DNA from: Shimwellia blattae DSM 4481 = NBRC 105725
GTDB lineage: Bacteria; Pseudomonadota; Gammaproteobacteria; Enterobacterales; Enterobacteriaceae
Assembly (NCBI RefSeq): GCF_000262305.1
Contig: NC_017910.1
Location: 1,481,422-1,505,421, forward strand
Length of the DNA stretch: 24,000 nucleotides
Direction of reading: 5' to 3'
How positions within the stretch are numbered: the stretch's first letter is position 1; each line of letters opens with the position of its first letter. Of the stretch, positions 1-24,000 are shown in pieces. The position numbers and the translations under genes were made by a program. The notes under the pieces are model-generated. The model saw only the letters and a list, made by a program, of their open reading frames with translations, was not told the origin of the DNA and did not search any database.

Positions 1-1
1 T

Positions 2-763
2 TTCAGCATCGCCAAAGGGAAGCTGGTGACATACATCATGCCCTGCTTTGTGCCGCTGGCGCTGCTGATGGCCCGCTATGCTACCGGGCTGGCAACAGCG
101 CAGGGGGCGCAGGCGCTGCGGGTATTCCGGGCCAATGGGGTGATTAACCTGCTGGTGGGTATCGCCGGAGGCGTCGCCGCACTGGTGCTGGCACCCTGTT
201 TTTACCGCGAGCCGCCGCTATGGTTGCCCCCGGAGTTATATAAAACTTTCCTTGCGCTGCTGGGGTTTACTTTCTGGGGGGTTACCGGCTGGTTATTGCT
301 CCGGGATCCGCTCCGGCGCTGGCCCGGGGCGATATTGTGCCCGCTTGGGGTTGCACTGGCGTTTGGCCTGGCGGTACCGGATCGCATTATGGACAGTAAA
401 AACCCGCAGGTGCTTATTGCTTTCGCCCGGGAGCCCCTGGACAACAGCCGCTACATTCTGAGCAATAATGTGGGGGTGGCGGCGGGGCTGGCCTGGATGC
501 TTAAACGCAGCGATATTCAGCTCTATGGCTCAAAAGGCGAGCTGAAGTATGGCATTAATTATCCGGACGGGGCCGGGCAATATGTCAGCCGTGAGGATTT
601 CAGCCACTGGCTGGCGCAACATCGTCAGGAGGGGCGCGTCTCGCTGGTATTACACCTGGGCCATGGCGAAGATCCCGACCATTTACCGCTGCCTGTACCG
701 GACCGTATCTACCAGCCGGGGAGTACAAGCCGCCAGGTTCTGCTGGAGTATCTCCCCCGGTGA
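2..763 (+). CDS. arnT: ArnT (undecaprenyl-phosphate-L-Ara4N:lipid A transferase), C-terminal part; the 5' end lies outside the window
   Basis: The frame is open from the window edge (FSIAKGKLVTYIMPCF...). SIAKGKL, GVAAGLAW, GELKYGINYPD and HRQEGRVSLVL match my recollection of the E. coli ArnT C-terminus. The stop overlaps the arnE start (GTGA). Confidence 0.9.
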   Translation, partial: FSIAKGKLVTYIMPCFVPLALLMARYATGLATAQGAQALRVFRANGVINLLVGIAGGVAALVLAPCFYREPPLWLPPELYKTFLALLGFTFWGVTGWLLLRDPLRRWPGAILCPLGVALAFGLAVPDRIMDSKNPQVLIAFAREPLDNSRYILSNNVGVAAGLAWMLKRSDIQLYGSKGELKYGINYPDGAGQYVSREDFSHWLAQHRQEGRVSLVLHLGHGEDPDHLPLPVPDRIYQPGSTSRQVLLEYLPR

Positions 764-1089
764 GCGGCTGGCTGCTGCTGGTGGGGGCCAGCGTGCTGAG
801 CTGCCTGGGCCAGTTGTGCCAGAAGCAGGCGGCGCTCTCAGGCTACCATCGCTCCCGGGTGGTGGGCTGGCTGGCGCTGGCGCTGTTACTGCTGGCGGGC
901 GGCATGCTGCTGTGGCTGGGGGTTTTACAGCGCCTGCCGGTGGGGGTGGCTTACCCGCTGCTGAGCCTGAATATTGTCTGGGTGACGCTGGGCGCCCGGG
1001 CCTTGTGGGGTGAGCAGGTATCGCGGCGCCACTGGCTGGGGATCGGGCTGATTGTGGCCGGGGTGATACTGGTCGGGGGGAGTGCCTGA
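760..1089 (+). CDS. arnE: ArnE, Ara4N-undecaprenyl phosphate flippase subunit (small multi-TM protein)
   Basis: 109 aa. GQLCQKQA, VPVGVAYPLLSLNIVWVTL and VSRRHW resemble E. coli ArnE (PmrL). The GTG start overlaps the arnT stop, and the position in the operon fits. Confidence 0.85.
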   Translation: MSGWLLLVGASVLSCLGQLCQKQAALSGYHRSRVVGWLALALLLLAGGMLLWLGVLQRLPVGVAYPLLSLNIVWVTLGARALWGEQVSRRHWLGIGLIVAGVILVGGSA

Positions 1090-1457
1090 TGGGGGTGTTC
1101 TGGGCGTTGTGCAGTGTTCTGCTGGTCAGTATCGCGCAGTTGCTGATGCGCTACGCCATGCAGCAGCTCCCGCCTGGCTCACTGGCGGCGCTGTTTTCCG
1201 GCCCGGGGCCGGTGATGATCCTCGCCTGTGGGGTAGGGGGGTATCTGGCCTCGATGGGGTGCTGGTTTATGGCGCTGCGGCGTATTCCGCTAAGCCGTGC
1301 TTATTCGCTGTTAAGCCTGAGCTATGTACTGGTGTGGGGAGCGGCACTGCTGCTGCCGGGGTTCGGGGAGCATTTTTCCCGGGCGGGGGCGGCGGGTGTA
1401 GTGCTGATTGTCGCCGGGGTGATGGTTATCTTCAGCCCACAGTCGGGCAGAAGATAA
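1089..1457 (+). CDS. arnF: ArnF, Ara4N-undecaprenyl phosphate flippase subunit
   Basis: 122 aa hydrophobic protein. SIAQLLMRYA and LSRAYSLLSLSYVLVW resemble E. coli ArnF (PmrM). The start abuts the arnE stop (TGATG). Confidence 0.85.
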   Translation: MGVFWALCSVLLVSIAQLLMRYAMQQLPPGSLAALFSGPGPVMILACGVGGYLASMGCWFMALRRIPLSRAYSLLSLSYVLVWGAALLLPGFGEHFSRAGAAGVVLIVAGVMVIFSPQSGRR

Positions 1458-1468
1458 CGGGTGATTTA

Positions 1469-1497
1469 CCGGAAGCCCGGCGAGGCGGGGCTTCCGG
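1469..1497. terminator. GC-rich hairpin between convergent arnF and the repeat-protein gene (possible bidirectional terminator)
   Basis: ccggaagccc / gggcttccgg forms a 10-bp stem with a 9-nt loop. It lies 12 nt after the arnF stop and 14 nt after the minus-strand stop at 1511. The U-tracts are weak on both sides. Confidence 0.45.
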
Positions 1498-1510
1498 GGC
1501 AGAATCACGA

Positions 1511-2635
1511 TCAGAAAGAGCGATGGAAGTTGGCGATGGGCAGTACCGGTACTGCGGCGTTGGTTGCCACGTTAATCAGACCAATTTGTAAACCTTCCAG
1601 GTTATTGGTGACGTTCACCAGACCAATCTGGAAGTTTGTCGCGCTGGCGCTGTTTAACAAGCCGAAGTCGAAGGTGCTGCTGCCGGTGGACATGTTTACC
1701 ACCCCGAGGTTCATGCCGGTCACGTTGTTGGCTACGTTAAATGCGCCCAGGTTCATACCGGTGACGTCATGTGACAAGTTAATCGCCCCCATGTTGAAAC
1801 CGGTGACATCGCCGGTCCAGTTCAGGGCGCTGATGTTGGCGCCGGTCATATTGCCGGATTTATTAAATCCCGCCACGTTCAGGCCGGTAACATCGCCGGA
1901 GACGTTAACAATCCCCGCATTCACCCCGGTAATTTTACCTTCGCTCCAGTTACCCAGTGCGCCAATATTGACCCCCTGAACATCGGCGGTGTGGTTAAGC
2001 AGCGAGACGTTCAGGCCCTGCGTGTTGCCCGCGGTCCAGTTAAGTGGCGCAACGTTCACCCCTTTGACTTCGCCTCCGGTATAGTTACCCACCCCGACGA
2101 TATTGGCACCATAAATGCTGCCTTCGGTATCATTCCCCAGGCCTACGGTGTTCAGGCCGGTAATATTGCCGGTTGAATAGTTCCCAAGGCCCGCCAGGTT
2201 CCAGCCGGTGGCATTGGCGGTGGTGTTGGCAAGGCCCAGGTTAAGGCCCGTCATGTTGGCGGTGCCGCTGTAAAGGCCAATGCTGGCACCGTTGAGGTTA
2301 CCAAGCTGGTTAGCCAGGCCAATATTCAGGCCGTTATCTTCGCCCCCGTGCCAGTTAAACAGGTTAAGCGCCATCCCGTTCATACCGTTACGGATATGGT
2401 CACCACCGACACCCAGCTCCAGCCCGTTCAGTTTGTCCATTTCCGTATAACCGAGGATCGGCATATCAACACCGTTAACGGTGCCGGTTTGCCCGTAGAG
2501 AAATGTACCGTGGAAACCGTTGACCTCGGTATCATCCGGAAGATTGCCGAAAGAGGAGAGCTGCACCGGGGCCGCATAACCCGCGCCGGATACCAGTGCG
2601 CATGACAGTAATAAACCTAGTGTTGAACGTTTCAT
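1511..2635 (-). CDS. Secreted Asn/Gly-rich repeat protein (about 16 tandem 14-16-residue repeats); family not recognised
   Basis: It has a Sec-type signal peptide (MKRSTLGLLLSCALVSGAGYAAP). The repeats follow N-x-[ST]-G-x-[VI]-[TQ]-G-[LVFM]-N-[VIML]-[GA]-x-[LIVF], for example NVSGDVTGLNVAGF / NKSGNMTGANISAL / NWTGDVTGFNMGAI / NLSHDVTGMNLGAF. The protein ends in ...ANFHRSF, an aromatic C-terminal residue as in outer-membrane proteins. GC is similar to the core. Confidence 0.75.
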   Translation of the reverse strand: MKRSTLGLLLSCALVSGAGYAAPVQLSSFGNLPDDTEVNGFHGTFLYGQTGTVNGVDMPILGYTEMDKLNGLELGVGGDHIRNGMNGMALNLFNWHGGEDNGLNIGLANQLGNLNGASIGLYSGTANMTGLNLGLANTTANATGWNLAGLGNYSTGNITGLNTVGLGNDTEGSIYGANIVGVGNYTGGEVKGVNVAPLNWTAGNTQGLNVSLLNHTADVQGVNIGALGNWSEGKITGVNAGIVNVSGDVTGLNVAGFNKSGNMTGANISALNWTGDVTGFNMGAINLSHDVTGMNLGAFNVANNVTGMNLGVVNMSTGSSTFDFGLLNSASATNFQIGLVNVTNNLEGLQIGLINVATNAAVPVLPIANFHRSF

Positions 2636-3059
2636 TTTTTTCCCTGTTTTTCTTATGCAGAAAATCCGCAGTTATGTTGGTGCACTGTTTTAATGGTTTT
2701 ATTATCCACAGCCATCATGGCAGGTGGGTAATAAATGTACTGGTCATGCATACTTATAAACAGCGACACCCATTGGATATAAAATACCGCGCTGTGTTAA
2801 TCAGGATTCGCTAAATGTGCCGCTAAGAAATATTAATATGAATGAATTGTGCTTATCGTCCATTGTCAAGTACCATATGGGCGGTGATTATTGCCCCCGG
2901 TGATTAATGTCTGACCGGGGCGATAGTTTATTATCCGGTGGAAACCTCTTTCTGCGATTTCCCCGCACAATGGCTCTTTTCCGCTAATCATATTGTCATC
3001 GCGGTATGTTATTGATATTTGTGGCAATTAAGGTAATTTTTAAATTTTTCTACCGGTAC

Positions 3060-3625
3060 GGTATTCCGTATTTGGATGATTACGAACAGCAGTGATCACC
3101 GCATTCTATCTGTCACTCGGTCTGTTCTGCCACAATGACTGGCTGGGTGAAAAAATTCTGTATCTGCAGCAAACCGTAGGGCACGAGAAAAGCGCAGGGA
3201 TCTCTAAGGCTGTTTGTATACGTTTCCCTTATCTTCAGTTTCTTATGTAATTGATGGTATTGATTGGGAGTAAATAAAATATCCAGTCGTAAAACCTGAC
3301 TATTTATTGTCGTTAAATAAATTCTGGCAAATAGAAAACTGATAACATCATAAATAGTAGAATAATACCAACAATGGAAAGTCGCACTTTTACACGTAAC
3401 CAATTGGTGTACTGATTAGGAAGCTCTTTAATGAAACGTATTTGTTCATTATTCATTCCCCGCGTATGAAATGAGTTTTCTTTAAAGTATAATGCTTTAA
3501 TAAAGAATGCATCACGCATAAATGAGAAAAATAACCCCCCATCCTGATAAATTAAAACTTCAACTGGTCTTGCTCCAAATTTTTCAACAAATAGCGAGCA
3601 AAGAGTAATGAATTTATTTTTCGAA
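3060..3625. repeat. Repeat D, copy A (3' two-thirds of immunity-like gene A plus about 250 bp downstream tail); pairs with 5626-6191
   Basis: Collinear with 5626-6191 at a constant offset of 2566 bp with no net indel. Identity is roughly 90-95% by eye. Confidence 0.85.
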
Positions 3626-3735
3626 GCACGATCGTAAATGATGGAAATAATAACCGTAAGTATTAGGCATAAACACAATGCTAATCCAATCGGGTTTCGA
3701 TACATAATTATAAAATTAATTACCGAAAATTTCAT
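3313..3735 (-). CDS. Two-TM membrane protein, candidate immunity protein for the upstream glycine-zipper ORF (paralogue A)
   Basis: 140 aa counted from ATG 3735 (MKFSVINF...). I prefer this to the track start at 3750 because GGAG lies 8 nt upstream, the ATG overlaps the upstream stop (GTATGAAA), and the paralogue starts at the equivalent MKLSAINF. It has hydrophobic N-terminal (IGLALCLCLILTVIISII) and C-terminal (LSIVGIILLFMMLSVFY) segments. Confidence 0.7.
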   Translation of the reverse strand: MKFSVINFIIMYRNPIGLALCLCLILTVIISIIYDRASKNKFITLCSLFVEKFGARPVEVLIYQDGGLFFSFMRDAFFIKALYFKENSFHTRGMNNEQIRFIKELPNQYTNWLRVKVRLSIVGIILLFMMLSVFYLPEFI

Positions 3736-4097
3736 ACAGCTGTTCTCCACCCTAATGTCCCAACAGCACTTCCCACTGTACTACCAGCGTACCCTAAACC
3801 AACACCAGCAACACCACCGCCCGTACATAAAAACCGGGATCGAAGGGATAATTTAATGTCTGGGGTGAGGTAGCCCGGCACCTTGGGAAAAACAATTACA
3901 GTGACACGGTGGCAACCCTCAGCACTAAATACAGTTTTAAATAACCCACTGTATTTTTTGTGCTGATTTATTTGATACCCGCCTACAACTTTCCTGGCGA
4001 GTATCGTGTTGCAAGTCCTGTAAGTCCATTGTACACAGCAGGCTAGTTTGTTATTGACTTCATTACCGCTCGTTAGGCGGTTGATCTTTCGTTCCAT
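3732..4097 (-). CDS. Small ORF with a C-terminal glycine-zipper segment; candidate Hcp-associated membrane-active effector (start uncertain, may be partly degenerate)
   Basis: This is a 121-codon ORF open in AT-rich DNA immediately 3' of hcp. The C-terminus CTGGGVAGVGLGYAGSTVGSAVGTLGW is a G-x3-G zipper. Its stop is coupled to the next gene by an ATGA overlap. Against it: ATG 4097 lies 25 nt inside hcp with no SD, and the first ~90 residues are Cys-rich with rare codons. Confidence 0.4.
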   Translation of the reverse strand: MERKINRLTSGNEVNNKLACCVQWTYRTCNTILARKVVGGYQINQHKKYSGLFKTVFSAEGCHRVTVIVFPKVPGYLTPDIKLSLRSRFLCTGGGVAGVGLGYAGSTVGSAVGTLGWRTAV

Positions 4098-4564
4098 GAG
4101 TCTGTGTACTGGATATTACCATCAAGAATTTTCCATGTTATTTTTTCATACTGCAGGCTGACGCTTTCAACGTGATTCATTTTGTCATTACCAGCCAGTT
4201 TAACGTTTGGTACGCCACAATTAACGCCTGTTATTTTCACATTTTCCATAAGGACCGAGTAATAACAAACCTCTTGTCCGGCATGGTTGATATGATAAAA
4301 ACGAATTTCAGCACTTTTCAGAGTTTGTCCTGTTGCTGCTGCTTTGTACAGGTAGGGCGTAGAGCTATCAACTTCTTTTTCAATCATCATTGATGAATGC
4401 TGGCGAGTACCGGTAATCTTACCATTGGCATTATCTACTGGAATATTAATCCCGTGGCTTAATCCAATGATCTCTATGCTTCCATCTCGATCCTGAACAT
4501 CTACAGAACCTTTAATATCTGCTCCACCATCGTCTTTAATCCACATATACGGAGGGATAGGCAT
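4073..4564 (-). CDS. hcp: Hcp (T6SS tube protein, TssD), orphan copy
   Basis: 163 aa. MPIPPYMWIKDDGGADIKGSVDVQDRDGSIEI..., SSTPYLYKAAATGQTLKSAEIRFY and ...YEKITWKILDGNIQYTDSWNERSTA closely resemble Salmonella and E. coli Hcp as I remember them. AGGAG lies 9 nt upstream of the ATG. Confidence 0.92.
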   Translation of the reverse strand: MPIPPYMWIKDDGGADIKGSVDVQDRDGSIEIIGLSHGINIPVDNANGKITGTRQHSSMMIEKEVDSSTPYLYKAAATGQTLKSAEIRFYHINHAGQEVCYYSVLMENVKITGVNCGVPNVKLAGNDKMNHVESVSLQYEKITWKILDGNIQYTDSWNERSTA

Positions 4565-4565
4565 T

Positions 4566-4838
4566 TTATTTTCTCCTGATTAATTTGAACGCTAGCATGG
4601 TTAAAATGTAAAGCACGGTTGTTATTGAAAAAATACTGATTACTGATATATAAACGTAGAGTTCATAAAAATTATCTGCTCCAGGCTCTTCTGAATCATA
4701 GATAAATCGCCCTAATTCGAGTGTTAAATTGTGATTCATCCATATTTCCGGGGGGCCAATTGCGCGTCCTACACATAAAGACAGAAGGATGTAATATAAT
4801 ATTTTTGAAGTTTTACGAACAAATATAGGTATAGTCAC
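4566..4838 (-). CDS. Small membrane protein, candidate immunity protein for the Tlde1-like effector (start uncertain)
   Basis: It sits in the classic immunity position between the effector and hcp. Its stop is 1 nt before the hcp ATG. I chose GTG 4838 (GAGG about 9 nt upstream) over the track start at 4862; ATG 4736 is an alternative. There are hydrophobic segments ILYYILLSLCVG and LYVYISVISIFSITTVLYILTMLAF, with a loop of about 35 aa between them. I recognise no similarity to Tldi1. Confidence 0.5.
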   Translation of the reverse strand: MTIPIFVRKTSKILYYILLSLCVGRAIGPPEIWMNHNLTLELGRFIYDSEEPGADNFYELYVYISVISIFSITTVLYILTMLAFKLIRRK

Positions 4839-5334
4839 TGGCAACCACCTCAATCCAGCCACGGGCCATAAGGGAACGCATACAGGGAACCTGAATCAGT
4901 GATGTGTTCATTAACGCATTACGGATTTGCGCATAATCAGAATTGTGGGCAATGGTGATGCAACCTTCTGAAATAGTTCCTGGGTGAAGTCTGAATAACC
5001 CCCTATAGACGCCGTCTATCCATGTTCCGTCATCAATGCCCCAGTCATCCCGATAGAGAGCAAACCATTCATTATGCCCAAATTGGGTGCCGTTATAAAT
5101 TTTATTAAATAAATCAAGAGATTTTTCTCTTATTTTTGATACCAGTCCACCAGAACCACGATCAACAATCCAGTATTTACCTGGCGGTATTGGCCCTTCT
5201 CCTTTAACAGCACCACATGCGCCTTTGTTTCTGTAAATACTATTACCGGAAAAGGCCATAAATACGCCCACACCATACAGATTGAAGGGGGCGTAATCTG
5301 CGCCGTTTAATATCATTTTCCCTTGCAGTGCCAC
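4813..5334 (-). CDS. tlde1: Tlde1-like (DUF2778) T6SS effector; predicted L,D-transpeptidase-fold peptidoglycan-targeting toxin
   Basis: FMAFSGNSIYRNKGACG..GPIPPGKYWIV, NEWFALYRDD and FRLHPGTISEGCITI (a His...Cys signature) match my recollection of DUF2778/Tlde1 proteins encoded beside hcp in Salmonella SPI-6. GTG 5334 has AGGA 5 nt upstream, and it is retained in the duplicated copy. ATG 5316 is an alternative start. Confidence 0.72.
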   Translation of the reverse strand: MALQGKMILNGADYAPFNLYGVGVFMAFSGNSIYRNKGACGAVKGEGPIPPGKYWIVDRGSGGLVSKIREKSLDLFNKIYNGTQFGHNEWFALYRDDWGIDDGTWIDGVYRGLFRLHPGTISEGCITIAHNSDYAQIRNALMNTSLIQVPCMRSLMARGWIEVVASDYTYICS

Positions 5335-5564
5335 AGGAATCCTGTTTCTTCTGACCGTTCAGAACATTAATTTTACAGTTCTCTCCTTCGGCATGCTGGA
5401 AATACTTTCTCGGAAAAGAACTTAAAATTAAACGTATTCAGGTTAAATTAAACCTATTTGCTATTCATTATTAAGCCGCTGATAGTTCATTTTATTAATT
5501 ATGATGAGAGTAATATATAACACGGATACCCAAAAGGGGCTCTGCATACCTGGTGCTGCGCCGT
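5330..5564. repeat. Repeat R, copy 1 (235-bp upstream/leader region of the tlde1-hcp operon); pairs with 6335-6569
   Basis: Aligns with 6335-6569 at a constant offset of 1005 bp. I counted 13 mismatches in 235 bp and no indels. Confidence 0.9.
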
Positions 5565-5625
5565 AGTGGCAGGTACGAACATGGCGAAGATCGGCAAAGT
5601 GTTTGCTGATGTTCGAGATCAGTTG

Positions 5626-6191
5626 GGTATTCCTTATCTGGATGATTATGGATAGCGGCGGTTACTGCATTCTATCTGTCATTCGGTCTGTTCTGCCACA
5701 ATGACTGGCTGGGTGAAAAAATTCTGTATCTGCAGAAAACCGTAGGGCACGAGAAAAGCGCAGGGATCTCTAAGGCTATTTGTATACGTTTCCCTTATCT
5801 TCAGTTTCTTATGTAATTGATGGTATTGATTGGGAGTAAATAAAATAGTCAGGCGTAAAACCTGACTATTTATTGTCGTTAAATAAATGCTGACAAATAG
5901 AAAACTGATAGCATCATAAATAGTAAAATAATACCGACGATGGAAAGTCGCACTTTTACACGTAACCAATTGGTGTACTGATTAGGAAGTTCTTTAATGA
6001 AGCGTATTTGTTCATTATTCATTCCCCGCGTATGAAATGAATTTTCTTTAAAATATAATGCTTTAATAAAGAATGCGTCACGCATAAATGAGAAAAAGAA
6101 TCCACCATCCTGATAAATTAAAACTTCAGCTGGTTTTGCTCCAAATTTTTCAACAAATAGAGAGCATAGAATCATGAATTTTCTCTTAGCT
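5626..6191. repeat. Repeat D, copy B (3' two-thirds of immunity-like gene B plus downstream tail)
   Basis: See copy A at 3060-3625. Confidence 0.85.
5846..5868 (-). terminator. Rho-independent terminator of immunity paralogue B
   Basis: tagtcagg/cctgacta forms a perfect 8-bp stem with a 7-nt loop, 10 nt after the stop at 5879. On the minus strand it is followed by TTTTATTTA. In copy A (about 3281-3302) the left arm is disrupted. Confidence 0.6.
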
Positions 6192-6301
6192 AACTTGTCA
6201 TAAATCACGTAAGAAACATAATTAATTATTCCAAGAATCAAAAAGATCCCAGCGATTTCAACTCGATATGTCGTTATAAAATTAATTGCCGAAAGTTTCA
6301 T
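5879..6301 (-). CDS. Two-TM membrane protein, orphan immunity-like paralogue B
   Basis: 140 aa (MKLSAINF...). Residues 45-140 differ from paralogue A at 5 positions, while residues 1-44 are only about 40% identical. GGAGGAG lies upstream, and the ATG overlaps the TGA of a 13-codon scar ORF. Confidence 0.7.
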   Translation of the reverse strand: MKLSAINFITTYRVEIAGIFLILGIINYVSYVIYDKLAKRKFMILCSLFVEKFGAKPAEVLIYQDGGFFFSFMRDAFFIKALYFKENSFHTRGMNNEQIRFIKELPNQYTNWLRVKVRLSIVGIILLFMMLSVFYLSAFI

Positions 6302-6339
6302 ACAACTGTTCTCCTCCTAATTCCCCGATGCGGAGCCAC
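6298..6339 (-). pseudogene. 13-codon fusion mini-ORF: the tlde1-type GTG start joined in frame to the last ~9 codons of a glycine-zipper toxin gene (deletion scar or coupling leader)
   Basis: The sequence reads GTG GCT CCG CAT CGG GGA ATT AGG AGG AGA ACA GTT GTA TGA. The first 5 nt and everything upstream match R1 and the tlde1 start. The last ~30 nt match the 3' end of ORF 3732-4097 (GGG ACA TTA GGG TGG AGA ACA GCT GTA TGA). The TGA overlaps the ATG of paralogue B. Confidence 0.55.
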
Positions 6340-6569
6340 AGGAATCCTGTTTCTTCTGATCGTTCAGGACATTAATTGTACAGTTCCCTCCCTCGGCATG
6401 CTGAAAATACTTTCTCGGAAAAGATCTTAAAATTAAACGTATTCAGGTTAAATTAAACCTGTTGGCTATTCATTATTAAGCCGCTGATAGTTCATTTTAT
6501 TAATTATGATGAGGGTAATATATAACGCGGATACCCAAAAGGGGCTCTGCATACCTGGCACTGCGCCGT
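6335..6569. repeat. Repeat R, copy 2
   Basis: See copy 1 at 5330-5564. Confidence 0.9.
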
Positions 6570-6737
6570 TGTTCGCCCACCCCGGTGCTGGCGGCTGTAA
6601 AGGTAGCGGGACATATTCACAGGCAGCCCTGATACAACGCCAGTGATTCAGGCTACACATTTACGCCGTTATATGATGTACTAATGGACTGTGTGAAAAT
6701 ACGTAATTTACTGTAAGACAAACAGAATCTACGTTTA

Positions 6738-6866
6738 AAGACTCGGGGTGCCCTTCCTGGTGAAGGCTGAGAAATACCCGTACCACCTGATCTGGATAAT
6801 GCCAGCGTAGGGAAGTCTGATATCTGACCGGTATCTCTTCCCGCGCCGGGCAGGAGCGTTAACCCT
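6738..6866 (+). ncRNA. TPP (THI-box) riboswitch in the thiMD leader
   Basis: gactcggggtgccc...ggctgagaaatacccgtaccacctgatctggataatgccagcgtagggaag is almost the E. coli thiM aptamer as I remember it. The downstream segment ctcttccc can mask the AGGAG SD at 6852-6856, just before ATG 6867. Confidence 0.9.
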
Positions 6867-7655
6867 ATGCAGCCTGATCTGCTGAGCGGCCCGCAGGCCG
6901 CCGATACTCTTCAACAATTACATTCCCGCGCCCCCCTGGTGCACTGTATGACTAACGACGTGGTGCAGGCTTTTAGCGCCAATGTGTTACTGGCGCTGGG
7001 GGCGTCCCCCGCGATGGTGACTGATGCCGGAGAAACCCGCCAGTTTGCCGCCATTGCTGATGCATTACTGATAAACACCGGCACCTTAACCCGCCCGCAG
7101 GCACAGGCGATGATGGCTGCTATTGAGGCGGCCCGGCAGGCGGCTAAACCCTGGGTACTGGATCCCGTTGCGGTGGGGGCGCTGCACTTTCGCAGTGAGT
7201 TTGCCCGCCAGATCCTGGCATTAGCGCCGGCGGCTATTCGCGGTAATGGCTCGGAGATCCTTGCCCTGGCAGGCCTGTCCGGCGGTGGCCGTGGGGTCGA
7301 CACAATGGAGAGCGCCAGCGCCGCCATTCCGGCCGCCCGGGCGCTTGCCCGGCAGACCGGCGCTGTTGTGGCGGTAACCGGTGAAACCGACTACGTCACC
7401 GACGGTGAGCGGGTGCTGGCCGTGCCCGGCGGGGATATTCTGATGACCCGGGTCGTGGGAACGGGCTGCGCCCTGTCTGCGGTGGTCGCCGCCTGCTGCG
7501 CGCTCCCCGGGAACCGGCTGGAGCATGTGGCGGCAGCCTGCCGGATAATGTCCGCCGCCGGGAGCCAGGCCGTCACCACCTGTCGCGGCCCGGGCAGTTT
7601 TGTGGCGGATTTTCTGGATGCACTTTATCAACTGGATGCGAGGACACTGGCATGA
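6867..7655 (+). CDS. thiM: Hydroxyethylthiazole kinase
   Basis: 262 aa. [32 protein letters not shown] and [19 protein letters not shown] match E. coli ThiM. Confidence 0.95.
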
Positions 7656-8461
7656 CACTGAAACGGATCAACGCCTTAACCATCGCCGGAACCGATCCCA
7701 GCGGCGGTGCCGGGATCCAGGCGGATTTAAAAACCTTCTCGGCGCTCGGGGCGTACGGCTGTTCGGTGATCACCGCCCTGGTGGCCCAGAACACCACCGG
7801 CGTACAGTCGGTTTATCGGATTGAACCGGCGTTTGTTGCCGCCCAGATGGACTCGGTATTCAGTGATGTGCGTATCGACACCTGCAAAATCGGCATGCTG
7901 GCGGAAACGGATATTGTGGAAGCGGTTGCTGAACGCCTGGCGCGCTACCAGGTCACCAACGTGGTGCTGGATACAGTGATGCTGGCGAAAAGCGGCGATC
8001 CGCTGCTCTCAGCCAGCGCCGTCAGCGCCCTGCGGGAGACACTGTTACCGAAGGTGGCGCTCATTACCCCGAATCTGCCGGAGGCGGCGGCCCTGCTGGG
8101 CTGCCCCCAGGCCACCAGTGAGCAGGAGATGCGTGAGCAGGGGGCGGCGCTACTGGCGCTGGGGTGCGGCGCGGTACTGATGAAAGGCGGCCACTTGCTG
8201 GACGATCCCCAAAGCCCGGACTGGTTATTCACCGGTGATGAGGTGATGCGCTTCACCGCACCAAGAGTGGTGACGAAAAATACCCACGGCACCGGTTGTA
8301 CACTGTCGGCAGCGCTGGCGGCACTGCGCCCGCGCCACAGCAACTGGGGGGAGACGGTGGCAGAAGCAAAACGCTGGCTGTCCGCCGCGCTGGCCCAGGC
8401 AGACAGCCTGGAAGTGGGCCACGGCAACGGCCCGGTGCACCATTTCCACCAGTGGTGGTAA
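7652..8461 (+). CDS. thiD: Hydroxymethylpyrimidine / phosphomethylpyrimidine kinase
   Basis: 269 aa. [45 protein letters not shown] and [20 protein letters not shown] match E. coli ThiD. The start overlaps the thiM stop (ATGA). Confidence 0.95.
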
Positions 8462-8545
8462 ACGGGCGTGTCCACCTGAGCTGCCAGCCGTTCCGCCTGT
8501 AATCTCCGCCTGCTGCTGGCGAAGATGCCGTTGTGCGACCAGACT

Positions 8546-8573
8546 TAAACCTGCCCGTTACCGGGCAGGTTTA
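8546..8573 (+). terminator. Hairpin terminator downstream of thiD
   Basis: taaacctgcccg-ttac-cgggcaggttta forms a perfect 12-bp stem whose 3' arm runs into TTTAATGTT. It lies 85 nt after the thiD stop and 45 nt before the fbaB start. Confidence 0.55.
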
Positions 8574-8617
8574 ATGTTCAGCCGGTGAGTGATGACCGGC
8601 CATTACGGGAGCACATT

Positions 8618-9670
8618 ATGACGGATATTACACAGCTGCTGGGCAAAGATGCCGACAGCCTGTTGCAGCACCGCTGTACCACCATCGCCGCAGATCAGCT
8701 CTATTTACCGGGCAGTGATTATGTGGATCGGGTCATGACGGATAACAACCGCCCCCCGGCGGTGCTGCGCAATATGCAGACGCTGTACAACACCGGGCGC
8801 CTGGCCGGTACGGGGTATCTCTCTATTTTGCCGGTTGATCAGGGGGTAGAGCACTCCGCCGGGGCCTCTTTTGCCGCCAACCCGCTCTACTTTGATCCTA
8901 AAAATATTGTCGAGCTGGCGATTGAGGCGGGCTGTAACTGCGTGGCGTCTACCTACGGGGTGCTGGCTTCGGTTTCCCGGCGTTATGCCCACCGCATCCC
9001 GTTTCTGGTCAAGCTCAACCATAACGAGACCCTCAGCTATCCCACCACCTATGATCAGACCCTGTACGCCAGTGTAGAGCAGGCGTTTAATCTGGGGGCG
9101 GTGGCCGTCGGGGCGACCATCTATTTTGGCTCGCCGGAGTCGCGCCGCCAGATTGAAGAGATCTCCGCGGCGTTTGAACGGGCCCACGAGCTGGGGCTGG
9201 TCACGGTACTGTGGGCTTATCTGCGCAACCCGGCGTTTAAAAAAGACGGGGTGGACTACCACGTCAGCGCCGATCTCACCGGCCAGGCCAACCACCTTGC
9301 CGCCACCATTGGTGCCGATATTGTGAAGCAGAAAATGGCGGAAAATAACGGCGGCTACAGCGCCATCGGCTTTGGCTATACGGACGAGCGGGTATACACC
9401 CGGCTGACCACCGATAACCCTATCGACCTGGTGCGTTACCAGCTGGCGAACTGCTATATGGGGCGCGCGGGGCTGATTAACTCCGGCGGGGCCGCCGGTG
9501 GCGAGACCGATCTGGCAGACGCGGTACGCACTGCGGTTATCAATAAACGGGCCGGGGGCATGGGGCTGATTCTGGGGCGCAAGGCGTTCAAGAAATCTAT
9601 GGCCGAAGGGGTGAGACTGATTAACGCGGTTCAGGATGTGTATCTGGATACCCGGGTCACCATTGCGTAA
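8618..9670 (+). CDS. fbaB: Class I fructose-bisphosphate aldolase
   Basis: 350 aa from ATG 8618 ([20 protein letters not shown]...), near-identical to my recollection of E. coli FbaB along its whole length. GGGAG lies 8 nt upstream. I judge the 11-codon extension in the track (8585) to be spurious. Confidence 0.95.
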
Positions 9671-9681
9671 TGGTGGCGGAT

Positions 9682-9767
9682 AAAAAATCGGCCTGCCCGA
9701 GGGAGATCGGGCAGGCCAAGGAGGTGGTTCCTGGTATAGGTTGCTTTGTAGGATATGTAATTGCAGC
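9682..9767 (-). ncRNA. cyaR: CyaR (RyeE) Hfq-dependent sRNA
   Basis: The minus strand reads GCTGCAATTACATATCCTACAAAGCAACCTATACCAGGAACCACCTCCTTGGCCTGCCCGATCTCCCTCGGGCAGGCCGATTTTTT. It contains the conserved CyaR seed ACCAGGAACCACCUCCUU, then an 11-bp terminator stem (9690-9717) and a U6 tract. As in E. coli, it lies just downstream of yegQ. Confidence 0.85.
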
Positions 9768-9801
9768 ACGGCGAATCATACGGATATCCGACAAAACAGT
9801 G

Positions 9802-9817
9802 TGTGACCGGTTTCTAA
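9802..9817. promoter_or_regulatory. Candidate CRP site of the cyaR promoter (class II position)
   Basis: TGTGA-ccggtt-TCTAA compared with the consensus TGTGA-N6-TCACA. It is centred about 42 nt upstream of the inferred +1 (9767). A TATGAT -10 lies 7 nt upstream of +1 on the minus strand. CyaR is known to be CRP-activated. Confidence 0.55.
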
Positions 9818-9894
9818 GATCCTGAACAATTTGAAAAATAACGTAAGGTTACTTCTTTTTTTGTGAGGTCCGATCACATTACGTGCAAAATGGT

Positions 9895-11265
9895 CTACGC
9901 CTTGTTTTTGCCGTGGGGATCCCGGGTCGTGTGTCCCGCCAGGTTGCGCAACAGCAGCCCGTACTCCAGCGCCATATCGTCAGGCACCGGGATCCATACG
10001 GTGTGGCCATCCCCCGGAGCGACATCGACCGGCTGGCCTTTGGTGTTTTCCATCTGTTCGAGGGTAAAGACCACGTTGCCCTGCGGGGTCATCATCTCCA
10101 GGCTGTCACCTTTGGTGAATTTGTTCTTCACCGCCACTGCGGCCAGCTCACCGCGCCGCTCGCCGGTGAATTCGCCCACAAACTGCTGGCGGTCAGACAC
10201 CGAATAGCCGTACTCGTAATTCTGGTAATCGTCGTGGGTGTGGCGGCGCAGGAAACCTTCGGTGTAACCACGGTGCGCCAGCCCTTCAAGGGTGTCCAGC
10301 AGGGCTGCGTCAAAGGGTTTCCCGGCGGCGGCGTCATCAATCGCCCGGCGGTAAACCTGCGCGGTGCGGGCACAGTAGTAAAACGATTTGGTGCGCCCTT
10401 CAATTTTCAGTGAGTGGACCCCCATCCGGGTCAGTTTTTCAACGTGCTGAATCGCGCGCAGATCTTTGGAGTTCATAATATAGGTGCCGTGTTCATCTTC
10501 GAACGCGGTCATATATTCCCCGGGGCGCTGGGCCTCTTCGATCATAAAGACTTTATCGGTCGGGGCGCCGAGACCGAGGGTCGGCTCAATATTCTGCACC
10601 GGGATCGGCTCATGCTGATGGACGATATTCCCCACATCGTCCTGCTTACCTTCCTGAACCTTGTACTCCCAGCGGCAGGCGTTAGTGCAGGTTCCCTGGT
10701 TCGGATCGCGCTTGTTGATATAGCCGGAAAGCAGGCAGCGCCCGGAGTAGGCCATGCACAGGGCTCCGTGAACGAAAATCTCCAGCTCGATATCCGGCAC
10801 CTGCTGGCGGATTTCGGCAATCTCTTCCAGGGAAAGCTCCCGGGAGAGAATCACCCGGGTAAGCCCCATCTGTTTCCAGAATTTTACCGTCGCCCAGTTA
10901 ACCGCATTGGCCTGTACCGACAGGTGAATATCCATCGCCGGGAAGGCTTCGCGGACCATCATAATCAGCCCGGGATCAGACATGATTAACGCGTCCGGCC
11001 CCATATCCACCACCGGTTGCAGATCGCGGATAAAGGTCTTCAGCTTGGCGTTATGGGGGGCAATATTGACCACCACATAAAACTTTTTCCCCAGCTGGTG
11101 GGCTTCCCGGATGCCGAGCGCAAGATTCTCGTGGTTGAATTCGTTATTGCGCACCCGCAGGCTGTAGCGCGGCTGGCCGGCGTAAACCGCGTCGGCACCA
11201 TAAGCGAAAGCGTAACGCATATTCTTCAGCGTTCCCGCCGGGGAAAGGAGTTCTGGTGTAAACAT
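9895..11265 (-). CDS. yegQ: U32-family peptidase-like protein YegQ (TrhP, tRNA hydroxylation)
   Basis: 456 aa. MFTPELLSPAGTLKNMRYAFAYGADAVYAGQPRYSLRVRNNEFNHENL..., and it is collinear with E. coli YegQ as I remember it. Confidence 0.93.
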   Translation of the reverse strand: MFTPELLSPAGTLKNMRYAFAYGADAVYAGQPRYSLRVRNNEFNHENLALGIREAHQLGKKFYVVVNIAPHNAKLKTFIRDLQPVVDMGPDALIMSDPGLIMMVREAFPAMDIHLSVQANAVNWATVKFWKQMGLTRVILSRELSLEEIAEIRQQVPDIELEIFVHGALCMAYSGRCLLSGYINKRDPNQGTCTNACRWEYKVQEGKQDDVGNIVHQHEPIPVQNIEPTLGLGAPTDKVFMIEEAQRPGEYMTAFEDEHGTYIMNSKDLRAIQHVEKLTRMGVHSLKIEGRTKSFYYCARTAQVYRRAIDDAAAGKPFDAALLDTLEGLAHRGYTEGFLRRHTHDDYQNYEYGYSVSDRQQFVGEFTGERRGELAAVAVKNKFTKGDSLEMMTPQGNVVFTLEQMENTKGQPVDVAPGDGHTVWIPVPDDMALEYGLLLRNLAGHTTRDPHGKNKA

Positions 11266-11376
11266 AATGTTCTCGTTCTGATGTCAGGTCAGGGCCACAC
11301 GGGCGTGTGGCGGGTAACGGTGGGAGGCCCACAAATTAAGGGCGGGAATTGTAGCGCCCCGCAGGCAGAGAGTAAA

Positions 11377-11397
11377 CCTGCCGGGCGCGGGCTCAGA
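11377..11397. repeat. 21-bp direct repeat, left copy (cctgccgggcgcgggctcaga) flanking the relBE cassette
   Basis: Identical to 12104-12124. The match extends to taaNcctg... with one mismatch. Confidence 0.9.
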
Positions 11398-11479
11398 GAT
11401 GTTCCCACGCGATTTCTGGGGCAACAGGATCATAACGGTGATATCAGCACACTTGTCATACCCATTTTGTAGTGCGACA

Positions 11480-11505
11480 CTTGTAATGACGTTTGTAATT
11501 ACAAG
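11480..11505 (+). promoter_or_regulatory. relBE operator (relO) and promoter-proximal region
   Basis: cTTGTAATgacgtTTGTAATTACAAg contains two TTGTAAT repeats and the perfect palindrome TTGTAATTACAA (11493-11504). It lies directly upstream of the SD AAGAGG and ATG 11517, essentially the K-12 relO layout as I recall it. Confidence 0.75.
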
Positions 11506-11516
11506 AGGTATAAGAC

Positions 11517-11756
11517 ATGGGTAGCATTAACCTGCGTATTGATGATGAACTTAAAGCTCGCTCTTACGCTGCGCTTGAAAAAATGGGTATAACGCCCTCT
11601 GAAGCGCTTCGTCTCATGCTTGAATATATCGCTGATAATGAACGTCTGCCGTTCAGACAGACACTCCTGAGTGATGAAGATGCTGAGCTCGTGGAGATAA
11701 TAAAAGAGCGTCTTCGCAATCCGAAGCCGGTCCGTGTGACGCTGGATGAGCTCTGA
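11517..11756 (+). CDS. relB: RelB antitoxin
   Basis: 79 aa, MGSINLRIDDELKARSYAALEKMGITPSEALRLMLEYIADNERLPF...NPKPVRVTLDEL, near-identical to E. coli K-12 RelB. Confidence 0.95.
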   Translation: MGSINLRIDDELKARSYAALEKMGITPSEALRLMLEYIADNERLPFRQTLLSDEDAELVEIIKERLRNPKPVRVTLDEL

Positions 11757-12043
11757 TGGCGTATTTTCTGGATTTTGACGAGCGGGCACTAAAGGAGTGG
11801 CGAAAGCTGGGCTCGACAGTACGTGAACAGTTTAAAAAGAAGCTGGCTGAAGTGCTTGAGTCACCCCGAATTGAAGCGAACAAACTTCGCGGTATGCCTG
11901 ATTGTTACAAGATAAAGCTCAGGTCTTCAGGTTATCGTCTTGTCTATCAGGTCATTGACGCGCAGGTTGTCGTCTTTGTGATTTCTGTCGGGAAAAGAGA
12001 ACGCCCGGAAGTTTATAGCGAGGCGGTCAAACGCATTCTCTGA
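11756..12043 (+). CDS. relE: RelE mRNA interferase toxin
   Basis: 95 aa, MAYFLDFDERALKEWRKLGSTVREQ...GYRLVYQVID..VVVFVISVGKRER.EVYSEAVKRIL, near-identical to K-12 RelE. The start overlaps the relB stop (TGATG). Confidence 0.95.
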   Translation: MAYFLDFDERALKEWRKLGSTVREQFKKKLAEVLESPRIEANKLRGMPDCYKIKLRSSGYRLVYQVIDAQVVVFVISVGKRERPEVYSEAVKRIL

Positions 12044-12103
12044 AACCCGGCTGGGCATCCCTGTTTAACAGTGAAGGAGCCACCTCTGCTTTGTGTTGAT
12101 AAT

Positions 12104-12124
12104 CCTGCCGGGCGCGGGCTCAGA
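12104..12124. repeat. 21-bp direct repeat, right copy; contains the baeR stop codon
   Basis: Identical to 11377-11397. The tca at 12120-12122 is the TGA stop of baeR on the minus strand. Confidence 0.9.
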
Positions 12125-12845
12125 TAATTGAACCGGCGTCCGCCTCCCAGCGGTAGCCCACACCGTACACCGCACGGATAAAGGACTCTTCGCTGTCCAG
12201 CGCTTCGAGTTTACGGCGCAGGTTTTTAATGTGGCTGTCGATGGTGCGATCGGTCACCACGCGGTAGTCGTCATAGAGGTGGTTGAGTAGCTGCTCCCGG
12301 GAGAAAACCTTGCCCGGCTCCGCAGAGAGGGTTTTTAACAGGCGAAACTCTGCCGGGGTCAGATCCAGCACTTTACCGCGCCAGCTGGCCTGGAAGCGGC
12401 CCTCATCAATGATAAGCGCAGCCGCGCTTTGCGGGTGGTGCAGGGCTTCGCCGCGGGGTTTGCAGCGCCGCAGAATCGTCTTAACCCGGGCCACCACTTC
12501 CCGCGGGCTGTAGGGCTTACAGATATAGTCATCGGCGCCAATCTCCAGCCCCAGCAGGCGGTCGATCTCTTCAATTTTAGCGGTCACCATAATCACGGGA
12601 ATATCCGAGAAGCGGCGAATCTCTTTACACAGGGTTAAACCGTCGGTTCCCGGCAGCATCAGATCCAGCAGGATAAGGTCCGGCGGGGTCTGGCGCACAT
12701 AGGCGAGCACCTGATCCCCGTGGGTTATCAGGGAGGGGGCATAGCTGGCGGCGCGCAGGTAGTCTATCAGTAGCTGGCCCAGTTTGGGCTCGTCTTCAAC
12801 AATCAGAATGCGCGGTGTGGAGGCGTCAATGGGTAACTCGGTCAT
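12120..12845 (-). CDS. baeR: BaeR, OmpR-family response regulator
   Basis: 241 aa from ATG 12845 ([37 protein letters not shown]...), matching E. coli BaeR. The ATG overlaps the baeS stop (ATGA). I reject the 38-codon upstream extension in the track. Confidence 0.95.
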
Positions 12846-14236
12846 GTTTCTCTCTGTAATGCAGGATCCAGCGGTAGCTCTACTGTAATGCTTACCCCGC
12901 CGAAAGGCGAATGCCCGGCGCTGATCTGGCCGCCGTGGGCCGCGACGATATTGTAGCAAATCGCCAGCCCCAGCCCGGAGCCGCCGCTGGCCCGGTTGCG
13001 GGAGCCTTCCGTGCGGTAGAAGCGCTCAAAAAGCTGGGTGAGCTGATGGTCGGTCACGCCGGGTGCGCTGTCGGAAAAGGTCAGTATAAACCGCTCACCG
13101 GTCAGCTGGCCGGAAATGGTCAGTTGGCCACCTTTGTCCGTATAGCGCAGGCTGTTTTCCAGCAGGTTGTTAAACAGCTGGGAGAGCCGGTCCGGATCGC
13201 CAAAGATTATCACATCATCAGGCAGGGCCAGTTTGATCTCCAGCGCGCGGGAGTGGAAACGCTCGCGGAAAATACCGGCGGCCATCTCCAGCAGGGCGAT
13301 AATGTCTATCGGGCGCTTCTGGTAGGCAAGGGCGCCTTCATCAGACAGCGAGAGCTGGTGTAGATCATTTACCAGCTTGGTCAGGGTGCCCACCTCCATT
13401 TGCAGGGAGGCGACCGTATCCGGGGTAAACTGGCGCACCCCGTCCTGGATGGCCTCCAGCTCGCCGCGCAGTACCGCCAGCGGGGTGCGCAACTCATGGG
13501 AGATGTCCGCCATCAGGGCACGGCGCATCTGCTGGTTTTTTTCCAGTGAGCTGGCGAGCTGGTTAAAGTCCCGGGCCAGGCGGCCCAGCTCATCGTTGGA
13601 GCTGGTCGCCACCCGGGTGGAAAAATCCCCGGCGGCCAGGCGGTGGGTTCCTTCCACCAGGCGTTTTACCGGGCGCAGCAGCCCCCGGGCCAGGGGGAAG
13701 GTGACACCGGCGGCCAGCAGGGTAGAGAGCACGACAATCAGCCAGCTGGAGCGGCGCTGCTGGCGGTCGAAATTAATATCCGTGTTGCGGGTCAGCCGCT
13801 CCACCGGGGAGGCTATCACCCAGCCAACCACCTCATTATTCACTTTGATGGCCCGGCGGGCCCCGTCCCGGGGGATCGGGGGCGGCGGGCCGACCAGCAT
13901 ATTGTTGCGGGCGTCGGTCACCCAGAACTGGGTGCGCCAGCCGTGGGGCGGCATGTTAATGTCGTTGTCCGGATCCCGGTCAAAAGAGCGCAGCAGCTGG
14001 AACATATAGTGGCCGTTATGGCGCAGAAAACGCCAGCTGCCGCGCTGGGCATACTGCTCGCCGAGCGCGTCGCTCAGTAGCGTCAGGCGCTGCTCGTTAC
14101 CGTGCTTGATATAGTCAATAAAACCGCGTTCAAAGCTCACCCGCACTGCCCAGTGCATCAGTACCAGCACCAGAATGCAGGAGGCGAGGATCGCCAGGAA
14201 TAACTTGCCGGTGATCCCGGGCCGCCAGATTTTCAT
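12842..14236 (-). CDS. baeS: BaeS, envelope-stress sensor histidine kinase
   Basis: 464 aa. It has an N-terminal TM segment, a HAMP region, an H-box ([11 protein letters not shown]) and G-box motifs (GGSGLGLAI). It sits between mdtD and baeR. Confidence 0.93.
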
Positions 14237-15651
14237 CAGCTGTTGCTCCTTTTGCGCCGGGAGATGACGGCGTTTTTCGTGGTGTCATTGGGCACCCGGG
14301 TAAACACCAGCGCCGGCAGGGCAATGATCACCGCCATCGCGATATAGGTATATAAAAACAGGCTATGGGTGTCGCCACCGCTGCCGGTTACCGACTGCTG
14401 ACCAAAGGCACCCAGCAGCAGGCCCGCCACCGACACGCCAATACTCATCGCCAGCTGCATAATCATCGACAGCAGGCTGTTACCGCTGCTGGCGAGGGCA
14501 TCGGGCAGATCTTTGAGTGTCAGGGTATTCATGGAGGAAAAGCGGATTGCGTTCACCGAGCCCTGGAACAACAGCACAACAGGCAGCAGCCAGAACCAGC
14601 CGAGCATCCCCACCACCGCCAGGCTCAGGCTGACCAGCGCCAGGCTCAGGGTGCTGGTCACCAGCACCCGGCGGTAACCAAAGCGGTTAACCACCTGAAC
14701 CACAATGCGCTTCATGCCCATATTGCCAAGCACCATCGGGATCATCATCAGCCCGGCGTGGAACGGCGACAGCCCCATTCCCAGTTGCAGAAATACCGGG
14801 GTCATAAAGGGCAGCATACCGCTGCCGATACGCCCCAGCAGGCTGCCCAGCAGGCCCACGGAGAAGGTCCGGGTGTTGAACAGCTCAAGGCTGAACAGGG
14901 CCCGGGCGTTCCCCCGGGCGTGCCACAGGTAGCACAGGATCGCCACCAGCCCGGCGGCAATCAGCAGGGTGAGATAAAGGCTGGAAATTCCCAGCCCGCC
15001 TTTGCCGTCCAGCGCCAGGGTCAGTGCCGCCATACCAAAGGCCAGCATAAAAAAGCCGCTGAGATCAAAAGGCCGGGTCTGCATGGTGTAGTTGGGCATC
15101 AGCCACAGGGTGGCGATGGCACCAATAATGCCCACCGGCAGGTTAATTAAAAAGATCCAGTGCCAGGAGGCGTACTCCACCAGCAGGCCGCCGAGTACCG
15201 GGCCCAGCAGCGGCCCGACCTGGCCGGGCAGGGTGACAAACGTCATCGCCGCCATATATTGCGCCCGGGGGACGATTTTCATCACCGTCAGCCTGCCTAC
15301 CGGCACCATCATGGCGCCGCCGATCCCCTGAACAACCCGGGCCATAACCAGCTCATCCAGGGTGGTGGAGCGTGCGCACAGTAACGAGCCGAAGGTAAAC
15401 AGCACAATGGCGCAGAAGAAAATATTACGCACCCCGACCCGGTCCGCCAGCCAGCCACTGGCGGGCAGCATAACCGCCACCGTCAGCACATAGGAGACGA
15501 TAACCATATGCATATGCAGCGGGCTCTCTCCCAGGCTACTGGCCATGGAGGGCAGGGCCGTATTGACAATAGTGGTATCAAGGGTTTGCATAAAAAAACC
15601 GAACGCCACTATCCAGAGTTGCCACCGCACCGTGGCCGGGAGATCCGTCAT
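14236..15651 (-). CDS. mdtD: MdtD, MFS transporter
   Basis: 471 aa polytopic MFS protein ([14 protein letters not shown], 14-TM type), in the expected position within mdtABCD. Confidence 0.92.
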
Positions 15652-15655
15652 GCTG

Positions 15656-18600
15656 TTACTCGCTTATTGTCATGCTGTCGCTCTGGTGCCGCCTGCGGTG
15701 AAAACGCAGCCGCAGCCGGTCAAAAAATAAATAGACCACCGGGGTGGTGTACAGGGTCAGCAACTGGCTGACGATTAACCCGCCGGCAATGGTTATCCCC
15801 AGCGGCTGGCGTAATTCGGCGCCGTCACCGCTGGACAGCACCAGCGGCAGGGCGCCAAACAGCGCGGCGAGGGTGGTCATCATAATCGGGCGAAAGCGCA
15901 GCAGGCAGGCCTGAAAAATGGCCTTCTCCGGGGAGATATTGCCGTTGCGCTGAGCCTCAAGGGCGAAGTCCACCATCATAATGGCGTTTTTCTTAACGAT
16001 CCCGATAAGCAGCATGATCCCGATAAGCGCAATCAGGCTGAAAGGGGCATTAAACAGCTCCAGCGCAAGCAGGGCGCCCACCCCGCCAGAGGGCAGTGTC
16101 GAGAGGATAGTCAGCGGGTGAACATAGCTCTCATACAGGATCCCCAGCACGATATACACCGTGGCAATGGCCGCCAGGATCAGGATAACCTGGTCGTTCA
16201 TGGTCTGCTGAAACACCTGGGCGGTTCCGGCCCAGGAGCCGCGTACCGTACTGGGCACGCCAAGCTGGGTTACCGTGCGCTCAATGGCGCTGCTGGCCTG
16301 GGAAAGCGAGACCCCGGCAGGCAGGTTAAACGAAATGGTAGAGGCCGCAGAGAGCCCCTGGTGGTTAACCGAAAGGGGGGCATTGGCAGGCTGCCAGCTG
16401 GCGAAATACGAGAGCGGGACCGTTTTGCCCTCTTTGTTGATAACAAACATCTGCTGCAGGGCGCTGATATCCTGGGTGTAGCGCTCGTCTACCTCCATCA
16501 CCACATGGTACTGGTTCAGGGGCTGATAAATTGTCGACACCTGGCGCTGACCAAAGGCGTTATTCAGCAGGTTGTTGACGTCGGAAACGTCTATCCCCAG
16601 CCGGGCCATGGTTTCCCGGTCATAGGTCAGGTCCATTTCGGCGCCTTTGTCCTGCTGATCGGAGTTAACGTCGGCCAGCTGGGGGAGTTTTGCCAGCGCC
16701 TGGCGGATTTTAGGCTCCCAGGCGCGCAGATCGCTGAGATCGTCAGAGAGCAGCGTGTACTGGTAGCTGGCGCTGGACTGGCGGCCGCCTACCCGGATAT
16801 CCTGCACCGCCATCAGAAACAGGCTGGCGCCCGGCTCGTTGGCCAGCTTACCGCGCAGCCGGTCGATAACCTGCTGTGCCGAGTCCTGGCGCTCGCTCAG
16901 CGGTTTGAGGGTGATAAACATCATGCCGCTGTTCACCCGGGAGCCGCCGGTAAAACCGGTGACGTTGTCCACGTCTTTATCGGTGCGGATAATCTGCATA
17001 AAGTCCTGTAATTTCCCGCGCATCGCCTGGAAAGAGATACTCTGGTCCGCCTGAATGCTGCCCATAATAACGCCGGTGTCCTGCTCCGGGAAGAAGGTCT
17101 TCGGCACGTTGATATACAGCCAGATATTAAGCGCGATGGTCGCCAGCAGCACGCAGCCGGTCAGGCGGGTGTGGTTCAGCACCCACTTCAGGGAGAGGGC
17201 ATAGCGCATCTGCAGGTTGACCAGCAGGCGGCCGAAGCCTTTTTTGCGCGCCCGGCGGTTTTTTTCGGCTTTCAGCATCCAGCCGCACATCATCGGGGTC
17301 AGCGTCAGGGAGACGACCAGCGAAATGGCAATAGCGACCGTGAGCGTAACGGAAAACTCCCGGAACAGCCGCCCGGGCAGGCCGCTCATCAGCAGCAGCG
17401 GTAAAAAGACCGCCACCAGCGAAACACTCATCGACAATACGGTAAAGCCCACCTCCCGGACCCCCTGGAGCGCGGCCTGGAGCGGCTTAACGCCAGATTC
17501 CAGATGGCGGGCGATATTCTCCAGCACCACGATGGCGTCATCCACCACAAAGCCGGTGGCGATGGTCAGCGCCATCAGCGACAGGTTATTCAGGCTGTAG
17601 CCACACAGGTACATGGCGGCGAAGGTGCCAATCAGCGACACCGGCACGGCCACGGCGGGGATAAACGTCGCCCGGCCGGAGCGTAAAAACAGAAAAACCA
17701 CCAGGATAACCAGCGCCACTGACATCACCATGCTCTGCTCGACCTCATGCAGGGAGGCGCGGATCGTCGGGGAGCGATCCTGGGCGATTTGCAAGTCCAC
17801 CGAGGCGGGGATCTGGTCGCGAAGATCCGGCAGTTTCGCGCGGATCCGGTCAACCGTTTCGATGATGTTGGCCTCCGCCGATTTACGGATCATCAGCAAA
17901 ATGGCCGGTTTCGCGTTGGTCATCCCGGCGGTGCGGGTATTTTCCACCGAGTCGGTAATGGTGGCCACATCGCTCAGGTGAACGGCGGCCCCGTTGTTGT
18001 AGTGGATAATCAGCGGTTGATATTCCGCGGCGGTTTTCAGCTCGTCGTTGGTCTGTAACTGCCAGCGCTGATCGCCGTTTTCTACTGCCCCCTGGGGGCG
18101 GCGCACGTTGGCCTTGTTGATGGCGTCGCGCACGTCATCCAGCGCGACGCCCTGGTTAAACAACGCCTGGGGGTTGAGGGCCACCCGCACGGCGGGCAGG
18201 GAGCTGCCGCCCACGTCCACATCACCCACACCGTCCAGCTGGGCAATGGTCTGGGCCAGCTTTGTGGAGGCCACATCATACAACTGCCCCTGGCTGAGGG
18301 TGTCTGAGGTGAGGGTCAGGATCATCACCGGCATGTCTGACGGGTTAGCCTTGCGGTAGGTGGGGCGGCTTGGCATGCCGCTGGGCAGCAGGCTCTGGGC
18401 GGCGTTGATCGCTGCCTGAACATCGCGCGCGGCCCCGTTAATATCGCGGTTAAAATCGAACACCAGAATAATGCGCGTACTGCCAAGGGAGCTTGAGGAG
18501 GTCATCTCAGTGACCCCGGCAACCCGGCCAAGGGCCCGCTCCAGCGGTGTTGCCACTGAAGAGGCCATGGTCTCCGGCGAGGCGCCCGGCAGTGAGGCGC

Positions 18601-18742
18601 TTATCATAATCACCGGAAAATCCACCTGGGGCAGGGGGGCGACCGGCAGCATTTTCAGCCCCAGCAGGCCACACAGGGTGACCGCGATGCTCAGCAAAAT
18701 GGTGGCGACCGGCCGGTGAATAAACAGGGCAAAGAGATTCAT
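15656..18742 (-). CDS. mdtC: MdtC, RND multidrug efflux permease subunit
   Basis: 1028 aa RND protein ([17 protein letters not shown]...). It is the second RND gene of the operon. Confidence 0.95.
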
Positions 18743-21700
18743 TTACGCCTCCTCACGGGGGCGGCCTGCGCGCTGGCGCACGCGGATAGCCAGGCTGTCG
18801 AACAGCAGATAGATAACCGGCGTGGTGAACAGTGTCAGCACCTGGCTGACCATCAGCCCACCCACCATGCCTATCCCCAGCGGGCGGCGCAGCTCGGCCC
18901 CGACCCCGGTGCTCAGCATCAGCGGCAGGGCACCCAGCAGGGCGGCAAGGGTGGTCATCAGGATCGGGCGAAAACGCAGTAAACAGGCCTGATAGATGGC
19001 CTCCCGGGGGGGCATGCCCTGCTCACGCTCGGCGGCGAGGGCAAAGTCTATCATCATGATGGCGTTTTTCTTGACGATACCGATAAGCAAAATAATCCCG
19101 ATAATCGCGATAACGTCCAGCTCGCTGCCCGCCAGCATCAGCGACAGCAGTGCACCAACACCGGCGGTGGGCAGGGTAGAGAGGATAGTGATCGGGTGGA
19201 TAAAGCTCTCATACAGCACCCCCAGCACGATATACATGGCAACAATGGCCGCCACAATCAGCCACACGGTGCTGCCCAGCGCCGCCTGGAAGGCCAGCGA
19301 GCTGCCCTGGAAGCGGGTAGTAATATCTACCGGCAGATCGAGCGCTTTTTCAGCGGCGGTAATGGCCTTAACCGCATCCCCCAGTGAGTAGTTATCCGGT
19401 ACGTTAAACGAGATAGTGGCGGCGGGGAACTGGTCCAGATGGTTGATGGTCAGCGGCCCGAAGCGCTGTTCAACCCGGGCAATGCTGCCCAGCGGAATGG
19501 CATTACCGTCGCTGCTGGTCAGGCGGATATTATTCAGCGCATCAAGCCCCGGGGTGGTACTGGTATCGTGACCAAGAACCACGCGATACTGGTTCGCCTG
19601 GGTATAGATAGTGGAGATCAGCCGCTGACCAAAGGCGTTATACAGGGCGTTATCGATATCCGCCATGCTGATCCCAAGGCGGCTGGCGCTGGCCCGGTCC
19701 ACATTGATATAGCCCACCAGCCCTTTGTCCTGCCAGTCGCTGCTGACATCCGCCAGCTGGGGCAGGGTACTGAGCTGCGCCACCAGTTTCGGCACCCACA
19801 GGCTCAGCTCATCAAGGGAGGTGGCCTGCAGGGTGAACTGGTACTGGGTGCGGCTGACCTGGGTATCGATGGTCAGATCCTGGGTCGGCTGCAGGTACAG
19901 CTGCGCCCCCGGGAGCCCGGCAGTGTTTTTCTGCAGGCGCTCAATCACCGCGGCAACCCGGTCTTCACGCTGGGCCAGCGGCTTGAGCATGATTTGCAGA
20001 CGCCCGGTATTCAGGGCCGGGTTGGTGCCGTCAACGCCGATAAACGATGTCAGACTTTCAACGGCCGGATCGCGCATAATGATCTCTGCCGCCTGCTGCT
20101 GGCGCCGGGCCATACTGGAAAACGACACCGACTGGGGCGCCTGCAGGGTGCCCTGGATAATGCCGTTATCCTGCACCGGGAAGAAGCCTTTGGGGATAAT
20201 CACCCACAGGATAACCGTCAGCACCAGGGTGCCGGTTGCCACGCCCAGGGTGAGCCACGGGTGGTTCAGTACCCGGCGCAGCCCGTGGCCGTAGTATTCA
20301 ATAACCCGCTCGAAGATGCGCTCGCAGGCCCGGGAAAAACGGTTCTGTTTACGCAGGGATGCATGGCTGAGCATCCGGGCGCACATCATGGGGGTCAGCG
20401 TCAGGGAGACGATGGCGGAGATAAGGATCGCCACCGCCAGGGTCACGGCAAACTCCCGGAACAGGCGGCCAACAATATCCCCCATAAACAGCAGCGGGAT
20501 CAGTACCGCAATCAGGGAGAGGGTCAGGGAGATAATCGTAAAGCCGATTTCGCCTGCTCCCTTAAGGGCGGCCTGGAGCGGTTTTTCGCCTTTTTCGATA
20601 TAGCGCGAGATGTTCTCGATAACCACGATGGCGTCATCCACCACAAACCCGGTGGCGATGGTCAGGGCCATCAGCGTCAGGTTATTGATGGAGAAATCCA
20701 GAAACACCATGGCTGCGAAGGTGCCCACCAGGGAGAGCGGCACGGCAACCGCCGGAATAATGGTGGCCGGGACATTGCGCAAAAACAGGTAAATGATCAT
20801 CACCACCAGGGCGATAGCCAGCATCAGCTCGTGCTGGGTATCGCTGACGGAGGCGCGGATATTGCTGGTGCGATCCGCCAGCAGCTGCACATCAACCGAT
20901 TTCGGCAGGCTGGCGGTCAGGGCCGGGAGCATGGCGCGGATACTGTCGGCGGTGTTAATAATATTGGCCCCGGGCTGGCGCTGCACATTCAGCACGATGG
21001 CCGGTTTTTTGTTGGCCCAGGCGCTCAGCCAGCTATTTTCCGCCCCCTGTTCAACGGTAGCCACATCCCCCAGGCGCACCGGTGCGCCGTTCTGGTAGGC
21101 TACCACCAGGTCGCGGTACTCCCCGGCGGATTTCATCTGGTCGTTGGCTGACAGGGTGATAGCCCGGTCCGGCCCGTCAAGGCTCCCTTTGGCCGAGTTT
21201 ACGTTGGCATTGCTGATGGCGGTGCGGATCTGCTCACTGGTGAGCCCAAGGGCGGCGATGGCCGGGGCATTAAGATTCACCCGTACTGCCGGGCGCTGGC
21301 CCCCGGATAAGGTAACCAGACCCACCCCGGAAACCTGGGAGATTTTCTGGGCTATCCGGGTTTCGACCATATCTTCAACCTGGGTCATCGGCAGGGCGCT
21401 GGAGGTGACCGCCAGGGTCATAATGGGTGGATCTGCCGGGTTAACCTTGCTGTAGACCGGCGGGTTTGGCAGGTCGGTGGGCAGCAGGTTGGTGGCGGCG
21501 TTAATCGCGGCCTGCACTTCCTGCTCGGCAATATCCAGCGACAGGGCAATATCAAACTGCAGTGTCACCACGGAGGCGCCGCCCGCACTGCTGGAGGACA
21601 TTTGCTTCAGGCCGGACATCTGGCCGAACTGGCGCTCCAGCGGGGCGGTAATGGCGGAGGTAGTCACATCCGGGCTGGCCCCCGGGTAGAGGGTCACCAC

Positions 21701-21865
21701 CTGGATGGTCGGGTAGTCCACTTCCGGCAGGGCGGAAATGGGCAAAAACCGGTAACCGACAATACCGGCCAGTAAAATGGCCAGCATCAGCAGGGTGGTG
21801 GCAACGGGGCGCAGAATAAACAGCCGGGAGGGCCCGCCGGTAGCGCCGGGTGGAAGTACCTGCAT
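18743..21865 (-). CDS. mdtB: MdtB, RND multidrug efflux permease subunit
   Basis: 1040 aa RND protein ([24 protein letters not shown]...). The start overlaps the mdtA stop (ATGA), and the stop abuts the mdtC ATG (TAAATG). Confidence 0.95.
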
Positions 21866-23124
21866 CAGGAATGTGCCCCCTGCTGCTGAGCCCGGGGGTT
21901 ATCTGCCGGGGCCTGGGGGGAGCTGGCGTCGTGGGCGTCCACCACTTCCACTTTTGCCCCTTCAGTCAGGCGGTCGATACCGTCGGTGACCACCCGGGTG
22001 CCGGCAGAAATCCCGGCGGTGATCACCACTTTTTCGCTGTCCTGAATACCAATGGTCACCAGATGCTTGCTGACCTTGTTCTCGTCGTTCAGGGTCCAGA
22101 CAAAGTGCCCCTCGCTGCCCATTTGCAGCGCCGCAGAGGGGATAACCACCGCGTTTTGTTCGGTGTCTACCAGCAGCCGGGCGTTGACAAACTGGTTCGG
22201 GAATAGCGCGTCGTCCTGGTTGGTAAAGCGCGCCTTGAGTTTGATGGTGCCGGTGGTGGTGTCTATCTGGTTGTCGAGGCTGAGCAGGGCCCCGTCGCTG
22301 AGCTTCCGGGTGTTGGTCCGGTCCCAGGCTTCAACACTCAGGGCTTTGCCTGCTTTTTGCGCCTGTACAATGGTGGCGATGTTGCTCTCCGGCAGGGTAA
22401 AGACCAGATCAATCGGGTGGGTCTGGGTGAGCACCACAATACCTGTGGTATCACCGGTGGAGATCTGGTTACCGATATCGACCTGTTTCAGGCCAACCCG
22501 GCCCGCTATCGGGGCGGTGATGCGGCTCCATTCAAGCTGTAACCGGGCGCTGGCAACACTTGCCTGATCCGCTTTAATGGTGCCGAGGGTTTCGCTGACC
22601 AGTGCCTGCTGGGTGTCCAGCTCCTGGCGGGAAACCAGGTTGGTTTTTACCAGCTGCTGGTAGCGGGCCAGATCCCGGCGGGCGTTAGCCAGGGTGGCCT
22701 GATCTTTTGCCAGTTGCCCCTCGGCCTGGGCGAGGGCGACCTTAAACTGGCTTGGGTCGATTTCTGCCAGCAACTGCCCGGCTTTTACCTGCTGGCCTTC
22801 GGTGAAGTGAATGGCCATCAGCTGCCCGTCTACCCGGCTGCGCACGGTGACGGTATTCGCCGCGGTTACCGTTCCCAGGCCGGTTAAGTAACGGGGGACG
22901 GCCTGGCTGGTAGCGGTTGCCGCCTGAACCGGTGCCAGAGGCCCACTGTGACGGCCACCGCGCTTGCCGCCGGCTCCCGGGCGCGACTGGCCGCTGGTCT
23001 GGCTTTTTGCTGTGCTACCGGCATCCGGCGCTGATGAGTGGTTGCGCCAGAAAAGCAGTGCAGCAATCACAATGACAGCGATGCTGCCAGGCCAGATCCA
23101 ACGGGAGTGCTTTGAGCCTTTCAT
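21865..23124 (-). CDS. mdtA: MdtA, periplasmic adaptor (membrane fusion protein)
   Basis: 419 aa. [39 protein letters not shown] and the remainder are collinear with E. coli MdtA. Confidence 0.95.
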
Positions 23125-23192
23125 AAGTGGTGTCGTTCTCTTCCTGGAATCATATTTCGGGGCGTGATGATACTAGTTTAGCCAGTGGCCTG

Positions 23193-23219
23193 CGCCGAAA
23201 AATGGAGGAAATATGGAAG
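23193..23219 (-). promoter_or_regulatory. Candidate BaeR box in the mdtA promoter
   Basis: The minus strand reads CTTCCATATTTCCTCCATTTTTCGGCG. It imperfectly resembles the published BaeR motif TTTTTCTCCATDATTGGC (recalled from memory) and contains the tandem repeat TTCCAT / CTCCAT. It lies about 70-95 nt upstream of the mdtA ATG. Confidence 0.4.
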
Positions 23220-23285
23220 CGGGTTCAGAAGTGGGGGATTATGGCGTTTTTCTGCACAATAGCGGCTGTTTTTCGGAATATACTG

Positions 23286-23308
23286 CCCCGCAAGCCATGG
23301 CTGCGGGG
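23286..23308 (-). terminator. Hairpin downstream of yegD (weak terminator candidate)
   Basis: ccccgca...tgcgggg forms a 7-bp stem around the internal palindrome gccatggc, 8 nt after the yegD stop. There is no clear U-tract. Confidence 0.3.
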
Positions 23309-23315
23309 CGATACC

Positions 23316-24000
23316 TCAGTCGCGAAAGACCACCCCTGCCCAGCGGGCAAGGCCCGCGGTGACGGAGCCGAAATCGTCCCCGCCCATAACCGGCAGGCCC
23401 GGCAGCAGGGTGCTGAGCGCCTGGCGAATCAGCGGTGAGCGGGCACTGCCCCCGGTCAGGTAGATGACATCCGGCTTTTCGTGGCTGGCCTCAAGGGTCA
23501 GGGTCACTTGCTCCAGAATGCGCTGTAGCGGCTGCTCTACGGCGGCGTTGAGATCGCTCTGGCGCAGCAGGGTGTGCAGGCTGTCGCGCACAAAATCCAG
23601 ATCCACCTGGTATTCCGCCTGGCCGGAGAGGGCAATTTTGCTCTCTTCGGCACTGCGCACCAGGCGATAGCTCAGGCGCTGGCGCCAGACTTTTTGCAGC
23701 AGGGCGACCAGGTCCGGCTGGCGGGCGTCACGCACCAGATCCGCCAGCTGCCTGCCGGTGGCGGTGCTGTAAAAATCACTCTGGGCCGGTACGTCGTTAA
23801 TGGCGACCGCATTCCACCAGGGCAGGATAGGCAGGGCGGTGCCTTTTTCGGTTTGCCCGCCCATGCCCAGCAGCGGCATTAACTGGCGAAAGGCGAGCAT
23901 AATATCCAGATCGTTACCGCCAACACGGCAACCGCTGTGGCCCAGCAGGCTTGCCTGGCGCTCCCGCTTGTTTTGCCACCGGGGGCCCATCAGCAGTAAG
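23316..24000 (-). CDS. yegD: YegD, Hsp70/actin-fold chaperone-like protein, C-terminal part; the 5' end lies outside the window
   Basis: The frame stays open to the window edge. The C-terminus ...VIYLTGGSARSPLIRQAL...GGDDFGSVTAGLARWA is the Hsp70-like ATPase tail of YegD. Confidence 0.85.
   Translation of the reverse strand, partial: LLLMGPRWQNKRERQASLLGHSGCRVGGNDLDIMLAFRQLMPLLGMGGQTEKGTALPILPWWNAVAINDVPAQSDFYSTATGRQLADLVRDARQPDLVALLQKVWRQRLSYRLVRSAEESKIALSGQAEYQVDLDFVRDSLHTLLRQSDLNAAVEQPLQRILEQVTLTLEASHEKPDVIYLTGGSARSPLIRQALSTLLPGLPVMGGDDFGSVTAGLARWAGVVFRD

Follow-up and report, generated by a model that had tools for sequence, protein, structure and literature searches.

A thiM-adjacent island in Shimwellia blattae very probably retains two orphan immunity genes for a lost PAAR-tipped T6SS toxin

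In the T6SS clusters of Vibrio cholerae, the displacement of effectors yields arrays of orphan immunity genes (Kirchberger et al., 2017; PMC5361080), and orphan immunity genes accompanied by effector remnants are an already known kind of locus. In these arrays, as in orphan Rhs and CDI modules, the resident effector gives way to a newly acquired effector module, while the old immunity gene and, in front of it, a short 3' end of the old effector gene remain; several divergent immunity alleles stand in tandem, and those that are kept are believed to confer protection from neighbours in which the old effector persists. A small island beside thiM on the Shimwellia blattae chromosome, contained in the 24,000-nucleotide stretch of DNA analysed here (the window), resembles them in all these respects. 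It very probably contains two immunity genes left without their cognate effector, a PAAR-tipped T6SS toxin that has been lost at this locus, next to a 121-codon open frame, ORF121, which would be a pseudo-ORF formed from a stump of the toxin gene and junction DNA (Table 1). Unlike the V. cholerae arrays, the S. blattae locus is a small orphan island and not the 3' end of a main or auxiliary T6SS cluster, the displaced effector is a PAAR-fused putative membrane toxin, and the incoming module ends with hcp.

The second group of systems with which the locus can be compared are the glycine-zipper or pore-forming T6SS toxins that are countered by inner-membrane immunity proteins, namely Tse4/Tsi4, Ssp6/Sip6, Tse5-CT/Tsi5, Tme1/Tmi1, and Tke5/Tki5 (PMC6889166; PMC7046647; PMC13133200). 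Like these toxins, the parent of the S. blattae stump has a glycine-rich hydrophobic C-terminus, is encoded immediately upstream of a small membrane protein, and contains no detected enzymatic domain; like Tse5 and some Tme members, it also bears a PAAR-type delivery domain. It differs from all of them in that no sequence relationship is detectable and that its activity is putative. The immunity proteins differ as well, since Tmi proteins have three to six TM helices, whereas the S. blattae-type protein has two, placed around a soluble segment of ~70 residues.

Several described families were considered as closer relatives and set aside. The Tme family (Fridman et al., 2020), suggested by weak matches on Vibrio plasmids, reached an hhalign probability of 9.7% against one exemplar, the E. 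coli SE11 Tme protein WP_000908051, and for DUF1240 the alignment of the immunity profile with YkfM reached 0.4%. The Yersinia pair T6EC1/T6IC1 (PMC11148199) belongs to a different family, with DUF3289 and DUF943, and is colicin-M-like. The BTH_I2691/Tke5 family, for which there was no NCBIfam or Pfam match and which differs in size and delivery domains, provides a functional analogy only.

Table 1. Features of the island, in window coordinates.
Feature	Position	Strand	Details
Conserved 3' flank of the immunity cassette (repeat D1)	3060..3312, repeated 5626-5878	-	94% identical; hairpin after gene
Orphan immunity gene, allele A (immA)	3313..3735	-	140 aa; hydrophobic/TM segments at residues 8-38 and 112-140
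Stump A, 3' end of PAAR-domain glycine-zipper toxin gene	3716..3828	-	~30 codons, ~110 nt; blastn and MAFFT
ORF121, composite open frame	4097-3732	-	121 codons: 8 out-of-frame codons in hcp, ~82 unconserved codons after hcp, toxin stump
Junction DNA, hcp stop to toxin stump	3829..4072	-	blastn against L001-L011 and the E. coli module locus L018: no match
Three-gene module: tlde1 (5334-4813), orf90 (4837-4566), hcp (4564-4073)	4073..5334	-	Pfam Tlde1_dom 9e-36, T6SS_HCP 1e-33
tlde1 leader (repeat D2)	5315..5567, duplicated 6320-6572	-	92% identity; duplicate lies upstream of allele B
Orphan immunity gene, allele B (immB)	5879..6301	-	140 aa; 77% identical to allele A, differences mainly in the N-terminal TM helix
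Stump B, shorter toxin 3' remnant	6282..6332	-	Ends in GELGGEQLYETFGN and stop; fused to tlde1-leader copy; blastn, alignment, translation, junction sequence

An earlier note on this DNA had proposed that ORF121 and the gene behind it are an effector/immunity pair from an unrecognised small family, with ORF121 as an Hcp-cargo gene. The sequence features on which it drew are all present. The open frame does follow hcp, its C-terminus (LCTGGGVAGVGLGYAGSTVGSAVGTLGWRTAV) contains overlapping G-x3-G/A/S motifs, its TGA overlaps the ATG of the 140-aa gene immA in GTATGAAA, and the immA product has the hydrophobic N- and C-terminal helices that were described; a GGAG does precede immA, at a distance of 9 nt instead of the 8 nt given there. 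Its caveats were also sound: the ATG of ORF121 lies 25 nt within hcp, the sequence upstream of it (ACACAGACTC) has no SD, and the N-terminal ~90 residues, which had been flagged as rich in Cys and in rare codons, proved to have no homolog among 1.84 billion representative proteins. The pairing itself stands in part, in that the tail of ORF121 derives from a toxin whose immunity protein is most plausibly the 140-aa protein; ORF121 is not an intact effector.

The origin of the tail is given by comparison with other genomes. In blastn of the stump A region to 11 intact loci, homology begins at window position 3811, and a MAFFT alignment suggests that it reaches back to a TGTAC at ~3826, with a 6-nt indel. 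Because DNA homology begins only at ~3828-3811, ORF121 retains just the last ~30 codons of the toxin gene. These codons do not define a small family of their own: they are homologous to the C-terminus of PAAR proteins of 453-470 aa, and ORF121 is in part a fragment of this larger gene. As stump A is ~90% identical in DNA to the 3' end of toxin genes elsewhere, the glycine-zipper tail is not a product of chance. The stump is frameshifted by a +1 insertion near 3752-3760, where the window reads GGGACATTAGGGTGGAG and the intact genes read GGGGAATTAGGCGGAG, and it is because of this insertion that ORF121 stops at the TGA at 3734-3732. In the ancestral frame, stump A reads GGEQLYEIFGN before a TAA at 3718-3716; the conserved GGEQLYxxFGN end is destroyed by the shift. 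For stump B, blastn homology to the intact loci starts at 6326-6332, which leaves ~30-50 nt of the toxin gene. When an intact toxin was compared with the window by tblastn, only its last 11-14 residues were recovered, at 3751-3719 and 6326-6285, and no PAAR sequence is left in the window.

Upstream of the stump, ORF121 has no counterpart in other genera. Searches of protein sets of 5.8 billion and 1.84 billion sequences returned its own 97% copy as the sole relative, and conservation of the full-length frame was not found in genomes beyond it. Two proteins from an exhaustive HMMER search, P0229 and P0230, are repeat proteins in which a stretch of 30-65 residues matched repeatedly, and they were judged to be chance matches inflated by repetition. 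In Pfam there were zero matches to ORF121 at E<=1, including Gly-zipper_Omp, Gly-zipper_YMGG, and Rick_17kDa_Anti. The density of substitutions between strains peaks in the junction DNA. A decayed 5' end of tlde1 was considered as its source, as 'QWTYRTCNTILARKVVGGYQ' resembles Tlde1 N-termini by eye, and was ruled out, since ORF121 gives no Pfam Tlde1 signal (E<=1); in tblastn with the Tlde1 protein of L001, the real tlde1 is the sole match in the window. Of shuffled versions of the 4.2-kb island, 15% have an open frame of 121 codons or more, so the length of ORF121 alone is within chance expectation. Further non-genic open frames of ~100 codons are found in the island at 3415-3113, 5981-5679, and 4100-4393. 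To judge from these comparisons, ORF121 is probably a chance composite frame and not a gene. It is not called in the NCBI annotation of Shimwellia blattae (L013); some gene callers predict the 121-aa ORF.

The parent cassette is preserved in other Enterobacterales. In 15 loci, intact or decaying (L001-L011 and L020-L023), the 140-aa gene lies directly 3' of a gene for a 453-470-aa PAAR-domain protein and overlaps it by 20 nt. An ORF of this length precedes the 140-aa gene in all of L001-L011, where it ends in CSVGREAECTKKKYTEIGSFALGTGGGV and then AGVGLGYAGSTVGSAVGELGGEQLYDVFGN before the stop; it is disrupted in L004 and L006. Most loci examined have a further, small PAAR gene directly 5' of the toxin gene, and both K. 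pneumoniae and K. michiganensis show the order PAAR, PAAR-toxin, 140 aa. Intact toxins of these two species include a 458-aa protein of K. pneumoniae and WP_196545706 of K. michiganensis. The cassette of one K. michiganensis locus (L022) adjoins thiM/thiD, the same site as in the window, and the cassettes there are intact. A distant Vibrio homolog of the parent toxin is also followed by a small 2-TM protein. The intact toxins carry their own PAAR domain and none of their genes is preceded by hcp, which, together with the placement of the S. blattae hcp in a separate module, speaks against the assignment of ORF121 as Hcp cargo.

The parent proteins end in a glycine-rich hydrophobic tail of ~45 residues, and the hydrophobic segment spans residues 393-433. 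PF05488 (PAAR_motif) is the only Pfam domain in them; it was found in three of four intact homologs (3e-14 to 5e-7), with the fourth below the cut-off, and most of the 120 proteins listed for the family have a precomputed PF05488 match. Pfam glycine-zipper domains were not found in the intact toxins at E<=0.1, no toxin family of NCBIfam or Pfam was matched, and a PDB sequence search with the toxin profile gave zero matches. The AlphaFold2 model of the parent toxin is good for the PAAR domain, while residues 263-458 have a pLDDT below 50, and because the toxin domain is modelled so poorly, pore formation has no fold-level support. In the libraries searched, the toxin/immunity family of ~470 members carries no annotation other than PAAR, and a limited search of the literature turned up no account of it. 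Gene order, the PAAR fusion, hydrophobicity, and analogy with known systems suggest the toxicity of the parent protein and the immunity function of the 140-aa protein.

In the 15 loci described above, the gene for the 140-aa two-TM protein takes the directly 3', overlapping position, and for this reason its product is most plausibly what confers immunity to the PAAR toxin. The protein has 84 homologs across Enterobacterales and falls into none of the Pfam or NCBIfam families. For allele A, AlphaFold2 gives a helical model (pLDDT 74), which found no match in a fold search of the PDB (best E 4.5). The immA gene is 91-92% identical to the immunity genes beside intact toxins in L001, L002, and L022, and the allele B protein is identical to the Shimwellia blattae protein P0025. 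With dN/dS values of 0.13 for allele A against L001 and L002, and of 0.13-0.19 for allele B against L004, L005, L008, and L009, both alleles are under purifying selection. When cassettes are compared, a localised segment of 60-84% identity, comprising the toxin tail and the N-terminus of the immunity protein, is surrounded by DNA that is 95-100% identical. In stump A, a toxin tail of type 2 adjoins an immunity gene of type A, so either the pairing of tail and immunity protein is not absolute, or the junction is recombinant. No minus-strand terminator was found between hcp and immA, and because of this and of the GGAG in front of the immA ATG, the two genes are probably co-transcribed.

The hcp-linked effector gene that the window actually contains is tlde1, which belongs to the Tlde1 (DUF2778) L,D-transpeptidase-like effectors found beside hcp and is followed by a small TM protein gene and then by hcp; neither the glycine-zipper stump nor the 140-aa protein is related to Tlde1. 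This order of effector, small ORF, and hcp differs from that in L001, which is hcp, effector, and immunity gene. An E. coli ICE carries the same tlde1-orf90-hcp module, 74-81% identical in DNA, with homology bounded exactly by the tlde1 start and the hcp stop. Because the homology ends exactly at the hcp stop, the module is, by this comparison, a separate unit to which the stump is linked only secondarily; since hcp is its last gene, the adjacency of hcp and stump is misleading. The 3' flank shared by both immunity alleles also follows the immunity gene in L002, L004-L007, and L009, and its hairpin copy at 5871-5843 scores as a terminator. A simple tandem duplication does not account for the two copies: their flanks are 92-94% identical, whereas the 5' halves of the immunity genes are far more diverged (dS 0.40), and the history of the island for this reason includes allele replacement.

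The locus probably arose from an ancestral cassette with a small PAAR protein, a toxin of ~460 aa, and a 140-aa immunity gene that overlapped the last 20 nt of the toxin gene. Illegitimate or homology-facilitated recombination would have removed most of the toxin gene and brought in the tlde1-orf90-hcp module, and the stump of copy A would by chance have come to share a reading frame with an ATG within hcp and with 250 nt of junction DNA that is free of stops, which produced the 121-codon ORF. More than one reconstruction fits the order of duplication, deletion, and allele replacement. The parent toxin would depolarise the target cell, with its glycine-zipper tail inserted into the inner membrane, and the 2-TM protein would neutralise it within the membrane, with a specificity given by the toxin tail and the first TM helix of the immunity protein. 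The two retained alleles would then protect S. blattae from neighbours with two variants of the toxin.

The proposal of the earlier note, in which ORF121 or a shorter glycine-zipper product is a functional small Hcp-cargo membrane toxin with the 140-aa protein as its immunity partner, is extremely unlikely, even though the frame is open and 97% conserved in a second strain, its stop overlaps the immunity start, and its tail comes from the membrane segment of a toxin. What is left of that segment amounts to ~30 of the ~65 glycine-rich C-terminal residues of the parent, with the ~45-residue hydrophobic core truncated and the helical domain of ~260 residues gone, and the hydropathy of the tail lies below TM level. 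The loss of the GGEQLYxxFGN end, the start inside hcp without an SD, and the N-terminal 90 residues that lack homologs also argue against it, and copy B shows the same decay, further advanced. Against the variant strain L015, ORF121 has five substitutions, of which four are nonsynonymous and one is synonymous, small numbers that compare with one nonsynonymous and two synonymous substitutions in hcp. All S. blattae-like contigs seen have the frame intact, and its translation is therefore possible. This, with the probable co-transcription with hcp and immA, is also what favours a chimeric or de novo small gene, for example a membrane peptide whose translation starts at codon 73, an internal GTG, or re-initiates after hcp, with a non-killing role such as the regulation or stabilisation of the immunity protein or of the island. 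Such a gene is very improbable, as conservation is confined to one species, the five substitutions give no signal of purifying selection, and frames of this length are expected by chance at the rate found in the shuffled islands.

It is likewise very improbable that the 140-aa proteins assist the PAAR toxin, for instance as chaperones or as helpers of membrane insertion, and were retained incidentally. The immunity role is putative, and the lack of a Pfam or NCBIfam family and of a PDB fold match leaves room for such a function; two intact alleles that are under purifying selection after the loss of the toxin are, however, what would be expected of immunity genes and not of helpers. The immediate 3' position with its 20-nt overlap is typical of an immunity gene, the polymorphic segment covers the toxin tail together with the N-terminus of the 140-aa protein, and the immunity proteins that neutralise known T6SS membrane toxins are small proteins of the inner membrane (PMC13133200; PMC7046647). 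The reading as two orphan immunity genes beside toxin remnants is thus preferred.

A wider proposal is more doubtful, although it is worth stating. The parent could represent an experimentally uncharacterised family of T6SS membrane toxins that is widespread in Enterobacterales, K. pneumoniae among them. Its three components would be a small PAAR protein, a PAAR-toxin that ends in a glycine-zipper hairpin, and an immunity protein of 140 aa with two TM helices. Specificity might be set in the membrane, where the last ~70 residues of the toxin would pair with TM1 of the immunity protein; the polymorphic segment of ~350 bp would be the specificity region, and the two S. blattae alleles would cover both toxin variants. 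In a more extreme version, the glycine-zipper stump itself may be translated as a small membrane peptide that is kept in check by immA.

For annotation, the result removes ORF121 as a false candidate, the proper label being toxin remnant or pseudogene. The three-gene cassette of PAAR, PAAR-toxin, and 2-TM immunity protein is common in Klebsiella, Enterobacter, Pantoea, and Serratia, and its narrow polymorphic segment offers a tractable system for the recognition of a toxin by a candidate immunity protein inside the bilayer. The "immunity islet" of S. blattae, with its two alleles at the thiM hot spot, is consistent with the idea that bacteria collect immunity genes directed at the T6SS toxins of their neighbours.

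The island in the window is a low-GC region (30-45%, roughly 2650-6850) bounded by the GC-rich arnE/F-side genes and by a TPP riboswitch with thiM/thiD, and the minus strand carries all of its genes. The S. blattae assembly GCA_000327265.1 is identical and collinear to the window at every 50-nt anchor (500-nt spacing). On the arnE/F side, the island is bordered by a 374-aa protein with Gly/Asn-rich repeats (1511-2635, minus strand), which matches the NCBIfam VC2662 family (1e-58) and the LA_2272 surface repeat. Behind each of the two 140-aa genes, alleles A and B of a two-TM protein, lies a conserved 3' flank of ~250 nt (3060-3312 and 5626-5878) containing a hairpin terminator, intact at 5871-5843 and degenerate at 3305-3277. 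This flank is also found behind the immunity gene in other genera, with extra copies elsewhere in three loci (L004, L005 and L009). Two 96-aa ORFs (3113-3403 and 5679-5969), contained in this flank together with the 3'-terminal part of the immunity gene beside it, look spurious.

Features of the island and its surroundings, in window coordinates, and of a Vibrio plasmid locus (L017)
Feature	Position	Strand	Remark
140-aa gene B	6301-5879	-	first in island gene order
tlde1	5334-4813	-	Pfam Tlde1_dom, 9e-36
small ORF (orf90), C-terminal TM helix	4837-4566	-	between tlde1 and hcp
hcp	4564-4073	-	Pfam T6SS_HCP, 1e-33
ORF121 (121 codons)	4097-3732	-	between hcp and 140-aa gene A
140-aa gene A	3735-3313	-	last in island gene order
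TPP riboswitch, 5' of thiM	6734-6830	+	75.9 bits
CyaR/RyeE sRNA	9685-9769	-	73.4 bits
435-aa 'hypothetical protein' and downstream gene	L017 2719-4388		V. parahaemolyticus plasmid pVPSD2016-4

ORF121, proposed in the earlier note as a glycine-zipper T6SS effector, has the features described there: a start that overlaps hcp by 25 nt and lacks an SD, a glycine-zipper tail, and a stop that overlaps the next start in ATGA. The GGAG before gene A is also present, at a spacing of 9 nt rather than 8, and the 140-aa protein has its two hydrophobic helices (residues 8-38 and 112-140). ORF121 belongs to no Pfam family, and in the S. blattae contig NCBI leaves the stretch from hcp to the 140-aa gene without a gene call. 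Among 5.8 billion proteins, a word-indexed search returned only a 97% copy from a variant strain, on short Logan contigs that share the tlde1-orf-hcp context. Exhaustive HMMER against 1.84 billion representatives added just two repeat proteins, which are regarded as chance, one short stretch being matched many times. Relative to the variant strain, the ORF121 region carries five substitutions (four nonsynonymous, one synonymous), hcp three (one nonsynonymous, two synonymous) and tlde1 two, a pattern of small numbers whose direction fits neutral drift. Open frames of at least 121 codons arise in 15% of island shuffles, and further non-genic frames of ~100 codons occur in the island. ORF121 is a pseudo-ORF, not a conserved gene.

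The 140-aa protein has 84 homologs, all annotated 'hypothetical', in Erwinia, Pantoea, Klebsiella, Raoultella, Enterobacter, Serratia, Kluyvera, Leclercia and others. In 11 loci retrieved with the family profile, an ORF of 453-470 aa, disrupted in L004 and L006, lies directly 5' of the 140-aa gene and overlaps the start of this immunity gene by its final 20 nt. The product, hereafter the parent toxin, has an N-terminal PAAR motif as its sole Pfam match, a well-conserved helical middle and a C-terminus of the form ...CSVGREAECTKKKYTEIGSFALGTGGGVLAGGGAIPLCVAIGVGTAGVGGLVCTVIAGVGLGYAGSTVGSAVGELGGEQLYDVFGN followed by the stop. Its family counts 473 matches, among them a K. pneumoniae cluster with 1171 sequences, and nearly all carry the name 'PAAR domain-containing protein'. 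Clustering at 90% identity also groups the K. pneumoniae 458-aa toxin (P0121) with 140-aa 'hypothetical protein' members, probably fragments of the toxin or an artefact of the clustering. In most loci examined (L002, L004, L007, L008, L011, L020-L023), a second small PAAR protein of 155-172 aa is encoded 5' of the intact toxin.

Of this toxin, tblastn against the whole window finds solely the last 11-14 residues, at the two stumps preceding genes A and B (copies A and B), and neither PAAR gene is traceable. Homology between the island and the loci begins in blastn at 3811 in copy A and at 6326-6332 in copy B, and the alignment suggests that it extends back to ~3826 in copy A, across a 6-nt indel. 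By these boundaries, copy A retains ~110 nt of the ~1.4-kb toxin gene and copy B 30-50 nt. Stump A has GGGACATTAGGGTGGAG where intact genes have GGGGAATTAGGCGGAG, a +1 insertion that shifts the frame; ORF121 now ends in ...GTLGWRTAV at the TGA overlapping the immunity ATG, and the ancestral frame is still readable as GGEQLYEIFGN, ending at TAA 3718-3716. The 244 nt from the hcp stop to stump A match nothing in the compared loci or the E. coli module locus described below. On these alignments, the glycine zipper of ORF121 is the 3' stump of the PAAR toxin. The effector/immunity pair proposed earlier survives in part: the tail derives from a toxin and the neighbouring gene very likely encodes an immunity protein, but ORF121 itself is no effector gene and the pair is not Hcp-linked. 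In Erwinia typographi (L004 4659-6020) and Enterobacter sp. UNJFSC 003 (L006), the toxin genes contain internal stops next to intact immunity genes, and they resemble intermediate steps in the decay that the window shows.

The effector truly linked to hcp in the window is Tlde1, and the linkage of the toxin stump to hcp is secondary. The segment tlde1-orf90-hcp (4073-5334) is a self-contained three-gene module, shared at 74-81% DNA identity with an E. coli integrative conjugative element. The homology is bounded exactly by the tlde1 start and the hcp stop, and the E. coli DNA after hcp is unrelated. The product of orf90 (90 aa; 87 aa in E. coli), with its TM helix, is the likely Tlde1 immunity protein. 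The position of the effector ahead of hcp is an unusual gene order. The 253-nt tlde1 leader (5315-5567) is duplicated before immunity gene B (6320-6572) with 92% identity, where it is joined, after the first five nucleotides of tlde1 (GTGGC), to the final ~30 nt of the toxin gene. Because GTGGC is also present in the 3' end of the type-1 toxin, this fusion may mark a deletion mediated by microhomology.

In K. pneumoniae and K. michiganensis, the cassette consists of a small PAAR protein, the PAAR toxin and the 140-aa gene. That of K. michiganensis adjoins thiM/thiD (L022 6075-10780), with the thiM TPP riboswitch as well, and in Siccibacter (L001 3841-6423), sequence like the window's thiM side (6734-7655) lies directly upstream of the cassette, which is probably likewise beside thiM. 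The S. blattae island therefore occupies the same chromosomal site and, as this is shared with K. michiganensis, the thiM site is a recurrent integration hot spot.

The only strongly hydrophobic region of the parent toxin is at residues ~393-433, and the protein has no enzymatic domain in Pfam or NCBIfam and no PDB sequence relative; we infer a membrane-inserting, depolarising toxin. In this mechanism, it would resemble Tse4, Ssp6, Tse5-CT, Tme and Tke5 (PMC13133200), although none of the sequence tests supports membership in these families. The toxin profile scored an hhalign probability of 9.7% against one E. coli Tme member, and the immunity profile 0.4% against YkfM/DUF1240. NCBIfam has no match for either family, the AlphaFold2 model of the toxin domain is poor, the immunity-protein model matches no PDB fold, and a full-text search of a limited library found no description of the toxin family. 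A distant homolog of the toxin domain without PAAR (25% identity over 329 columns, E 5e-18) is the 435-aa Vibrio protein; behind it is encoded a 119-aa protein that has a TM helix at each terminus and is not similar in sequence to the 140-aa family. Such toxin-domain matches are found on 65 Vibrio plasmids.

The two 140-aa alleles have intact reading frames and evolve under purifying selection (dN/dS 0.13-0.19 against their nearest homologs); most of the differences between them fall in the first TM helix. The allele B protein is identical to one that sources assign to S. blattae. In all loci examined, toxin tails ending ..AGAGLGYVGSSAGGAFGEWGG are paired with A-type immunity and those ending ..AGVGLGYAGSTVGSAVGELGG with B-type immunity. 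The toxin-immunity loci L002 and L009 are 95-100% identical outside a segment of ~350 bp (~5800-6160) and 60-84% identical inside it, and this segment covers the last ~70 codons of the toxin, with the glycine-zipper tail, and the first ~50 codons of the immunity gene, with the first TM helix. It is a candidate toxin/immunity specificity cassette, although physical linkage could also explain the association. The 140-aa protein is very likely the inner-membrane immunity factor of the parent toxin. In the orphan-immunity model of V. cholerae, an arriving effector module takes the place of the old effector, whose immunity gene is retained along with a 3' remnant of the effector itself (PMC5361080), and the two S. 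blattae alleles without a toxin fit this model. The locus is an orphan-immunity islet, an already-known kind of locus; of further interest are the uncharacterised parent cassette and the sharp confinement of its polymorphic segment.

Follow-up and report, generated by a model that had tools for sequence, protein, structure and literature searches.

Orphan immunity genes are already known as a kind, and the locus of Shimwellia blattae described here does not open a new mechanism. In Vibrio cholerae, arrays of orphan type VI secretion system (T6SS) immunity genes arise by effector displacement, for which illegitimate or homology-facilitated recombination has been proposed (Kirchberger et al. 2017, PMC5361080). 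As in those arrays, immunity genes in S. blattae have outlasted a lost effector and 3'-end fragments of the effector gene persist. In contrast to those arrays, the S. blattae locus is an integrase island in decay, situated at the thiM riboswitch, rather than a main or auxiliary T6SS cluster, its immB gene lies upstream rather than downstream of the active module and has gained the duplicated leader of another effector operon, and neither imm copy is accompanied by an intact cognate effector. The sequential displacement seen in V. cholerae does not describe this locus, as immB is located 5' of the tlde1 operon and the active neighbouring pair belongs to an unrelated effector class.

At Rhs and CDI loci, C-terminal displacement through recombination at conserved sequence leaves strings of 3' toxin remnants together with intact immunity genes (refs 43-46 cited in PMC5361080). 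Such remnants usually comprise the complete toxic C-terminal domain, so that re-activation is possible, whereas just 29-95 nt of the toxin gene are left in S. blattae, rendering re-activation impossible. The acquired interbacterial defence and orphan clusters of Bacteroidales and Serratia are likewise effector-less and are considered a defence against T6SS attack by non-self cells (PMC10470768, PMC12247911, PMC10539506), but these are dedicated, often mobile multi-gene arrays for which protection has been demonstrated, while S. blattae possesses two genes of putative immunity function, which may similarly be protective. Finally, the tlde1 gene of S. blattae resembles that of the Salmonella SPI-6 Tlde1/Tldi1 L,D-transpeptidase-like effector-immunity pair (PMC9638812) in that it encodes a Tlde1 domain, has a small gene after it and is linked to hcp, although its part here is only that of a neighbour which supplied the leader, neither imm gene being its partner.

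The locus represents a cleanly dissected example of the persistence of effector-less immunity genes, in which two alleles of one gene survive while the toxin, integrase and attachment site have eroded, and in which the minimal upstream piece kept is that with the ribosome-binding site of the gene. It also serves as a warning that chance can create both small ORFs and 'toxin' ORFs where such junctions occur. Its analysis has allowed the annotation to be corrected with respect to a 121-aa ORF (which is no toxin), the tlde1 start (which is confirmed) and pseudogene fragments of integrase and autotransporter genes (now recognised), and has defined a PAAR-toxin island that targets the thiM riboswitch and is common to many Enterobacterales.

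The leader repeat and the tlde1 operon

The features identified in the window, i.e. the whole 24,000-nt stretch of S. blattae DNA that was analysed, are listed in Table 1, where A and B denote the two modules that each contain an imm gene.

Table 1. Coordinates of the features of the S. blattae locus, numbered from the first position of the window.
Feature	Position	Strand	Remarks
Tyrosine integrase 3' remnant, module A (shorter)	3060..3273	+	module B retains 61 nt more
immA, second intact 140-aa orphan immunity-type gene (putative)	3313..3735	-	N-terminal ~45 codons are the type-2 allele
PAAR-toxin 3' remnant, module A, ~80-95 nt	3732..3826	-	extra G shifts the frame
121-aa ORF, fortuitous chimera, not a gene	3732..4097	-	composite; no family; absent from source annotation
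Autotransporter gene 3' remnant (last ~38 codons) and terminator	3827..4043	+	88.5% identical to L030
hcp	4073..4564	-	Pfam T6SS_HCP 1e-33
Putative tldi1 immunity gene, 90-98 aa by start choice	4566..4862	-	place after tlde1 conserved in relatives
tlde1, 173 aa, GTG start	4813..5334	-	Pfam Tlde1_dom 9e-36
R1, leader upstream of tlde1	5335..5567	-	homologous to R2
Tyrosine integrase 3' remnant, module B	5566..5839	+	aa 343-433 of E. coli homologue; stop and frameshifts
Terminator-like hairpin, 12-bp, bidirectional	5843..5871		directly 3' of immB stop
immB, orphan immunity-type gene, intact, type-1 allele; product of 140 aa, predicted membrane protein	5879..6301	-	140-aa homologues 3' of PAAR toxins
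29-nt 3' remnant of PAAR-toxin gene, type-1 allele	6298..6326	-	gap-free match to L002-L006; holds immB ribosome-binding site
Mini-ORF, 13 codons GTG to TGA	6298..6339	-	chimera: tlde1 start, junction, out-of-frame toxin tail
Recombination junction	6326..6335	-	from alignments; ambiguous stretch resembling both parents (microhomology)
R2, second copy of the 233-nt leader, as before tlde1	6340..6572	-	94% identical to R1, no indels
thiM TPP riboswitch	6734..6830	+	Rfam RF00059, 75.9 bits

The initial annotation had reported that the sequence at 5330-5564 recurs at 6335-6569, and its count of 13 mismatches and no indels in 235 nt was reproduced exactly, but these boundaries reach 5 nt into tlde1. 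The proper repeat (R1 and R2) is full and ungapped with 14 mismatches in 233 nt, a difference of 6% (blastn, E 6e-83), and its homology ends abruptly at 5567/6572, past which point 28 of 33 positions are mismatched. The homology was also said to run through the Shine-Dalgarno (SD) sequence and the GTGGC of the tlde1 start, which is borne out by a 25-nt perfect R1/R2 block, TCAGAAGAAACAGGATTCCTGTGGC, taking in both an SD-like AGGA and GTGGC. The tlde1-proximal 15 nt past GTGGC (5315-5329 vs 6320-6334) are weakly similar, all six mismatches in the 20 nt of 5315-5334 falling within them. At its outer end R2 adjoins a segment, X (6573-6733), which is followed by the thiM TPP riboswitch, and an independent sample (L026) has the junction of X and R2 as well, with 99.6% identity. 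The layout of the locus is R-[772 nt]-R, and since related-strain contigs (Logan) are broken within R and show an R1/R2 mosaic, the two copies are older than the divergence of the strains. No match to R was obtained by blastn of 10 related imm loci, 8 tlde1 loci, plasmids and E. coli genomes, or in a 25-mer scan of JGI metagenomes.

The statement that a promoter had been kept derived from gene orientation only; consensus and relaxed scans detected no sigma-70 consensus promoter in R, both yielding weak 8/12 candidates only. As thiM, the upstream neighbour, is divergent and no co-oriented upstream gene is present that could give immB a transcript, immB transcription must begin in R2 or X, and R may possess promoter activity. 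It is rather improbable that R represents a regulated, T6SS-responsive promoter or 5' UTR whose capture was adaptive, placing immB under tlde1-hcp control with the retained start codon and 13-codon ORF adjusting immB translation as a leader peptide.

The Tlde1 domain belongs to Pfam PF10908, scoring 123 bits vs a gathering cut-off of 30. No family match was found for the putative tldi1 product. The tlde1-tldi1-hcp module is mobile and is met in varied contexts. The Tlde1 N-terminus, MALQGK, is conserved across genera, from which it follows that the GTGGC of R2 is native tlde1 coding sequence and that R2 was derived from a tlde1-bearing module. Position 5334 had been proposed as the tlde1 start on account of the retained GTG; the position is right, but the grounds are independent of that GTG, namely that many of the homologues listed are 173 aa in length with 99-100% coverage, and that a 98.75%-identical strain has an ATG at this codon.

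Immunity-type genes and the island at the thiM riboswitch

In other Enterobacterales the island is composed of a resolvase gene, a gene for a PAAR-motif toxin with a glycine-rich C-terminus, an overlapping imm gene and a convergent tyrosine integrase gene. The thiM TPP riboswitch is its attachment region, copies of the riboswitch flanking the island in L001-L008; no second riboswitch or attachment copy marks the island end or lies between the modules in S. blattae. An imm homologue follows a toxin ORF in ten other genera (10/10 related loci), starting 20 nt before the toxin stop, and the upstream toxin is a PAAR-motif protein of approximately 450-470 aa in 8/10 loci, the Pfam PAAR_motif being above cut-off in all three proteins scanned (L010, L006 and the second toxin of L002). 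In Silvania (L002), a second PAAR toxin, imm paralogues and an integrase stump are found in tandem at the same site.

The immB homologues are 86-90% identical, comprise 140 aa and follow PAAR toxins in Klebsiella, Enterobacter, Erwinia, Pantoea and Mangrovibacter. The description of immB as an effector-less (orphan) immunity gene therefore stands: its homologue in relatives is linked to, and overlapped by, an upstream toxin ORF, of which module B keeps 29 nt only; no intact effector is adjacent, and the ORF is intact. Both imm products are full length at 140 aa when compared to the 140-aa homologues, and no Pfam or NCBIfam family was found for them, the putative immunity function of the family being assigned from gene position only. 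The two genes differ in their first ~120 nt (~45 codons), where nucleotide identity is 42-62% and two alleles are apparent, that of immA being the type found in Leclercia, Siccibacter and E. nematophilus; the remainder is 92-100% identical.

The same comparison bears on the polarity of the change. It is a formal possibility that the short arrangement, with R directly before imm, is ancestral and that the mobile tlde1-tldi1-hcp module was inserted to create module A, yet this is extremely improbable, as the GTG GCx of R2 is native coding sequence for Tlde1 that is maintained in different genera, the toxin tail of module B comes from a long PAAR toxin gene, and an insertion would have had to rebuild a complete tlde1 ORF exactly past GTGGC. 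With the imm homologue of relatives immediately preceded, and overlapped, by the toxin ORF, module B is derived, as had been assumed, rather than ancestral.

Module A contains what the initial annotation had regarded as a full-length toxin gene. This 121-aa ORF is not a toxin gene but a chance composite of three pieces, namely the 3' end of hcp, antisense sequence of an autotransporter remnant, which makes up two thirds of the ORF, and the frameshifted ~85-nt toxin tail. The remnant ends in ..NVWGEVARHLGKNNYSDTVATLSTKYSFK and a stop, and the autotransporter gene continues in L030 (Pfam Autotransporter beta-domain, 1.5e-13). An exhaustive search among 1.84 billion representatives revealed no family for the ORF apart from its own 97% copy, and comparison to the related strain revealed four nonsynonymous changes to one synonymous change. 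On the basis of the lack of a family, this 4:1 ratio and its mostly autotransporter-antisense composition, the possibility that it is a real small glycine-zipper toxin was discarded. It ends at a TGA overlapping the immA ATG because of the extra G that shifts the frame of the toxin tail. Since this ORF is not a gene, immA is likewise an orphan, and the view that effector, immunity, hcp and toxin were removed cleanly from module B misdescribes the loss, module A itself being without a full-length toxin. What remains of the toxin gene is ~29 nt in B and ~85 nt (~80-95), frameshifted, in A. The E. coli homologue of the integrase remnants bears the Pfam Phage_integrase domain; the remnant in B is convergent with immB, directly abuts R1 and is 61 nt longer than that in A.

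The junction upstream of immB

The initial annotation had described a jump from the GTGGC homology to the end of a toxin gene, and indeed, past an ambiguous 8 nt (6334-6327), module B (6326-6298) aligns without gaps to the terminal 29 nt of the relatives' toxin genes. The junction stretch is similar both to the tlde1 5' end (GCA CTG CAA GGG AAA) and to the toxin tails (..GCATTCGG / ..GTTGGGGAA). The mini-ORF created by the junction encodes VAPHRGIRRRTVV, and its TGA overlaps the immB ATG (GTATGA at 6303-6298), as had been noted, although the parallel drawn to a full-length toxin fails with the module A ORF. Similarly, the junction is in frame only with the tail of the 121-aa ORF, itself frameshifted, and not with the toxin frame of 10/10 relatives, which ends at a TAA 20 nt within imm and not in an ATGA overlap. 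All three possible frames stop between -18 and +20 nt from the imm ATG, and the geometry of the mini-ORF and immB is therefore automatic and no evidence of selection; the stop/start overlap is itself automatic since imm starts with ATGA.

Genes that are translationally coupled through an ATGA stop/start overlap, and dependent on it, typically lack an accessible SD sequence of their own. The mini-ORF and immB are like a coupled pair in that the upstream stop overlaps the downstream start, but immB possesses a strong SD of its own, and the upstream ORF and its frame are not conserved, relatives using a different frame. The immB SD (AGGAGG) has an SD:anti-SD energy of -10.2 kcal/mol, the strongest of six start sites computed at the locus, vs -6.4 to -7.1 kcal/mol for the imm genes of relatives and a weak -4.1 kcal/mol for the mini-ORF. 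It is contained in AGGAGGAG upstream of the immB ATG, with a tool-reported spacing of 10 nt from the 3' end of pairing, lies inside the retained 29 nt of toxin tail, and its window is mostly unpaired (mean unpaired probability 0.50-0.63). The proposed dependence of immB translation on upstream coupling is consequently unlikely, and judging from these computed values immB is expected to be translated independently.

These data also bear on the proposal that a clean in-frame deletion was selected for, since it kept promoter, start codon and a coupling mini-ORF that immB needs for its translation. R2, the SD and the GTG have been kept, the mini-ORF stop does overlap the immB ATG, immB is intact and there is no co-oriented upstream gene as transcript source, all of which would fit such a deletion. 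The proposal is nevertheless quite unlikely, given that the native toxin frame, with its 20-nt overlap ending in TAA, is not that of the mini-ORF, that the geometry would arise in any frame, that immB has the strongest computed SD of the locus, an accessible one, and the mini-ORF a weak one, that the module A toxin which served as its model is not a gene, and that no promoter was detected in R. Nothing shows that the mini-ORF was retained to drive translation, and in the best explanation the 13-codon ORF is expected as a by-product of the junction. A second genome carrying the mini-ORF was not found in what were effectively one strain and fragmentary contigs; for the related strain, whose Logan contigs break at repeats, a cluster look-up and a search with the N-terminal 65 aa of immB returned no near-identical copy of the module B junction.

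Origin of the mosaic

The locus is probably a decayed mosaic with orphan immA and immB genes, in which the R-tlde1 5' end was joined to a toxin tail, the mini-ORF is incidental and immB has its own ribosome-binding site. According to this reconstruction, 2640-6733 would combine the thiM-riboswitch island, an R-tlde1-tldi1-hcp islet and an autotransporter 3' end, both imm copies having become toxin-less and each having been left with a short toxin tail, a terminator region and an integrase stump. In the order of events that we infer, module B would have originated when the R leader and the first 5-12 nt of tlde1 were fused to the toxin tail at a short stretch alike in both parents (GTGGC...GCA...GGG(G)AA), most likely by deletion inside a unit R-tlde1...tox'-imm that had been duplicated, or else by illegitimate or Campbell-type recombination of equivalent effect. 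The 29 nt of toxin gene surviving in module B bear the SD site of the immunity gene itself. The best reading is one of microhomology-mediated recombination or deletion, by which imm, with the ribosome-binding site belonging to it, came to lie behind a second copy of the leader, and an orphan in that position is an ordinary recombination by-product in a decaying toxin island. A predecessor of module B without the deletion (R-tlde1...type-1 imm) was not found.

Unlikely is the alternative that A and B, rather than products of duplication and deletion in situ, are what is left of two related islands that were acquired separately and carried different toxin/imm alleles, and that homologous or Campbell-type recombination through R set R2 before immB, as would happen, for instance, if a circular R-tox'-imm-int' intermediate integrated. 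The N-terminal imm regions do correspond to two alleles from different genera, the integrase stumps are unequal in length, R-[772 nt]-R has the form of a single-crossover product, the Silvania tandem demonstrates accretion of islands at this site, and the mosaic R of the related strain indicates exchange between copies. Set against this, modules A and B are mutually closest outside the variable part (~95% to each other, ~86-91% to any relative), neither between the modules nor past them is there a riboswitch att copy, and R is not known outside Shimwellia. A simple recent tandem duplication is insufficient to account for the locus in view of the imm allele mosaic, the unequal integrase stumps and the 6% separating R1 from R2; plain duplication followed by deletion would require extra events, because module B holds 61 nt more of the integrase gene than module A and the imm alleles differ.

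Organisation of the locus and origin of module B

The genes under study in Shimwellia blattae, all on the minus strand, form two modules (A and B) containing the 140-aa immunity-type paralogues immA and immB, respectively. The leader upstream of tlde1 (R1) recurs as R2 ahead of a 13-codon mini-ORF and immB, an arrangement which the initial annotation had attributed to an in-frame deletion that kept promoter, start codon and translational coupling for an orphan immB. The observation was largely correct while its interpretation was supported in part: the orphan status of immB, the derived nature of module B and the tlde1 start stand, whereas coupling and a full-length toxin were not supported.

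Features in window coordinates, 5' to 3' on the minus strand; the last three rows refer to the Silvania hatchlandensis locus (L002)
Feature	Coordinates	Strand	Remarks
thiM TPP riboswitch	6734-6830	+	Rfam
X	6733-6573		between thiM riboswitch and R2
R2	6572-6340	-	
mini-ORF	6339-6298	-	
immB	6301-5879	-	
terminator hairpin	5871-5843		after immB; clean 12-bp stem
tyrosine integrase 3' stump, module B	5839-5566	+	
R1	5567-5335	-	
tlde1	5334-4813	-	
tldi1	4862-4566	-	
hcp	4564-4073	-	
autotransporter 3' stump (..NVWGEVARHLGKNNYSDTVATLSTKYSFK*) and its terminator	4043-3827	+	wedged between hcp and toxin tail
toxin tail, module A	3826-3732	-	
immA	3735-3313	-	
shorter tyrosine integrase 3' stump, module A	3273-3060	+	
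second PAAR toxin (L002)	9200-10612		
diverged imm paralogues (L002)	10614-11006; 11122-11403		second one truncated
further integrase stump (L002)	11459-11553		

The leader repeat was confirmed, with 13 mismatches in 235 nt and no indels at the coordinates first given; the whole repeat comprises 233 nt upstream of the GTG (94% identity, E 6e-83), ends sharply at 5567/6572 and includes a perfect 25-nt block spanning AGGA and GTGGC. In module B, clean R/tlde1 homology stops at GTGGC (6335), and alignment with relatives revealed a gap-free match to the type 1 toxin tail (one of two alleles) from GGGGAATTAGG... to the stop region (6326-6298). The eight intervening nucleotides (TCCGCATC) resemble both tlde1 codons 2-4 (GCA CTG CAA; MALH in some homologues) and type 2 toxin tails (..GCATTCGG..), so that the breakpoint lies in a microhomology patch and is not placeable to the base. 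Since the Tlde1 N-terminus MALQGK is kept in other genera, the GTGGC derives from tlde1, making module B a derivative of a tlde1-bearing unit rather than an ancestral form. The tlde1 start at 5334 is substantiated by many 173-aa homologues at 99-100% coverage, the conserved N-terminus and a GTG to ATG change in a related strain.

Translation and expression of immB

The 13-codon ORF and its ATGA overlap with immB are present as described, although the junction is not in frame: relatives read GGG GAA TTA GGx GGA GAA CAG xTG TAT GAx ... TAA, while the mini-ORF reads CGG GGA ATT AGG AGG AGA ACA GTT GTA TGA, one base off the native toxin frame. The three frames of the module B tail end at a TAG 15 nt before the ATG, the TGA overlapping it and a TAA 20 nt inside imm, and therefore a coupling-like geometry would arise from any junction phase. 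The retained tail also holds the imm SD, whose GGAG core occurs in every relative. Scores ranged from -6.4 to -7.1 kcal/mol among the five relatives included, with -7.4 for immA. At -10.2 kcal/mol, the immB site (AGGAGGAG) is the strongest among the six start sites evaluated in the locus, compared to -4.1 kcal/mol for the tlde1/mini-ORF SD, and is computed to be mostly unpaired. Independent initiation is thus the expected mode for immB, and an SD within the toxin tail offers a simpler reason for keeping approximately 29 nt; two of the three defining features of coupling that were tested came out against the proposed dependence.

As thiM is divergent, any immB transcript would have to begin in X or R2, while the strong hairpin after immB implies that transcription of tlde1 probably requires a separate start in R1. 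Neither a consensus nor a relaxed scan yielded a good sigma-70 promoter in R. An imperfect 16-nt palindrome, AGGTTAAATTAAACCT, is kept in both copies (5440-5455 and 6445-6460) and could be an operator, and a small palindrome, ACAGGAATCCTGT (5333-5345 and 6338-6350), overlaps the SD-like AGGA and GTG start of tlde1/mini-ORF and could occlude this weak ribosome-binding site. At the hairpin counterpart after immA (3277-3305) one arm is scrambled, compared to the intact stem at 5843-5871.

The 121-aa ORF of module A

A search of 1.84 billion representative proteins gave no relative of the 121-aa ORF (3732-4097), previously taken as the full-length toxin, bar one 97% copy, which originates from the related strain (contig 98.75% identical to window 5473-3709). 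Between the strains it carries four nonsynonymous and one synonymous changes, as against one and two, respectively, in each of hcp and tldi1. In that strain (L030) a terminator and a convergent autotransporter gene come after immA (Pfam Autotransporter beta-domain, 1.5e-13 for the gene), and the stump at window 4043-3827 corresponds to the 3' end of this gene with its terminator, at 88.5% identity. The longer L030 gene lies directly downstream of immA, where the window has an integrase stump, and so the two strains differ in the sequence following immA. The ORF tail reaches its TGA only through an extra G (GGG for GG), and the source assembly (contig BAHA01000004.1) records no gene call here. 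The ORF thus combines the hcp 3' overlap, the antisense of the autotransporter stump and a frameshifted toxin tail; lacking a family, with a 4:1 nonsynonymous to synonymous ratio, composite and without a gene call, it was rejected as a full-length toxin, which renders immA an orphan too.

History of the modules and the thiM island

Homologues of imm were scanned with one genome per species, and ten full loci were obtained: Silvania, Enterobacter (two species), Erwinia typographi, Pantoea (two), Mangrovibacter, Kluyvera, Leclercia and Siccibacter. All ten have the imm ATG 20 nt ahead of the TAA that ends the toxin ORF upstream, and glycine-rich toxin C-termini; the toxin ORF is approximately 450-470 aa in eight, and a Pfam PAAR motif is present in each of the three toxins that were scanned (L010, L006 and the second of L002). 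A convergent tyrosine integrase follows toxin and imm, and in most loci this unit sits at the thiM TPP riboswitch, with a second partial riboswitch copy in several. Intact homologues of the Shimwellia integrase stumps (5566-5839 and 3060-3273) occupy the same riboswitch in other Enterobacterales and in E. coli (L001 6162-7463), where the cargo differs. R, tlde1 and tldi1 have no nucleotide-level match in the ten loci, and hcp has a single weak one (Siccibacter, L010). In Silvania, extra material past the integrase and riboswitch copy of the first island (L002 8857-11553) looks like tandem island accretion at the thiM riboswitch.

Over the first ~120 nt of imm, modules A and B are only 42-62% identical, as against 92-100% elsewhere. 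In its N-terminal part, immA has the allele shared by Leclercia, Siccibacter and E. nematophilus, and immB the one present in Silvania, Enterobacter, Erwinia, Pantoea and Mangrovibacter. Module B retains integrase codons 343-433, whereas solid homology in module A starts 61 nt later, at 3060 (approximately codon 363). One recent duplication plus one deletion is insufficient given this allele mosaic, the unequal stumps and the 6% divergence between R1 and R2; the minimum is an allele replacement together with one more truncation, or else two acquisitions.

In the related strain (98.75% identical), the tlde1-proximal R (L022 1-139 versus 5335-5473/6340-6478) is a mosaic of R1 and R2 types with the R2 state at six of nine diagnostic sites, while the rest of the module differs from the window by only 0.9%; this suggests gene conversion between the leaders. 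The contigs of this strain break within blocks common to both R copies, which, together with the R2-type bases, indicates that the two copies predate strain divergence and may exchange sequence.

Orphan immunity genes with effector 3' fragments left by recombination are familiar from V. cholerae T6SS clusters and Rhs/CDI loci (PMC5361080), and the phenomenon here is the same; distinctive at this locus are the thiM riboswitch island context, two imm alleles side by side and reuse of the neighbouring effector operon's leader before immB. Orphan immunity genes have been shown to be protective in other systems.

The closest tlde1 modules (L014-L019; Raoultella terrigena and metagenomes) contain internal remnants (e.g. 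L018 5001-6980), in which a 41-aa ORF corresponds to the initial 47 nt of hcp and the ORF after it (173 aa) starts inside ~150 nt resembling the tlde1 3' end, suggesting module shuffling there also. The stretches flanking the mosaic (2636-3059 and 6573-6733) match no related locus, the left one replacing the expected distal riboswitch/att copy. The island is bordered on the left by a 374-aa secreted-looking protein (1511-2635, minus strand) composed of GxN-rich repeats (..GLNxG..NxTG..) and without a Pfam match. Elsewhere in the window, a CyaR/RyeE sRNA gene (9685-9769, minus strand; Rfam, 73 bits) lies between class I aldolase-like and U32 peptidase genes, and a RelB/ParE-type toxin-antitoxin pair (Pfam labels, L013 gene table) is located at 11517-12043 on the plus strand.
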